This document shows, one piece after another, positions 1-64,000 of a stretch of DNA of 64,000 nucleotides. The stretch covers positions 7,579 to 71,578 of the forward strand of contig DKSK01000012.1 in NCBI GenBank assembly GCA_002472565.1. The letters are read 5' to 3'. Each line of letters begins with the position of its first letter. Position 1 is the first letter of the stretch. The stretch comes from Bacteroidales bacterium UBA7258 (GTDB lineage Bacteria > Bacteroidota > Bacteroidia > Bacteroidales > UBA932). The notes beneath the pieces are model-generated. The model made no database searches. It was not told the DNA's origin and saw only the letters and a list, made by a program, of their open reading frames with translations. The translations under genes and the position numbers were made by a program.

Positions 1-2924
1 CTGCCATAGGAAAAATCCTTGACAACAAGGACAACTCCCACCTGCTCTTCATAGTCACTTATCCGGAAGCTCTTGAAGAACTGATTCCTGACACTTCCAA
101 GATCAGTGGATCCCTTCTTAAAATAAAGGTAGGGGATGAGATAAGCCATGAAAAGATAGTTGAAATAATAGGAGCACAGGGCTTCGAGAGAGTAGATTTC
201 GTTTCCGCCCCTGGGCAGTTCGCCATAAGGGGTTCTCTGATGGATATTTTCTCATATTCCGATAGTAATCCTTTCAGAATCAGCTTCTTCGGAAATGAGG
301 TGGTAAAAATATCGGTTTTTGACGGCAACACCCAGCTTTCTTTAGAGGAAAGAAAAGAGGCGGACATCTTTCCTGACATCGTGGCCAATGGGGAGGGACC
401 TTCCGAAATTTCTGTAACGAAGATTTTTCCGAAGGATACCGTCGTATGGCTTGATTCTTCAGACATGTATTCGGACAGGGCCTTTTTCGGAGAGCTTGCT
501 TCTTTCAGAAGAGTCTTCACAGATGTTCCGATAGCCCTTGCCAAGAGTATAGAGCCAATCCGTTTCGACATAAGTCCTCAGCCGGTCTTTAACAAGAATT
601 TCGAACTGCTAACCGAGGATATAAGACACAGGATAGAATCAGGCTACAAGGTCTGCATCTACGGAGACAAGGAAAGTCAGCTCGACAGGCTCAGGAACAT
701 TCTCTCGGACAACGAAGGGCTTCTCCCCTATTTCATAAAAGGGAAAAACCTCCATGCTGGCTTTATCGACAATGAGGACAAGGTCTGCTGCTACTCCGAC
801 CATGAAATTTTCGACAGGTTCCAGAGAGTATCCTTAAGAAGGACGGTCGAAAAGACAGAGCAGTTGACTATCAATGACCTTAATTCCTTCAAGATAGGAG
901 ACTACGTCGTCCATATTGACCATGGAGTCGGAATTTTCGGAGGCCTGGTTAGGATGAAGGACGATAAAGGACTCGTCCATGAGGTAGTCAAGCTGATGTA
1001 CAAGGACGGAGATGTCGTCTTCGTTTCTGTCCATTCTCTCAACAAAATTTCGAGGTACAAGTCCAAAGATGACCTTCCTCCCAAGATAAACAAACTCGGG
1101 TCCAAGACATGGCAGGCTATGAAGGCCAGTGCCAAGTCGAAGATAAAGGACATAGCCAAGGACCTTATAAGTCTATATGCCAAGAGGAAGGCTTCCAAAG
1201 GTTTTGCCTTCTCTCCCGACACTTATCTCCAGGAAGAGCTGGAATCTTCTTTCATGTACGAAGATACTCCTGACCAGCAGTCCGCTACCCAGGCCGTGAA
1301 AAGGGATATGGAGGCTCCTTCTCCGATGGACAGGCTGGTCTGCGGAGACGTAGGTTTCGGCAAGACAGAGATAGCCGTCAGAGCCGCTTTCAAGGCAGCC
1401 GCCGATTCTAAACAGGTGGCTGTCCTGGTTCCGACCACTATTTTGGCTCTACAGCACTATGAGACTTTCACTCAAAGACTCAAGAATTTGCCTTGCAACG
1501 TAGAATATGTCAGCCGTCTTCGTACTGCCAAGGAGGTTTCAGACATCCAGAAGAGGCTCGCGGAAGGAAAAATCGACATTCTCATAGGAACACATAAAAT
1601 ACTCGGTAAGAATTTCGTGTTCAAGGATCTCGGACTCTTGATCATTGACGAGGAACAGAAGTTCGGGGTCTCCGCAAAAGAGAAGCTGCGTCAGATAAAG
1701 GCTTCCGTGGATACGTTGACATTGACTGCCACCCCTATCCCGCGAACTCTCCAGTTTTCTCTTCTCGGGGCGAGGGATCTCAGCATAATGAACACTCCCC
1801 CTCCAAACAGGATTCCTATTCAGACGGAAATCATCCATTTCGATGAAGAAAATATCAGCGGCATAATCAATTATGAGCTGAACCGCAACGGACAGATTTT
1901 CTTCCTTCATAATAAGGTAGAGGAATTGAGCGGTGTCTACGATATTCTCCATAGATTGGTCCCGGACATGAAAATCTGCGTCGCTCATGGACAGATGGAA
2001 GCAAAAGAATTGGAAGACAAGATGCTGGCCTTCATGAGAGGGGATTACGACATGCTTCTCTGCACGACAATCATAGAGAACGGTCTTGATATTCCGAATG
2101 CGAATACCATCATAGTGAATCAGGCTCAGAATTTCGGCCTTAGCGACCTTCACCAGCTTAGGGGAAGAGTGGGGAGGAGCAACAAGAAGGCTTTCTGTTA
2201 TCTCGTCGTTCCTCCTCTCACTTCCATTACAGACATCGCCAGAAGAAGGTTGAAGGCTATAGAGGAGTTCAGCGACCTCGGCGGAGGCTTCAACATAGCC
2301 ATGCAGGACCTTGATATCAGAGGAGCGGGCAATCTTCTCGGGGCTGAACAGAGCGGCTTCATAGCTGATATGGGCTATGAAACCTACCAGAAGATTCTTG
2401 CCGAGGCCATGGATGAACTCGGAGTTGAGACAGGAATAGTCAGCAGGAATGAGTCTTATTCCTATGTAATTGACTGCAATATTGATACGGATTTCCAGGC
2501 CTATATTCCTGATTCATACATAGACGTACCTGCCGAAAAGATAAGAATCTACCAGGAACTCGATTCTACCAAGAACGACAAGGTACTGGACACTATGGAG
2601 AATCGACTTGAAGACAGATTCGGACCTGTGCCTGCTGAACTCGAGAATCTTTTCGACATCGTTAGAATAAGGCATCTTGGAGAGAAGCTGGGCTTCGATA
2701 AGATTATCATGAAGAACGGCCTTATGATTGCTTTCTTCGTACAGAATCCGATGTCGGAATATTATCGTTCGAGTCTCTTCCGCTCCGTGTTGGAGAAGGT
2801 AGGCGAGTGCGGAGTCCTTTTCACCATGAAGCAGAAGGATTCCAAGCTCAGGCTGATCTGCCACAATGTGAGCTCTGTAAAAAAGGCCCTCGAAAACCTC
2901 AGAAAATTAGACAAAAATCAGTAA
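1..2924 (+). CDS. mfd: Transcription-repair coupling factor Mfd (5'-truncated by the window edge)
   Basis: The frame is open from nt 3 (…GFERVDFVSAPGQFAIRGSLMDIFSY), so the true start is upstream of the window. It has the CarD/RID region (GDYVVHIDHGVG), helicase motifs GDVGFGKT, DEEQKFG, TATPIPRT and QLRGRVGR, and the C-terminal TRCF domain. Confidence 0.97.
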   Translation, partial: AIGKILDNKDNSHLLFIVTYPEALEELIPDTSKISGSLLKIKVGDEISHEKIVEIIGAQGFERVDFVSAPGQFAIRGSLMDIFSYSDSNPFRISFFGNEVVKISVFDGNTQLSLEERKEADIFPDIVANGEGPSEISVTKIFPKDTVVWLDSSDMYSDRAFFGELASFRRVFTDVPIALAKSIEPIRFDISPQPVFNKNFELLTEDIRHRIESGYKVCIYGDKESQLDRLRNILSDNEGLLPYFIKGKNLHAGFIDNEDKVCCYSDHEIFDRFQRVSLRRTVEKTEQLTINDLNSFKIGDYVVHIDHGVGIFGGLVRMKDDKGLVHEVVKLMYKDGDVVFVSVHSLNKISRYKSKDDLPPKINKLGSKTWQAMKASAKSKIKDIAKDLISLYAKRKASKGFAFSPDTYLQEELESSFMYEDTPDQQSATQAVKRDMEAPSPMDRLVCGDVGFGKTEIAVRAAFKAAADSKQVAVLVPTTILALQHYETFTQRLKNLPCNVEYVSRLRTAKEVSDIQKRLAEGKIDILIGTHKILGKNFVFKDLGLLIIDEEQKFGVSAKEKLRQIKASVDTLTLTATPIPRTLQFSLLGARDLSIMNTPPPNRIPIQTEIIHFDEENISGIINYELNRNGQIFFLHNKVEELSGVYDILHRLVPDMKICVAHGQMEAKELEDKMLAFMRGDYDMLLCTTIIENGLDIPNANTIIVNQAQNFGLSDLHQLRGRVGRSNKKAFCYLVVPPLTSITDIARRRLKAIEEFSDLGGGFNIAMQDLDIRGAGNLLGAEQSGFIADMGYETYQKILAEAMDELGVETGIVSRNESYSYVIDCNIDTDFQAYIPDSYIDVPAEKIRIYQELDSTKNDKVLDTMENRLEDRFGPVPAELENLFDIVRIRHLGEKLGFDKIIMKNGLMIAFFVQNPMSEYYRSSLFRSVLEKVGECGVLFTMKQKDSKLRLICHNVSSVKKALENLRKLDKNQ

Positions 2925-2925
2925 G

Positions 2926-3648
2926 ATGAATCTCATCATAGACATTGGTAATACTGCGGTAAAGGCAGCATGGTCTGACAAGATGACCTTGGGAAAGACC
3001 TTTCGTTATCAGGGAGAGAAGGTACAGGATTTCATAGCCTCTCTCACAGAGAAGGATAAGCCTGACGTGATGGTGGTGTCTTCCGTCTATGACATTTCCT
3101 CTTCTGATGCTGAGGCCATGACGAAAGAATGCGGCTCCCTGCTGATTCTTGACGGGAAACACCCTGAGATGCTCTACAGGCACAATGTTCCCCAGTACAT
3201 GACCTATGACCGTGCAGCTTCCATTATAGCCTCGCGATACCTTTTCAAAGGAAGAGGAGTCACTATTTTCGATTTCGGAAACACCCTGACCATCGATTTC
3301 ATTGACAAGAACGGCTGGTACACTGGAGGCAACATTTCTCTTGGCTGCAGGACAAGATTCAAGGCGCTGAACAGATATTCAAGGGCTCTTCCGCTGATAG
3401 ATACCCCGGACGAACCTTCCCTGCTCGGTACTTCTCTCGCCACTTCTATCGAGGGAGGAGTAATTTCGGGCATAATGTTTGAAATAGAGGGCTACGTCTC
3501 TCTCCATCAAGACAACATCTTGGTGTTCACTGGCGGAGACGCGAATTATTTTGCAAAAAGGATGAAAAACTCGATATTTGTAATTTCCAACCTCGTCCTG
3601 ATGGGCTTGGCTTTAATAGCGGACGAATATGTCAGCAAAGACAATTGA
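2926..3648 (+). CDS. coaX: Type III pantothenate kinase
   Basis: N-terminal IIDIGNT, D-R motif (TYDRAAS), DFGNTLTID, GGNISLG and VFTGGDA are typical of CoaX. Confidence 0.9.
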   Translation: MNLIIDIGNTAVKAAWSDKMTLGKTFRYQGEKVQDFIASLTEKDKPDVMVVSSVYDISSSDAEAMTKECGSLLILDGKHPEMLYRHNVPQYMTYDRAASIIASRYLFKGRGVTIFDFGNTLTIDFIDKNGWYTGGNISLGCRTRFKALNRYSRALPLIDTPDEPSLLGTSLATSIEGGVISGIMFEIEGYVSLHQDNILVFTGGDANYFAKRMKNSIFVISNLVLMGLALIADEYVSKDN

Positions 3649-4963
3649 GGCACTTTTTATTTCACTTCTTCTCCTCATCCCGGCAACGATTTCAAGGGCT
3701 CAGGATGGGGCTGACGAGTCGTATTCTCCTTATTCTGTGTTCGGAATAGGAGACATCTCGCGTCAGGGGACGGCCTATAACAAGGGCATGGGAGGAGTAG
3801 GAATCGCCAACCGGAGCCACAGATTCGTGAATTATCTCAATCCAGCCGCCGTGACTGCGAGAGATACCTTGTCTTTCATGATGGACGTGGGGGTAGTGAA
3901 CCAGAACAAGATTTTCAAACAGGGAAGCGGTAAATCCGTCAACAATTCCACGAACATGTTTAATTTCGTGGCCACTTTCCCTATTTATAAGAAAAGCGCT
4001 TTCATTTTGGGAATTACTCCTTTCAGTGATGTAGGCTACGATTTTTCCCATCCGATAACAGACCCTTCCGTCATAGGTAATACAGGGAACGTAACTTATT
4101 CTTCCGAAGGAAGCGGCAGTCTATACCAGCTTTTCGGAGGCATGGGAGCAAGCCTCTGGAGTAATTTTTCCGTCGGAGCAGAACTTATTTATGTTTTCGG
4201 CAATCTGGACAAGGACACCAGGATGAGCTTCGATGACAATACTTACAGAAGCATCTATTCTGGATATACTCTCCAGCTCAATGCCGTCACCGGAAAATTC
4301 GGAGTCCAGTATGAGAAGCCTCTCTCCAATGGTCTCACCCTCACCGCCGGAGCCACATACAGAATGGGTGCCAAACTCAAGGGTTACGCCAAGGGGTACC
4401 AGTATGCCGCCGTGTCGGGCGTGGTGGATACTACCTACAACGCGAAGAGAAATTTTACCGACACCTTGTCCCGTTCCCGTAATAATGTGAAGCTTGGAAG
4501 CGAATATGGTATTGGAATTTCGCTCAGAAAAGACGACCTTTGGAGTCTGGAATTTGATTACCTCTTTTCGGACTGGGGAAATAGCGGTTTTGACAGCCAC
4601 AGGGGCTTCTCGAACAGAGGGGCCGCCAACTTCACGACAACTTCTTCCCAATCATTCAGAGGAGGTTTCGAAATAACGCCGAACAGAAATGACATCCGTT
4701 ATTATCTGAGACGCTGCACCTATCGCATCGGTGCTTATTATGACACCATGTATTATAAGGTCAACGGAGAGCAGATCCGGCAGTTCGGCTTGACTTTAGG
4801 GACGACACTTCCGGTATTCCGCTGGTATAACGGTCTGACTCTGGGAATTGACCTCGGTCAGAAGGGAAGCACCAGCGGGAGGCTGATAAAAGAAAACTAC
4901 ATAATGTTCAACGTAGGCATCAATATTCATGATATCTGGTTCCAGAAACCTAAATATGAATAA
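3629..4963 (+). CDS. Outer-membrane beta-barrel protein (conserved Bacteroidetes protein downstream of coaX)
   Basis: Signal peptide, SPYSVFGIG and NPAA motifs, alternating amphipathic beta strands, and an aromatic C-terminus (WFQKPKYE). Confidence 0.75.
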   Translation: MSAKTIEALFISLLLLIPATISRAQDGADESYSPYSVFGIGDISRQGTAYNKGMGGVGIANRSHRFVNYLNPAAVTARDTLSFMMDVGVVNQNKIFKQGSGKSVNNSTNMFNFVATFPIYKKSAFILGITPFSDVGYDFSHPITDPSVIGNTGNVTYSSEGSGSLYQLFGGMGASLWSNFSVGAELIYVFGNLDKDTRMSFDDNTYRSIYSGYTLQLNAVTGKFGVQYEKPLSNGLTLTAGATYRMGAKLKGYAKGYQYAAVSGVVDTTYNAKRNFTDTLSRSRNNVKLGSEYGIGISLRKDDLWSLEFDYLFSDWGNSGFDSHRGFSNRGAANFTTTSSQSFRGGFEITPNRNDIRYYLRRCTYRIGAYYDTMYYKVNGEQIRQFGLTLGTTLPVFRWYNGLTLGIDLGQKGSTSGRLIKENYIMFNVGINIHDIWFQKPKYE

Positions 4964-5008
4964 AGATTCCGTTGAAATAAGACGTAACTGGAAATTTAAA
5001 GAAGAACT

Positions 5009-6340
5009 ATGAAAAAAATCAAAATTCTATTCGTCGCCGCTCTCGCGACAGTCCTCGGAGGAAACCTCAGCGTTTCCGCCCAGGGAAAATATGGCGCTGA
5101 CAGTGCAAACTGCGTGCTCTACCTCTCCTATTACAAGGAGTACTATAAACAGAAGAATTATGATTCAGCTCTGCCGAACTGGAGAAAGGCCTATAATATC
5201 TGCCCTCCTACTGCCAGCCAGAATCTGTTCATAGATGGTGCCTCCATGATGCGCCGCCAGATTCAGAAGACTTCGGATCCTCAGGCCAAAAAGGCTCTCA
5301 TCGATACCCTTATACGCATTCAGGACACCAGGGCCAAGTATTATCCTAAATATGCCGTGACCGCAATGAACAACAAGGGTCTCGACATGTCCAATTATCT
5401 CAAGGATAATCCTAAGGTTCTTTATGACGGACTCAACGAAATCATCGCGAGCAACGGTGCGGAGATCAAGCCGAGCCTCCTTCTCTTCGACCTCAACGCC
5501 GCCATCCAGCTTTATCAGAAGAATGAGCTCGGAGCCGAGGAAGTCATCAAGACTTATCAGAACAACATGAACATCCTCGCCAGCGCTTCCGCCGGAAAGG
5601 ATGAGGCTCATCTTCAGGAATATGACAAGGTAAAGTCCGATATCGAGGGTCTCTTCATCAATTCTAAGGTGGCCAGCTGCGATAACCTCATCGCCCTCTT
5701 CACCCCTCGTTATGAGCAGAGCCCTACCGATACTTCCCTCGTAAAGAACATTGTCCGTATGATGTCCTCTACCGAGAACTGCACCGACAATGAACTTTAC
5801 CTCAAGGCCGCTACTTCTATGTATCAGCTTGATCCTTCCGCTCAGAGCGCCTACTTCCTTTTCAGGCTCAATTCCTCCCGCGGAAATGTGGATGATGCCA
5901 TCAAGTATATGAACGAGGCCATCTCTTCTACTGATATCGATGACGCCACCCGCGCCAACTATAACTATGAACTCGCTACTTTCTGCGTGAAGAACGGAAA
6001 GGATGTAACAGGATATGAGGCGGCTCAGAACGCCATGGAGATTGATCCTTCGCTCGCAGGAAAGTGCTACTACCTCATGGGAACAATCTGGGGGACAGTT
6101 CAGTGCGGCGGAGATGAAATTTCGTCGAGGGCTCACTTCTGGGTAGCGGTAGACTATATGCAGAAGGCGAAGAACGCCGATGCCAGCCTCACCGAAGACT
6201 GCAACAACATGATCCGTCAGTACAGCGTCTACTTCCCTAAGACCGCCGACGCCTTCATGTATGACCTTACAGACGGAAACGCTTATTCCGTAAACTGCAA
6301 GGGCCTCCATGCCAGCACCACGGTAAGAACTCAGAAATAA
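5009..6340 (+). CDS. Exported tetratricopeptide-repeat protein
   Basis: Signal peptide and helical TPR-like repeats (YDSALPNW.KAY, DDAIKYMNEAI); position between the OMP and lptC. Confidence 0.75.
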   Translation: MKKIKILFVAALATVLGGNLSVSAQGKYGADSANCVLYLSYYKEYYKQKNYDSALPNWRKAYNICPPTASQNLFIDGASMMRRQIQKTSDPQAKKALIDTLIRIQDTRAKYYPKYAVTAMNNKGLDMSNYLKDNPKVLYDGLNEIIASNGAEIKPSLLLFDLNAAIQLYQKNELGAEEVIKTYQNNMNILASASAGKDEAHLQEYDKVKSDIEGLFINSKVASCDNLIALFTPRYEQSPTDTSLVKNIVRMMSSTENCTDNELYLKAATSMYQLDPSAQSAYFLFRLNSSRGNVDDAIKYMNEAISSTDIDDATRANYNYELATFCVKNGKDVTGYEAAQNAMEIDPSLAGKCYYLMGTIWGTVQCGGDEISSRAHFWVAVDYMQKAKNADASLTEDCNNMIRQYSVYFPKTADAFMYDLTDGNAYSVNCKGLHASTTVRTQK

Positions 6341-6379
6341 TCAGTCAGCGGTGGCGAAGGTTTTCCCTAGCCGCGGGTT

Positions 6380-7024
6380 ATGACTCACATCAGCAGAATA
6401 TTCAGGATGACGGCAACCGCTTTTACGGTTGCCCTCATCGTATTATCATGTAAGTCCAAACTAAAGGCGGCCGAGGACCTGGATATGAGCAAGTCTCCGC
6501 TCCAGGAAGTCGACAGTATGTATCTGATACAGTCGAAGAACGGAGCTGTGACCCTGAGGGTTTTCGCCAACGTCATGGAACGCTTTGACAACGACAGCGT
6601 GACCTACGAGACTTTTCCTATGGGGCTGAACGTATATTCTTATGGCGATGACGGGGTTCTAGAATCTACCATCAGATCTGACAACGCCATGCATAAGAAG
6701 AATAAGCGTTCCGGCGTAGAGATGTGGCAGGCTTTCGGCAACGTGGTCGTGAGAAATCTTGTCAATCACCAGACCATGCAGTCGGACACGATTTACTGGG
6801 ACAGAACCAGGCATGAGATTTATACTGATTGCTACATCAGGATGTATTCTCCTGACGGCTTTATCCAGGGCTACGGCATGCGTTCAGACGAGAAGGCGAG
6901 GAATGCCATGATAACCAGACCTTTCAATAACTATGCTGTCGTCGTGAAGGATACGAATGAGGTTATCATCGATACCGCTAATTTCATCGGTCCCCTTCTT
7001 AAGAGCAAACATAGCCAAAAATAG
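6380..7024 (+). CDS. lptC: LPS export ABC transporter periplasmic protein LptC
   Basis: N-terminal anchor with Cys, beta-jellyroll pattern (FPMGLNV, WQAFGNVVV, SDTIYWD, IYTD, GYGMRSD), and the conserved Bacteroidetes neighbourhood. Confidence 0.8.
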   Translation: MTHISRIFRMTATAFTVALIVLSCKSKLKAAEDLDMSKSPLQEVDSMYLIQSKNGAVTLRVFANVMERFDNDSVTYETFPMGLNVYSYGDDGVLESTIRSDNAMHKKNKRSGVEMWQAFGNVVVRNLVNHQTMQSDTIYWDRTRHEIYTDCYIRMYSPDGFIQGYGMRSDEKARNAMITRPFNNYAVVVKDTNEVIIDTANFIGPLLKSKHSQK

Positions 7025-7112
7025 CTTTCGTTTGAATAAATTTTGCTAACTTCGCAATCCATATACTTTTATGGACAGTTTTTACCGTTGAAAACAAAAA
7101 ACAGCATAACAA

Positions 7113-9197
7113 ATGGCGGTTCTTGAAAAAATACGCGTAAAGTTCGGACTCGGAGCGTCCATAATTATCGCTCTGGGTCTGCTCTCATTTATCATCGACC
7201 CAAGCGAGATTACTTCTGCCTTCCAGTCGATGTCCAACAAGAATGATGTCGGAAGCATCAACGGAAAGTCAGTTTCCTATGTTGATTTCCAGCAGCAGGT
7301 TGAGGATCTCACTGATATCAACGAGTCTCTCACCGGCGCTTCTGCTCAGAATGCGGATCAGCAGAAGCAGCTGAGGGATCAGGCGTGGACGGAGGATATC
7401 TACAAGTATCTCTTCCTCAAAAGGGCCAAGGCGGCCGGTCTCAACGTCGGCAATGAGGAGATGGTTGACCTTACCACAGGCAACGATATCTCCCCTATCA
7501 TCTCCCAGATATTCCAGGGTGAGAATGGAGACGTCGCGGCAAATGTCCGCAATTTCGTCCAGAGCCTTTCCAGCGACCAGACCGGCAAGATGAGGTCTGT
7601 ATGGAATTATCTCCAGAATTCTGTCTACAATCAGCAGTACTACGAGAAGTACGCTTCTCTCTTCGCCGCTTCCAATTTTGAGAATCCTCTCATGATGAAG
7701 AGGGCTATCGCCGAGAACAACAATACGACGGATGTCAATTTCGTCATGATTCCTTTCGGCTATCAGCAGGATTCGACCATCAAGGTCTCTGATTCCGAGA
7801 TCAAGAGCTATTATGATTCTCATAAGAAGCTTTTCCGTCAGCAGGCCAGCCGCGACATGGAGTATGTAGTCTATGAGGTCAAGCCTTCCCAGAGCGATAT
7901 CAATGCCGCCAAGAAGGCCCTTTCCGACGTTCTCCCTGAGTTTGCCTCGACGACGAATCTCAAGAGTTTTATCCTTAAGAACAGCGACAGGTCTTATTCA
8001 GAATATTGGAACAAGCCGGGTGATCTCAAGACTGTTTCCGCCGATATCGACAATTTCGTCTGGAGCGGTGCCGAGGGTGTTTCTGACATCTATGCTAACG
8101 GTGACAATTTCTACGCTGCTCGCGTTATCGATACCAAGACTGTACCTGATTCAGTCTATGTAAGGCATATCCTTTTCCAGGGTTCCGACGCCGACGCGAA
8201 GGCTGACAGCGTTCTCGCCGTCCTCAAGGCCGGAACCGAGAGCTTCTCGAATCTTGCCACCCAGTATTCTTCCGACAGCCAGAGCGCTGCTGACGGAGAG
8301 CGCGGAAATCTCGGCTGGCTCACCCAGAACTATATGTTCCCTGGCATGGAGAGCGTGCTTACCGCCAAGACTGGAGTTCCTTATATCGTCCGCACTCAGT
8401 ATGGTACTCATATCGTAGAGGTTACCAAGACTACAGAGCCGATTGTAAAGAAGCAGGTGGCCATTCTCGAGAAGGATGCTCAGCCTAGCAAAGAGACTTT
8501 CAACAGTGTCTATTCCGAGGCTAACAAGTTCGCTGCTATAGCCGGTCATAAGTATGCTGGCTACAAGGCCGCTGTTGATTCTCTCCATGTATATTCTCAT
8601 CCGAGGAACAACATGCTCATGAGCACCGAGCAGCTTGGCAGCATTGACGATGCCAAGGAGGTTACCCGTTGGGTCTTCGACAATAAGCCGGGCAAGGTTT
8701 CTGATATTATCACAGTCAGCAACAATTTCTTCGTAATCGCTACTGTCAAGGGTGTGCATAAGGATGGCTTTGCTACTGTTGATGAGGTTTCCGCCCAGAT
8801 TAAGGAGAAGCTTTATTACGATAAGCTCGCTGAAAAGACTGCCGCCGAAATCAAGTCGAAGATTGCAGGAATGACTGATCTTCAGGCTATAGCCGAGAAG
8901 CTTAATTCTTCTGTAAGCAGCCAGAGCGGCGTTACTTTCGCCAACATGGGTGCTGCGCAGCTTGATCCTAAGTTTATCGGTGCGCTCAGCGTCGCTCCTG
9001 TAGGCAAGATCTGCGGTCCTGTAGCTGGATCTATCGGTGTTTATGTCTTTGAAGTTACCGGGCGTGATACTGGTTCTTTCTATACCGAGGATGACGCGAA
9101 GGCTCGCAAGAATCAGGAGAATCAGTATCTGAGCCAGATGATTATTCCGGTGATGAGCCAGGATGCCGTCAAGGACAACAGAGACCGCTTCTATTAG
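7113..9197 (+). CDS. ppiD: PpiD/SurA-type membrane-anchored peptidyl-prolyl isomerase
   Basis: MAVLEKIR N-terminus, a transmembrane helix, a SurA-N-like region (VGSINGKSVSY) and a parvulin domain (VRHILF, FSNLATQYS, GNLGW). Confidence 0.85.
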   Translation: MAVLEKIRVKFGLGASIIIALGLLSFIIDPSEITSAFQSMSNKNDVGSINGKSVSYVDFQQQVEDLTDINESLTGASAQNADQQKQLRDQAWTEDIYKYLFLKRAKAAGLNVGNEEMVDLTTGNDISPIISQIFQGENGDVAANVRNFVQSLSSDQTGKMRSVWNYLQNSVYNQQYYEKYASLFAASNFENPLMMKRAIAENNNTTDVNFVMIPFGYQQDSTIKVSDSEIKSYYDSHKKLFRQQASRDMEYVVYEVKPSQSDINAAKKALSDVLPEFASTTNLKSFILKNSDRSYSEYWNKPGDLKTVSADIDNFVWSGAEGVSDIYANGDNFYAARVIDTKTVPDSVYVRHILFQGSDADAKADSVLAVLKAGTESFSNLATQYSSDSQSAADGERGNLGWLTQNYMFPGMESVLTAKTGVPYIVRTQYGTHIVEVTKTTEPIVKKQVAILEKDAQPSKETFNSVYSEANKFAAIAGHKYAGYKAAVDSLHVYSHPRNNMLMSTEQLGSIDDAKEVTRWVFDNKPGKVSDIITVSNNFFVIATVKGVHKDGFATVDEVSAQIKEKLYYDKLAEKTAAEIKSKIAGMTDLQAIAEKLNSSVSSQSGVTFANMGAAQLDPKFIGALSVAPVGKICGPVAGSIGVYVFEVTGRDTGSFYTEDDAKARKNQENQYLSQMIIPVMSQDAVKDNRDRFY

Positions 9198-10240
9198 TAG
9201 TTTCTTGAATAGAATTTTCGTTGAAGGCGACTCCCTTTCGAGCCGCCTTCTTTTGTATATAGAAGAGAGGAATCTTGGCTGCATTCCGCAAAGCGGAGGA
9301 GGATGGGACTATGGTCGGAGACACCTCCGTTGTACCGAGGGCCAGTGTAGGTGCGAAGAGGCTTGAAACCAGGATGGGTATTGTCCCAGACCATGAGAAA
9401 AGGAGGCTCGAGAATATCCATCCTGCAGCGGTTCCCGATTTCAGGATTCACCATGAACATATCTATAAGTTCCCATTTCCCATTGTAGCGGATAGATCCC
9501 CTTCCCTTTGCCGCTAGCGGAAGGGCAAGATTCAGCAAGTCCCCACAGCGGACGTTCTCTGGCGTGTCATTGAAGTCTCCCATTGAGATAACGTAGGATA
9601 CCCCGGCCCCTCTGAGAGAGTCTCCAACGGCCTGCATTTGCCTTATGGCGGCATCTCTTCTCCAATCAGAATCTCCGCCTCCGTATTTCGAAGGATGATG
9701 GTTGACCAGGATGCCGAATTCTTTTCCTCCGCGCCTCAGTACGGCCGCAAGAATGTCTCTGGTCTTGAGGCTGTCTCCTCCCATGGATCCGCTTACATGG
9801 ACCGGTCTTGATGAAAGAGACTCGAACTCTGACCTGCGATAGAGCAGCGCTACGTCAATCCCCCTGTGGTCAGGAGATTCATAGTGTATGATGCCGTAAT
9901 CCAGCTTTCTGAGTGCCGTCTCCGAGAGAAGTTTTCTCAGTACAAAGCCATTCTCTATTTCGGCGAGACCCACAAGATCCGGAAGCCTCCCGTACTTTTC
10001 TCCAGTCCACAGGATAGTCTTTGCTATGGCATTGCATTTGGCGTAAAAACGCCGCTTAGTCCACCTGCGTACTCCATGTGGGGAAAACTCCGCATCAGAG
10101 TCCCCTCCATCATCGTTGAAATAATCAAAAAAGTTCTCCACATTCCAGAACATTACGCTTAGACTGTCCCCCCGGGATACGGCATGAAGCGGAAGCGCCC
10201 ACGCAAGAATAACGAACAGAATAGTTACCAGACCCCTCAT
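9194..10240 (-). CDS. Exported endonuclease/exonuclease/phosphatase family protein
   Basis: Motifs MFWNVENFF, GLAEIEN, GIDVALLY, VNHHPS, MGDFND and SDH. ATG 10240 begins a signal peptide (MRGLVTILFVILAWALPLHA). Confidence 0.88.
   Translation of the reverse strand: MRGLVTILFVILAWALPLHAVSRGDSLSVMFWNVENFFDYFNDDGGDSDAEFSPHGVRRWTKRRFYAKCNAIAKTILWTGEKYGRLPDLVGLAEIENGFVLRKLLSETALRKLDYGIIHYESPDHRGIDVALLYRRSEFESLSSRPVHVSGSMGGDSLKTRDILAAVLRRGGKEFGILVNHHPSKYGGGDSDWRRDAAIRQMQAVGDSLRGAGVSYVISMGDFNDTPENVRCGDLLNLALPLAAKGRGSIRYNGKWELIDMFMVNPEIGNRCRMDILEPPFLMVWDNTHPGFKPLRTYTGPRYNGGVSDHSPILLRFAECSQDSSLLYTKEGGSKGSRLQRKFYSRNY
9223..9254 (+). terminator. Intrinsic terminator of ppiD
   Basis: GAAGGCG-A-CTC / GAG-C-CGCCTTC stem followed by TTTT, 25 nt after the stop codon. 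Confidence 0.65.
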
Positions 10241-10310
10241 TGCTTGTAAGATTTTACGCAATGTATTGAATTTTGTCCGATTCTCATATTCTTTGTCTTT
10301 ATTTTAATAG

Positions 10311-10318
10311 TATATTTG
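10311..10318 (+). promoter_or_regulatory. Bacteroidetes -7 promoter element for galK
   Basis: TATATTTG matches TAnnTTTG, in an AT-rich divergent spacer about 48 nt upstream of the ATG. Confidence 0.5.
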
Positions 10319-10365
10319 TGTTACCGGTAAAACAAATAACCAACAGTATTCCGTATTTTTTAGTA

Positions 10366-11520
10366 ATGGAAATGAAATCAAGAATTCAGGAGAAGTACAA
10401 GACTATCTTCGGTGAAGATGCGCAGCTTTTCATGTCTGCGGGGCGTATTAATCTTATAGGAGAGCACACTGACTACAATGGAGGCTTTGTATTCCCTGGA
10501 GCTATCGACAAGGGGATCATGGCTGAAGTAGGAGTCAATGGAACCGAGAAAGTCAAGGCTTTCTCCCTTGATTATGACGAGTATGTAGAGTTCGGACTCG
10601 ATGAAGAGGACAAGCCTGACCAGGCTTGGGCCAGATATATTTTCGGAGTATGCAGGGAAACCATCAAACGCGGCGGCAAGGTAGAGGGCTTCAATACGGT
10701 CTTTGCCGGTGACGTTCCGCTCGGAGCCGGACTATCTTCTTCTGCAGCCTTGGAGAGCACTTTCGCCTATGCCCTCAATTATATTTTCAAGAACGGAATC
10801 GACAAGTTCGAGCTTGCCAAGATCGGGCAGAGCGATGAGCATAATTATTGCGGGGTCAATTGCGGAATCATGGACCAGTTCGCCTCTATCTTCGGAAAGA
10901 AGGGAAATCTCATACGTCTGAATTGCAAGACTCTGGAATACAAATATTTCCCATTCGATCCTAAGGGTTACAGGCTCGTTTTGCTTGATACCTGCGTGAA
11001 GCATGAACTTGCTTCTTCTGCATACAACAAGCGCCGCGCTTCCTGCGAAAATGCGTGCAGGGCTATTCAGAAGAACCACCCGGAGGTGGAATTCCTCTCA
11101 GATGCCAACAGAGCCTGGCTCGAGGAAGTCCGCGGTCAGATTCCTGAAGAAGATTTCCTCCGCGCCGAATATGTCCTCGGAGAATACCAGCGCGTGCTTG
11201 ATGTGTGCGACGCCCTTGAGAGGGAGGATTACGAGACTGTCGGCGAGTTGATGTATCAGACTCATTTCGGCCTGAGCAGACTCTATGAAGTCAGCTGCGA
11301 AGAACTCGACTTCCTTAATAAATTGGCCCGAAAACTCGATGTGACGGGCTCCCGTGTCATGGGTGGAGGATTCGGCGGCTGCACGATCAATCTTGTCAGA
11401 GACGAGCTTTATGAACCGTTTATCAAGGAGGCCAAGGTGCGTTTTGCAGAGAAGTTCGGTCATGAGCCTAAGGTTTATGATGTAGTCATCTCCGATGGCG
11501 CCCACCTCGTCACCGACTAA
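10366..11520 (+). CDS. galK: Galactokinase
   Basis: GRINLIGEHTDYNGG, the GHMP motif PLGAGLSSSAA, CGIMDQ and GSRVMGGGFGGC. Start re-set to ATG 10366. Confidence 0.96.
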   Translation: MEMKSRIQEKYKTIFGEDAQLFMSAGRINLIGEHTDYNGGFVFPGAIDKGIMAEVGVNGTEKVKAFSLDYDEYVEFGLDEEDKPDQAWARYIFGVCRETIKRGGKVEGFNTVFAGDVPLGAGLSSSAALESTFAYALNYIFKNGIDKFELAKIGQSDEHNYCGVNCGIMDQFASIFGKKGNLIRLNCKTLEYKYFPFDPKGYRLVLLDTCVKHELASSAYNKRRASCENACRAIQKNHPEVEFLSDANRAWLEEVRGQIPEEDFLRAEYVLGEYQRVLDVCDALEREDYETVGELMYQTHFGLSRLYEVSCEELDFLNKLARKLDVTGSRVMGGGFGGCTINLVRDELYEPFIKEAKVRFAEKFGHEPKVYDVVISDGAHLVTD

Positions 11521-11543
11521 ACCCTTGATTTCTCTTCGAGAAT

Positions 11544-11581
11544 AAAAGAGGTCACATCGGCAGTGATGTGACCTCTTTTTT
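11544..11581. terminator. Bidirectional intrinsic terminator between convergent galK and ychF
   Basis: Perfect 15-bp inverted repeat AAAAGAGGTCACATC / GATGTGACCTCTTTT with A and T tails. Confidence 0.9.
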
Positions 11582-11615
11582 AATCAGCCGTCTTCCCGGC
11601 GTCGGCTTCGCCCAA

Positions 11616-12719
11616 CTAGACGTTGAAGAGGAAGTGCATGATGTCACCGTCCTCCACAACATAGTCTTTGCCTTCAATGTGGAGCTTTCCGGCAGCCCTC
11701 ACTTCGGCCTCTGATCCGTAGTTTACGAAATCATCGTACTTGATGACCTCGGCACGTATAAAGCCCTTCTCGAAGTCCGTGTGTATGACTCCAGCGGCCC
11801 TCGGAGCCTTGTCGCCTTTGTTGATAGTCCAGGCACGGCATTCATCAGCTCCCGCCGTGAAGAAAGTCTGGAGATTGAGAAGGTCATATGCCTTCTGTAT
11901 TAGCCTTACGACCCCGCTTTCCTTAAGCCCGAGCTCTTCAAGGAACATCTGCTTGTCTTCATAAGATTCAAGTTCCGCGATGTCAGCTTCCGTCTTGGCG
12001 GAGATAACCATGACTTCGGCGTTCTCGTCTTTGACAGCCTCACGTACCGCATCAACATAGTGGTTTCCGTTTACGGCTGAGGCGTCATCTACGTTGCAGA
12101 CGTACATTACAGGCTTGTTGGTCAGCAGATAGAGGTCCTTGGCCATGGCGATTTCATCGGGATCCGTAAGACTGACGGACCTGCATGACTTGCCCTGGTT
12201 GAGTGCGTCACGATACCTCAGAAGCAAGTCATAGAGCTTCTTGGAATCCTTATCTCCTCCCACGGTAGCCATCTTCTCGACTTTCTTTAGCCTTGCCTCA
12301 ATGCTCTCGAGATCCTTTAACTGGAGCTCGGTGTCTACTACCTCTTTGTCCCTCACCGGGTCGACGCTTCCGTCTACATGGGTGATGTTGTCATCGTCGA
12401 AGCAGCGCAGAACATGAAGAATGGCGTCTGTCTCTCTGATATTTGCCAGGAACTGGTTCCCCAGACCCTCTCCTTTGCTTGCTCCTTTCACCAGACCCGC
12501 GATATCTACTATTTCCACGGTTGCAGGAATGGTGCGCTTAGGATGACACATTTCGGTAAGGACATCAAGTCTCTTGTCAGGCACGTTCGTCGAGCCCGTC
12601 TGCGGATCTATGGTGCAGAAAGGGAAGTTGGCGCTCTGGGCCTTGCTTGAGCTTATGCAATTGAAAAGGGTCGATTTACCTATGTTAGGCAGGCCGACTA
12701 TTCCACATTTCAGTGACAT
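11616..12719 (-). CDS. ychF: Redox-regulated ribosome-binding ATPase YchF
   Basis: [40 protein letters not shown], and a C-terminal TGS domain ([18 protein letters not shown]). Confidence 0.97.
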
Positions 12720-12727
12720 GATTTATG

Positions 12728-13414
12728 TTATTTAAAGAATTTGGCTATCCACGAGGCGTCTACCACCACAAAACCTCCATGAGGGACGACCTTCGGGTTC
12801 CTGGACACGATTCCGGAACAGTCTTCGTAGACCTTGAAACCGATCTGCGCCCCTTGCATCTGTCCGTCCATAGGGTAGGAGAAGGTCAGGTCGTTGTCCG
12901 GTCCTTCCAGCCTGTAGAACTTGAATGGAGCCTCGTAAAGCTTATTTCTGTCCTCTTCCGAGAGCTTCTCGCCGAGTTCCATCTTCGCGAAATACTTGCA
13001 CATCTCGATGACCACGTCGTCAAGACCGGCGTCATGGATATTGACCTTCTCGATAAGATCTCCAACCTCGCCGACCTTCCTGAGTACATAGCCTTCGAGC
13101 GAAGACTTTCCATCCTCCCCTTCTTCCGTCAGGTACGTCATTTTCTTCTCCACCAGGGCCTCCTGCTCCATATCCATGGCTCCTTCAGGAACAAGCCAGA
13201 CCATGAGCCTGCTCTCAGGATCATGATACAAAGTCATGTACTTCAAGAGGTTCCATCTTCCGCACTGGGGGCATTGCCAGGCGAAAAGACTTCCGTCCTT
13301 CACTTTTGACTTTAAACCAAAGTCTTCGGCGACATTGATGCTGCCGAAGACCTTGACTTTCTGTACATGGCCGCATGCATTACATGTGGCCGTAGTTTCT
13401 GTTGCTATTGACAT
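12728..13414 (-). CDS. CpXC-domain (zinc-ribbon) protein
   Basis: Two Cys pairs (CNAC, CPQC) with the SIN…KDGSLF…YHDPE pattern of CpXC proteins. Confidence 0.75.
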   Translation of the reverse strand: MSIATETTATCNACGHVQKVKVFGSINVAEDFGLKSKVKDGSLFAWQCPQCGRWNLLKYMTLYHDPESRLMVWLVPEGAMDMEQEALVEKKMTYLTEEGEDGKSSLEGYVLRKVGEVGDLIEKVNIHDAGLDDVVIEMCKYFAKMELGEKLSEEDRNKLYEAPFKFYRLEGPDNDLTFSYPMDGQMQGAQIGFKVYEDCSGIVSRNPKVVPHGGFVVVDASWIAKFFK

Positions 13415-13418
13415 ATCA

Positions 13419-16136
13419 TTATTTCCCGGTGTAAGCGGCCCTGTGGACCGTCACGCCAGCATCCTTCTTTATCGCCGAATCCGGGATGAGCGCCCCCTCT
13501 CCCAGCCAGATGTCTTTGAGGCTGGTGCAGCCGGTAACATCGAGACTCTTCAGGGTCAGAGCCGAGCCGCTGATGACCAGATCTGTGAACTTCGAGTCGG
13601 TGTTGTCGCTCAAATCTACGTTCTGAAGTTTCGTCAGTTTGCTGATGTCGTTGTTACTCAGCGTTCCGGACGAAGACAGAGTCAGATCGCAGATGGAGTG
13701 GGTCATTCCGAAGTTGCTGGCCTTGAAGGTAGTAAGGGCAGGCAAATCCCAGATTCTCATGGTGTAATCGTAGTTCGCGTCTGCTATTTTGTTATTGCTG
13801 ACATCAAGATAGGTCTGATTATAGTTGCTACGCACATCTATCGAGGTGATCTTGTTGTTCGATACGTCCACATACTCGAGCTTGCTCTTGAAGTAGAGAT
13901 GATTGATGACAGTAAGCTCGTTGTAGGAATAATCGAAATGTACAAGAGAATCCGGATAGTCGCCTACCGAACTTATCTTGTTGTGGCTTGCGTTGATGTT
14001 CCGCAGCACAGGCATTCTGGAAAGGTCGAGAGAGGTGAGTCTGTTGTCCGAGACATTCAGATCCCTCATCTTCTGCCAGGCCGTAGCATCTATGGAAGTG
14101 AGAGAGTTGCCCGAGACGTTCAGCGAAGTTAGGCCGGTGAAATATCTCAGGCCGTCAAGCGAGGTGATTCCCTTGCCGCTGAGGTCGAGAGAAGTCACGG
14201 ACGCCGCTTCATCGGCTGAAATCTTTCCGTCCCCATTCTTGTCGGCGGCGCCGAGCACCGCGCTCTTCACACGGGAATCGGTGATGACCGCCGCCACGTC
14301 CTCGGGAACTTCAGGATCGACCCAGACCACCTGAATTACCGCGCCGTTCTTGTTCTTGGCCTCTGCGTTGACAAAGTCAGGTTCAAGTTTGGCTATGTAC
14401 TGTCCCTTGTACATGATGACTTTCTCCAGATAGACTCCTGTGAGATAGTTGCTCACTGTCAGGGAATTGAGCACAGTGTTCTTGCTGACGTTGATTTCCT
14501 TTACTGTGCTTCCTCCAACGTCAATCGAAACAAGTTTAGGGCAAGGAGAGAAATCAATGCTTCTTACAGACCAGTCCTCGTAGGTGAATTTCCTGAGTTG
14601 AGGAAGATTCTTAAGGTCCAGAGAAACCATCGCACCGTTCACGCTAAGGGTCTCTATCTTGCTTGAGGAAGGCAGTTTCAAAGAGCTGAGGCTGGAGGTC
14701 GAAGCGTCAAGGTTCTTGATATTCGGGCATACCGAAACATCAAGACTCTTCACCCCTGTTCCTGAAACCGACAGTTGCTCTAGCCTAGGGCATTCCGAGA
14801 GGTCTATCGCTGAGATGCCTGTATTCTGGAGAAGAAGTTCATTCAGAGACGACAGGCCTTTAAGGCTGACGCTCTTGATGTTGGATGAGAGTCCCAGTGA
14901 CAGCTGCCTCAGAGAAGAGAGGCCGTCTGCCAGCACCTCTGTCACGGTCTTGGAAGAAATGGTCACTTCTTCAAGCTTGCTGTTCTTGGTAAGGTCAATC
15001 TTGCTTACCTCCGAGAAATATTCCCCATATGAAGGAGTCGAAAAGCTGAAAATCTTGAGATTACGAAGATTTTCTATACCATCGAAGGAGGATATGCTCG
15101 TGGACGGGCTGACTTCTTCCCACTTGAGGGCCGTTACTGCGTCGGCTTCCTCCTGAGAGATGGCACCGTCGCTGTTCTTGTCGTAGTTGCTCAGAATATA
15201 GGCCTTGAGATTTGGGTCGGTGAAGGAGGCGATTATTGATGCGTTTCCTTCCTGTGATACGCTTATCGAGGCCGTATGCAGCAGTTTTCCCTTGCCGCTC
15301 TTAAGGGTCAGGGTCACTGTGCGCTCCGAGGCGAGGGCGTTTTCTCCCGCTGTAAGGTTCAGAGTATTTCCGCTTATGTTTGTCTTCAGCCAGTCTGCTC
15401 CGCCGCTCACTGTCCATTCGTGTTCCGCGGTGACCTTAACGCTTTGGGTACCACCTGCGGCCGGAATTGAGACTTTCTCCTTGTCAACGCTGATACCGAA
15501 GTTGGCGGAGGCTTCTGTCACTGTCAGAGTTGCGGTATTGGCCGCGCACTTGAAGGTAAATTCGGCGCTTCTTTCCGTCTGCGTAAAGTTGGTGTCTACG
15601 CTGAAAGAGATTTCTGTTCCAGGATAACCCTCAGTGCCTGAAGGCTTTACCCAATCATATGAACCTTCCATGGTCCAAGGTCTTCCACTTTCGACTTTGA
15701 CCGAAAGCGTGCCGCCGGAATAGTCAAACTTAAGGCTGTCAGGACTGAGCGCGATACTCGTGCCGGCAGACATCTGCAGCACCTCTACGCTCACGTTCTT
15801 TGCGCCCTCGTAGCTCAGGCTGACCACCCCGACTCTCTCATCGCCCTCGTTCTCCTCTACCTTGAAATCAATCTTTCCCTTGGAAGGGTAGGTGAAGTCT
15901 TTTATCCATGAAGCCGAAGTCGCAGCCTTGACCGAGACTCCGCTCTTCGGGTTAGTGACAGAATAGGAAATGGTCCCCGCCCCCGCTGAAGCGGAGACGG
16001 AGACCTTAGATTCGCTTACTGCCAGAACAGGTGTTTTTTCCTGCTCAGGCTCATCTTTCTCCTCACCCTTGCCGCAGCCGGCAAGGATAAAAGGTGTGAG
16101 GAGAAGAAGATATAAGGCCTTTTTGAATATTTGCAT
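13419..16136 (-). CDS. Lipoprotein with about three BACON domains and two leucine-rich-repeat blocks
   Basis: Lipobox LAGC; BACON-like repeats (W….I…V..N….R); LRR strings (LTSLNVSGNSLTSIDA, LTSLDLS); two DxNxDGxIS cap motifs. Confidence 0.85.
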   Translation of the reverse strand: MQIFKKALYLLLLTPFILAGCGKGEEKDEPEQEKTPVLAVSESKVSVSASAGAGTISYSVTNPKSGVSVKAATSASWIKDFTYPSKGKIDFKVEENEGDERVGVVSLSYEGAKNVSVEVLQMSAGTSIALSPDSLKFDYSGGTLSVKVESGRPWTMEGSYDWVKPSGTEGYPGTEISFSVDTNFTQTERSAEFTFKCAANTATLTVTEASANFGISVDKEKVSIPAAGGTQSVKVTAEHEWTVSGGADWLKTNISGNTLNLTAGENALASERTVTLTLKSGKGKLLHTASISVSQEGNASIIASFTDPNLKAYILSNYDKNSDGAISQEEADAVTALKWEEVSPSTSISSFDGIENLRNLKIFSFSTPSYGEYFSEVSKIDLTKNSKLEEVTISSKTVTEVLADGLSSLRQLSLGLSSNIKSVSLKGLSSLNELLLQNTGISAIDLSECPRLEQLSVSGTGVKSLDVSVCPNIKNLDASTSSLSSLKLPSSSKIETLSVNGAMVSLDLKNLPQLRKFTYEDWSVRSIDFSPCPKLVSIDVGGSTVKEINVSKNTVLNSLTVSNYLTGVYLEKVIMYKGQYIAKLEPDFVNAEAKNKNGAVIQVVWVDPEVPEDVAAVITDSRVKSAVLGAADKNGDGKISADEAASVTSLDLSGKGITSLDGLRYFTGLTSLNVSGNSLTSIDATAWQKMRDLNVSDNRLTSLDLSRMPVLRNINASHNKISSVGDYPDSLVHFDYSYNELTVINHLYFKSKLEYVDVSNNKITSIDVRSNYNQTYLDVSNNKIADANYDYTMRIWDLPALTTFKASNFGMTHSICDLTLSSSGTLSNNDISKLTKLQNVDLSDNTDSKFTDLVISGSALTLKSLDVTGCTSLKDIWLGEGALIPDSAIKKDAGVTVHRAAYTGK

Positions 16137-16160
16137 GAGTTTGATTATTCTGTTCCAGCT

Positions 16161-18650
16161 CTATTTGAACCTGACTTCCCTGGTGGCTCCGGTCTTCTTG
16201 TCAACCGCGAAGGTAGAACCCGCTACGGCTGAAGTGCCCTTGCCCGACCAGAAGTTGTAGGCCTTGGAAGGCTTGATGTCGAATACATCGCCGTCCTTGA
16301 TGGTGTAGTTTGCCGGCCTGAGAACGAAGTACTTATAGTTGTAGTGGCCATAGTTGCCGTCCTCGCCTTCTCCGTACCAGATGAACTCCCAAGGAACAGC
16401 GGATACGGTGGTCTTGCCGTCAGGTGTAGTCCAAGGTTTTTCCTCGAAGAAACCGTAGTTCACTCCGCCGAAAGTCTTGTCGGTCTGAGGAGCGTAGATG
16501 TTGTCTCCCTCGATGTTAGCCATCTGAACGAGCTTTACGATGTAGTCTCTTCCTCCGACATCGGACCAATGGCTCTCAGGCGGCCACATGCCGGCATAGT
16601 AAGTCTTGCATTTGTCGTTAGGCTTGATGACGATATGGATGATCTGTGATGTCCTGTAATCCTTCCACTTTTCGTTGTCGAGCTGGTAGAGATCTTCTCC
16701 CTCGAAGAATTCGAAGGTTTCGAGGCTTACCTCCGCATCGCTCTTGTCGAACGGAATGGCAGGAGTAGTGAACTGGTACTCGTAAATCTTGGTAGTCTTT
16801 GCTCCTCCGCTGTAGCCGAAGAGCAGGAGAGAGTATTTATGCTCAGAGTAGATACCGGCCGAGGCTTCAAGCGTCTGGGTGCCGCGTCTGGAAGCATAGT
16901 CCATTGCATATTGACCGTCCTCGGAGTAGTATTCGGTGATAGCTTCGAAGATTGCCTCATCTTCAAGGCTGCCGTCGCTCTTCCTGAGTCCGTTGTCATC
17001 GATTTCCTTGGTCTCGATTACGAAAGGAAGGTAGCGCTCGTTGCTTACGCTAGGGCTTATGGTGTAGGATACGGACCTCCAGGTAATATTGTCAAATTTG
17101 ACGTTGAAAGTCATTTCAGATGTCTCCTGGCTCTTAGGTGTCGTGTATTCGAGGGTGTCGACATCCGTCACGCGGGTTCCGTCGGCGGCTACGCCGAAGA
17201 CGAAAATCGCGTACTTGGTGGACGGCCTTACGACCCAGCCGAGATCACCGTTGGCCCACTTGCTTACCGTTCCGGTGAAGATTGAGTTTTCGTCATTGGA
17301 CCAGTTGACATCGCTGTTCTCATAACGCTGGGTCTGCATGTTGATGATTCTCTGGGCGAACTGGTACTTGTCGTAGCCGGAGGTGAGAGACTTCGCCACA
17401 GGAGCGATGTAGTACCTCGTGCTTGCTTTCGTAGGTACGACCTTGATCTGGTAGTCGATAGGAGTGGTCGCGGTGACTGAAATGCCGAAGCGGCAGTCGT
17501 CGCTGATCTTCTGGCCTTCGGTCGTGAAGGTTCCTATCTCCATTGCGTCGGTCGTCTGATTGCCCTTGTCGTCCATACCCCAGGCGATGACGTAGTATTT
17601 AGTCCCGGACCAGAGCTGGTCGATAGTCTCGTTGTGAACACCCTTTATAAGGTACTGAGACATGGATCCTCCGTAGGTCGCAATATATGTCTTCATATTC
17701 GCGATCATGTTCGAGAGGACCTCATCCTTGTCCTTGTCAAGCTTGGCATACTCCATTTCTGAAATGTAGGTCCAGAAATAGGTGTCGTCGTTTGACGGGG
17801 TGATGGTGACTGAGGCTGAGTTAGGGGTGATATGGTCTGCCGTGAGCTTGAAGGTGATGTTGCTCCTCTGGATGTCGAGAGTGCGGAACTCTCTAAAGGC
17901 GATAGGAGTGGTTCTGTTGCCGTCAGTGTCAAGGCCGTAGACGATGAGATAATAGTCCGTGTTGTAGCTCAGCGGACTCCTGGAGCCGTAAGGCATGATG
18001 GTCGAGGCCCCCGTCGTCGTGGTCTTGTAGAAGGCGGTGTTCGAAACGATGAAGGATGCGAAATCCTTCTCGGCGGCCTGGGCTGAGGTCTTCAGCCAGA
18101 GAATGTCGCTCTGGAACAGGGCGTCGCCATATTCCATGTCTCCGAGGCTGTGGGTGTCGAGGGCGAGATAGCTGTCGACTGAAGACTTGCTCATGACCAT
18201 GAAGTAGTAGTTGCCTTTGTAGCTCTTAGGGTTGATGGTCGCTGTGCAGGAAGAAGAGGTGATGTCGGATACGGAGATCGAGAAGGCGTCGAAATCGAAG
18301 AAATTCTGAACGACGGCGGCTTTTACAGGCTCATTCGATCCCAGCGTGACGCTCAGATGTGCTGTTCTGGTGTCACCTGCGTTCTCCTTTGCCTGGAAGC
18401 TTATCTCGGATTCGCCGACGGTGATGTCGCTGATCCAGTCAGCGTCGGAAGTTACGGAGACATCCTTGGCCGAGGCCTTGCCTGTTATGGTGAAGGAAGT
18501 CGAATAAGTTCCGGCTTTGGCGTCAATCTGAATGGCTTTTACTGAGATAGAGCTCACCGAAGGCTCGTCGTTTCCTTCGCTGTGTGAGCAGGCAAAAGCC
18601 ACCAGTACTGATGATGCGAGAGTCAGTACCTTTAAAATGGTTGTTTTCAT
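16161..18650 (-). CDS. Lipoprotein with a BACON domain and four FN3-like repeats
   Basis: Lipobox VAFAC; BACON (DWISDITV…AKEN…R.AHL); four similar modules (see findings). Confidence 0.8.
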   Translation of the reverse strand: MKTTILKVLTLASSVLVAFACSHSEGNDEPSVSSISVKAIQIDAKAGTYSTSFTITGKASAKDVSVTSDADWISDITVGESEISFQAKENAGDTRTAHLSVTLGSNEPVKAAVVQNFFDFDAFSISVSDITSSSCTATINPKSYKGNYYFMVMSKSSVDSYLALDTHSLGDMEYGDALFQSDILWLKTSAQAAEKDFASFIVSNTAFYKTTTTGASTIMPYGSRSPLSYNTDYYLIVYGLDTDGNRTTPIAFREFRTLDIQRSNITFKLTADHITPNSASVTITPSNDDTYFWTYISEMEYAKLDKDKDEVLSNMIANMKTYIATYGGSMSQYLIKGVHNETIDQLWSGTKYYVIAWGMDDKGNQTTDAMEIGTFTTEGQKISDDCRFGISVTATTPIDYQIKVVPTKASTRYYIAPVAKSLTSGYDKYQFAQRIINMQTQRYENSDVNWSNDENSIFTGTVSKWANGDLGWVVRPSTKYAIFVFGVAADGTRVTDVDTLEYTTPKSQETSEMTFNVKFDNITWRSVSYTISPSVSNERYLPFVIETKEIDDNGLRKSDGSLEDEAIFEAITEYYSEDGQYAMDYASRRGTQTLEASAGIYSEHKYSLLLFGYSGGAKTTKIYEYQFTTPAIPFDKSDAEVSLETFEFFEGEDLYQLDNEKWKDYRTSQIIHIVIKPNDKCKTYYAGMWPPESHWSDVGGRDYIVKLVQMANIEGDNIYAPQTDKTFGGVNYGFFEEKPWTTPDGKTTVSAVPWEFIWYGEGEDGNYGHYNYKYFVLRPANYTIKDGDVFDIKPSKAYNFWSGKGTSAVAGSTFAVDKKTGATREVRFK

Positions 18651-18671
18651 GCTTTGTTAAATTTGTTGATA

Positions 18672-20438
18672 CTACTTGTTTTCTCTTATGTTGAGTTTGA
18701 GTTCGTCGAGTTGGCTTTGGTCAATCTTTGAAGGGGAATCAATCATGACGTCACGGCCCTGATTATTCTTAGGGAAGGCGATGTAGTCTCTGATGGTGTC
18801 GCTTCCTCCGAATAGGGCACAGACACGGTCAAGACCGAAAGCAAGGCCTCCGTGAGGCGGAGCTCCGAATTTGAAGGCATTCATCAGGAAGCCGAATTTG
18901 TACTCGGCCTCTTCATGGGTCAGTCCGATGATTTCGAACATCCTCTCCTGTACGTCATGGTCATGGATCCTTATGGATCCGCCACCGAGTTCCGTGCCGT
19001 TGAGGACGAAGTCATAGGCGTTGGCGCAGACCTTGGCTATGTCTTCCTTCTTGTCGCTGTAATAGTATTTCAGATGTTCAGGCTTCGGTGCCGTGAACGG
19101 ATGGTGCACGGCGTTCCAGCGGTTCTCTTCCTCGTTCCATTCGAAGAGAGGAAAGTCTACCACCCACAGCGGAGCGAAGACATCACTCTTGCGCAGACCC
19201 AGACGGTTGCCCATCTCGATGCGCAGGGTTCCGAGCTGGACTTCCGCCTTGCGCTTGTCGCCTACTATTATTCCGATGAGATCTCCCTTCTTGGCTTCCA
19301 CAGCCTTGGCGATGGAAGCGACCTCTACAGGGGAGAAGAATTTGTCTATAGACGACTTGAAACTGCCGTCCTCGTTGACCTTTATGTAGACAAGGCCCTT
19401 TGCGCCGACCTGAGGCCTCTTCACCCATTCCGTGAGTTCATCAATCTGCTTGCGGCTGTAGGAGGCGCAGCCGTCGATGGCTATCGCTCCGACATAAGGA
19501 GCCTCATCGAAGACTGAGAAGCCATGGCCCTTGACGAGATCCGTGATTTCATGGATCTTCATGCCATAGCGAATGTCCGGCTTGTCCGAGCCATAGTAGT
19601 CCATGGCGTCGAACCAGCTCATGCGAGGAATAGGATTAGGTATGTCAATCCCGAGAACCTTTTTGAAAAGGGTTCTCATCATACCCTCGAACATATTGAG
19701 CACGTCCTCCTGCTCCACGAAGGACATCTCACAATCTATCTGCGTGAATTCAGGCTGACGGTCCGCCCTGAGGTCTTCATCCCTGAAGCAGCGGACAATC
19801 TGGAAGTAGCGGTCGTAGCCGGCCACCATCAGGATCTGCTTAAAGGTCTGAGGAGACTGAGGGAGGGCGTAAAACTCTCCCGGATTCATTCTGGAAGGAA
19901 CCACGAAATCGCGGGCACCTTCCGGAGTCGACTTAATGAGGTATGGAGTCTCGATCTCCATGAAGTCGTGCTCATCGAGATACTTGCGGGTCTCCTGCGT
20001 AATCCTGTGGCGGAGCATCAGGGCCTTCTTGAGAGGATTTCTCCTCAGGTCGAGATAGCGGTATCTGGCGCGGATGTCATCTCCGCCGTCAGTCTTGTCT
20101 TCTATGGTGAAAGGAGGGGTGATAGACTTGTTGAGGATATTGACCTCGTCAAGAAGAATCTCTATCTCGCCCGTATCCATCTTAGGGTTCTTGCTCTCGC
20201 GCTCAGCCACCTTGCCCTTGGCCTGGATCACATATTCCCTGCCCAGAGAATTGACCGTCTGGATGAGCGCCTCCGGTGCGTCAGCTTTTACCACGAGCTG
20301 AGTTATTCCGTACCTGTCTCGAAGGTCTATGAACGTCATGCCTCCGAGTTTCCTTGTCCTCTGAACCCAGCCTGCAAGCGTAACCTGCTGGCCTACATTG
20401 CTCAGGCGGAGCTCCCCGCACGTGTTAGTCCTATACAT
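18672..20438 (-). CDS. aspS: Aspartate--tRNA ligase
   Basis: [52 protein letters not shown] and [12 protein letters not shown]. Confidence 0.98.
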
Positions 20439-20484
20439 TGGAAAATGAAAATATGAATTTTTATTTATTATCTTGCAATCTTTA

Positions 20485-20492
20485 CAAATATA
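20485..20492 (-). promoter_or_regulatory. Bacteroidetes -7 element upstream of aspS
   Basis: TATATTTG on the minus strand, 47 nt upstream of the start. Confidence 0.55.
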
Positions 20493-20567
20493 TTAAAAAA
20501 ATGGAGCATTTCGATATCTATATCCTTTTTTCTGTCCATAAAGGGACCTTCTCCGACCCTTTCTTCG

Positions 20568-21404
20568 TTACGAAAGAGAGGCGAAATCGCCGGTGAGCCG
20601 GATGAAGTCTTCCACGCCGAGACGCTCCGGCCTGAGATCGAAGACGGGGGCTGAAAGGAAGGCTGAGACTTTATCAGGATCGGAAACCTTCTCCAAAGCT
20701 ATAATTTTCAGAGAGTTGCGCAATGTTTTCCGCCTCATCCCGAAGCTCGTTTTGACTATTCTGCGGAAGAGAGCCTCATCGACTCCGAGCTCTTTTCGTG
20801 TATTCCTTCTCAGGCGGATGACTGCCGACAGAACCTTCGGAGGAGGGGCGAAGGCACCGGGAGGTACAGTGAAAAGATATTCAATATCATACCAGGCCTG
20901 GAGGAAAACAGAGAGTATCCCGTAGGTCTTGCTCCCAGGTTTCTCGGCAAGGCGTTCGGCTACTTCTTTCTGTATCATGCAGACGACCTCCGGGACCCTG
21001 TCTCTTTCGTCAAGTACGCGGAAGAAAATCTGCGAAGAAATGTTGTATGGAAAGTTGCCGATTATAAGATACTCCTTCGGAAACCAGGCTTTCAGATCCA
21101 TCTTCAAGAAGTCCTCTCCGTCCAGCCTTCCCTTCATCCTCGGGAAGTGGCTGAGAATATAGGAGGCCGCCTCAGGGTCGAGTTCTACGGCCTTAAGATC
21201 GAGGTCTTTCCTCTGCAGGAGGTACTGTGTGAGAACTCCCATTCCAGGCCCTATTTCCAGGGTCGGGAAAGGCTTTGCCGCGCTTGAGGCCGCCTCCCCC
21301 TCTCTTCCCTCCGGCGGTACTACGAGGGCGTCCACGATCCTTCTGGCTGCCGAAAGGTCGGTCAGAAAGTGCTGCCCGAGGGCTTTTTTCGGAGTTACAT
21401 CCAT
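20568..21404 (-). CDS. rsmA: 16S rRNA adenine dimethyltransferase
   Basis: KKALGQHFL, LEIGPGMG, GNFPYNISS and F.PPPKV.S. ATG 21404 lies 1 nt after the cupin stop. Confidence 0.96.
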   Translation of the reverse strand: MDVTPKKALGQHFLTDLSAARRIVDALVVPPEGREGEAASSAAKPFPTLEIGPGMGVLTQYLLQRKDLDLKAVELDPEAASYILSHFPRMKGRLDGEDFLKMDLKAWFPKEYLIIGNFPYNISSQIFFRVLDERDRVPEVVCMIQKEVAERLAEKPGSKTYGILSVFLQAWYDIEYLFTVPPGAFAPPPKVLSAVIRLRRNTRKELGVDEALFRRIVKTSFGMRRKTLRNSLKIIALEKVSDPDKVSAFLSAPVFDLRPERLGVEDFIRLTGDFASLS

Positions 21405-21405
21405 G

Positions 21406-21738
21406 CTATCGCACTTCTGCAACAACGCAGTAAATTTCGAGATTGGCGGACCCGGTGTTGGTCAGGCTGTGCCAATGGCCTTTTTCGCAGTAGGTCACTT
21501 GTCCGGCCTTCACCTTGGATTCCACGCCGTCTTCATTGACCGTCCCCTCGCCGGAGAGGATGTAGATAAGTTCGCAGTTATTCTCGTGCTGGTGATAGCC
21601 GATGCTGCATCCAGGCTCGAGATAGGCGAGATTTAGCCGGCAGGTCCCGTCGTAGAACATCTTTCCCATCAGTCTTCCCTTTCCACCCTTGAAGTTGGGG
21701 AAGGCTTCATAATTCATTGAATTAAAATCTATTGTCAT
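21406..21738 (-). CDS. Cupin-domain protein
   Basis: Cupin metal motif H-x-H-x4-E (YHQHENNCE) and GHWHSLTN. Confidence 0.85.
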   Translation of the reverse strand: MTIDFNSMNYEAFPNFKGGKGRLMGKMFYDGTCRLNLAYLEPGCSIGYHQHENNCELIYILSGEGTVNEDGVESKVKAGQVTYCEKGHWHSLTNTGSANLEIYCVVAEVR

Positions 21739-21747
21739 TGCATTAAT

Positions 21748-24288
21748 CTATTTCGTGCATTCTCTCAGGAGACCCTCGCCGAGGTTGATGGTGTAGCCGT
21801 GTGAGAGGAACCATGCGTTTTTCCTGCTGTCGGCAACAACGAAGACTGGAAAGTCAGATGATTTCAGGCTTCTGCCGAGAAGTTTTTCTATCTGCGGAGC
21901 AAGTCCCCCATCGTCCGTTATCAGACTTGTAGAGACAGGAAGCTTTCCGAAACGCCCGGCCGAAATATCTTTCTCAAGGCCCGCCTTCTGCTCTTCGGAA
22001 GGGCAGACCAGCAGAACCGGGATTCTCTCTCTTTCGAAGAGCGGAGCGACCTTGGCTATGTCTCGCAGAGCATGGTCGCAAGGTTCTCCTCCTGCTCCTA
22101 GCAGACCGAGCACATATTTCCCGGCCTTAAGTGAGACACCCTTCGGAGCTGAGAAGGCTCCAATGCGGGCCGGACTCTCGTCCGACTCGCGGATTACAAG
22201 TTCTACGGTCGTGGTGGAATCTTTCACTATGCGGAAGAAGGTGAGCGAGGCCGGTATGCTCCCATCAGGGAGACGCGAGCCACAAACCAGCTCATATTCT
22301 CCCTCATCCAGATTCACTCCTTCGGCGAAAGTCTGCCAGCCGGCTCCTCCGCCCATGTCGACTTCTCCTTCGTCATATTCGAGCAGAGACGGTCTCCCGC
22401 CCGATATGCGCGATATGGTGAAATTCAGATAATACTTCGGCTCGCTCACTCCTGCCGAAGGCTTGAAGGTCAGTACCAGACGGCCCTCAGGAGCCACGGT
22501 CTTCACTCCTCCGTCAAAGTCTACGTCCGTCCAGGTTCCTTCCGAGGAGTCTGCTTCCGCCCTCAGGCCCTTCACTCCTGGAGCCGGCCCGAGAGCCGTG
22601 GCTGAAGCCTTGCGGTACTGGATTTTACCTGTGACCGGATCTTTCCTGGCATCTATGCCGAGAGTCCTGGCGAGGGCCACGAAGAAAATGTCGCGGGACC
22701 TTGCCGGAGCCTTGCGTCGATTCCATACGGCTTTCGGGGACATAGGAATGTCCCAGGCTCCCGGAGTGTCATCCACTTCAATATTCTTGCGGACCCAGGT
22801 GATCAGATTGAAAGGGGAGGATAGTGAGGATACCTCGTCCGGAGAAAGCACGTCGGCGAAGAAACCCTTGTAGGCCGAGAGATATTCGTTCTCTACGCGC
22901 GGGCAGAGTACACTGCCGACGGCTTGGTAGTTGTCTTCGAGGATTTCAGCACTGACATCCCTGAGGTCCTTTTGGCTCAGAGACGTCAGGAGGGCAATTG
23001 AACGAGAGTCGCAGCCATGGGAACGCAGGAAGTCCTTTATGATCTGATAGTTTCCATAGGAGCGGAGCAGCAAGTTCTTGACTGTGAGGGTGTCCGCACC
23101 TATGGCTCCGGCGGAGACGGCGAAGATCGCCGCTGTGGTATCGTTCTCGAAGCTGGCCATGTAGGCGTTTCTTATAGAGTCTTCGCTCGAGAGCCGCTTG
23201 TCGTTTAGGGCTCTCTGAGCGGCGCTTACCACCGGCATCACTACATTTTCCGCCGGAGGCACTATATCGAGCGCCTCATAGGCAGATACGGGTACCTTTC
23301 CGAGAACGATTCTCACCAGGCTGTCCCGTCCGAAGGAAGCCAGGGCGTGGCCGCAAAGTCCGTCTTTAGAAGCCCAGACAAGCATATCCCCTTTGCCGGC
23401 GCTCATCCTGACCTCTCCCGAGGCATCGGTGTATTCTGACACCGCAGGATAAAATTCCGCATAGTTGTAGATGCAGAAGGCGACCCTTGCACTGTCAACC
23501 GCCCTTCCGAGACTGTCTTCGACATGAACTTTTATCGGAGCGACGGCTGTATAGTTAGCCGTTAAGTTAATTTCAGTGTAGTTAGGTCCTTCAAATACGA
23601 CTTCCTCCGGCCCTTCATAGTGACCGAAGACCTTTGTGTGCATCAAGAGCCCTCTGCTCGCAGGAGCATTGAACCAGCCGAGGTCAAGAACTGGTTCCGG
23701 CTCGCAGGCTCCGAGAAAATGCCACTTCCCGTTCGCCCAAGCTTCTACCCAGGCATGGTTGTCATCGGTATGAGCCCAGCGTGGGGTGTAGACCTGGCGG
23801 GCAGGAATGCCTACGGAACGGAGTGCCGCGACAAGGAGGGTGGATTCTTCCCCGCAACGTCCAAAAGAGCTTCGGACGCTCTGGAGCGGAGAGGAGGTAC
23901 GGGCGTCTGAAGGCCTGTAGGTGACCTTCTCATGGCACCAGTGATTGACCTCCAGAATAGCGTCTTCGGCCGAAAGGCTGTCTACCAGAGGCTTCAGCTC
24001 ACGGTAGAAGACCAGCCTGGCCGTGTCGAGCGGCTCGTTGTTGACTCGTATCGGGATTACGAAATGGAGGAAGAGGTCGTCGGGGACCGAAGCCCCCCAT
24101 GGCATCTCTTTCCTGGTCTGGAGAGAGGCTCTGACGTTGGCCCTGAAGAAGGCCTCGTCATTGTCCATTATGTCCGCCGCAGGAGAATATTCGTAGAGGA
24201 AGTTCATGGCTTCCTTCTCCATGTCGATTTTTCCTGAGCAGCCCGCCAGGGCGAACAGGCAGACTGCGAATAACGCCGAGCGCCTCAT
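21748..24288 (-). CDS. Transglutaminase-like domain lipoprotein
   Basis: Lipobox LAGC, catalytic-type motifs GRCGEES and HAWVEAW, and PIRVNNE. Confidence 0.85.
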   Translation of the reverse strand: MRRSALFAVCLFALAGCSGKIDMEKEAMNFLYEYSPAADIMDNDEAFFRANVRASLQTRKEMPWGASVPDDLFLHFVIPIRVNNEPLDTARLVFYRELKPLVDSLSAEDAILEVNHWCHEKVTYRPSDARTSSPLQSVRSSFGRCGEESTLLVAALRSVGIPARQVYTPRWAHTDDNHAWVEAWANGKWHFLGACEPEPVLDLGWFNAPASRGLLMHTKVFGHYEGPEEVVFEGPNYTEINLTANYTAVAPIKVHVEDSLGRAVDSARVAFCIYNYAEFYPAVSEYTDASGEVRMSAGKGDMLVWASKDGLCGHALASFGRDSLVRIVLGKVPVSAYEALDIVPPAENVVMPVVSAAQRALNDKRLSSEDSIRNAYMASFENDTTAAIFAVSAGAIGADTLTVKNLLLRSYGNYQIIKDFLRSHGCDSRSIALLTSLSQKDLRDVSAEILEDNYQAVGSVLCPRVENEYLSAYKGFFADVLSPDEVSSLSSPFNLITWVRKNIEVDDTPGAWDIPMSPKAVWNRRKAPARSRDIFFVALARTLGIDARKDPVTGKIQYRKASATALGPAPGVKGLRAEADSSEGTWTDVDFDGGVKTVAPEGRLVLTFKPSAGVSEPKYYLNFTISRISGGRPSLLEYDEGEVDMGGGAGWQTFAEGVNLDEGEYELVCGSRLPDGSIPASLTFFRIVKDSTTTVELVIRESDESPARIGAFSAPKGVSLKAGKYVLGLLGAGGEPCDHALRDIAKVAPLFERERIPVLLVCPSEEQKAGLEKDISAGRFGKLPVSTSLITDDGGLAPQIEKLLGRSLKSSDFPVFVVADSRKNAWFLSHGYTINLGEGLLRECTK

Positions 24289-24297
24289 ATCTTTGAG

Positions 24298-25365
24298 TTA
24301 TTTCATTATTTCTTCAACCAGGTTTTTCGCAAGATTTACGAAGGCGACTCCGTCAGGACGTGAGGACAGAGCGGCAGGTTCTCCGCTGTCCCCGCTCTCG
24401 CGTATGCCTTGTACGATAGGGATCTGGCCGAGAAGAGGAATCCCGAAGTGCCTGGCCATCTCCACACCACCGTTCTTTCCGAAGATGTAATACTTATTCT
24501 CCGGAAGTTCTTCAGGCGTGAACCAGGCCATGTTCTCGACAAGGCCGAAAATTTTCCTGTTGATCTTGTCATTTCTAAACATATCGACTCCTTTCTCCAC
24601 ATCGGATAGAGCGACTGCCTGAGGAGTGGTCACGATGACGGCACCTTCCATAGGTATGTCGTTGACCAGCGAAATATGAATGTCCCCGGTTCCCGGCGGC
24701 ATGTCTATGAGGAGGAAGTCAAGTTCTCCCCAATGCACCTGCAAGATCATCTGTTTCAAGGCGTTGCAGGCCATAGGGCCTCTCCATATCAGGGCCTGGC
24801 CCTTCTCGGCGAAATAGCCTATGGACATCCATTTCACTCCGTATTTCTCGATAGGGAGTATCAATTCTTTACCGTCTTTTTCCTCGGCTTCCGGCATCTG
24901 GTCTTCTGTTCCGGTCATTATCGGAACGGAAGGCCCGTAGACATCGGCATCTGCAAGACCTACTTTATATCCGAGACGGGCTAGGGCAACGGCGAGATTG
25001 ACCGCCACCGTGGATTTTCCGACCCCTCCCTTTCCGGAAGCGACCCCGATTATATGGGCTACATTGTTGACTTCCTCAAGCCCGAGATTAAGACCGGGCT
25101 GTTTTTTCTGTGCTGCTTCACGAACTATGGTGTCTACTTCTATTTCAGTCACTTCCGGAGCCTGGCGGTAAATCGCCGCCTTTACGCTTCCGATGAGATA
25201 GTCCGCAAGCGGATCCCTCCTCTTCGGGAAGGCGAGCGTCACCTTGACCTTGCCCCCGTCAATCTCCACCTTGTCAACCATCCCCAGCTCAACGATGTTC
25301 TTGTCACCCTTGGCCGGGTGCTTCACATCGAAGAGGAACTTCATTATTTCGTTTTCCTTCAGCAT
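24298..25365 (-). CDS. mrp: Mrp/NBP35 (ApbC) Fe-S cluster carrier ATPase
   Basis: N-terminal DUF59-like domain, SGKGGVGKST, DADVYGPS, DMPPGTGD and VENM. Confidence 0.93.
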   Translation of the reverse strand: MLKENEIMKFLFDVKHPAKGDKNIVELGMVDKVEIDGGKVKVTLAFPKRRDPLADYLIGSVKAAIYRQAPEVTEIEVDTIVREAAQKKQPGLNLGLEEVNNVAHIIGVASGKGGVGKSTVAVNLAVALARLGYKVGLADADVYGPSVPIMTGTEDQMPEAEEKDGKELILPIEKYGVKWMSIGYFAEKGQALIWRGPMACNALKQMILQVHWGELDFLLIDMPPGTGDIHISLVNDIPMEGAVIVTTPQAVALSDVEKGVDMFRNDKINRKIFGLVENMAWFTPEELPENKYYIFGKNGGVEMARHFGIPLLGQIPIVQGIRESGDSGEPAALSSRPDGVAFVNLAKNLVEEIMK

Positions 25366-25366
25366 A

Positions 25367-27505
25367 TTATTTTACGATATTCATTTCATCGAGAAGATAG
25401 CCTGCGCCTCCGACCTTCTCCATGGCGAAGAGTACGTAGCGAATGTCTACGCATATGCACCTCTGGAGATTAGGCTCGAAGCAGACGTCGCTTGACATGG
25501 ACTCCCAGTTGCCGTCGAAGGCGAGACCGATCAGGTTGCCCTCAGCGTCAAGCACAGGGCTGCCGGAATTTCCTCCGGTAATGTCGTTGTTGGTCAGGAA
25601 GCAGGTATGGACTTTGCCGTCCGAAGCGTCCGCATACTGGCCGAAGTCGCCTTTGGCATAGAGTTCCTTAAGCCTGGCTGGTACGATGAATTCGTAGTTG
25701 GTGCTGTCCTCTTTCTCCATGACTCCGTCAAGCGTCGTGTAATACTTGTACTCGACTCCGTCCTTAGGCGAATAACCTCCCACTGTGCCGTAGGTCAGCC
25801 TCATGGTGAAGTTGGCGTCCGGATAGGAAGCCTTTCCCTTCTGCCATTCCAACAGGCCTTTGGTCAAGATCCTGTTGCCTTCCGAAATGTCCTTGCTTCT
25901 GGACGCAGCATTTGCGTACATGCTTATGAGCTTATTGCTTACGGCGTTACTGAACTTGGTTGCAGGGTCGTTGAGCAAGTCTTTTTGAGTCTTGATCTTG
26001 TCCAAAGTTTCCGGAGATCTGAAGGCTGTAGCGTCAAAGAGGCCGTCGATATATTTGTCGGAGTCCGCTGTACGCAGATCTACGCCGTCAATAAGCAGTG
26101 GCGAGTCTTCGGTCGTGTTGTCAAGATAGAAACGGAGCATGACCTTGCCCATCTTGCGCTCGAGAGCCTCGTCATAATCCTTGAACAAGGCGAGCGCAGC
26201 CGCCTTTCCGGAGGCAATTGCAGATGCGGTGTCGGACGGATTCTTTCTCAATGCCGCCCTGAAACCCATATTGAATCTTCCGACAGGGCTTATAGGCCAT
26301 ATTGTATAGATGGAATTCTGTATAAGTGTACCCTCTTCATTTGCATGGGCATCTGCGGCCACAGCTTTATCGATCTGGGCTATAGCCTTCCCATACTCGG
26401 CCTCTCTCTTCGAATTCTTTGATACCCAGGCCATGAAATCGGCCTCTTTCTGCTTCTCTCTTGGTATGATTCCGAGCTTGTCGAAGGCAAGCTGCTCCCC
26501 CTGCCACTTTTTCCAGCCGTTGGCCGAGGAAGCGTATTTGTTGGCATATTTCAGCCTTATTGCAGGATCAGACTCCATGCCCTGGACCATAACGTTCTGC
26601 CTTGCCGTCCTCGCCCTGACTGCGATTCCGTTCTGCCTCATCATTTCTTCAAGCTGGGAGGCCGTCTGGAACCTCTGGGTCCTTCCAGGGTAGCCCATAA
26701 TCATGGCGTAATCACCCGGCTTCATCCCCTTCAGAGAAATTTTGAGGCTTCTGGCAGGCACGTAAGGCACATTGTCAGGAGAATATGAGGCTGGCTTGTT
26801 GTCGGCTCCGGCATAGACCCTGAACATCGAAAAGTCGCAGGTCTGTCTCGGCCACATCCAGTTGTCGGTCTCCCCGCCGAATTTACCCATGGACGCAGGC
26901 GGAGCCCCTACGAAACGGATGTCCCTGTATGTCTTGTAGGTCATGAGATAGAAGACGTTCTCATTGTAGAACGGCATGACCTCGACCTCGCAGTCCGGAT
27001 TCATGGCTGACACTTCTTTCTGGACATAAACGAAGAAGGAGTCGACCAAGGCCTGGGCGTCCAGACCCTTCTTTCCTGCCTGCCTGCGTACTGACGCTAC
27101 GTCGTCGGTGATATCCTTCATGTTCACGAGGAAGGTTACGCTCAGGCCTGGAACAGGAATCTCTTTGTCCCTGGTCATAGCCCAGTAGCCGTCTTCAAGG
27201 TAGTTGTGCTCTGGTGTTGAAAGCCCCTGGATGGAGCTATAGCCGCAATGATGGTTCGTTACAAGAAGTCCTTCGTCTGAAATCATCTCTCCTGTGCATC
27301 CTCCGCCGAACTGGACGATTGCATCCTTGAGGGAAGAATGGTTGATGGAATAGATTTCATCAGGGCTGAGTCTGCATCCGAGGTCCTTGATGACCTTTCC
27401 GTTGAGTTTCTGCAAGGTAGGAAGCAGCCACATGCCTTCGTCAGCCATTGACGGGAAGGCGGCGGCCATGCTCAAAGCCAAAAAGAAAAGAACTTTCTTG
27501 AACAT
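25367..27505 (-). CDS. S46 family dipeptidyl peptidase (DPP7-like)
   Basis: ADEGMW, TNHHC, NWMWPRQTCDFS and catalytic TGGNSGSPV. Start re-set to ATG 27505 because a TATATTTG promoter box (27530-27537) covers the longer start. Confidence 0.92.
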   Translation of the reverse strand: MFKKVLFFLALSMAAAFPSMADEGMWLLPTLQKLNGKVIKDLGCRLSPDEIYSINHSSLKDAIVQFGGGCTGEMISDEGLLVTNHHCGYSSIQGLSTPEHNYLEDGYWAMTRDKEIPVPGLSVTFLVNMKDITDDVASVRRQAGKKGLDAQALVDSFFVYVQKEVSAMNPDCEVEVMPFYNENVFYLMTYKTYRDIRFVGAPPASMGKFGGETDNWMWPRQTCDFSMFRVYAGADNKPASYSPDNVPYVPARSLKISLKGMKPGDYAMIMGYPGRTQRFQTASQLEEMMRQNGIAVRARTARQNVMVQGMESDPAIRLKYANKYASSANGWKKWQGEQLAFDKLGIIPREKQKEADFMAWVSKNSKREAEYGKAIAQIDKAVAADAHANEEGTLIQNSIYTIWPISPVGRFNMGFRAALRKNPSDTASAIASGKAAALALFKDYDEALERKMGKVMLRFYLDNTTEDSPLLIDGVDLRTADSDKYIDGLFDATAFRSPETLDKIKTQKDLLNDPATKFSNAVSNKLISMYANAASRSKDISEGNRILTKGLLEWQKGKASYPDANFTMRLTYGTVGGYSPKDGVEYKYYTTLDGVMEKEDSTNYEFIVPARLKELYAKGDFGQYADASDGKVHTCFLTNNDITGGNSGSPVLDAEGNLIGLAFDGNWESMSSDVCFEPNLQRCICVDIRYVLFAMEKVGGAGYLLDEMNIVK

Positions 27506-27544
27506 ATTGACATAAGTTATGTGTTGTTGCAAATATAGGGATTA

Positions 27545-28174
27545 TCAGTCAAACAAAGAGGGCTCCAGACTCTTCGGCCTGAAGCTTCTCCGGTGCCATG
27601 GAGTAAGTCCGAACTTCTTTATCGCCTCCAGGTGTTCCTTCGTGGGGTAGCCGAAGTTCCTCTCCCAGCCATATTCCGGATAAGTTTCCGCAAGTTTCCT
27701 CATGAAGGCGTCCCTGTGGGTCTTTGCCAGGACTGAGGCCGCCGCGATGCTGGCGAAAGTCGCGTCTCCATGAACGACGGTCTGGTAGGGAAAGCCCCCG
27801 AAGGGTCTGAACTTGTTCCCGTCGATCAGCAAGAAGTCCGGCCTGCGCTTCAGTTTCATGACTGCCCTCTGCATCCCTTTCACGCTGGCCCAAAGGATGT
27901 TGAGGGAGTCGATTTCCTCCGGCGAGACTGCTTCTACAGCCCAGTCGGCTTCCGCTTCTATGATGGTCCTGAGTTCGTTCCGGGCCTTTTCCGTCATCTG
28001 CTTCGAGTCGTTGAGGCGGGCCTTGGCCAGGGTGTCTCCGGTCCCGAAAAAGTTTTCAGGCAGAATGACAGCCGCGGTGAAGACAGGTCCGGCGAGCGGG
28101 CCTCTTCCGGCCTCGTCGCAGCCTGCCTCAATTCTTCCCTTTTCCAGGAACTCCTTCAAACGAATCTCTTTCAT
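27545..28174 (-). CDS. rnhB: Ribonuclease HII
   Basis: GCDEAGRGPLAGPV, LNDSKQ, LLIDGN, SIAAASVLAK and HRRSF. Confidence 0.96.
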   Translation of the reverse strand: MKEIRLKEFLEKGRIEAGCDEAGRGPLAGPVFTAAVILPENFFGTGDTLAKARLNDSKQMTEKARNELRTIIEAEADWAVEAVSPEEIDSLNILWASVKGMQRAVMKLKRRPDFLLIDGNKFRPFGGFPYQTVVHGDATFASIAAASVLAKTHRDAFMRKLAETYPEYGWERNFGYPTKEHLEAIKKFGLTPWHRRSFRPKSLEPSLFD

Positions 28175-28210
28175 GGTGTCTGTTGTCTAGATGCCCTTCG
28201 GAAATGACAA

Positions 28211-28238
28211 GTCCGGGCCACCTCGTGATGGTCCGGAC
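28211..28238. terminator. Hairpin downstream of the EF-G paralogue (probable terminator)
   Basis: 10-bp stem GTCCGGGCCA / TGGTCCGGAC with one G.T pair; the U tract is weak. Confidence 0.45.
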
Positions 28239-28302
28239 AATAAAGATAAGAATATTTACCCGTTTTCGTCGCCTGGCGGAGGGTAAATACATTATTTCAG
28301 AC

Positions 28303-30459
28303 TTATTCCTCTTCCTTGCTCTGGGCGTCGTAGTCCGCGAGGAGTTTTGTCTGGACATCGCCAGGAACAGGCTGATAGTCCGCGAATTCCATGGTGAACG
28401 TGGCCGCGCCTGAAGTCAGCGAGCTGAGGGTAGTGGAATAGCGGTAGAGTTCCGCGAGCGGAACGCGGGCCTTGAGGACGGAGAAGCCGTTCTCGCTTGA
28501 CATTCCTTCGATGATGGCTCTGCGGTTCTGAAGGTCGCTCATGCAGGCTCCCATGTAGTCGGCAGGGGTGAGGATTTCTACATTGTAGATAGGTTCCAGA
28601 ATCTTCGGCCCGGCATTGCGGAAGGCCTCCTTGAAGGCATTGCGAGCGGCAAGTACGAAGGAAATTTCGTTGGAATCTACCGGATGCATCTTGCCGTCAT
28701 ATACGAAGACCCTGATGTCGCGGGCGTATGAACCTGTGAGAGGCCCCTCGTTCATTCTGTCCATGATTCCCTTGAGGATGGCAGGCATGAAGCGGGCGTC
28801 GATAGCTCCTCCTACGACGCAGTTGTAGAATTCGAGTTTTCCTCCCCATTCAAGTTCTATGGTTTCCTGGGTCTTAACGTTGAGAGTCGTATCCTTGCCG
28901 TCGATCTTGAACCTGTTAGTGAAAGGAACGCCTTCCTGGATAGGGCAGACGAGGAGATGGACTTCTCCGAACTGGCCAGCTCCGCCGGACTGCTTCTTGT
29001 GGCGGTACATGGCGTTGGCCACCTTGGTGATAGTCTCGCGGTAAGGAATCTTAGGCGCGTAAAGCTCTACAGGAACTCCGAATTCGTTTTCGAGACGATA
29101 TTTGATAATGTTGATATGCTGCTCGCCGTTTCCGCTCAATATGGTCTGTTTCAATTCTTTCGAATATTCGACGATAGCGGTAGGGTCCTGTGCCGAAATC
29201 TTCGCGAGAGCGTCTCCGAGCTTGGTCTCGTCGGTCTGTGTCTTCGCCTTGATAGCGCAGCGATACTTAGGAGCCGGGAAATTGATGTGCTCGACAGCTA
29301 TTCCCAGACCAGGCTGGCTGAGCGTCACATTGGTCTTTCCTGAGCGCAGCTTGACGGTGCAGCCGAGGTCTCCCGCCATGAGGTCGCTGACCTTCTCCTT
29401 CTTGGCCCCGGCCACGGCATAGATGGTGGAAATCCTTTCCCTGTTGCCGCTTTCCGGATCCTCAAGATCCTGTCCTTCATGGAGTTCTCCACTCACCACT
29501 TTGAAGTAGGATACATCTCCGAGATTCTTCTCGACATCTGCCTTATAGATGAAGATTACGGTAGGGGCATCCATCTTGCACGGGATATCCTTTCCGTCGA
29601 TTGATTTCTCGATTTTTTCGGAAGGAGAGGCGGCCGTCTTGATGGTGAACTCCATGAGACGCTTTACGCCGATGACCTTCTTCGCCGACAGGCAGAATAT
29701 AGGAAGCACTTCCGCGGCGCGGATTCCTATTCCGAGGCCCTTGCGGATTTCGTCCTCGGTAAGAGTACCCTTCTCAAAGAAGGTTTCCATGAGGGTATCA
29801 TCAAATTCCGCGGCCTTCTCAATGAGTTCCTGACGGAGCGTCTCGGCCTCGGCCTGGAACTCGGCAGGAATATCAAGGTCTTCGCGAGTGCCGTTCTCGT
29901 CTTTGAAATGATAATACTTCATCTTCAGGACGTCGATGAAGCCGTCGAAGCCCGCCCCGACCTTGGTAGGGAACTGGACGACGACCGGTTTGTTCCCGAA
30001 CGACTCCTTGAGGCCTGACAGAACCGTTTCCCAATCAGCCTTTTCGCCGTCAAGCTGATTGACTCCGATTATCATCGGAACGTGATACTTCTTTGCATAG
30101 CGGGCGAAAATCTCAGTTCCAACTTCGACTCCCTGTTGCGCGTTGACCAGAAGAATCGCATTCTCGCAGACCTTGAAAGCCGTTACTGTACCGCCTATGA
30201 AATCGTCTGAACCAGGAGTGTCCACGATGTTGAACTTCGTGTCCATGAACTCTGCGTACATAGGGGTCGCGTAGATCGACCTTTGGTTCATCTGCTCGAT
30301 TTCGGTGTTGTCCGACACCGTATTCTTGCCTTCAACGGTTCCACGGCGGTCAATGACCTTGCCTTCGTAGAGCATCGCTTCCGCTAATGTCGTCTTGCCG
30401 GATTTAGTACTTCCGAGCAAGACGACATTGCGGATGTCTTTTGTGGAATAAGATTTCAT
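28303..30459 (-). CDS. fusA2: Elongation factor G paralogue (EF-G2-like)
   Basis: Full EF-G architecture (DTPG, HKKQSGGAGQFG, YDGKMHPVDSNE, ILEPI) with degenerate GTPase motifs. Confidence 0.92.
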   Translation of the reverse strand: MKSYSTKDIRNVVLLGSTKSGKTTLAEAMLYEGKVIDRRGTVEGKNTVSDNTEIEQMNQRSIYATPMYAEFMDTKFNIVDTPGSDDFIGGTVTAFKVCENAILLVNAQQGVEVGTEIFARYAKKYHVPMIIGVNQLDGEKADWETVLSGLKESFGNKPVVVQFPTKVGAGFDGFIDVLKMKYYHFKDENGTREDLDIPAEFQAEAETLRQELIEKAAEFDDTLMETFFEKGTLTEDEIRKGLGIGIRAAEVLPIFCLSAKKVIGVKRLMEFTIKTAASPSEKIEKSIDGKDIPCKMDAPTVIFIYKADVEKNLGDVSYFKVVSGELHEGQDLEDPESGNRERISTIYAVAGAKKEKVSDLMAGDLGCTVKLRSGKTNVTLSQPGLGIAVEHINFPAPKYRCAIKAKTQTDETKLGDALAKISAQDPTAIVEYSKELKQTILSGNGEQHINIIKYRLENEFGVPVELYAPKIPYRETITKVANAMYRHKKQSGGAGQFGEVHLLVCPIQEGVPFTNRFKIDGKDTTLNVKTQETIELEWGGKLEFYNCVVGGAIDARFMPAILKGIMDRMNEGPLTGSYARDIRVFVYDGKMHPVDSNEISFVLAARNAFKEAFRNAGPKILEPIYNVEILTPADYMGACMSDLQNRRAIIEGMSSENGFSVLKARVPLAELYRYSTTLSSLTSGAATFTMEFADYQPVPGDVQTKLLADYDAQSKEEE

Positions 30460-30561
30460 AATGTTATAGTTTTGTGTTTTTACAGTTGAACCTTGTGCCT
30501 CGCCCGCTAATTACCCGTATTTCGGGTCTTTCCGAGTCGCGGAAATCAAACGAGGCGAAAG

Positions 30562-30569
30562 CAAATCTA
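30562..30569 (-). promoter_or_regulatory. -7 element for the EF-G paralogue
   Basis: TAGATTTG on the minus strand about 100 nt upstream of the ATG. Confidence 0.55.
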
Positions 30570-30677
30570 ATAAATTAAAAACGTATTAACAACACTCGCA
30601 TCAAAAAATAATAATAGACTTTTCCTGCATTGTCCAAGTCTATGATCTGCCAGTGCCGGCCTTTTTTCCAAGAGCTT

Positions 30678-30860
30678 CTATTTAAAGCAGTTGAGCTCAG
30701 GACGGAAATGGTAGCCGGAGCGGGCCAGCTTTGCCTCCAGGTCGGCCCTGGCAACACCATAGTTGTCACATATCTCGTCGAGATCCTTGAAGATCTCGTC
30801 TCTCAGAAGGAAATTTATTGAACTGACAAGTATGTCAGGGTCATTCGGAAGATGGTCCAT
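30678..30860 (-). CDS. Small DUF4250-like protein
   Basis: LPNDPDILVSSINFLLRD…L…GY pattern; a TATATTTG box at 30900-30907 lies upstream. Confidence 0.7.
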   Translation of the reverse strand: MDHLPNDPDILVSSINFLLRDEIFKDLDEICDNYGVARADLEAKLARSGYHFRPELNCFK

Positions 30861-31047
30861 CGAGCCGGCCGGTCATTGTTAGAACAACCGGTCTTGTCGC
30901 AAATATAATAATATTCCCTTTCCCGCCAGGAGTTTTGCCTCTTCCCAAGGGGTGCATCGTCTTAAGGTCAATACCGTGGGCAACGTCTTAAGGATAGTTG
31001 TGTAGCGGATGCGATTGGAAGAAGTGTTTAAAATTTTGTTAAAAAAA

Positions 31048-31078
31048 TTTGTATCAATTGAAATTATGCCTATCTTTG
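31048..31078 (+). promoter_or_regulatory. Bacteroidetes sigma-A promoter of tRNA-Gly
   Basis: TTTG (31048-31051), a 19-nt spacer, then TATCTTTG (31071-31078). Confidence 0.8.
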
Positions 31079-31113
31079 CAATCCAATCTTCTGACAAAAT
31101 CAGGGGTTTTAAT

Positions 31114-31186
<73 letters not shown>

Positions 31187-31192
31187 CTAATG

Positions 31193-31219
31193 AGGACAGC
31201 CGAAAGGTTGTCCTTTTTT
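31193..31219 (+). terminator. Intrinsic terminator after tRNA-Gly
   Basis: AGGACAGCC-GAAA-GGTTGTCCT followed by a T run. Confidence 0.88.
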
Positions 31220-31226
31220 GTTTGTA

Positions 31227-31316
31227 TCATCGTATCCCCCGCACGCCAGAGACGGCGCCGGAGGATAAGACGATAACTTCATTACCTGATGAGATCTTCA
31301 CCAGATGTCTCATCAT
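31227..31316 (-). pseudogene. Possible glutamate 5-kinase (ProB)-like gene fragment
   Basis: 29-codon ORF MMRHLVKISSGNEVIVLSSGAVSGVRGIR resembles the ProB segment G-x-E-V-I-L-V-S-S-G-A-V; judged by eye only. Confidence 0.3.
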
Positions 31317-31442
31317 ATTTTCAGGCCCTTGACAACGGCGGCGGAGAAGCCGGCTTCTTCCATGGCGTTCAGCCGCTTTTCGTCCACGAACTCTTCTTTG
31401 CCCAGGGATGCGAAGAGAGTATTGACTTTCTCCTCTTTTATG

Positions 31443-32477
31443 TCAGATTTCGTGGCACCAGAGGTGGGTGTCGGGGAGTTCTCCGAACTGAATGCCGGTG
31501 ATCTGTTTGTAGAGCCGCTGACAGACCGCTCCCACCTCGCCATGGTCGAAGAACTTATAAGAGGCTGAAACCTCAGGTTCCTCAAGCACAGGCTTTAGGT
31601 CAATATGCGACATCGGGGTAATAACGACTGCTGTTCCGCAGGCGGCCGCCTCGTCGAATTCGGAAAGTTCCCCTACAGGGATCTTTCTCTTTTCAACCTC
31701 CATGCCGAAGTCTTTGGCAACCTGCTGGAGAGACTTGTTCGTGATAGAAAGAAGCACGCTGTCCGAAAGCGGAGTGATGTACTTGTTCCCCTTGATGGCG
31801 AAGAAGTTGGACGAGCCGAACTCATCTATATACTCCCTGGTCTGGGAATTGAGGTACAGGAGCTCGGTGTAGCCTTGTTCATGGGCTATCTTGTAAGGCT
31901 TGAAGGTGGAGGCATAGTTGGCCCCGATCTTATAGCTTCCAGAACCCTTCGGAGCCGCGCGATCGTAATTTCCCGGTATGACGGCGGAGAAAGACTTCAG
32001 ATGCTCGCCATAGTATGAGCCGGCCGGAGCGCACATCACGGCGAAGATGGCCTCAGGATAAGGGACGAGCTGCATCTGCGGGTGCATGCCCATAAGGAGA
32101 GGGCGGAGATACATTGAAGCCTGATGGCCGTAAGGAGGCAGGAATTCAAGGTTGTTCAGTACACACTCTTTACACATCTCTATGAACATCTCTTTCCTGG
32201 GAACCGGGAGGCCCAGGTAGGCGGCTGTCCTCTGGAGCCTCGCGGCGTTCTCGTCCGGACGGAACATCACTTTCCGCCCGTCTTTCTGGGTGAAGGCTTT
32301 CAGTCCCTCGAAGCAGGAGATGGCATAATGGAACACCTGCGCGAAGGGGTCGAAGGTGAAGGAGAAGGTCTCTGTCTTTTCAACAGGAGACCATTTTCCG
32401 TCTTTGTAATGGGAAAAGATGACTGTTCTTGTCCTGTAGGCGTCAAAACCCAATTTGTCCCAATCGATTTCTTTCAT
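31443..32477 (-). CDS. ilvE: Branched-chain amino acid aminotransferase
   Basis: FHYAISCFEGLKA, FRPDENAARL, LYLRP, KIGANYA, EFGSSNFF and EAAACGTAVVITP. Confidence 0.95.
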   Translation of the reverse strand: MKEIDWDKLGFDAYRTRTVIFSHYKDGKWSPVEKTETFSFTFDPFAQVFHYAISCFEGLKAFTQKDGRKVMFRPDENAARLQRTAAYLGLPVPRKEMFIEMCKECVLNNLEFLPPYGHQASMYLRPLLMGMHPQMQLVPYPEAIFAVMCAPAGSYYGEHLKSFSAVIPGNYDRAAPKGSGSYKIGANYASTFKPYKIAHEQGYTELLYLNSQTREYIDEFGSSNFFAIKGNKYITPLSDSVLLSITNKSLQQVAKDFGMEVEKRKIPVGELSEFDEAAACGTAVVITPMSHIDLKPVLEEPEVSASYKFFDHGEVGAVCQRLYKQITGIQFGELPDTHLWCHEI

Positions 32478-32498
32478 GATGATAATTTGTTAAGTTCT

Positions 32499-33560
32499 TT
32501 AGATATGCTTCGCGACCCAGTCTCCGACCTCGGAGGTGGAATAGGCCCGCTCTCCCTCCCTGGCGAGGTCTTCGGTTACGACCCCTGCCTCGATGGAGGC
32601 GCTCACGGCCTTGCGTATGGCTTCTCCTTCCTTCATGAGCCCGAAGGAATATTCGAACATCATGGCGGCGGAGAGTATGGCCGCCAGAGGATTGGCTATG
32701 TTCTTGCCGGCGGCCTGGGGATAGGAGCCGTGGATAGGTTCGAAGAGGGAGGTGTGTTCGCCGATGGAGGCGGAAGCGAGAAGCCCCATGGAGCCTGAAA
32801 TGCAGCTGGCCTCGTCGGTCAGAATGTCCCCGAAGGTGTTCTCGGTCACGATGACGTCGAAGAACTTAGGGCAGCGGATGAGCTGCATGGAGGCATTGTC
32901 CACATACATGTAGTCGGTCTTCACGTCAGGATATGAAGCTTCCATCTCCTGGGCGGCCTGCCTCCACAGACGGGAGGTTTCGAGGACGTTGGCCTTGTCC
33001 ACGACGGTCAGATGATGACGGCGGCGTCCGGAATATTCAAAAGCCAGTTTGAGGATACGTTCGATTTCATAGCGATGGTAGACGTTGGTGTCGAAGGCCG
33101 TATCTCCATTGTCACGGCGGCCCTTCTCTCCGAAGTACATTCCTCCTGTAAGTTCCCTAATGCAGACGAAATCGGCCCCTCGGACAAGTTCTTCTTTGAG
33201 CGGGGACTTGTACAGAAGGGACTCGAAGGTCTCCACCGGACGGATGTTGGCATAGAGGCCGAGTCTCTTCCGGATGGCGAGGAGGCCCTGCTCCGGACGA
33301 ACCTTCGAGGCAGGGTCGTTGTCGTATTTCGGATCCCCCACGGCGCCGAAGAGCACGGCATCAGAATCCATGCATATCCTATGGCTCTCTTCTGGGTAAG
33401 CATCGCCATATCTGTCTATCGCGCAGGCCCCTACATAGGCGAGAGTGTATTCGGCGCTGTGGCCGAATTTCGCGCAGACGGCATTCACAGCCTTGACCGC
33501 CTCTCTGACAACTTCGGGACCTATTCCGTCCCCCGGTACTTTTGCTATTCTGAGTTTCAT
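32499..33560 (-). CDS. leuB: 3-isopropylmalate dehydrogenase
   Basis: [42 protein letters not shown] and EPIHGSYP. Confidence 0.97.
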
Positions 33561-35098
33561 AGCTTGATGATAGTAGAATTTTCAATAAGGTTCAACATTT
33601 TAATGGTGGCCTTTATCGCCGCCTCAGTCTGGTCGGAATCCACCCCGCGGGTCTTGAAATGACACCCGTCATAGTCCCATGTAATCGTGGTGACGACCAA
33701 GGCGTCGGTCTTCCCCCCGGGAGGTATGTTGACATGGTAATCGCTCAGCAGAGGATGGGTCTTCCCCAGCTCTCCATAGATTTTCCACAGGGCCTTCATG
33801 AAGGCGTCATATTGGCCGTCTCCCTGGGCCGTATCTTCGTATTCTTTTCCTAAGATATTGATTCTCAGGGTAGCTACCGGTCTCATGCCCCTAGCCAGCT
33901 GGAGACTGTAATTGACGATATGGATATTCTCATGCTGGGCTTCCCCTCCTTTGAGGACATCGGCTATGATGAATGGCAGGTCTTCTGCGCTCATGCTCTC
34001 CTTCTTGTCGCCCAGTTCTACGACCCTGTCCGTCACCAGCTTCATCTGCTCAGGAGTCAGGCTGATTCCAAGCTGCTCCAGGTTCTGGACGATGTTCGCC
34101 TTGCCGCTGGTCTTCCCGAGGGCATACTGCCTCGTCCTCCCGAACCTTTCCGGGATGAGCGCGTTCTGATAGAGGCCGGCCTTCTTGTCTCCGTCGGCAT
34201 GGACCCCGCTGGTCTGGGTGAATACGGATTCCCCGACGATCGGCTTGTTCTCCGGAATCCTGATTCCCGAGATTGTTTCGACATAGCGGCACACATGCAT
34301 CAATCTCTTTTCATCCATGGAGTTACGAACATGGAGCTGGTCATTCAGCACCCCTATGACGCTGGAGACAGGGACGTTCCCTGTCCGCTCCCCGAGACCG
34401 TTGACACTCACATGAAGCCCCTTGATTCCGGCCTTCACTGCCTCGTAGACGTTCGCTGTAGCGAGGTCATAATCATTGTGGGCGTGGAAGTCGAATTTCA
34501 GTCCGGGATAACGGGAAATCATCTCCGAGCAGAGTCCGAAAGTCTGGTCAGGATTCAGGATGCCGAGAGTGTCGGGGAGCATGAAGCGGCGGATCCCTTT
34601 ATTTTTCAGCGAGTCGATGAGGAACCAGATGTAATCCTTCGAGGAGAGCATTCCGTTGGACCAGTCCTCGAGATAAAGATTCACGTCAAGACCCTTCTCC
34701 AAGGCAAGGCGGATATTCTCCGAAATGTCGTTCAGATGCTCCTGCGGAGTCTTCCGCAGCTGCCCCTCAAGATGTTTGAGAGAGCCCTTGGCCAGCAAGT
34801 TCAGTACTTTTCCGCCGCAGGAAGCGATCCAGTCGACGGAGAGCCCCTTGTCCACGAAGCCCAGCACCTCGACCTGAGGCAGGTGCCCTGAGGAAGAGGC
34901 CCAGGCGCAGATTTTCGAGAAGGCCTGTTTTTCGCCCTCCGAAACCCTGGCTGAACCGACCTCTATTCTGTCCACCTTCAGCTCTTCGAGGAGCATTCGG
35001 GAAATCGCGAGCTTTTCGTTTCCGTTGAAAGAAACTCCGGCCGTCTGCTCCCCGTCGCGCAGGGTGGTATCCATTATCTCTATGTATCTCTCACTCAT
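33557..35098 (-). CDS. cimA: (R)-citramalate synthase (Leptospira/Bacteroidetes CimA type)
   Basis: [32 protein letters not shown] and HAHNDY match CimA rather than LeuA. ATG 35098 overlaps the leuD stop. Confidence 0.85.
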
Positions 35099-35687
35099 GG
35101 GCTCTCTCATAATCCTCGATGTCCTTCCTGTGGCTCAGCAGGTAGTCGATGTCGTCCAGGCCCTCCATAAGACAGTACTTCTTGTAGGGGTTTATCTCGA
35201 AGCTTTCCGACTTCCCGGTCTTGAGATTGCTTACCTTCTGGCCTGGCAGGTCGATGCGGACCCTCTCTCCGTGGTCGGCGCCGATGCTGTCGAAGAGTTC
35301 TTTGAGAAAGGCCTCGCTGACCGTCACCGGAAGCACGAAATTATTCAGCTCGTTGTTTTTGTGGATGTCGGCGAAGGCGCTGGAAATCACTGCCCGGAAG
35401 CCGTAACCTGCTATGGCCCAGGCGGCATGTTCACGGCTGGAGCCACTTCCGAAATTTTTCCCGGCAACCAGGATGCAGCCTCCGTATGAAGGGTCGTTCA
35501 GTACGAAATCCTTGTTGAGGCTCCCGTCGGGGCGGTATCTCCAATCCCTGAAGAGATTCTCCCCGAAGTATTTCTCATCCCTTGTGGTGGCTTTGAGGAA
35601 CCTTGCCGGAATAATCTGGTCGGTGTCCACGTTCTCCAGAGGAAGCGGGACGCAGCTGCTTTCGATTATGTCGAATTTCTGTTTCAT
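35091..35687 (-). CDS. leuD: 3-isopropylmalate dehydratase small subunit
   Basis: NVDTDQIIPARFLK, NFGSGSSREHAAWA and FADI. Confidence 0.97.
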   Translation of the reverse strand: MKQKFDIIESSCVPLPLENVDTDQIIPARFLKATTRDEKYFGENLFRDWRYRPDGSLNKDFVLNDPSYGGCILVAGKNFGSGSSREHAAWAIAGYGFRAVISSAFADIHKNNELNNFVLPVTVSEAFLKELFDSIGADHGERVRIDLPGQKVSNLKTGKSESFEINPYKKYCLMEGLDDIDYLLSHRKDIEDYERAHE

Positions 35688-35694
35688 GGTGAGG

Positions 35695-37062
35695 TCAAAT
35701 TAAGGTTCTGGGATCTGTGACGCAGCCACTCACGGCCGCGGCCGCCGCAGTCAGAGGGGAGGCGAGCATCGTGCGTGCCCCCGGGCCCTGACGTCCTTCG
35801 AAATTGCGGTTGCTGGTCGAAACGGAGTATTTCCCGGCCGGGATCTTGTCGTCATTCATAGCGAGACAGGCGGAACAGCCGGGCTGGCGGATTTCGAAGC
35901 CAGCCTCGCCAAGGACCTTGTCGAGTCCCTCTGCCTTTATCTGTCTGAGGACTTCCCAGGATCCGGGGACCAGCCAGGCTGTTAGCCCTTCGGCCTTGTG
36001 CCTACCGGCGGCTATGGACGCGAAGGCTCTGAAGTCCTCGATTCTTCCGTTGGTGCAAGCCCCGAGAAAGACATAGTCAACCTTCTTGCCGAGCAGTTTC
36101 TCTCCTGCATGGAAACCCATGTAATCCAAGGACTTCGGGGCTGCTTCCGCGGGGATGGAGCCCGTGATTCCGATGCCCATGCCAGGATTGGTCCCATAGG
36201 TTATCATAGGCTCGATGTCTGAGGCGTCGAAGCTTATCTCCTTGTCGAAGACGGCGTCATCTCCGGATTTCAAAGTCTTCCAGCGGGCCACGGCCTTCTC
36301 CCAGTCCCCGTCTTTGGGTGCATAGTCTCTGCCCTTGAGGTATTCGAAGGTTTTCTCGTCGGGAGCGATGAAGCCTCCCCTTGCTCCCATCTCGATGGAG
36401 AGGTTGCACAGGGTGAGCCTTCCCTCCATGGACATGTCTCTGACCACGGAACCGGCATATTCGACGAAATAGCCAGTGGCTCCGGAGGTAGAGATCCTCT
36501 TCATGATATAGAGGGCTACGTCCTTCGGGGTCACGCCTTTTCCAAGCCTGCCTTCCACCCGGATTCTCATGGACTTAGGTTTCTGCTGGAGGATGCATTG
36601 CGAAGCCATCACCATCTCCGCCTCGCTTGTCCCAATTCCGAAGGCGACGGCGCCTACGGCCCCGTGGGTGGATGTGTGCGAATCTCCGCAGACTATCGTC
36701 ATACCTGGGAGCGAAAGCCCTTTCTCGGGTCCTACGACATGGATGATTCCGTTGCGTGGATCCATCATTCCGAAATAGCTCAGGCCGAATTCCTTCGCGT
36801 TTTTCTCCAACGTCTCTACCTGGTGGCGGCCGACAGGATCGGCGATCGGCTTGTCCTGGTCATGGGTAGGGGTGTTGTGGTCCGGCATGCAGAAAATCTT
36901 TTCCGGCCGGAGGCAGCGTATCCCTCTCCGTCTCAAGCCTTCGAAGGCCTGGGGAGTAGTGACTTCATGGCAGTAGAGCCTGTCGATGTACAGCTGTGTG
37001 GTGCCGCCGTCAAGCATTGAAACGACGTGCGAATCCCAGATCTTGTCGAATAAGGTATTCAC
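35695..37062 (-). CDS. leuC: 3-isopropylmalate dehydratase large subunit
   Basis: [49 protein letters not shown] and [12 protein letters not shown]; GTG start. Confidence 0.97.
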
Positions 37063-37080
37063 TTGGACTTGGACTTAGAA

Positions 37081-38133
37081 TTATCTCTTTTCCTGTTTCT
37101 CTGGACGCAGAGCCCTAACCTCGGCTCCGGTCCTCCACATCTCGCTGTTGCGGAGAGCCTCAAGCTCCTTGTTGAGGCCTTCGCGGTAGCCGGGCTTGGA
37201 ATTCGAGTCGATTGAAATCTGAGCCTCGTTTCCGCTCTCCACAGACTGGTAAAGTTTTTCGAAGACCGGCTTCGTGGCGTCATGGAAAGGTCCCATCCAG
37301 TCGAGGGCTCCGCGCTGTGCGGTGGTCGAGCAGTTGGCGTACATCCAGTCCATGCCCTTGTCCGCGAAGAGAGGCATCAGAGACTGGGTCAGTTCCTCGA
37401 CGGTCTCGTTGAAGGCCTCGGAAGGAGTGTGTCCATGCTCCCTGAGCGTCTCGTACTGGGCCAGGAGCATGCCCTGGATGGCTCCCATCAGAGTTCCGCG
37501 CTCCCCGGTGAGGTCGGAGTAGACCTCTCTCTTGAAATCGGTTTCGAAGAGATATCCCGAGCCGATTCCGATTCCGAGGGCGAGGGTGCGTTCGAGAGCC
37601 CTGCCCGTGGCGTCATGATAGACGGCGAATGAAGAATTGACTCCGCGTCCCTCGACGAAGAGAGATCTGAGGGAAGTCCCCGAGCCCTTGGGAGCCACCA
37701 TTATGACATCCACGTCCGCCGGAGGCACGACCCCGGTCCTGTCCTTGTAAGTGATGGCGAAGCCGTGGGAGAAGTAGAGGGCCTTTCCCGGGGTGAGATG
37801 CTTCTTCACCAGAGGCCACTGCTGGATCTGAGCGGCGTCAGAAATGAGATACTCTATGATCGTAGCCCTTTTGCAGGCCTCCTCGATGCTGAAAAGAGTC
37901 TCACCCGGCACCCAGCCGTCTTTCACAGCCTTGTCATAAGATTTCCCTTCGCGCTGGCCTATGATGACCTTGAAACCGTTGTCTCTGAGGTTCAGCCCCT
38001 GTCCTGGACCCTGGATTCCATAGCCGATAATTGCGATGGTCTCGTCCTTGAGAACTTCACGCGCGTGTTCGAGAGTGAATTCTTCGCGGGTCACTACATT
38101 TTCTTCGACTCCGCCGAAACTGATCTTTGCCAT
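37081..38133 (-). CDS. ilvC: Ketol-acid reductoisomerase
   Basis: IGYGIQGPGQGLNLRDNG, FSHGF, APKGSG and SDLTGERGTLMG. Confidence 0.97.
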   Translation of the reverse strand: MAKISFGGVEENVVTREEFTLEHAREVLKDETIAIIGYGIQGPGQGLNLRDNGFKVIIGQREGKSYDKAVKDGWVPGETLFSIEEACKRATIIEYLISDAAQIQQWPLVKKHLTPGKALYFSHGFAITYKDRTGVVPPADVDVIMVAPKGSGTSLRSLFVEGRGVNSSFAVYHDATGRALERTLALGIGIGSGYLFETDFKREVYSDLTGERGTLMGAIQGMLLAQYETLREHGHTPSEAFNETVEELTQSLMPLFADKGMDWMYANCSTTAQRGALDWMGPFHDATKPVFEKLYQSVESGNEAQISIDSNSKPGYREGLNKELEALRNSEMWRTGAEVRALRPEKQEKR

Positions 38134-38144
38134 AATGAAATGCT

Positions 38145-38507
38145 TTATCTGTTGTTGTTTAAATAATTCTGTTTTTCTTCGGTCCTCTCTCGGATGAAGT
38201 CCTTGACCTTCTCCTCTGAGAGCTTGTAGATGCTCTCTTCCGGCGAAGCAATCAGGTCGCCCGGATAGAAAAAGGCCTTGACCACGTCAATTTTGCTCTC
38301 CAGGTGGAGCACCGCATTGCGGATGCTTCTTTCCTCCCCATCGGTCACTATGGTCAGGTAGTGTATCCCCTGGAGGTCCGTCGGGAGGGCCATAAGGCTC
38401 CAGATGCTGAGACCGCGCCTTGTGAAAATATTTGAGAACTGAGAGAGCAGTCCTATCTGGTTTTCGGTGTAGATGATGACCGAATACCTCTTGCACTCAC
38501 TTGCCAT
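38145..38507 (-). CDS. ilvN: Acetolactate synthase small (regulatory, ACT) subunit
   Basis: YTENQIGLLSQFSNIFTRRGLSI ACT motif; located between ilvB and ilvC; only 120 aa. Confidence 0.85.
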   Translation of the reverse strand: MASECKRYSVIIYTENQIGLLSQFSNIFTRRGLSIWSLMALPTDLQGIHYLTIVTDGEERSIRNAVLHLESKIDVVKAFFYPGDLIASPEESIYKLSEEKVKDFIRERTEEKQNYLNNNR

Positions 38508-40224
38508 AGCCGTACATTTCTTTTCCGTTCAACATTATCTCGGTGATAGGCTTTCCCGGCGCCACCATAGGCATGACGTCATCCTCTTCATCGACATGAA
38601 TATCAAGGATCGCCGGGGCGTCATCGCTCAGCGCCGCCTCCACCTCCCCCGCAAGGGCCTCCCTTTCCGAAACCACAGAACAGCGTATGCCATAGGCCGA
38701 AGCTATGCCTGCATAGTCTGGATTGAGCATCCTTGTTTGGGAATATCTCTTCTTGAAGAAGAGTTCCTGCCACTGGCGGACGTTACCGAGCCAGTTGTTG
38801 TTGAGGATGAAGATCTTGACCCCCGCCTTCTCCTGCATTATGGTGCCGAGTTCCTCTATCGTCATCTGGATCCCTCCGTCTCCGACGAAGAGGCAGACTC
38901 TTCTTTCGGGGGCTCCGATCTTGGCCCCTATTGCCGCAGGGAGGCCGAAGCCCATGGTCCCGAGGCCGCCGGAAGAGATGAAACTCCGTCCCTCCATGAA
39001 TCTGGAATATCTTGCGGCTATCATCTGGTTCTGTCCGACATCTGTCACGATGAGAGCCTTTCCATGGGAGGCCTCTGCCACCGCGTCAACGACTTCGCCC
39101 ATCTTGATGAAGCCCTCATGGGGATGGACCTGGGGATCGATGACCTTCTCCTGCTCGACCTTGCGGCAGGCCTTGAAACTCTCTATCCATTCTTTATGTT
39201 CATGCCTTGCAATTCTCCCCGTCAGTTCCCTGAGGACCGTCTTGGCATCCCCCACGATGCCCACGTCCACCGGGATGATCTTTCCGACTTCGCAGGGGTC
39301 TATGTCGATGTGGATTATCTTCGCCTGCTTCGCATAGGTGGAGACGGTCCCGGTCACCCTGTCGTCGAATCTCATTCCTACAGCCACGAGCACATCACAT
39401 TCGTTGGTCTTGATGTTCGGAGCTATGCAGCCGTGCATTCCTATCATTCCCATGAAAAGCGGATCGTCAGAAGCCAGGGCGCTCAGGCCTAGGAGAGTCG
39501 AACCGGCCGGGATGCCGCCTTTGTGCAGAAAATCCCTGAGTTCTTCTTCCGCCCCACCGAGGGTCACCCCCTGGCCGAAAACCACGAAGGGCCTTTCAGC
39601 CTGGTTTAGCAACATCGCCGCCTCCGCTATCGACTCGTCCGAGGGCTTAGGGCAGGGAATATAGCTCCGGATGAAGCCACATTCCTTGAATTGGAAGTCG
39701 ACCATGCCGTTCTGCGCATCCTTGGTCACATCCAGCACCACAGGCCCAGGGCGGCCGCTTCTGGCTATGAAGAAGGCCCTCGAAACCGCCCAAGCCATAT
39801 CCTTCGCGTCCCGGACCTGATAGTTCCACTTCGTGATGGAACCGGTCATGCCGATGAGGTCTGCCTCCTGGAAGGCGTCCGTGCCCAAGGCGGAGTTGGA
39901 CACCTGGCCGGCGATTACCACGACGGGGGTAGAATCCACCTTCGCATCCATGATGCCGGTTATCACATTCGTAGCTCCGGGACCCGATGTCACCAGCACG
40001 ACTCCTGTCTTTCCTGTAGCCCTCGCATAGCCCTGGGCCGCATGTATGGCTCCTTGTTCATGGCGGACCAGGATGTGGCGCAGCCTGTCTTTGAAGTCAA
40101 AGAGTTTGTCGTAGACGGGCATTATCTGTCCCCCCGGGTAGCCGAAGACGGTGTCCACCCCCTCGAATGCGAGGCAGCGGAGAAGGGCTTCTGAACCATT
40201 TATTCTATCCTTTTCCATATCCAT
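38497..40224 (-). CDS. ilvB: Acetolactate synthase large subunit
   Basis: FGYPGG, RHEQGA, TSGPGATN, DAFQE, and the TPP motif GDGGIQM…NNNWLG. Confidence 0.97.
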   Translation of the reverse strand: MDMEKDRINGSEALLRCLAFEGVDTVFGYPGGQIMPVYDKLFDFKDRLRHILVRHEQGAIHAAQGYARATGKTGVVLVTSGPGATNVITGIMDAKVDSTPVVVIAGQVSNSALGTDAFQEADLIGMTGSITKWNYQVRDAKDMAWAVSRAFFIARSGRPGPVVLDVTKDAQNGMVDFQFKECGFIRSYIPCPKPSDESIAEAAMLLNQAERPFVVFGQGVTLGGAEEELRDFLHKGGIPAGSTLLGLSALASDDPLFMGMIGMHGCIAPNIKTNECDVLVAVGMRFDDRVTGTVSTYAKQAKIIHIDIDPCEVGKIIPVDVGIVGDAKTVLRELTGRIARHEHKEWIESFKACRKVEQEKVIDPQVHPHEGFIKMGEVVDAVAEASHGKALIVTDVGQNQMIAARYSRFMEGRSFISSGGLGTMGFGLPAAIGAKIGAPERRVCLFVGDGGIQMTIEELGTIMQEKAGVKIFILNNNWLGNVRQWQELFFKKRYSQTRMLNPDYAGIASAYGIRCSVVSEREALAGEVEAALSDDAPAILDIHVDEEDDVMPMVAPGKPITEIMLNGKEMYGYGK

Positions 40225-40226
40225 GC

Positions 40227-42068
40227 TCAATCTTTTATCATTCTTACCGCCCCCTTGTCGGCAGAACTTACCATGGAGGCGTAGGCCTTGATGCTCCTTG
40301 AAACCACCCTCTCCCTCATCGGAGGCGTGAAAGCCTTCTCCCCCTTCGCCTTTTCCTCCTTCCTCCGTTCTTCTAGCTCCTCCTCCGTGAGCCTGACATT
40401 GATGCTCCTATTCTCGATGTCTATTTCAATGAGGTCTCCGTCTCGCACAAGAGCTATCTCACCGCCGGAGGCCGCCTCAGGAGAAATGTGCCCGATGCTA
40501 AGGCCGGAAGTGCCCCCGCTGAACCTTCCGTCGGTTATCAGAGCGCAGGCCTTTCCGAGATGCCTCGACTTGATATAGGAAGTAGGGTACAGCATCTCCT
40601 GCATTCCGGGCCCTCCTTTCGGTCCTTCATAGGTGATGACCACGACATCTCCCGCCTGGACTTTCCCGCCGAGGATTCCATCGCAGGCGGCTTCCTGAGA
40701 GTCGAAGACCCTGGCCCTTCCTTCGAACTTCCAGAGAGACTCGTCCACTCCTGCCGTCTTGACGACGCAGCCGTCACGGGCAATGTTCCCGTAGAGAACA
40801 GCGAGACCCCCATCCTTCGAATAAGCGTGGGCGATATCTCTTATGCAGCCTTCGGCCCTGTCGGTGTCAAAACTCTGATAATAAGTCTCTTGCGAGCCCA
40901 CTTCCGTGCTGAAGACCCCCGCCCCCGCGCTCGAATAGATTATCTCAGCCTCCTCGCAGCATTTCGGGCTCATGATGCAATATTTCTCGATTTCCTCCGC
41001 GAGAGTCATCCCGTCGACACGCCTTTGGGAGGTGTCTACAAGGCCGCCCTTAGCAAGTTCATTCATGATGGATACTACCCCGCCTGCCCTGTTCACATCC
41101 TGGACATGGTACTTCGCCGTGTTCGGAGCAAGTTTGCAGATGCATGGGACCTTCCTTGAGAGAAGGTCTACGTCCTTCAGCTTGAAATCGGCTCCAGCCT
41201 CATTTGCGGCCGCCAGCAGGTGCAGGACGGTGTTGGTGGAACCTCCCATGGCGATATCCAGCGTCATGGCGTTGAGGAAGGCCTCTCTGCTGCAGATGCT
41301 CCTCGGCAGAACGCTCTCGTTGCCGTCCTGGTAATAGGCATAAGTGTTCTTTACGATAAGCTTGGCCGCCTTTTTGAAAAGTTCGACCCGGTTCTTGTGC
41401 GTGGCCACTATGGTGCCGTTCCCCGGGAGAGACAGACCGATGGCCTCGGTAAGGCAGTTCATAGAGTTTGCCGTGAACATCCCCGAGCAGCAGCCGCAGC
41501 CCGGGCAGGCGTTCAGTTCGATTTTCCGGCTTTCTTCATCGCTCACGGTATTGTCGGCAGATACTACCATCGCATCAATCAGATCCAGTTTTCTTTCACT
41601 TCCAGGATAGCGGCCAGCTTCCATCGGACCACCCGAAACGAAAACAGCAGGGATGTTGAGCCGCATCGCGGCCATGAGCATGCCCGGAGTAACCTTGTCG
41701 CAGTTACTGATGCAGACCATCGCGTCGGCCTTATGGGCATTAACCATGTACTCGATGCTGTCAGCTATTATTTCGCGGGAGGGGAGAGAATAGAGCATTC
41801 CGTCATGACCCATGGCTATTCCGTCATCGACGGCAATCGTATTGAATTCCGCCGCATAACAGCCCAGCTTCTCTATCTCAGCCTTTACAGTCTGGCCGAT
41901 TTCATGCAGATGAGTATGCCCCGGCACGAATTGCGTGAAAGAATTGACTATGGCTATAACCGGCCTGCCCATCTGCCAGGGCTTCATGCCGGCGGCCACC
42001 CAGAGGGCTCTCGCCCCAGCCATTCTCCGTCCATCCATCGTGATGGCGCTTCTAAGTTTATTTTTCAT
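40227..42068 (-). CDS. ilvD: Dihydroxy-acid dehydratase
   Basis: [46 protein letters not shown] and DGRFSG. Confidence 0.97.
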
Positions 42069-42161
42069 ATCTATTTGTTAGTTTTCCGACCAAACAAGCT
42101 CCTCGCTCCACTCCTTCACCATCCCTCCGGCCCACATCTTTTTTGATAAGCCCCTGAAAAC

Positions 42162-42191
42162 AAAAAAACCTCCCCGAATCTTCGGGAAGGC
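42162..42191 (-). terminator. Attenuator terminator of the ilv-leu operon
   Basis: Minus strand GCCUUCCCGAA-GA-UUCGGGGAGGU followed by a U run. Confidence 0.85.
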
Positions 42192-42217
42192 TATATATGG
42201 ATAAATATCTGACTATA

Positions 42218-42301
42218 TCATCTTATTGTACGCCTTCCCTGTCCTCGAATGCTAAGCACTAGGACGCTAATGGAAATGACGATAATAGATGAATAATTCA
42301 T
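42218..42301 (-). CDS. ilv-leu operon attenuator leader peptide
   Basis: MNYSSIIVISISVLVLSIRGQGRRTIR*: 11 of 27 codons are Ile, Val or Leu; it lies just upstream of the terminator and contains the antiterminator strand. Confidence 0.85.
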   Translation of the reverse strand: MNYSSIIVISISVLVLSIRGQGRRTIR

Positions 42302-42430
42302 ATTCTTTTCTTTCGCTCTGTCGCTAAAGTAGAAAATGCGAAAATCAATTCCAAGGGAAATTTTGCGAAAATCGATTTACTGGCTTTTCAAATGCCCCGT
42401 CCGTGAGGCTTCTTTATCGGCGGAGGTGGC

Positions 42431-43258
42431 TCAGTCGGCGTCGAGGAGAACCGGGAATTTATTGCGGAATGAGAATAGCGAATCCATGTCGAGGTCTGCG
42501 GAAGTGATCTCTTCCGCCCCGTTCCTGCATGCGGAGAGTACTTCTCCATAAGGATTAATTATGACAGAGTGGCCGTCATATTCGCAAGACGGGTCTTTGC
42601 CTACCCTGTTCACTCCGACTACAAAGCACTGATTCTCAATGGCTCTCGCTTTAAGCAGGCTGTCCCAGGCACTGATCCTCTGGGTCGGCCAACTTGCCAC
42701 GTAGACCGCAATATCGTATTCGGCTCTCGCCGAAGTCTCTCTCTGTGCGGCATGAGAGTCTGCTTTCTCTAAACGGTTTCTGGAGAAGACGGGGAATCGC
42801 AGGTCGTAGCAGACCTGAAGAAGAAAACGCAGGCCTTCGTATTCCGCCACTGTCTTCTCTTTTCCAGCGGTGAAGCGTTTGTCCTCGCCGGCAAATGAGA
42901 ACAGGTGTCTTTTGTCATATTTCGAGAATGTCCCATCCGGCTTGACGAAATAGAAGCGGTTGAAGTAGCTGCTCCCGACTTCGTCCGCTTTCCCACCAGC
43001 ATCATTCACGGCAGTCGCCACGCTCCCAGCCACGGCGCAATCATACTGCTTTGCCAGCTTTTTCATCCACTCCAGCGAGGCCCCGTCACGCTCAGCCGTA
43101 AAGGCAGGAGAGGTGATGAAACCTGTCGAAAACATCTCCGGCAAGACAAGGACTCCTCCCTCCGCAACCCCCGCCTTGGAGATAAGGTCCTCGATATGGG
43201 CGCGGTTAGCCTTTCCGTCACACCAGATGATATTACATTGACAAAGATAGACTTTCAT
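42431..43258 (-). CDS. Carbon-nitrogen hydrolase (YafV/omega-amidase-like)
   Basis: Glu-Lys-Cys triad motifs LPEMFSTGF, YDKRHLF and VCYDLRFP. Start re-set to ATG 43258. Confidence 0.9.
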   Translation of the reverse strand: MKVYLCQCNIIWCDGKANRAHIEDLISKAGVAEGGVLVLPEMFSTGFITSPAFTAERDGASLEWMKKLAKQYDCAVAGSVATAVNDAGGKADEVGSSYFNRFYFVKPDGTFSKYDKRHLFSFAGEDKRFTAGKEKTVAEYEGLRFLLQVCYDLRFPVFSRNRLEKADSHAAQRETSARAEYDIAVYVASWPTQRISAWDSLLKARAIENQCFVVGVNRVGKDPSCEYDGHSVIINPYGEVLSACRNGAEEITSADLDMDSLFSFRNKFPVLLDAD

Positions 43259-43377
43259 GACTTGTGCGCCGAATATTTGCCGCCCAGATAATGAACATGT
43301 CATAATCAACTCCGCTCTCAAGCGCACGGTCGATCTGGACAGGAAAATACCGGTCTTCTCCGGCCTTGCCCCACATA

Positions 43378-44691
43378 TCAGATTCTTCGTAGCTCTGGGC
43401 CAGAGCCATCAATTTTTTCCAAGCCTTGACTGAGGTCGCTGATAATGTCGGAGACATCTTCAATACCTACCGAGAGTCTGATAAGGTCAGGAGCTATGCC
43501 GGCCTCGCGCAGCTGCTCGTCCGAGAGCTGTCTGTGAGTATGGCTGGCAGGATGAAGCACGCAGGAACGGGCGTCGGCGACATGGGTCGCGATGTTGATC
43601 ATCTGAAGCGAATCCATGAATATGATAGCCGTCTCGCGGTCCCCCTTCAGTCCGAAGGCGATGACCCCGCAACTCCCATCCGGAAGATATTTTTCCGCAA
43701 GGTCGTGGTCTGGGTCATTTTTGAGGTCAGGATAATGTACCCATGCCACATGTGGATCCGCCTCGAGGAATTGAGCGACTTTCAGGGCATTCGAGCAATG
43801 CTGTTTCATCCTCAGGGCGAGGGTTTGCAGCCCGAGGTTGAGAATGAACGAGTTCATAGGTCCCGGAATGGATCCGAGGTCTCTCATGATCTGGGCGACC
43901 ATCTTGGTGACGTAGGCCTTTTTCCCGAAGGACTTAGTGTAGGTGAGTCCATGATAGGAGGCGTCAGGGGTGGTGAGTCCCGGGAACTTGGAGGCGTTGG
44001 AGTCCCAGTCGAAGTTGCCGCTGTCAACTACGGCCCCGCCAACCTGGCAGGCCATTCCATCCATGTATTTTGTCGTGGAATGGGTCACTATGTCCGCTCC
44101 CCATTCGAAAGGACGGCAGTTGATAGGAGTGGCGAAGGTATTGTCCACGATGAGCGGCACCCCGTTCCTGTGAGCCACCCTCGCGAATTTCTCGATGTCG
44201 AGGACGCGGACGCCGGGGTTCGTGATGGTCTCGCCGAAAAGCGCCTTGGTGTTCGGCCGGAAAGCCGTCTGGATTTCTTCCTCGGAGGACTTCGGGTCGA
44301 TGAAGGAGCACTCTATCCCCATTTTTTTGAGGGTCACTCCGAAGAGATTGAAAGTTCCTCCGTAGATTTCATTGGAGGCTACAAGATGGTCTCCCGCCCC
44401 GAGGATGTTGATGACGGCATAGAAATTCGCCGCCTGGCCGGAAGAGGTCAGCACAGCCCCGATCCCGCCCTCGAGCGCGGCGATTTTCTCCGCAACGGCA
44501 TCATTGGTAGGATTCTGCAGGCGAGTGTAGAAATAGCCTTCTTTCTTTAGGTCGAAGAGCATCGCCATCTCCTCGCTGTTATCGTATTTGAATGTCGTGC
44601 TTTGGATGATAGGGAGTTCGACAGGTTCCCCGTTCTTCGGTCTATATCCGGCCTGGACACAGAGAGAGGCCCTTTTCAGGTTCTTAAGCAT
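43378..44691 (-). CDS. metY: O-acetylhomoserine aminocarboxypropyltransferase (sulfhydrylase)
   Basis: YTRLQNPT, ALEGG, VDNTFATP, HSTTKY (PLP Lys), HPASHTHRQL and LIRLSVGIE. Start 44691 is supported by a TATTTTTG box at 44716-44723. Confidence 0.9.
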   Translation of the reverse strand: MLKNLKRASLCVQAGYRPKNGEPVELPIIQSTTFKYDNSEEMAMLFDLKKEGYFYTRLQNPTNDAVAEKIAALEGGIGAVLTSSGQAANFYAVINILGAGDHLVASNEIYGGTFNLFGVTLKKMGIECSFIDPKSSEEEIQTAFRPNTKALFGETITNPGVRVLDIEKFARVAHRNGVPLIVDNTFATPINCRPFEWGADIVTHSTTKYMDGMACQVGGAVVDSGNFDWDSNASKFPGLTTPDASYHGLTYTKSFGKKAYVTKMVAQIMRDLGSIPGPMNSFILNLGLQTLALRMKQHCSNALKVAQFLEADPHVAWVHYPDLKNDPDHDLAEKYLPDGSCGVIAFGLKGDRETAIIFMDSLQMINIATHVADARSCVLHPASHTHRQLSDEQLREAGIAPDLIRLSVGIEDVSDIISDLSQGLEKIDGSGPELRRI

Positions 44692-44777
44692 TCTAGTCAG
44701 TCTTTTTTGGTTACGCAAAAATACGCTTTTCCCTTAGAATTTGCTATCTTGTGCTTTGTTTACAAAGAGGCACGCTA

Positions 44778-47210
44778 ATGAATAACATGAAACGGTATTT
44801 CCTTTTGGCTATGGCGCTGAGCCTTCCTATGACTATGTCGGCCCAGGAAAGCTCCACTGTGAAGCCTAATTATGAACTGGCTTCAAGATTTACCGCCAAA
44901 AAAGTTTCCCAGATGGTCTATTCGACCAGAATCAGCCCTAACTGGTTCAAGGACTCGGACAAGTTCTGGTATTCATGGAAAACTGCCGGGGGAACTCATT
45001 ATTATATAGTAGACCCCTCATCCGGATCGAAGACAGAAGTCTTTGATATGGAGAAACTTGCCATGGATCTGACTGAGAAGATAAAGGATCCTTTCGACGC
45101 GGCTCATATCCCTTTTCAGAATCTAAGGCTAAAGGATGACAAGCGCTTCACCTTTGACATTAGGAGCACCGCCGACACGAAAGATGAAAAAGACTCCACC
45201 AAGACCGTAAAGAAGGTCTTCCATTTCAGCTACGACATCGCAGGCAGGCAGCTTACGGAGGTCGCCGAGGAAAAGGACAAGTATCCTTTCTGGGCTTCCG
45301 TATCACCTGACGGAACCAGAGGCATCTATGTGAAGAACCACAATATCTTCGAAATGGATTCCACTTCGCTCCGCAAGGCGGCCCTGGACCCGAAGGATTC
45401 GACCCTCGTCGAGAAGCAGCTGACCTTTGACGGCACTGCTGACAAGGCCTGGGGCGCGGAAGACTACAGCGGAGACACTCAGACGGATTCGACAGTCCGC
45501 CACAGGGGTTCCTTCGTCTGGTCGCCAGATTCCAGACATTTCGCCACCATGCTTTGGGATATGTCCCCTATAAATAGCCTTTGGGTGATCAACGCCCTCT
45601 CGCAGCCTCGTCCCACGCTTGAAACCTATAAGTATCAGATGCCTGGCGAGCCTGGTCCTAAGGGGAGGCTCACAGTATTCACGGATGAAGGAGGCAAATG
45701 GTCTTGCCAGGACGTGAAGAGCCAGGCCTTCAAGGATCAGGAGGTCTCCCTTCTCACGGCTCCTTCCACCTCGAAGACCGCCTACATGGACTTTTATCCA
45801 AGTGTATGGCTCGGTGACGAGAAGGGCTTCTACCTCATCCGCCAGAGCCGCGACCTCAAGAGACTGGACTTCTGCCATGTCGCCATCGGCTCCGACTCGA
45901 CCCGGACCATCGTTTCGGAAAGGATGAACACCTATGTGGAGAGTCGTGATCCTAAGTTCATCAAGGGAGGTTCCCAGTTCATCTTCTGGTCAGAGCGCAA
46001 CGGCTGGGCAAATCTCTACCTCTACACTTCGGATGGCAAGCTCATAAGAAATCTCACTGAGGGCGCCTTCCATGTGGAGGATGTGCTTGCAGTCAACGAG
46101 GCGGCCGGTTATGTGCTCTTCAGCGCCTGCGGTTACGTCAAGGGAGAAAACCCTTACCAAATGCATACCTTCAAGGCTCCGCTCGCGGGCGGACCGCTTA
46201 CCATGCTGGATATCGATGACATGGACGTTCTCTCCCAGGCAAGCGATGACGGTAAATATTTCGTGGCGAACTATTCGAGGGTAGACTTTAAACCGGCCTC
46301 CGCCCTTGTCAACGCCCAGACAGGCCGCAGAACCGACCTCGAAGAGGCCGATTTCTCGCGTCTTTTCGAGGCCGGATACAAATTCCCAGAGAGATTCAAG
46401 GTCAAGGCCGCCGACGGAGTCACGGATCTCTACGGCGTCATGTACAAGCCTTTTGACTTCGATTCCACCAAGGTCTATCCTATCTGCGACTACGTCTATC
46501 CGGGCCCTCAGGTGGAGGCCAACAACATCAGCTGGAGCTCGAACATGACAAGGGTTGACCGCCTGGCCCAGATCGGCTTCATAGTCATAACTGTCGGCAA
46601 CAGGGGTGGACATCCAAACAGGTCGAAGTGGTACCATAACTATGGCTACGGCAATCTGCGTGACTATGGCCTCGAAGATCAAAAATATGCCATCCAGCAG
46701 CTTGGAGCGAGATATCCTTTCATAGACCTCAGCCGAGTAGGGATCCATGGCCACAGCGGTGGCGGCTTCATGTCGACGGCCGCCATCCTCAAGTATCCGG
46801 ACTTCTTCAAGGTAGCGGTCAGCTCTTCCGGCAACCATGACAACAACATCTACAATCGCTGGTGGAGCGAGCAGCATCACGGGATTCTTGAGAAGATCAG
46901 CGCTGGAGACACCTCTTTCGTCTATCACATCAACACCAACGAGGAGCTGGCCAAGAATCTCAAGGGTCATCTCATGCTGACCACAGGTGACATCGACAAC
47001 AATGTCCACCCGGCCAACACTCTGCGTGTGGTCGACGCTCTCATAAGGGCCCACAAGCGTTTCGACCTGGTGGTCCTTCCTGGACAGCGGCATGGTTATG
47101 GTGATATGAATGAATATTTCTTCTGGCGTCTGGCCGACTACTACAGCGAATGGCTGCTCGGGGCCGGAGAGAGAGGCCAGGTCGATATCGTTGAGATGAA
47201 TAATGACTAA
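44778..47210 (+). CDS. S9 family dipeptidyl/prolyl oligopeptidase (DPP IV-like)
   Basis: Signal peptide, beta-propeller region, GHSGGG nucleophile, GDIDNNVH and GQRHGY. Confidence 0.92.
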   Translation: MNNMKRYFLLAMALSLPMTMSAQESSTVKPNYELASRFTAKKVSQMVYSTRISPNWFKDSDKFWYSWKTAGGTHYYIVDPSSGSKTEVFDMEKLAMDLTEKIKDPFDAAHIPFQNLRLKDDKRFTFDIRSTADTKDEKDSTKTVKKVFHFSYDIAGRQLTEVAEEKDKYPFWASVSPDGTRGIYVKNHNIFEMDSTSLRKAALDPKDSTLVEKQLTFDGTADKAWGAEDYSGDTQTDSTVRHRGSFVWSPDSRHFATMLWDMSPINSLWVINALSQPRPTLETYKYQMPGEPGPKGRLTVFTDEGGKWSCQDVKSQAFKDQEVSLLTAPSTSKTAYMDFYPSVWLGDEKGFYLIRQSRDLKRLDFCHVAIGSDSTRTIVSERMNTYVESRDPKFIKGGSQFIFWSERNGWANLYLYTSDGKLIRNLTEGAFHVEDVLAVNEAAGYVLFSACGYVKGENPYQMHTFKAPLAGGPLTMLDIDDMDVLSQASDDGKYFVANYSRVDFKPASALVNAQTGRRTDLEEADFSRLFEAGYKFPERFKVKAADGVTDLYGVMYKPFDFDSTKVYPICDYVYPGPQVEANNISWSSNMTRVDRLAQIGFIVITVGNRGGHPNRSKWYHNYGYGNLRDYGLEDQKYAIQQLGARYPFIDLSRVGIHGHSGGGFMSTAAILKYPDFFKVAVSSSGNHDNNIYNRWWSEQHHGILEKISAGDTSFVYHINTNEELAKNLKGHLMLTTGDIDNNVHPANTLRVVDALIRAHKRFDLVVLPGQRHGYGDMNEYFFWRLADYYSEWLLGAGERGQVDIVEMNND

Positions 47211-47982
47211 ATATATGAAATTAAATCATTTTCTACTGGGCTTGGCTCTTGTCGCGGCGCTTGCGTCCTGCGGCAAAAAAGATTTCAAGATGAGCAATTA
47301 CGAGTACAAGCAGTCTTTCGCCCTTAAGGAGGGCAGGACTGATTCGCTCGAAGTTAGTATAAGGGTGGAGTATCCGGTTTCGGGACCTTCCAAGGATGCC
47401 GTGAAAGCCTTCTGCGAGACTGTCGTCGAGGCGGCCTTCGGAACTTCCTATTCCGGACTTTCCGTAGATTCAGCGGCCGCTGTCTATGTCGATACCCTGC
47501 TTGAAAACTATCGCACTTCGAACCTCGATATGCTCGATTATTTCAAGAACGAAGACTTCGAAATGCCGATGGGCTGGGAAGAGAGGCTCGACGCCAGAGT
47601 CATCAGCAGCCATGAAAACATTATCTCCTATGAGGTAGGGACCTATTCCTATGAAGGAGGGGCGCACGGAAGTACCGGAGAGAATGTGGTGAACATCAAC
47701 AAGAAGACAGGCGAACCTGTAGAAGAGGCCGAGTTCTTCGTAGACGGCTATCATGATGAACTTTCACGTCTGCTGACGGCTCATCTTCATGATGCAGTTC
47801 CTTCCGAGGAAGATTACGAGTCTCTGTTTATCAAGGACATAGAACCGAACGGGAACTTCTTTGTCTCTGATGAGGGGGTCACCTATATCTATGGCCAATA
47901 TGAAATAGGGGCCTATGCCTTAGGCATCATCAAGGTCACGGTTCCTTGGAATGAGCTCTCTTCTCTTGTCCGCCAGCAATAG
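47203..47982 (+). CDS. DUF3298/DUF4163 (RsiV-like) lipoprotein
   Basis: Lipobox LASC, YEGGAHG and YEIG.YA.G motifs. Confidence 0.8.
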   Translation: MTKYMKLNHFLLGLALVAALASCGKKDFKMSNYEYKQSFALKEGRTDSLEVSIRVEYPVSGPSKDAVKAFCETVVEAAFGTSYSGLSVDSAAAVYVDTLLENYRTSNLDMLDYFKNEDFEMPMGWEERLDARVISSHENIISYEVGTYSYEGGAHGSTGENVVNINKKTGEPVEEAEFFVDGYHDELSRLLTAHLHDAVPSEEDYESLFIKDIEPNGNFFVSDEGVTYIYGQYEIGAYALGIIKVTVPWNELSSLVRQQ

Positions 47983-48120
47983 AAAAGCCGAAGAAGGCGG
48001 CCTCGTCCATCGACAAACGCACGGAAATGCTGATCCAGGAAAGGCAAATATTTCGAGCTTTACATGGGGAACCAGATCTCATCATGAGACAAAAAAATTA
48101 GGTATCTGCCTGTTGAAAAC

Positions 48121-48151
48121 TTGGTGAATTAAATTTTTATGTCTAATTTTG
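48121..48151 (+). promoter_or_regulatory. Promoter of the str operon
   Basis: TTG at 48121-48123 and TAATTTTG at 48144-48151. Confidence 0.65.
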
Positions 48152-48201
48152 TGGCTCCCAAAAGTGGCGTGATGCCGCCATGGGTAGAAAACAAAAGATT
48201 T

Positions 48202-48585
48202 ATGCCAACGATTCAGCAACTTGTCCGTAAAGGACGCGAGACGGAGGTTTTCTCCAGCAAGTCTCGTGCTTTGGATGCGTGCCCTCAGAAGAGGGGCGTG
48301 TGCGTCCGCGTGTACACCACTACGCCTAAGAAGCCTAATTCGGCTATGCGTAAGGTTGCCCGTGTACGTCTCACCAACTCTAAAGAGGTCAACGCATACA
48401 TTCCGGGTGAGGGCCACAACCTCCAGGAGCACAGCATCGTGCTCGTCCGCGGAGGCCGTGTAAAGGACCTTCCAGGAGTGCGTTACCACATCCTTAGAGG
48501 CGCTTTGGATACGGCTGGTGTAGAAGGCAGGACCCAGTCCCGCTCTCTCTACGGAGCCAAGAGACCAAAGGCCGCTAAGAAGTAA
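48202..48585 (+). CDS. rpsL: 30S ribosomal protein S12
   Basis: [23 protein letters not shown] and [12 protein letters not shown]; true start ATG 48202. Confidence 0.98.
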
Positions 48586-48617
48586 TCTTATTTTATCACC
48601 TTTTAATTTTTGTCAAA

Positions 48618-49094
48618 ATGAGAAAAGCGAAGCCAAGGAAGAGGATTCTACTTCCTGATCCGAAGTACAATGATGTCGAGGTGACTCGTTTCGTCAACAA
48701 CATCATGCTCTCGGGCAAGAAGAGTATCGCGTATTCTATTTTTTACGATGCCATCGACATGGTGCAAGAGAAGATGAAGGATTCTGAACTGGCTCCTCTA
48801 GATATCTGGAAGAAGGCCATCGAGAACGTGACCCCTCAGATTGAGGTGAAGTCCCGCCGCGTCGGTGGAGCGAACTTCCAGGTGCCTACGGAGTTGAGGC
48901 CTGAAAGGAAAGTTTCTCTTGCTATGAAGAACATGATTTCTTTCGCACGCAAGCGTTCCGGCCACTCCATGGCAGAAAAACTTTGTGCAGAGATCATGGC
49001 CGCCTACAACAACGAAGGTGGTGCATTCAAGAGAAAGGAAGACATGCACAAGATGGCAGAGGCCAACAAGGCGTTTGCACACTTCCGTTTCTAA
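48618..49094 (+). CDS. rpsG: 30S ribosomal protein S7
   Basis: [15 protein letters not shown] and [16 protein letters not shown]. Confidence 0.98.
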
Positions 49095-49109
49095 TCCATC
49101 ATTCGTCAA

Positions 49110-51230
49110 ATGGCAGCTAAGAGAGACCTTAAGTACACAAGAAACATCGGTATCATCGCCCACATTGATGCCGGAAAGACCACAACGTCCGAGCGTATCC
49201 TTTACTATACTGGAAAGATCCACAAGATCGGCGAGGTACACGAAGGAGCCGCGACCATGGACTGGATGGTTCAGGAGCAGGAGAGGGGTATCACCATCAC
49301 TTCTGCCGCCACCACCGCTTTCTGGCATTACAACGGTAATGTCTACCAGATCAACCTCATCGACACTCCGGGCCACGTTGACTTTACTGTTGAGGTGGAG
49401 CGTTCCCTCCGTGTCCTCGACGGTTGCGTAGCCACTTTCGATGCCGTTGGACGAGTACAGCCTCAGTCCGAGACCGTATGGCGTCAGGCCGACAAGTTCG
49501 GCGTTCCGAAGATTGCCTATGTAAACAAGATGGACCGCGTCGGCGCTGATTTCCTCGCCTGCGTGAAGGACATCAAGGAAAAGCTCGGCGCCACCGCTGT
49601 CCCTATTTCTCTGCCGATCGGCGCGGAGGATAAGTTCATCGGAATCGTTGACCTCATCGACCGCAAGGCCCTTGAGTATGATGCCGACAACACTGAGGTA
49701 ATCAATTACCATGAGATTCCTATCCCTGAGAATATGAAGGGAGAGGTTGAGCTTTGGAGAGACAAGCTCGTAGAGTCTGCCGCCGAATGCGACGACGCCC
49801 TCATGGAAAAATATTTCGAAGATCCTGATTCTATCAGCAAGGACGAGATCATCGCAGCCCTCCGCAAGGGTACTATCGAGATGAAGATCGTTCCTGCCAC
49901 CTGCGGTTCTTCCTATAAGGACAAGGGCGTCCAGTTCCTTCTCGACGCCATCGCCCGCTACCTTCCTTCCCCTCTCGACAAGGGTTCTGTCAAGGGTCAC
50001 AACCCTCAGACAGGAGTTGAAGAGGATCTCCTTCCTGATGCGAGCCAGCCTTTCTGCGGTCTTGTATTCAAAATCGCTACCGATCCTTTTGTCGGCCGTC
50101 TCGCCTATATCAGGGCTTATTCCGGAAAGCTTGATGCCGGCACTTATGTCCTCAATTCCCGTACAGGCAAGAAGGAGCGTGTAGCCAGGCTTTATCAGAT
50201 GCACTCCAACCACCAGAATCCTATCGATTTCGTGGAGGCGGGAGACATCTGCGCGGCAGTCGGATTCAAGGAGCTCCGCACCGGTGATACCATCTGCGCC
50301 GAGAACTATCCTATCTCCCTTGAGGCCATGGAGTTCCCTGCACCGGTTATCGGAATCGCCATCGAGCCTAAGACCCAGGGTGACCTTGAGAAACTCGGAG
50401 TCGCTCTCGGCAAACTCGCCGAAGAGGATCCTACTTTCACCGTGAAGTCAGATCATGAGACCGGCCAGACCGTTATCAGCGGAATGGGCGAGCTTCATCT
50501 TGACATCATCGTTGACCGTCTGCGCCGCGAGTTCGGCGTTGACATCAACCAGGGTGCTCCTCAGGTCAACTACAAGGAGGCTATTACCACCACGGTTCAG
50601 CATCGCGAGCTCTTCAAGAAGCAGACTGGCGGTCGTGGTAAGTATGCCGACATCGTCGTCAATATCGGTCCTGCCGATGAAGGCGTTACCGGGCTTCAGT
50701 TCATCAACTCCGTCAAGGGAGGAAATGTTCCTAAGGAATTTATTCCTTGCGTCCAGAAAGGCTTCGAGGCCGCCATGGCCAATGGAGTTCTCGCCGGATA
50801 TGAAGTACAGTCCCTTAAGGTTGAGCTTCTCGATGGTTCCTACCATCCGGTAGACTCCGACCAGCTCTCCTTCGAACTCGCGGCCCGTTACGCTTTCCGT
50901 CATGCCTGCCCTAAGGCCCATCCGGTAATTCTCGAGCCTATCATGGCGCTTGAAGTAGTTACTCCGGAAGAGTACATGGGAGACATCGTAGGTGACCTCA
51001 ATCGTCGCCGCGGACAGATCAACGCCATGGATTCCACTCCTAACGGAGCGAGGATCATCAAGGCTTACGTTCCTCTTTCTGAGCAGTTCGGCTATGTTAC
51101 GGTCCTCAGGACCCTTTCTTCCGGACGTGCAACCAGCACCATGATCTTCGACCACTACGCCGAGGTTCCTGCTACACTGGCCAAGGATATCATCGAGAAG
51201 AGCGGTTACAAGCCTGCTGACGATGAATAA
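49110..51230 (+). CDS. fusA: Elongation factor G (canonical)
   Basis: [27 protein letters not shown] and KKQTGGRG; located in the str operon. Confidence 0.98.
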
Positions 51231-51263
51231 TCTTAATTAACCGAAAAAAAAGAATTGACAGAT

Positions 51264-51572
51264 ATGGGTCAGAAAATCAGAATAAAGCTGAAGTCTTTTG
51301 ATCATATGCTCCTTGACAAGTCGGCAAAGAAGATCGCCGACACGGTATCCACGACGGGCGCTAAGGTTTACGGTCCTATTCCGCTTCCTACCAGCACCAA
51401 GATCTTTACCGTGAACCGTTCGACCTTCATCAACAAGAAGTCCCGCGAGCAGTTCGAACTCAACTCCTACTGCAGGCTTCTTGACATCGATGACTCCAAC
51501 GCCAAGACCGTTGAGTCCCTGATGAAGCTTGAGCTTCCTTCAGGCGTTGAGGTTGCGATCAAGGTTCTCTAA
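51264..51572 (+). CDS. rpsJ: 30S ribosomal protein S10
   Basis: [32 protein letters not shown] and LPSGVEV. Confidence 0.97.
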
Positions 51573-51635
51573 AGACAGTCTCCGGCGGTAATTACCGTCG
51601 ACATCCCCCGGCGGGATTCTTTCCCGTCCGGTTTT

Positions 51636-51710
51636 GGTCCCGTAGCTCAGTTGGTTAGAGCAACTGACTCATAATCAGTGGGTCGCAGGTTCAAGTCTCT
51701 GCCGGGACCA
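51636..51710 (+). tRNA. tRNA with CAT anticodon, most likely tRNA-Ile2 (lysidine)
   Basis: Acceptor GGTCCCG/CGGGACC with C4-G69 and C5-G68, discriminator A, anticodon arm ACTGA-CTCATAA-TCAGT; the T arm carries one extra base. Confidence 0.85.
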
Positions 51711-51740
51711 CTCAATACCGCCTAAACGCGGACTTCCCAG

Positions 51741-51766
51741 AGGGTGACCTTCCGTCACCCTTTTTT
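51741..51766 (+). terminator. Intrinsic terminator closing the str-rpsJ-tRNA unit
   Basis: AGGGTGAC-CTTCC-GTCACCCT followed by a T run. Confidence 0.88.
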
Positions 51767-51951
51767 GCTATTCCGCCTGCTGTATGTTTTGGAATTGCAG
51801 GTGCCGCAGTGCTGTTCTGAATGCTATCCGTGGAATCCCGGCGCGAGAGAGGATCGGGAAATTATTTTCCATGTATTAGAAAGTCTAGTGAATTCATTCT
51901 ATGGATGGTCTCTGCAAGGGAATTAATCATAATATTATTCTGCCATTAAAT

Positions 51952-51982
51952 TTTGTAAGCACGTTGTAATCTCTTATTTTTG
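51952..51982 (+). promoter_or_regulatory. Promoter of metX-thrA-asd
   Basis: TTTG (51952-51955), a 19-nt spacer, then TATTTTTG (51975-51982). Confidence 0.7.
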
Positions 51983-52031
51983 TATAGATGCCTAACCGGC
52001 TCTTTGCGCTTGCATACTTATTTTGCCGATA

Positions 52032-53060
52032 ATGGAAAAACACATACTTGAATACGAAAAACCTTTCGAATTTGAGGCCGGCGGGGTGCTGGACAAGATA
52101 CAAATCGCCTATCACACCCCTGACGGCCGCGAAAGACCGCGGGAAGGAGAAAAAGTCATTTGGATCTGTCACGCTCTTACGGCCGACTCGGACCCTCAAG
52201 ACTGGTGGCCGGAACTTGTCGGCCCAGGAAAATTCTTCGATACTGACCGCTATTTCATAGCTTGTGTCAACATGCTGGGCTCATGTTATGGAACCTCAGG
52301 ACCATCCAGCCTTAACCCTAAGACAGGGCGCCCATATTTCTTTGATTTTCCGAAGGTTACGGTAAGAGATATCGCAAGGACAATCAATATCGTCCGTGAG
52401 CATCTGGGCATTTCCAAGATAGATTTCATCGTCGGCTCCAGTATCGGAGGTTTTCAGGCTCTGGAACTTTGCATCATGTACCCGGACCTTATCAGAAACG
52501 CCGCTTTCATCGCCACGCTGGGCCGCGTAACGCCTTGGCTTACAGGCTTCGAAGAGAGCCAGCGCATGGCTCTTGAGGCGGATCCTACTTTCAGAGAGTG
52601 CAAGGATCTTGACGGAGGAAAGGCCGGAATGAAATGTGCCAGGACGATAGCGCTTCTGAGCTACCGCTGCGAAGACGGTTACAACCGAAAGCAGGCCGAG
52701 CAGAGTGATGATACCATTTTCGCCGACAGGGCGGCTTCTTACCAGAGATATCAGGGTGAGAAATTCGCCAAGCGTTTTGACGCGTATTCATATTACAGTC
52801 TTTCATATAGCGTCGATTCCGACAATGTGGGAAGAGGCCGCGGAGGACTGGCCAGGGCTTACGGAATGATCAGCTGCCCAAGCAAGGTTGTCGCCATAGA
52901 TTCTGATCTGATTTTCCCTCCGTATGAGATGGAGCAGATGGCGAAGATGATTCCGGAAGCCGGATATTCGGTCATAACTTCGCATTATGGCCATGACGGT
53001 TTTCTGCTGGAGAATGAGCAGATTATGAAGGAGCTTGCCCCGATATTGGAAAGTCTCTGA
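52032..53060 (+). CDS. metX: Homoserine O-acetyltransferase
   Basis: ICHALTAD, GSCYGTSGP, nucleophile elbow GSSIGG, DSDLIFP and YGHDGFLLE. Confidence 0.93.
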   Translation: MEKHILEYEKPFEFEAGGVLDKIQIAYHTPDGRERPREGEKVIWICHALTADSDPQDWWPELVGPGKFFDTDRYFIACVNMLGSCYGTSGPSSLNPKTGRPYFFDFPKVTVRDIARTINIVREHLGISKIDFIVGSSIGGFQALELCIMYPDLIRNAAFIATLGRVTPWLTGFEESQRMALEADPTFRECKDLDGGKAGMKCARTIALLSYRCEDGYNRKQAEQSDDTIFADRAASYQRYQGEKFAKRFDAYSYYSLSYSVDSDNVGRGRGGLARAYGMISCPSKVVAIDSDLIFPPYEMEQMAKMIPEAGYSVITSHYGHDGFLLENEQIMKELAPILESL

Positions 53061-53238
53061 GCCAGGTTGTGGGCAGGATGGGATAAGGCAGGAGAGGTGG
53101 TGGAAGAAAAGTGCGGAGGAGATGAGGAAGGCGGAATGGGATAGGAAGTGAGAGAGATGAGGGGAAGGTTGAAATTGAAAGGAAGCTGTGGAGACGAAGG
53201 GAAGGAAATGAATATGGTAATAGAAGAGGATTCAGATA

Positions 53239-55686
53239 ATGCAGGTACTTAAATTCGGCGGGACATCAGTCGCCAGCGCCGAGAGCATGACGCAATGCTG
53301 CGACATAATAAAGAAGGCGGTTGAGAAAGACAGGACGATTGTAATCGCTTCTGCTATAAGTAAATGCACTGACACGCTCATCAAGATAGGACGCCTTGCG
53401 GCCCAGAAGGATGAGACGTACAAGAATCTCATCGATTCTCTCCAGGAAAGACATCATGAAATCATAAGGCGGCTTCTTCCTCAGGAAAAGCAGGAAGAGT
53501 CGCTTCAGACCCTTGACGGGACCTTCGATTACCTCAAAGGCATCGCACAGGGAGTCTGTCTCCTCGGCGAGCTAAGCGCTACCAGCCTCGACGCTATCCA
53601 GGGCTGCGGAGAATTGCTCTCTACAAGGATCCTCGCCACGAAATTGGCCACCATGGGGATACCTACCAAATGGATTGACTCAAGGACGATAATCCTTACA
53701 CACAGCGACAGAGGCCATGTCATCGTAGACATGAATCAGACATATGCGAATGTCCAGGCCATGCTTGACTCTTATCCGAACAAGCAGCTTTTTGTGGTTC
53801 CTGGTTTCATTGCCTCTGATGACAAGGGGAGGATGACGACTTTGGGACGCGGCGGCTCCGATTATTCGGCTTCCCTTTATGCAGTAGGCTCCCATGCCAG
53901 GGCTCTCGAGACGTGGAAGGATGTGCCAGGCATGATGACTGCCAATCCGAAGATCGTGCCTTCGGCTATGCCGATCCACCATATCTCTTACCGCGCCGCC
54001 CTCGAACTCTCACATTTCGGGGCCAAGGTGATCTACCCACCTACGATTCAGCCTGTCGTGGCGGAGAGGATCCCGATCTATGTCAAATGTACTTTCGACC
54101 CTTCGGCCGAGGGTACCGTAATTGAGCAGGATCCGCCTCTGTCAAGGAATAATCTCATAGGAATCTCCAATTCCGACAACATCGCCCTCCTCTCTCTTGA
54201 AGGGAGCGGCATGGTTGGGGTTCCGGGCTTCTCTTCGAGGCTTTTCCAGACCCTCGCCGAGAATGATATCAGCATCATCCTCATCACCCAGGCCTCTTCG
54301 GTCAATACCATGTGCGTCGCCGTCTCGGAGAAAGACGCGGCGAAGGCCAAGGCGGCCACCGACCGCTGCTTCGCCTACGAGATTTCGCTCGGCAAACTCA
54401 ATCCGCTGAAGGTGGAGACGGGCTATTCCATCATCTGCCTCGTAGGAAATGACCTTTTCACCCAGAGGGGGGCCACCGGAAGGATGCTTGATGCCCTCGG
54501 GAGGAGAGGAATAGGGGTCCGCGCCGTTGCCCAGGGCTCATCGGAAAGGAATATCAGCGTCATTGTCCGCTCTGAAGATGTCGGTCCGGCGACGCGCTAT
54601 ATCCATAGCGAATTTTTCGAGCGCTCTTCCTTCAGAGAGGTCAATCTCTTCATTGCCGGATATGGCAATGTCGGAAAGGCCTTCATCTCAATACTTGCGG
54701 CTAACAGGGACCGGATCGCAGCCCGCACCGGAATCCGCCTCCACCTTGCCGGAATTTCCAATTCGAAAAAATATCTCATTGATTCCGAGGGAATTGACCC
54801 CGCGCAGGCCGGTGTTCTGCTGGAGGGAGGGAGTCCCGCCTTGGATGACGCCTACTTCGATGCCCTGCTCAACATCTCGCTCCAGAACCGCATCTTCGTG
54901 GACATGACGGCTTCAGCCGACATAGGAGCGAAATACAAGAGCCTTATGTCTCACGGCTATTCCATAGTATCCTGCAACAAGATACCTTTCGCGGTGCCTT
55001 ATCCGGACTATGAGGAGCTTTGCAAGGCGGCGGCAGCCTCCGGGGTCAGCCTCCGCCATGAGACCACCGTGGGCGCCGCCCTGCCGATTCTCGAAAGTAT
55101 CTCACGTTCAGTCAACAGCGGAGACAAGATTCTCAGAATCGAGGCCGTGCTTTCCGGCACCCTCAATTACATACTCTCGACCTATGATGGCACGAAGCCT
55201 TTCGCCGAGATTGTCCGCCAGGCCCAGGAAGCGGGTTATTCCGAACCTGACCCGCGCAAGGATCTGAGCGGGAAAGATGTGCTCCGCAAACTCCTCATAA
55301 TGGGACGAGAGGCCGGAATTCCGCTTGAGGAAGGAGATGTGGAGATAGGTCCGCTCCTCGGAGAAACTTATTTCGAGGGCTCAGTGGAAGATTTTTACGC
55401 AAGACTGGCTGCCGGGGAGGAAGACTTCCGCGGACTTTATGCGAAGGCGGCTTCGGCCGGACTCAGGCTCCGTTTCACCGCCACGCTGGAGAGTGATGGA
55501 GAGAAGTGGAAGGCCGCGATGGGGCTCCGTGAGGTCGGTCCGGACAGTCCGCTCTTCAACCTTTGCGGTACTGACAACGCCGCCATAATAAAGACTGACT
55601 TTTATCCTTCTCCGCTGGTTATCCGCGGAGCGGGAGCAGGTGCGCTCCAGACGGCTTCTGGCATATTGAACGACATCCTGCTTTGA
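53239..55686 (+). CDS. thrA: Bifunctional aspartokinase / homoserine dehydrogenase
   Basis: VLKFGGTSV, TLGRGGSDYSA, two ACT domains, GYGNVG, HETTVGAALP and GYSEPDPR.DLSG. Confidence 0.95.
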   Translation: MQVLKFGGTSVASAESMTQCCDIIKKAVEKDRTIVIASAISKCTDTLIKIGRLAAQKDETYKNLIDSLQERHHEIIRRLLPQEKQEESLQTLDGTFDYLKGIAQGVCLLGELSATSLDAIQGCGELLSTRILATKLATMGIPTKWIDSRTIILTHSDRGHVIVDMNQTYANVQAMLDSYPNKQLFVVPGFIASDDKGRMTTLGRGGSDYSASLYAVGSHARALETWKDVPGMMTANPKIVPSAMPIHHISYRAALELSHFGAKVIYPPTIQPVVAERIPIYVKCTFDPSAEGTVIEQDPPLSRNNLIGISNSDNIALLSLEGSGMVGVPGFSSRLFQTLAENDISIILITQASSVNTMCVAVSEKDAAKAKAATDRCFAYEISLGKLNPLKVETGYSIICLVGNDLFTQRGATGRMLDALGRRGIGVRAVAQGSSERNISVIVRSEDVGPATRYIHSEFFERSSFREVNLFIAGYGNVGKAFISILAANRDRIAARTGIRLHLAGISNSKKYLIDSEGIDPAQAGVLLEGGSPALDDAYFDALLNISLQNRIFVDMTASADIGAKYKSLMSHGYSIVSCNKIPFAVPYPDYEELCKAAAASGVSLRHETTVGAALPILESISRSVNSGDKILRIEAVLSGTLNYILSTYDGTKPFAEIVRQAQEAGYSEPDPRKDLSGKDVLRKLLIMGREAGIPLEEGDVEIGPLLGETYFEGSVEDFYARLAAGEEDFRGLYAKAASAGLRLRFTATLESDGEKWKAAMGLREVGPDSPLFNLCGTDNAAIIKTDFYPSPLVIRGAGAGALQTASGILNDILL

Positions 55687-55805
55687 GGCAGGCGCTCCTG
55701 GCCATGGAGGCGGCCCCGGCGTTCATGGTACTGGACAGGGGCGGGGAGACGCTTGGCGGGAGGAGGCAACGGACGGAGCTATTGAAGATTTAAATATTTG
55801 ATATA

Positions 55806-56816
55806 ATGAAAGTTGCAGTAGTTGGTGCCACCGGATTGGTAGGCACCCGCATGATGGAAGTACTCGCTGAAAGACACTTTCCTGTGACGGAATTTCTTCC
55901 GGTCGCATCCGAGCGTTCCGCCGGAAGAAAGGTGGTTTTCAACGGAAAAGAATACATTGTGATCGGGGCTCAGGAAGCCATAGCCGCCAAGCCTGATCTC
56001 GCCATATTTTCCGCCGGAGCGGGTCCTTCCAGAGAACTCGCACCGCAATTCGCGGCGGCGGGATGCCGCGTCGTGGATAATTCCTCATGCTGGAGGATGG
56101 ACCCCGGCAAGAAGTTGGTTGTGCCTGAGATAAATGCCGACGTGCTGACCGCGGAAGACTGGATCATAGCCAATCCGAACTGCTCCACGATTCAGATGAT
56201 CCTTCCCCTCGCGCCTCTCCACAAACGCTTCAAAATTACGAGGATAGTGGTCTCTACTTACCAGTCAGTCACCGGAGCAGGCAACAAGAGCGTAGCCCAG
56301 ATGATGGCCGAAAGAGAGGGTAAGGTGTGGGGAGAATACCCGGCCTATTACCATTATCCTATAGATCTCAACATCATTCCTCAGATCGATGACTTCACAG
56401 AAAACGGCTACACCAAGGAGGAGATGAAGATGGTCAACGAACCTCATAAGATTCTCGGAGACTACAGCATCCGCATTTCCGCCACCACCGCCCGAGTTCC
56501 TGTTGTCGGAGGCCATTCGGAATCCATCAACGTGGAATTCGAAAAGCCTTTCGAGCTTTCGGAGATACGCTCCATCTGGGAGAATACCCCGGGGGTGACG
56601 GTTCAGGATGATCCTTCAAAATTCGTTTATCCTATGCCGCGTTTCGCTCTCGGTCATGACGACGTCTTCGTAGGCCGCCTGCGCCGTGATTTCAGCGTTG
56701 AGAACGGAATTAATTTCTGGGATGTAAGCGACAATATCCGCAAAGGAGCCGCGACCAACGCCATCCAGATAGCCGAGGTCTTGCTCAGGAAAGGTTTTCT
56801 GTCAAACAACTACTAA
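55806..56816 (+). CDS. asd: Aspartate-semialdehyde dehydrogenase
   Basis: VVGATGLVG, NPNCSTIQ, STYQSVTGAG and DNIRKGAATNAIQIAE. Confidence 0.97.
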   Translation: MKVAVVGATGLVGTRMMEVLAERHFPVTEFLPVASERSAGRKVVFNGKEYIVIGAQEAIAAKPDLAIFSAGAGPSRELAPQFAAAGCRVVDNSSCWRMDPGKKLVVPEINADVLTAEDWIIANPNCSTIQMILPLAPLHKRFKITRIVVSTYQSVTGAGNKSVAQMMAEREGKVWGEYPAYYHYPIDLNIIPQIDDFTENGYTKEEMKMVNEPHKILGDYSIRISATTARVPVVGGHSESINVEFEKPFELSEIRSIWENTPGVTVQDDPSKFVYPMPRFALGHDDVFVGRLRRDFSVENGINFWDVSDNIRKGAATNAIQIAEVLLRKGFLSNNY

Positions 56817-56828
56817 TAGTCAAAAATC

Positions 56829-59800
56829 ATGATGAAAAAGCTACTCTTGGTCTGCGCCGTCTTAGGGGCGGTTTCGGCCTCTTTCATGGCTGATGCGCAG
56901 ACTGCCGGTTCTGAAGCCCGGCTTCTCAGATTTCCGGCCACTAATGGCACTGACGTGGTCTTCTCTTATGCAGGAGATCTTTTCACCGCTCCTCTATCCG
57001 GAGGAGAGGCGAAGAGGCTTACTTCCCATGTGGGCTATGAGATGTTTGCGCGTTATTCTCCTGACGGGAAGACGATCGCCTTCACCGGAGAATATGACGG
57101 GAACAGAGAGGTTTATCTCATCCCCGCAAAAGGAGGCGAGCCTGTGAGGCTGACCTACACCGCCACGAACTCCCGTGACGATCTCGGAGACAGGATGGGG
57201 CCGAACAACATCGTGATGGGTTGGACTCCTGACGGAAAATATGTAATCTACAGGAACCGGACAGGCGACGGCTTTGAAGGCAAACTCTGGAAGGTACCGG
57301 CGGGGGGCGGCATGCCCCAGATGATTCCTCTTCCGGAAGGAGGCTTCTGCAGCTATTCTCCTGACGGAAAGACTCTTGCCTATAACAGGGTCATGAGGGA
57401 GTTCAGGACTTGGAAATACTACCGCGGTGGAATGGCGGATGAAATATGGCTCTATGACGGCAAGAAGGTCACTAAGGTGACAGATAATCCGGCCCAGGAC
57501 ATCTTCCCGATGTGGGTTGGAAATGAGATTTATTTCGCCTCCGACAGGGACATGACCATGAATATCTTTGTCTATGACATCAAGACCAAGGAGACGAAGA
57601 AGGTTACCGACTTCACTGACTATGATGTCAAGTTTCCGAGCACCAACGGGAAGATAGTGGTCTTCGAAAAGGGCGGCTTCCTCTACAAGCTGGACCCTGC
57701 CACAAAGAAGGCCGAGCAGATTCATATCACCCTGACTTCCGACCTCGTCTACGGAAGAGCCGAGAGGATGAACGTCGGCAGGAAAGGCCGCAACAGCTAC
57801 AGCCTTTCTCCTGACGGGAAGAGGCTTGCGGTGACTGCCAGAGGCGAACTCTTCGATGTGCCTGTGGGAAGCGGAATCACGAGGAATATCACCAAGACCC
57901 CTGGTTCCAACGACCGTGGCGCCGACTGGAGCCCGAACGGAAAATATATCGCCTTCATCGGCGACGGGAGTGGCGAGACAGAGGTCTATCTTTATGAAGT
58001 AGCCAAGGGCGGAGAGCCTGAGCAGGTGACCAAGGGCAACGACACCTACATCCGTTCTCTCCAGTGGAGCCCGGACAGTAAGCACATCCTCTATACAGAC
58101 AGGAAGAACCGCGTCGTCGAGGTAGATCCTTTCGCCAAGACCAAGAAGGTCCTCCTCCAGAATCCTGAGCAGGAATTTATGGATGTGGAATATTCTCCTG
58201 ACGGAAAATGGCTCACTTACACCAAGCCGGCAAAGAACCAATTCTCGGTGGTCTATGTCATGAACCTGGCATCAGGCAAGGAATATCCTGTGACAAGTTC
58301 ATGGAGCAGTTCCTCCAGGCCTGTCTTCTCTTCTGACGGCAAATATCTGCTCTATACTTCCGACACCGAACTCCGCCCTACCTACAGCCGTGTGGAATGG
58401 GATTATGCTTATGGCAACATGAGCGCCCTCTACATGACCATTCTTTCCAAGGACACTCCGTCTCCTCTTCTGGCGGGCGACAGCGAGTCTTCGCCTGAAA
58501 GCGAGGCTGACCCAGCTCCGGGCAAGGGCCCTAAGCCGGCTGCTTCCAAGGACGGCGAGGCGGCTCCGGGCAAGGATGGGGCCAAGAGTGTAGATAAGGC
58601 TTCTGCCGCAGAGGTGAAGATTGACTTCGACGGCCTTACCACAAGGGTCGTGAAGCTTCCATTCAGCGGATTCAGCTATTTCTGTGACGGCAAGAAGGTC
58701 TGGTACAGCGCCGGCGGCGGCACTCAGGTCTTTGATTTCAAGACCGGAAAGTCTGAGAAATGCTCAGACTCAAGGCTCAGCTATCGCAATGGTGACAAAT
58801 TCGCTCTTGCTCTTGGCGGAACCTGGAAGGCCGTAAGATTCCCTGCAGACCATGTGGGCGGAGGCGAGACCATAGATCTGGACAACATGTTCACTACTGT
58901 CGACTATTCCCAGGAGTGGCCTGAGATTTTCGACGAGGTCTGGAGAGCCTTCAGAGACGGCTATTACCTCGAGAACATGCATGGACGTGACTGGAACGCC
59001 ATCAAGGAGAAATATGCAGTCTTCCTGCCTTATGTCAAGACCCGTCTTGACCTGAATTATGTCATCGGCGGCATGATCGCCGAACTTGCGAGCGGCCATG
59101 CCTATGTTTCTCCTGGCGACTACCCGAAGCCTGAGCGTATCGACATGGGTCTTCTCGGCGCCCGTCTGAGCAAGGACAAGAGCGGCTATTTCAAGATCGA
59201 CCATATCTACTCCGGCGCGGCATACCGTCCTGAGCTTCGTTCCCCTCTTACAGAAATAGGAATGAATATTTCAGAGGGTGATTATATCACTGCCATCGAC
59301 GGACAGTCGCTCAAGGATGTGGACAACATCTACAAGCTTCTCATCGGCAAGGCCGGAAAGCTCTGCGAACTGACGGTCAACAAGGGAGCTTCCGAGGGCG
59401 GAAGAAAGGTGGTAGTGAAGCCTATCGCCGATGAATATCCTCTGGAGCATTACGAGTGGGTGCAGAACAATATCAAGACGGTTGAGGAGAAGTCCGGCGG
59501 AAAGGTCGGCTACATCTACATCCCTGACATGGGCGCTGAAGGCTTGAACGAGTTTGTCCGTTACTATTATCCTCAGCTAGACAAGGAGGCCCTCATCATT
59601 GACGACCGCGCCAACGGCGGCGGAAATGTCTCTCCTATGATTATCGAAAGGCTGCTCCGCAAGGTCTACAGGATGACGATGAGCAGGACGAGCACCTTGA
59701 CCGGCACAGTTCCTGACGGCACCCAGACGGGTCCTAAGGTTCTGCTGATCAATAAGTACTCGGCTTCTGACGGTGATCTCTTCCCGTGGAGTTTCAAGGC

Positions 59801-60128
59801 TAATCATCTGGGTACAGTCATCGGAACCAGGACCTGGGGCGGAATTGTCGGAATCAGCGGTTCTCTCCCTTACATGGACGGCACTGATGTCAGAGTTCCT
59901 TTCTTCACGAACTATGACGCCCAGACCGGCAAGTGGATCGTCGAGAACCATGGTGTCGATCCTGACATCCTCATTGACAATGATCCTGTCAAGGAGTTTG
60001 CGGGCGAAGATGAGCAATTGCTCAAGGCCGTTGAGACTGCCATGCAGCAACTTAAGGACCGCAAACCTCTCCCTGGAGTTCCGGCGCCTCGTACATTCAA
60101 GGACCTCGGCCTTCCGGAGATAAAGTAA
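56829..60128 (+). CDS. Tricorn-like S41 protease
   Basis: Signal peptide, PD40-like repeats (SPDGK), a PDZ region, YIYIPDMG, IIDDRANGGG, SASDGD and RTWGG. Confidence 0.92.
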   Translation: MMKKLLLVCAVLGAVSASFMADAQTAGSEARLLRFPATNGTDVVFSYAGDLFTAPLSGGEAKRLTSHVGYEMFARYSPDGKTIAFTGEYDGNREVYLIPAKGGEPVRLTYTATNSRDDLGDRMGPNNIVMGWTPDGKYVIYRNRTGDGFEGKLWKVPAGGGMPQMIPLPEGGFCSYSPDGKTLAYNRVMREFRTWKYYRGGMADEIWLYDGKKVTKVTDNPAQDIFPMWVGNEIYFASDRDMTMNIFVYDIKTKETKKVTDFTDYDVKFPSTNGKIVVFEKGGFLYKLDPATKKAEQIHITLTSDLVYGRAERMNVGRKGRNSYSLSPDGKRLAVTARGELFDVPVGSGITRNITKTPGSNDRGADWSPNGKYIAFIGDGSGETEVYLYEVAKGGEPEQVTKGNDTYIRSLQWSPDSKHILYTDRKNRVVEVDPFAKTKKVLLQNPEQEFMDVEYSPDGKWLTYTKPAKNQFSVVYVMNLASGKEYPVTSSWSSSSRPVFSSDGKYLLYTSDTELRPTYSRVEWDYAYGNMSALYMTILSKDTPSPLLAGDSESSPESEADPAPGKGPKPAASKDGEAAPGKDGAKSVDKASAAEVKIDFDGLTTRVVKLPFSGFSYFCDGKKVWYSAGGGTQVFDFKTGKSEKCSDSRLSYRNGDKFALALGGTWKAVRFPADHVGGGETIDLDNMFTTVDYSQEWPEIFDEVWRAFRDGYYLENMHGRDWNAIKEKYAVFLPYVKTRLDLNYVIGGMIAELASGHAYVSPGDYPKPERIDMGLLGARLSKDKSGYFKIDHIYSGAAYRPELRSPLTEIGMNISEGDYITAIDGQSLKDVDNIYKLLIGKAGKLCELTVNKGASEGGRKVVVKPIADEYPLEHYEWVQNNIKTVEEKSGGKVGYIYIPDMGAEGLNEFVRYYYPQLDKEALIIDDRANGGGNVSPMIIERLLRKVYRMTMSRTSTLTGTVPDGTQTGPKVLLINKYSASDGDLFPWSFKANHLGTVIGTRTWGGIVGISGSLPYMDGTDVRVPFFTNYDAQTGKWIVENHGVDPDILIDNDPVKEFAGEDEQLLKAVETAMQQLKDRKPLPGVPAPRTFKDLGLPEIK

Positions 60129-60190
60129 GGCTCTCCCGTCCTGAGCTCCGGGGCTCCGTTCCCCCCAGGCTCTGCCGCATAGTTATCTGC

Positions 60191-60218
60191 AGGCTTCCGG
60201 GCGCTTGTCCGGAAGCCT
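60191..60218. terminator. Strong hairpin after the tricorn gene
   Basis: AGGCTTCCGGGC-GCTT-GTCCGGAAGCCT, a 12-bp stem with one G.T pair; the U tract is poor. Confidence 0.5.
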
Positions 60219-60236
60219 CTTGATATAAGCAAGTTC

Positions 60237-60992
60237 ATGAAAAAATCCATATTAGTCTTTCTCTTCATCTTCATGGCCCTGGGCCTCTACGCCAGGAAGC
60301 CGCTCATCGGCGTTTCCACCTCGCTTAATGACGGGCGGAGCGCCACGAAGCTGAGATATTCAGCCGCCATTGAGAAGGCCGGAGGGATACCAGTCCTCAT
60401 CCCCCTCACCAAGGACGGAAAACTGGTCGAGGAGACGGTCAGACGGCTCGACGGCATCCTGTTCATAGGAGGAGACGATTTCGCCCCGTCACTCTATGGC
60501 GAAAGCGTGCTTAATTCCTCAGTTCAGATAAACGGACTTTGCGACACCAGCGACGTACTCCTGATGCGTGCGGCTCTCAGGCAGAAGAAAAGCATTCTGG
60601 CCATCTGCCGCGGAGCGCAGCTGCTCAATATCGTCCTCGGCGGCAGCCTCTATCAGGACCTTCCGGCCCAGTATCCGGAGGCGCTCCCACATCAGGGTAA
60701 GCCTCATCAGATAGTGATTGACGGTAGGTCCCGTCTTGCCACTATCCTGAGCCCGGACTCATCCGCTGACCTAGAGCTGACTGTCAATTCTTTCCATCAC
60801 CAGGCAATAAAGCGCCTGGCTCCATCGCTCTTTCTCTCCGCCAGCTCTTCCGACGGCATCCCTGAAGCGGTCGAGCTCCCGGGAAAGACCTTCATCCTCG
60901 GAGTCCAATTCCATCCTGAAATTCCCGCGGCCCAGGGCGACCCCTTCTGGCTCCGGCTCTTCACCGCCTTCGTCCGCTCAGCCCGCCGCTGA
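60237..60992 (+). CDS. Peptidase C26 / PuuD-like gamma-glutamyl hydrolase
   Basis: AGGIPVLIP, LDGILFIGG, LAICRGAQ (Cys), VNSFHHQA and GVQFHPE; signal peptide. Confidence 0.9.
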   Translation: MKKSILVFLFIFMALGLYARKPLIGVSTSLNDGRSATKLRYSAAIEKAGGIPVLIPLTKDGKLVEETVRRLDGILFIGGDDFAPSLYGESVLNSSVQINGLCDTSDVLLMRAALRQKKSILAICRGAQLLNIVLGGSLYQDLPAQYPEALPHQGKPHQIVIDGRSRLATILSPDSSADLELTVNSFHHQAIKRLAPSLFLSASSSDGIPEAVELPGKTFILGVQFHPEIPAAQGDPFWLRLFTAFVRSARR

Positions 60993-61169
60993 CAGCCCGT
61001 GTGGCGGCGCACCCTGCCCTTCAGCCACCTGCCATACTTATAATATGCTGAGAGAAAGCTGATTGACGGCGGGGAAGGTGGTGGAAGGTGGAGGAAGAAT
61101 GGTGCCGGGTAAGGCTCGGATCAATGGTTTATGGGGAATTTTCGCTAAATTGGCGGAAAGTTTTGGCTT

Positions 61170-61760
61170 ATGAAAAATGTAAGAGTTTTAGCGGCCTTCG
61201 CCGCTTTCATGATAGGAAGCTTCTTCTCTCCTGCTCAGGCTGGGGAAGGTGCCGCTTTGCCGCCAGAGAAAGCCTTGAGGGTGGCGGCCGCTTCGCCTCA
61301 GAGTGAAGAAGATTTGGATGCGGAGTATGGGAAGACGCTTTTGAAGGTGGGGTCGGCAGCTCCTGAAATCGCCTTGATGGATATTAAGGGCAGGCCCTTT
61401 TCGCTCAAGGCTTTGAGCGGCAAATATGTGGTCCTGGATTTTTGGGCTTCATGGTGCCCTGACTGCAGGCGTGAGATTCCTGATGTCTTGAGGCTCTACA
61501 AGAAGTACGCGCCGAAAGGTGTTGTTTTCGTCGGAGTTTCTTTTGACGACAAGGAGGAGAGCTGGCGCAAGGCGGTGAAGGAATATGGCCTGGACTATTC
61601 CCATGTCAGCGAGCTTTGCCGTATGAAGGATTCGGCCATAGCGAAGGCTTATGGAATCAAGTGGATTCCGAGTATGTATCTGATCGGGCCTGACGGCAAG
61701 GTCAAGACAGCCACGGTGGTTTTGACTAAGGTTGAGGCTGAACTGGAGAAAATCCGCTAG
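61170..61760 (+). CDS. TlpA-family thiol:disulfide oxidoreductase
   Basis: Signal peptide, LDFWASWCPDC, and IPSMYLIGPDG. Confidence 0.9.
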   Translation: MKNVRVLAAFAAFMIGSFFSPAQAGEGAALPPEKALRVAAASPQSEEDLDAEYGKTLLKVGSAAPEIALMDIKGRPFSLKALSGKYVVLDFWASWCPDCRREIPDVLRLYKKYAPKGVVFVGVSFDDKEESWRKAVKEYGLDYSHVSELCRMKDSAIAKAYGIKWIPSMYLIGPDGKVKTATVVLTKVEAELEKIR

Positions 61761-61825
61761 AGGGGAGGGTCGAAAAGAAGAGATTCTTGCGGATATTTTC
61801 TTGATAAATAATAATTTACAGCTAT

Positions 61826-63295
61826 ATGGAAAGGAAAGAGACAAGCTCAGACATCCTGGCCAAGGTCAAGGGAGTTTTTTCAAGATTCCCTCTCGCTTTC
61901 GCCATTCTGGCGGCGCTTTTTGTTTTCGCCGCCATAGCCTTCTATGTAAGCCCTTCGGGGGCGGCCTCATGGCTGGACGAGGACAGAAAGCTTATTATCA
62001 TCTTGTATCTCGCCCAAGCAGCCTTTCTTTCCGTGGGCCTGGCCCTATGGAAAGAGGAGAAGCCGGAGCTTGGCTTTCCCGTGAAACTTGGGCTCCATGC
62101 CCTCTTGCTTGCCTCAGCCATCTATTTTCTCTTCAGCACGGAAATAGGCTACAGGTTTTTCGGCTATGCTTCCGTCTCCATGGCCATAGCAGTTTTCTGT
62201 CTCATGGCTTCCTTCTTCAAGGAGAAAGACGATGTGCAGCTGGTCAATTTCACCATACGCATGTTTGTGATAATCTTGGCCTCCGGCATCGTTTCCCTTG
62301 TCTTCATGTTGGCCCTCTTCCTTATGAATTTCGCCTTCAATGCCTTATTCCAGATAGAGCCGACAGAATATTGCTATGAACTCGAAGTCGTATTTTCATG
62401 GGGCCTTCTCTTCCCGGGGCTGATTTTTTCTTTCGTCCCCATGGAGAAGAAACATGACAATTCTCGTGACCTGGGAAAATTCCTCATGTCCGTGCTCCAT
62501 TTCCTCCTTGTCCCGATTCTTGGCATTTACCTCGTCATGCTCTATGTCTATGCCGCCAAGATTCTATTTACCTGGACCTTGCCGAACGGCGGGGTGGTGG
62601 CTTTCGTAAGCGCTTCCGTCTTGGGAAGCATCGTCCTGCTGATATTGCTATATCCATCCGCTCAGCCATCCGCTGTGGCGGAGACTTCCGCCGATGGCAA
62701 GACCGTCCTTGAGGGGCGTGCCCATAGCTTTGACGGCTTCATCCGGACTTGGCTGCCTGTCCTCCTCCTTCCGCCCCTCGTCCTGATGACCATCGGAATT
62801 GCCAGAAGGATAAGTGATTACGGAATAACTGCGGAGAGACTTTATGTTGCCTTGGCCAACCTTTGGTCCTATGCCGTCTGCATCGGTCTGATCGTAACGC
62901 GAGGCAAGAGGCTGTGGTGGATTCCGGCATCTTTCGCCACGGTGATGCTCCTCGCTTCTGTAGGGCCGCAAAGTTTTGGCGAGATTACCAAGAGGGTCAT
63001 GCTCCATGATGTCAAGGAAACTATGACATCTGCAGGTGTAAAGAACTTCCCTCTTGATAGCGAAAAATATGGAGAGCTTCTTGAAAGCATGGATTCGGTT
63101 TCCACAGATAGGATGGAATCAAAGCTTGGCCGTCTTTTAAGGTCGTACCCGCTTAATGTTACGGCGCCTTTGATTGATGCGGACGCCTTTTATAATTATG
63201 ATGTCGTTGAGGACTCGGTAAATGTCATTGACGACGTTGTGATGGATACCGTGTCTGTCGTTGGATCCACGGCTCCTGAAGATGACAACAATTAA
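61826..63295 (+). CDS. DUF4153-like polytopic membrane protein
   Basis: About 11 hydrophobic segments, RISDYGIT.ERLY and N-terminal SRFPL. Confidence 0.75.
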   Translation: MERKETSSDILAKVKGVFSRFPLAFAILAALFVFAAIAFYVSPSGAASWLDEDRKLIIILYLAQAAFLSVGLALWKEEKPELGFPVKLGLHALLLASAIYFLFSTEIGYRFFGYASVSMAIAVFCLMASFFKEKDDVQLVNFTIRMFVIILASGIVSLVFMLALFLMNFAFNALFQIEPTEYCYELEVVFSWGLLFPGLIFSFVPMEKKHDNSRDLGKFLMSVLHFLLVPILGIYLVMLYVYAAKILFTWTLPNGGVVAFVSASVLGSIVLLILLYPSAQPSAVAETSADGKTVLEGRAHSFDGFIRTWLPVLLLPPLVLMTIGIARRISDYGITAERLYVALANLWSYAVCIGLIVTRGKRLWWIPASFATVMLLASVGPQSFGEITKRVMLHDVKETMTSAGVKNFPLDSEKYGELLESMDSVSTDRMESKLGRLLRSYPLNVTAPLIDADAFYNYDVVEDSVNVIDDVVMDTVSVVGSTAPEDDNN

Positions 63296-63309
63296 AAATC
63301 TGATATATC

Positions 63310-64000
63310 ATGAGCGAAAAGAAATTCAGGATTGAATCTGACCTTTTGGGTGAACTCAAGGTCCCTGATGACGTCTACTATGGAGTCCAGACTCAGCGCG
63401 CCATCAACAATTACCACATCTCCAGCCGAAAGATGCGTGATTTCCCTGACTTTGTCGTGGCCATAGCCTACGTCAAACTCGCCGCTGTCCAGGCGAACCA
63501 CAGCCTCGGTATAATCAACGACGAAATCACCGGGGCCATCAGTCAGGCGTGCCGCGAGATAATCGACGGCAAGATGCACGAAGACTTCCCTATCGACATG
63601 ATGCAGGGCGGAGCCGGAACCTCTGTCAACATGAACGCTAACGAGGTCATAGCGAACAGGGCCCTGGAAATCATGGGCCATCAGAAAGGAGAATATCAGT
63701 ACTGCTATCCTAACGACCACGTCAATTGCGGCCAGTCCACCAACGATGTCTATCCGACGGCAATCCGTCTGGCCTTGGTGAGGATGAACAAGCATCTTGT
63801 CAGCAGCCTCACAGGCCTGATCGATTCTCTCCGTTCCAAGTCCAAGGAATACGCCGAGGTCATCAAGATGGGCCGCACCCAGCTCCAGGATGCCGTCCCT
63901 ATGACCGTAGGTCAGGAATTCAACGCCTTTGCCGACAATCTTGAGGAGGAAATCCTCAATCTCGACCGCAACGTAAAGCTGCTTCATGAAATCAACATGG
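63310..64000 (+). CDS. aspA: Aspartate ammonia-lyase (3'-truncated; absent from the ORF track)
   Basis: MSEKKFRIESDLLGE…YYGVQTQRA, QGGAGTSVNMNANEVIANRALE and HVNCGQSTNDVYPT. Confidence 0.93.
   Translation, partial: MSEKKFRIESDLLGELKVPDDVYYGVQTQRAINNYHISSRKMRDFPDFVVAIAYVKLAAVQANHSLGIINDEITGAISQACREIIDGKMHEDFPIDMMQGGAGTSVNMNANEVIANRALEIMGHQKGEYQYCYPNDHVNCGQSTNDVYPTAIRLALVRMNKHLVSSLTGLIDSLRSKSKEYAEVIKMGRTQLQDAVPMTVGQEFNAFADNLEEEILNLDRNVKLLHEINM

Follow-up and report, generated by a model that had tools for sequence, protein, structure and literature searches.

Organization of the leader region upstream of ilvD

The window analyzed here is a 64,000-nt stretch of the genome of Bacteroidales bacterium UBA7258. 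It carries on its minus strand a set of branched-chain amino acid (BCAA) biosynthesis genes that begins with ilvD (Table 1). All nine genes that the first-pass annotation had assigned to this operon were confirmed with Pfam and NCBIfam; the 517-aa synthase is CimA-like, not LeuA. Between ilvD, whose ATG lies at 42068, and an amidohydrolase gene there is a region with a promoter-type box, a short ORF and a hairpin followed by a U tract.

Table 1. Features of the ilvD leader region and its neighborhood (positions are those of the window)
Feature	Position	Strand	Sequence or product	Remarks
Amidohydrolase gene	42431-43327	(-)		Upstream of the leader
Promoter -7-like box (candidate)	42324..42331	(-)	TACTTTAG	22 nt 5' of the leader ATG
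Leader ORF	42218..42301	(-)	MNYSSIIVISISVLVLSIRGQGRRTIR	27 codons + UGA; A-rich upstream region, without Shine-Dalgarno
Control codons 6-18	42248..42286	(-)	I I V I S I S V L V L S I	Ile/Val/Leu in 10/13
Possible segment 1	42272..42281	(-)	CGUCAUUUCC	Could pair with segment 2 as a protector; MFE fold
Local hairpin	42241..42265	(-)	GUCCUAGUGC-UUA-GCAUU-CG-AGGAC	Over codons 13-21; MFE and centroid
Segment 2, antiterminator 5' strand	42232..42239	(-)	GGGAAGGC	Leader nt 63-70, codons 21-24
Segment 3	42182..42191	(-)	GCCUUCCCGA	Common to the antiterminator 3' strand and the terminator 5' arm
Segment 4, terminator 3' arm, then U tract	42157..42177	(-)	UCGGGGAGGU, then UUUUUUUGUUUU	
Operon ilvD-ilvB-ilvN-ilvC-leuC-leuD-cimA-leuB-ilvE	31443..42068	(-)		Pfam, NCBIfam, ORF map

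The 84-nt reading frame, running from ATG to TGA, had been described as rich in Ile, Val and Leu, and it was recovered with the same position and composition. Its product contains 6 Ile, 3 Val and 2 Leu (11 of the 27 codons), ten of them within codons 6-18, and the codons of the short ORF are thus weighted towards the amino acids that the downstream operon produces. CUA, a rare Leu codon, and four AUU codons, which are not preferred for Ile, occur among these control codons; in the long ORFs of the genome, CTA makes up 2.5% of Leu codons and ATT 21.5% of Ile codons. The -7-like box proposed upstream of the ORF is present as well, with the refinement that it deviates at one position from the Bacteroidetes -7 consensus TAnnTTTG, and we regard it as a candidate promoter box.

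The U-tailed terminator suspected near 42191-42162 has a canonical form. Its stem (42192..42167) comprises 11 pairs and a 4-nt loop, is followed by seven U residues, and folds alone with -16.5 to -17.2 kcal/mol; an intrinsic terminator (42192-42157) thus separates the leader ORF from ilvD. The complementarity between leader nt 63-70 and the terminator 5' arm turned out to be perfect: GGGAAGGC (42239..42232) is an exact 8-bp complement of GCCUUCCC (42191..42184), and the resulting antiterminator helix and the terminator are mutually exclusive. The duplex of segments 2 and 3 has an energy of -17.7 kcal/mol (z = -4.5), which none of 200 shuffled sequences equaled.

The whole leader folds with -48.5 kcal/mol (z = -4.2 versus shuffles). 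The separate hairpin that had been noted over the control codons appears in the MFE fold and may act as a pause or spacer element. The pairing of the possible segment 1, CGUCAUUUCC, with GGGAAGGCG (-9.2 kcal/mol, z = -0.8) was no better than that of codon shuffles. Over the family, the same codon-shuffle test gave a mean z of -0.33, with significance at 5 of 41 loci. A conserved 1:2 protector was therefore dropped as a family feature, since codon-shuffled controls do as well.

The terminator stem is separated from ilvD by a spacer of 99 nt. A second short ORF (42137-42078) sits in this spacer. The sequence was found in bovine gut metagenomes. Fragments of ilvD occurred in only two metatranscriptome runs, on low-depth contigs, one of which reaches 42109 in the spacer; none of the metatranscriptome contigs spans the leader or the terminator.

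To place the leader in its genomic context, ATG-started ORFs of 10-45 aa were counted in the 2.24-Mb genome (n = 31,504). With a cut-off of at least eight Ile, Leu or Val in ten residues, 54 of them were Ile/Leu/Val-rich (ILV-rich), and a terminator within about 110 nt downstream was found for exactly one, the leader at 42301..42218. The sole ILV-rich short ORF with a strong intrinsic terminator in the genome sits directly 5' of ilvD of the BCAA operon, and the arrangement of leader ORF, terminator and BCAA operon far exceeds chance.

Conservation and covariation in Bacteroidota

A search for orthologous leaders upstream of ilvD, as suggested by the first-pass annotation, was successful. Of 18 loci from relatives, 16 had an ILV-rich short ORF at a distance of 80-270 nt from ilvD on its upstream side; such an ORF was also present at about 35 named Bacteroidota loci, the carriers including Bacteroides, Phocaeicola, Paludibacter, Alistipes, Odoribacter and Prolixibacteraceae. 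At 13 non-Bacteroidota ilvD loci there was no ILV-rich ORF of up to 30 aa close upstream; the ILV-rich ORFs seen there were 54-55 aa long and atypical, one lying more than 400 nt upstream (L079) and another having no terminator (L103).

The layout before ilvD is shared by 45 other analyzed Bacteroidales loci. A TAnnTTTG promoter box (mostly perfect in the orthologous loci, 15-43 nt 5' of the leader ATG) precedes an ILV-rich short ORF. The antiterminator strand coincides with the stop codon of this ORF or lies close to it, and a conserved GCCUUUCUC terminator follows, GCCUUUCUC being the family consensus of segment 3, the terminator arm. In the 45 loci the terminator lies 19-59 nt 3' of the leader stop. 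The sequence and length of the leader peptide vary, and only its Ile/Leu/Val content is kept: Ile and Val each make up 19% of the ilvD leaders and Leu 17%, while Phe, Met, Ala and Gly reach only about 1-3% each.

Statistical support for the antiterminator was obtained in several ways. The upstream complement of the terminator 5' arm had a mean z of -2.8 in the 45 loci, with p <= 0.05 at 30 of them, and upstream regions bound their own terminator arm more strongly than foreign arms (-12.05 vs -9.05 kcal/mol; permutation p < 1e-4). In a MAFFT alignment, 83% of antiterminator cells were paired, compared with 46-61% in slid controls, and 17 cells carried double changes against 7.7 +/- 2.3 in shuffles, of which 1 in 500 reached the observed count. 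The segment 2 homologue UGAGAAAGGU covaries with segment 3 across loci. For the terminator (41 loci, MAFFT alignment), 94% of cells were paired and compensatory changes were present at 10 of 10 pairs.

A covariance model and related leaders in the same genome

Based on the switch core of the Bacteroidales ilvD and leuA leaders, we built an uncatalogued covariance model, R1, which comprises a UGAGAAAGGU-like segment 2, an A/U-rich loop and the GCCUUUCUC terminator. The window carries each part of this core (segment 2, loop, terminator and ILV-rich ORF, with ilvD downstream) and scores 39.5 bits, a value that is partly circular because the window belongs to the seed. Independent support comes from a non-seed paralogue in the same genome, scoring 41.1 bits. 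There, a stand-alone leuA located elsewhere is preceded by a Leu/Ile-rich leader with the same switch core. The paralogous leuA leaders contain 26% Ile, 20% Leu and 2% Val.

Within the order, R1 matched in 99 of 301 genomes. Among the best 30 matches, 28 lie before ilvD or leuA and 27 have an ILV-rich short ORF; none was detected at L110 and L128, and at L118 the ORF is present with no downstream gene inside the locus. Outside the order there were six matches in 5 of about 197 genomes (E <= 1e-4). Two of these (L137, L140) are genuine ILV leaders before ilvE. The other four were rejected and are probably chance matches to terminators, since they have neither an ILV-rich short ORF nor an ilv or leu gene downstream.

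In the same genome, trpBEGDCFA is preceded by a leader with three consecutive Trp codons (WWW) and a terminator. Despite this leader, a search of the genome for Bacteroid-trp RF01692 gave no match.

Ribosome position and the choice between the two helices

The folding of the leader had been proposed as a check. The MFE fold shows the hairpin over the control codons, and footprint-constrained folding, in which a ribosome was placed along the leader codons with a varied A-site position, switches between antiterminator and terminator in the proposed manner. For this leader, placing the A-site on codons 6-8 or 11-13 brings the 2:3 antiterminator into the MFE structure. Codons 6-8 and 10-14 give a terminator probability of 0.35-0.86 and codon 9 one of 0.93; it is lowest (0.35-0.41) at codons 11-13, whereas it reaches 0.98 with the ribosome at the stop codon. 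Over 45 loci, the sequestration of the terminator 5' arm was 0.79 with ribosomes stalled on Ile, Leu or Val codons vs 0.41 at the stop (Wilcoxon p = 6e-13).

It should be noted that in the ribosome-free truncated transcript the antiterminator is already favored (0.82), and that in full-length leaders at equilibrium the terminator is favored in many loci despite a stalled ribosome (median 0.95). This requires the switch to be kinetic, and our argument is based on co-transcriptional (truncated-transcript) folds and on covariation, because the terminator usually wins at equilibrium.

The position of the leader stop codon also agrees with masking of segment 2. A ribosome terminating at the in-frame stop covers on average 85% of segment 2, compared with 21% for stops in the two alternative frames (p = 1e-14). 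Segment 2 of most relatives begins with the UGA stop as its first triplet. Here the leader ends farther downstream, with its stop 11 nt beyond segment 2, and so a terminating ribosome covers about half of it (5 of 10 nt, 50%). By this geometry a stalled ribosome would keep the antiterminator strand accessible, and one that has reached the stop would mask it, in this copy to a lesser degree than the family mean.

Proposed mechanism

Based on the above results, we consider it very likely (probability about 0.88) that the element is a ribosome-mediated leader-peptide transcription attenuator sensing charged tRNA-Ile, tRNA-Val and tRNA-Leu. The first-pass annotation had proposed that stalling on BCAA codons frees the antiterminator and that translation to the stop allows the terminator to form. 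This mechanism is supported by the elements themselves, their mutual exclusivity, the conservation and covariation, the footprint folds and the placement of the stop.

We suggest the following course of events. Transcription would start just 3' of the -7 box, and a ribosome would translate the 27-codon leader. With an ample supply of Ile, Val and Leu, the ribosome would pass codons 6-18 and unwind, then cover, segment 2 (GGGAAGGC) near the UGA. The free segment 3 (GCCUUCCC) would pair with segment 4 to form the terminator hairpin with its U tract, and RNA polymerase would be expected to halt about 90-100 nt 5' of ilvD. If any of the three amino acids is scarce, the ribosome would stall in codons 6-18, 5' of segment 2. 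Segment 2 would then pair with segment 3 once the latter is transcribed, the terminator would be blocked, and the polymerase would continue into ilvD-ilvBN-ilvC-leuCD-cimA-leuB-ilvE. If this model is true, a segment 2 mutant (GGGAAGGC changed to GCCAAGGC) should terminate constitutively and compensatory changes in segments 3 and 4 should rescue it.

Alternative explanations

The hairpin and U tract could instead serve to terminate the upstream amidohydrolase gene or represent a generic terminator between genes, with the ORF being a chance frame. The terminator does lie about 240 nt 3' of the amidohydrolase stop on the same strand, and the genome is full of short ORFs (31,504). However, a promoter-type box sits between the amidohydrolase gene and the leader ORF, a terminator follows just one of the 54 ILV-rich short ORFs, the antiterminator covaries with the terminator, and the in-frame stop is placed on segment 2. 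In addition, the upstream gene is common to only 3 of the 45 loci and differs in the other 42, while the ORF and terminator stay with ilvD. This reading was rejected, as the element tracks ilvD and not the upstream gene, and we regard it as extremely unlikely. A role for the product itself is highly improbable, either as a functional small hydrophobic membrane peptide or, for the terminated transcript of about 150 nt, as a trans-acting small RNA with operon control being incidental. The peptide is hydrophobic and of transmembrane-like length, but its sequence and length are not kept in relatives, the leaders have hardly any Phe, Ala, Gly or Met, which are frequent in transmembrane helices, and Val is specifically absent from the leuA paralogues. 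Attenuated leader transcripts also serve as small RNAs in other bacteria, and the weak, sub-gathering Rfam matches of this region are small RNAs, driven by the terminator. Nevertheless, the element is always directly 5' of ilvD, leuA or ilvE, which speaks against both the peptide and the small-RNA version.

Leader translation might also act without a choice between terminator and antiterminator, through Rho-dependent polarity, mRNA stability, or a protein or ppGpp input. The equilibrium folds that retain the terminator with a stalled ribosome, the unusually long 99-nt spacer and its second short ORF are in line with such a route, and in some bacteria ilvB is regulated by ppGpp riboswitches (PMC10272879). 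On the other side, the terminator is canonical in its stem and 7-U tract, the antiterminator is conserved, covarying and positioned relative to the stop, no riboswitch family matched, and relatives have neither the long spacer nor the second short ORF. We therefore consider this route very unlikely and retain ribosome-mediated attenuation as the explanation.

Comparison with known leader systems

Leader-peptide attenuation of ilv operons is a classical mechanism, and the first-pass annotation had compared the locus with the E. coli ilvGMEDA type. This comparison holds for the design and fails for sequence homology and for an Rfam family match. Like the E. coli and Salmonella leaders of ilvGMEDA (ilvL), ilvBN (ivbL) and leuL, the ilvD leader is a short ORF rich in end-product codons. 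As in ilvL, these codons are multivalent for Ile, Val and Leu. An intrinsic terminator precedes the first structural gene, antiterminator and terminator share one strand, and a ribosome at the end of the ORF would likewise block the antiterminator. The leuL leader uses the rare Leu codon CUA, which is also present here. The differences from ilvL-type leaders are the unrelated sequence, the A-rich Bacteroidetes-type initiation region without Shine-Dalgarno, the Bacteroidetes -7 box, a 1:2 protector or pause hairpin that is unsupported here, and an operon that starts with ilvD and includes leuCD, leuB and cimA.

An Rfam cmscan of positions 41800-42700 (E <= 10) returned only seven chance-level matches, all far below gathering scores. 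The weak matches (ncr1575, PyrG leader, RcsR1, PyrR) rest for the most part on the terminator hairpin. The scan gave no leader-peptide family, PyrG leader being the only leader-type match, and no match to Leu_leader, Thr_leader, His_leader, Trp_leader or Bacteroid-trp RF01692 at the ilvD leader. The ilvB-first leader system of other phyla is alike in that a BCAA-rich upstream ORF and a terminator stem control an ilv operon. It is a recent case of lineage-wise cataloguing, but its sequence is unrelated and it had no match in the Rfam scan.

Attenuators in Bacteroidetes were reportedly predicted by Vitreschak et al. in 2004 and by Lopatovskaya et al. in 2010. In our literature search, no paper specifically on the Bacteroidales ilvD leader was found. 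In Flavobacterium psychrophilum, a "leader peptide attenuation element" was described for the ilvE-ilvD-ilvB operon (Guerin et al. 2021, ISME Commun, PMC9723704), with the Ile-rich 25-aa leader MRKFNIIPSIIIAIVIITTAKGML (supplement D9, Table S7), together with Trp (WWW), His and Phe leaders. It shares with the present case the phylum and a BCAA operon whose structured 5' region holds an Ile-rich leader. A WWW leader is found in both genomes, and the R1 matches L137 and L140 precede ilvE-first operons, as does the F. psychrophilum leader. The latter differs in belonging to another class or order, in having ilvE and not ilvD first, and in its much longer 5' region of 437 nt. The Bacteroid-trp leader RF01692 is a catalogued Bacteroidetes leader-type cis-regulatory RNA of the Trp operon (Weinberg et al. 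2010, PMC2864571). It is likewise the leader RNA of an amino acid operon, but it matches neither the ilv leader nor the WWW leader described here.

Family assignment and significance

The ilv leader family is absent from Rfam and probably also from genome annotations. We tentatively suggest, as a possibility somewhat short of even odds, that the Bacteroidales ilvD and leuA leaders are paralogues in one large non-Rfam RNA family. Its members would be three-segment, Shine-Dalgarno-independent leaders with no conserved protector, and their antiterminator strand would normally open with the UGA stop (UGA-GAAAGG). The genus of the window may have lost this embedded stop as the helices grew G+C-richer, GAGAAAGG changing to GGGAAGGC with a compensating change from CUUUCUC to CUUCCCG in the terminator arm, leaving an ORF six codons longer and half the coverage. 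If so, this copy would offer a natural experiment on the positional tolerance of the attenuation mechanism.

The switch is real, conserved and textbook-style, and it very probably turns on the nine-gene BCAA operon when Ile, Val or Leu is short. The mechanism itself would not surprise a specialist. What it provides is a concrete and testable regulatory annotation of BCAA biosynthesis for an uncultured Bacteroidales bacterium from the rumen: the main operon is predicted to respond to Ile, Val and Leu, the separate leuA to follow a Leu/Ile leader without Val codons, and trp a WWW leader. The locus is a further piece of evidence for a wide occurrence of classical ribosome-mediated attenuation in Bacteroidia despite the lack of Shine-Dalgarno-based initiation, and a curated ilv leader model would allow gut and rumen genomes to be better annotated.

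Leader ORF, Terminator and Promoter-Type Box of the ilv Operon

The first-pass annotation had proposed an Ile/Val/Leu leader-peptide attenuator before a nine-gene operon for branched-chain amino acids (BCAA), and every sequence feature it described proved correct. The leader ORF, read from the minus strand, consists of the codons ATG AAT TAT TCA TCT ATT ATC GTC ATT TCC ATT AGC GTC CTA GTG CTT AGC ATT CGA GGA CAG GGA AGG CGT ACA ATA AGA TGA and includes six Ile, three Val and two Leu, ten of them in codons 6–18. The exact complementarity of segment 2 (5′ strand of the antiterminator) to the terminator 5′ arm, the U-tailed terminator, the hairpin over the control codons and the −7-like box were all found at their proposed positions. 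The terminator hairpin folded at −16.5 to −17.2 kcal/mol and the 171-nt leader at −48.5 kcal/mol (z = −4.2).

Features of the ilv leader and operon, and two leaders elsewhere in the same genome
Feature	Location	Strand	Description
Promoter-type box TACTTTAG	42331..42324	minus	22 nt upstream of leader ATG; TAnnTTTG with one mismatch
Leader ORF	42301..42218	minus	product MNYSSIIVISISVLVLSIRGQGRRTIR
Hairpin GUCCUAGUGC-UUA-GCAUU-CG-AGGAC	42265..42241	minus	in MFE and centroid structures
Segment 2, GGGAAGGC	42239..42232 (leader nt 63–70)	minus	exact complement of GCCUUCCC
Terminator hairpin	42192..42167	minus	11 pairs, 4-nt loop, then UUUUUUUGUUUU
GCCUUCCC	42191..42184	minus	5′ arm of terminator hairpin
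Second short ORF MWAGGMVKEWSEELVWSEN	42078–42137	minus	3 Trp; between terminator and ilvD
ilvD	40227–42068	minus	Pfam
ilvN	38145–38507	minus	acetolactate synthase small subunit, 120 aa; ACT_AHAS_ss domain only
CimA-like synthase gene	33557–35110	minus	NCBIfam NF042433, 648 bits, under the model's strict cut-off
Paralogous attenuator L104	G000:C10:~100110–100244	plus	outside window; TAGATTTG box; short ORF MNLYFIISLSLILASDT; segment 2 GGAAAGGC; terminator GGAGCCUUCCCG...CGGGGAGGCUUUUUU
Trp leader MMNFNAYWWWRFLQLKRS	G000:C5:6937–6993	minus	outside window; three consecutive Trp codons

In most loci of the family, a perfect TAnnTTTG lies 15–43 nt (mode about 20) 5′ of the leader ATG, and the spacing of TACTTTAG agrees with this. 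A-rich GAAAAGAAU precedes the ATG without a Shine–Dalgarno sequence, as is usual in Bacteroidetes. Both strands of the genome (2.24 Mb, 52.8% G+C, 31 contigs) were scanned, giving 31,504 ATG-started ORFs of 10–45 codons. At least eight I/L/V per 10-residue window were present in 54, and one of these, the ORF before ilvD, had a terminator (hairpin ΔG ≤ −9 kcal/mol plus a U tract) within about 110 nt.

Operon Genes

On the minus strand, ilvD is followed by ilvB, ilvN, ilvC, leuC, leuD, a 517-aa HMGL/LeuA-dimer synthase gene, leuB and a class IV aminotransferase gene (Pfam), the last being ilvE according to NCBIfam. The nine-gene operon is as proposed; ilvN had no NCBIfam match at E ≤ 1e-10. Its 120-aa product compares with about 160–170 aa in the usual IlvN/IlvH. 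LeuA models scored at most 315 bits on the operon synthase; the true leuA sits elsewhere in the genome, on contig C10, and no ilvA was seen in the window. Since the synthase is CimA-like rather than LeuA, the operon seems, from its gene content, to make Ile via the citramalate route with leuCD and leuB. Of the 25 genomes of the genus searched, just 9, the window's own counted, yielded ilvD, and six of the genomes lacking it are at least 90% complete; thus, BCAA biosynthesis seems to be present in some members and absent from others in this rumen genus of small genomes.

The terminator and ilvD are separated by a purine-rich spacer that is unusually long (99 nt vs. only 14–70 nt, without a second ORF, in relatives). 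The MWAGGMVKEWSEELVWSEN ORF within it has an A-rich stretch upstream and a TAA ending 9 nt 5′ of the ilvD ATG, and strain variants of the spacer lack 3 nt at 42139 and 1 nt at 42074. This ORF may be a chance occurrence, or a translational-coupling or reinitiation ORF.

Terminator and Antiterminator across the Family

A terminator scanner placed the terminator 19–59 nt past the leader stop in 45 loci. Its 5′ arm is strikingly conserved (consensus AGCCUUUCUC), and the best upstream partner in each locus has the consensus UGAGAAAGGU. The arm–partner duplex gave a mean z of −2.8 against dinucleotide shuffles, with p ≤ 0.05 in 30 of the 45 loci (window: −17.7 kcal/mol, z = −4.5). The pairing is compensated in three ways, e.g., GCCAUUCU with GAGAAUGGU, GGCCCUUCC with GGAAGGGCU and GCUUUCCGG with CCGGGAA, and in a cross-locus test the upstream region of each locus bound its own terminator arm better than foreign ones (−12.05 vs. 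−9.05 kcal/mol; 0 of 10,000 permutations).

When 41 loci were aligned with MAFFT without constraints, 94% of the terminator helix cells were paired (slid controls 41–68%), with compensatory changes at 10 of 10 pairs and a covariation score of 0.434 vs. 0.222 (0 of 500 shuffles). For the antiterminator helix, 83% of the cells were paired (slid controls 46–61%), double-change cells numbered 17 vs. 7.7 ± 2.3, and the covariation score was 0.269 vs. 0.214 (1 of 500 shuffles). The alignment loop between segment 2 and the terminator arm corresponds to about 42192–42231 in the window. Many family members have a small hairpin directly 3′ of segment 2 (GUAUG...CAUAC, GUGUA...UACAC, UGUAC...GUACA) and an A-rich AAGAUA-like stretch between it and the terminator, the window equivalent being GAUAUAGUCAGAUAUUUAUC. 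This hairpin may serve as an antiterminator stabilizer or a pause element.

Ribosome Position and Predicted Switching

The leader RNA was folded with a 28-nt ribosome footprint (A-site −15 to +12) forced unpaired. With the A-site on codons 6–8 or 11–13, the MFE structure turned to the antiterminator. Terminator probability was 0.35–0.86 on codons 6–8 and 10–14, with a minimum of 0.35–0.41 on codons 11–13; it was 0.93 on codon 9 and stayed at 0.98 at every position from codon 15 to the stop. In transcripts ending before the terminator 3′ arm, which represent the moment of decision, the 5′ arm was sequestered at a mean of 0.79 with the ribosome on the I/L/V run vs. 0.41 at the stop (45 loci, Wilcoxon p = 6e-13; window 0.81 vs. 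0.42). The proposal that stalling frees the antiterminator, and that reaching the stop allows the terminator to form, is supported by these values. Once the full terminator is present, equilibrium folds usually retain it despite a stalled ribosome (median 0.95), so the modelled switch must be kinetic, as in classical systems.

A ribosome terminating at the in-frame stop covers 85% of segment 2 on average (at least half of it in 38 of 41 loci), vs. 21% for the stops met first in the two alternative frames (p = 1e-14). In 19 loci, segment 2 begins with the stop triplet itself. The window, like its congeners L003 and L018, has lost this embedded UGA. Segment 2 is GGGAAGGC there, the terminator arm has changed in parallel to GCCUUCCC, and the ORF extends by six codons, so that a ribosome at the stop covers only 5 of the 10 nt of segment 2.

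Distribution and Paralogous Leaders

Orthologous leaders were sought in relatives, and 16 of 18 genus and order loci have an I/L/V-rich short ORF 80–270 nt 5′ of ilvD. About 35 named Bacteroidota loci also have one before ilvD, the carriers being Bacteroides, Phocaeicola, Paludibacter, Alistipes, Odoribacter laneus, Heminiphilus, Prolixibacteraceae, Saccharicrinis, Tangfeifania and Ancylomarina. Such an ORF was not found upstream of ilvD in Prevotella, Segatella or most Muribaculaceae, nor, at 30 aa or fewer, in any of the 13 loci from outside Bacteroidota (Desulfobulbaceae, Spirochaetes, Fibrobacter and others). The peptides vary freely in sequence and length, with the I/L/V run always kept. 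The closest named relatives of the IlvD protein are rumen and gut Bacteroidales MAGs, and the window DNA was found in bovine gut metagenomes.

R1, a covariance model built from the switch core, has two matches in the own genome, the window and C10:100162–100244. The latter (L104) scores 41.1 bits, above the window copy, and 52 nt separate its attenuator from a downstream, stand-alone leuA (NF002086, 711 bits, over the cut-off). Its peptide has four Leu, three Ile and no Val, with two rare CUA codons. R1 matches occur in 99 of 301 genomes of the order, often two to four per genome. Among the best 30 hits in the order, 19 precede ilvD and 9 leuA; an I/L/V-rich short ORF ending at the hit start was detected at 26 of these 28, the exceptions being the ilvD hit L110 and the leuA hit L128. 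Another of the 30 has such an ORF and no downstream gene within the locus. One strong hit, L127 (G119:C4:40733–40816, 58.8 bits), precedes a gltB-like glutamate synthase gene, and its short ORF MINFSSKTKKSDKKTGRVR is not ILV-rich; either a similar terminator gave a false positive here, or the same switch core has been reused with another sensor.

The own genome also has a Trp leader, with a terminator (−15 kcal/mol) 44 nt past it, then trpB-trpE-trpG-trpD-trpC-trpF-trpA. The Rfam Bacteroid-trp model (RF01692) gave no match to this leader.

Alternative Explanations

The terminator might have been part of the upstream gene; this was ruled out, since that neighbour is common to only 3 of 45 loci. 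An I/L/V-rich ORF could likewise encode a membrane peptide. The ilvD leaders contain 19% Ile, 19% Val and 17% Leu, with Phe, Met, Ala and Gly at only 1–3% each, and the leuA leaders 26% Ile, 2% Val and 20% Leu; such proportions favour codon sensing over a membrane peptide. Codon choice in the window and leuA leaders also fits codon sensing, the window leader having one rare CUA (2.5% of Leu codons) and four non-preferred AUU. A four-segment design, in which a 1:2 protector would pair segments 1 and 2, is possible in the window (CGUCAUUUCC with GGGAAGGCG, −9.2 kcal/mol) and is not supported, being no better than codon-shuffled controls there (z = −0.8) or in the family (mean z = −0.33).

RNA Data and Strain Variation

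Two bovine metatranscriptome runs yielded low-depth contigs over parts of ilvD, and hence ilvD is expressed in vivo. One contig extends into the spacer as far as 42109; the leader and terminator lie outside all of these contigs, and no 3′ ends could be read from them. Contigs of two near-identical strains differ by SNPs and indels in both flanks (42341, 42381, 42382 and 42452; 42090, 42139 and 42074) and by none between 42157 and 42331, which is weak evidence of constraint.

Relation to Known Attenuators

The window leader has the same design as the enterobacterial ilvL, ivbL and leuL attenuators, without sequence homology to them, and no Rfam family matches it; the E. coli ilvGMEDA-type layout named in the first-pass annotation holds in this sense. 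Attenuators in Bacteroidetes were reportedly predicted by Vitreschak et al. in 2004 and Lopatovskaya et al. in 2010. Outside the order, R1 also picks up ILV short ORFs in front of operons that begin with ilvE (L137, L140). In Flavobacterium psychrophilum, 'leader peptide attenuation elements' with transcriptome data behind them are listed for the ilvE(-ilvD-ilvB), trpE, pheA and hisG operons (Guerin et al. 2021, PMC9723704, supplement D9, Table S7). Bacteroid-trp was catalogued in the phylum by Weinberg et al. (2010, PMC2864571), and leader-like short ORFs were noted in long B. thetaiotaomicron 5′ UTRs, with ilv unnamed (Ryan et al. 2020, PMC7366714).

Ribosome-mediated transcription attenuation is very probable at the window ilv leader (about 0.88). 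Mildly unusual are the protector hairpin without support, the stop embedded in the antiterminator strand family-wide and lost in the window's genus, and the separate leuA with a paralogous Val-free leader. The window leader is an uncatalogued instance of a well-known switch type, and its family is widespread in Bacteroidales.
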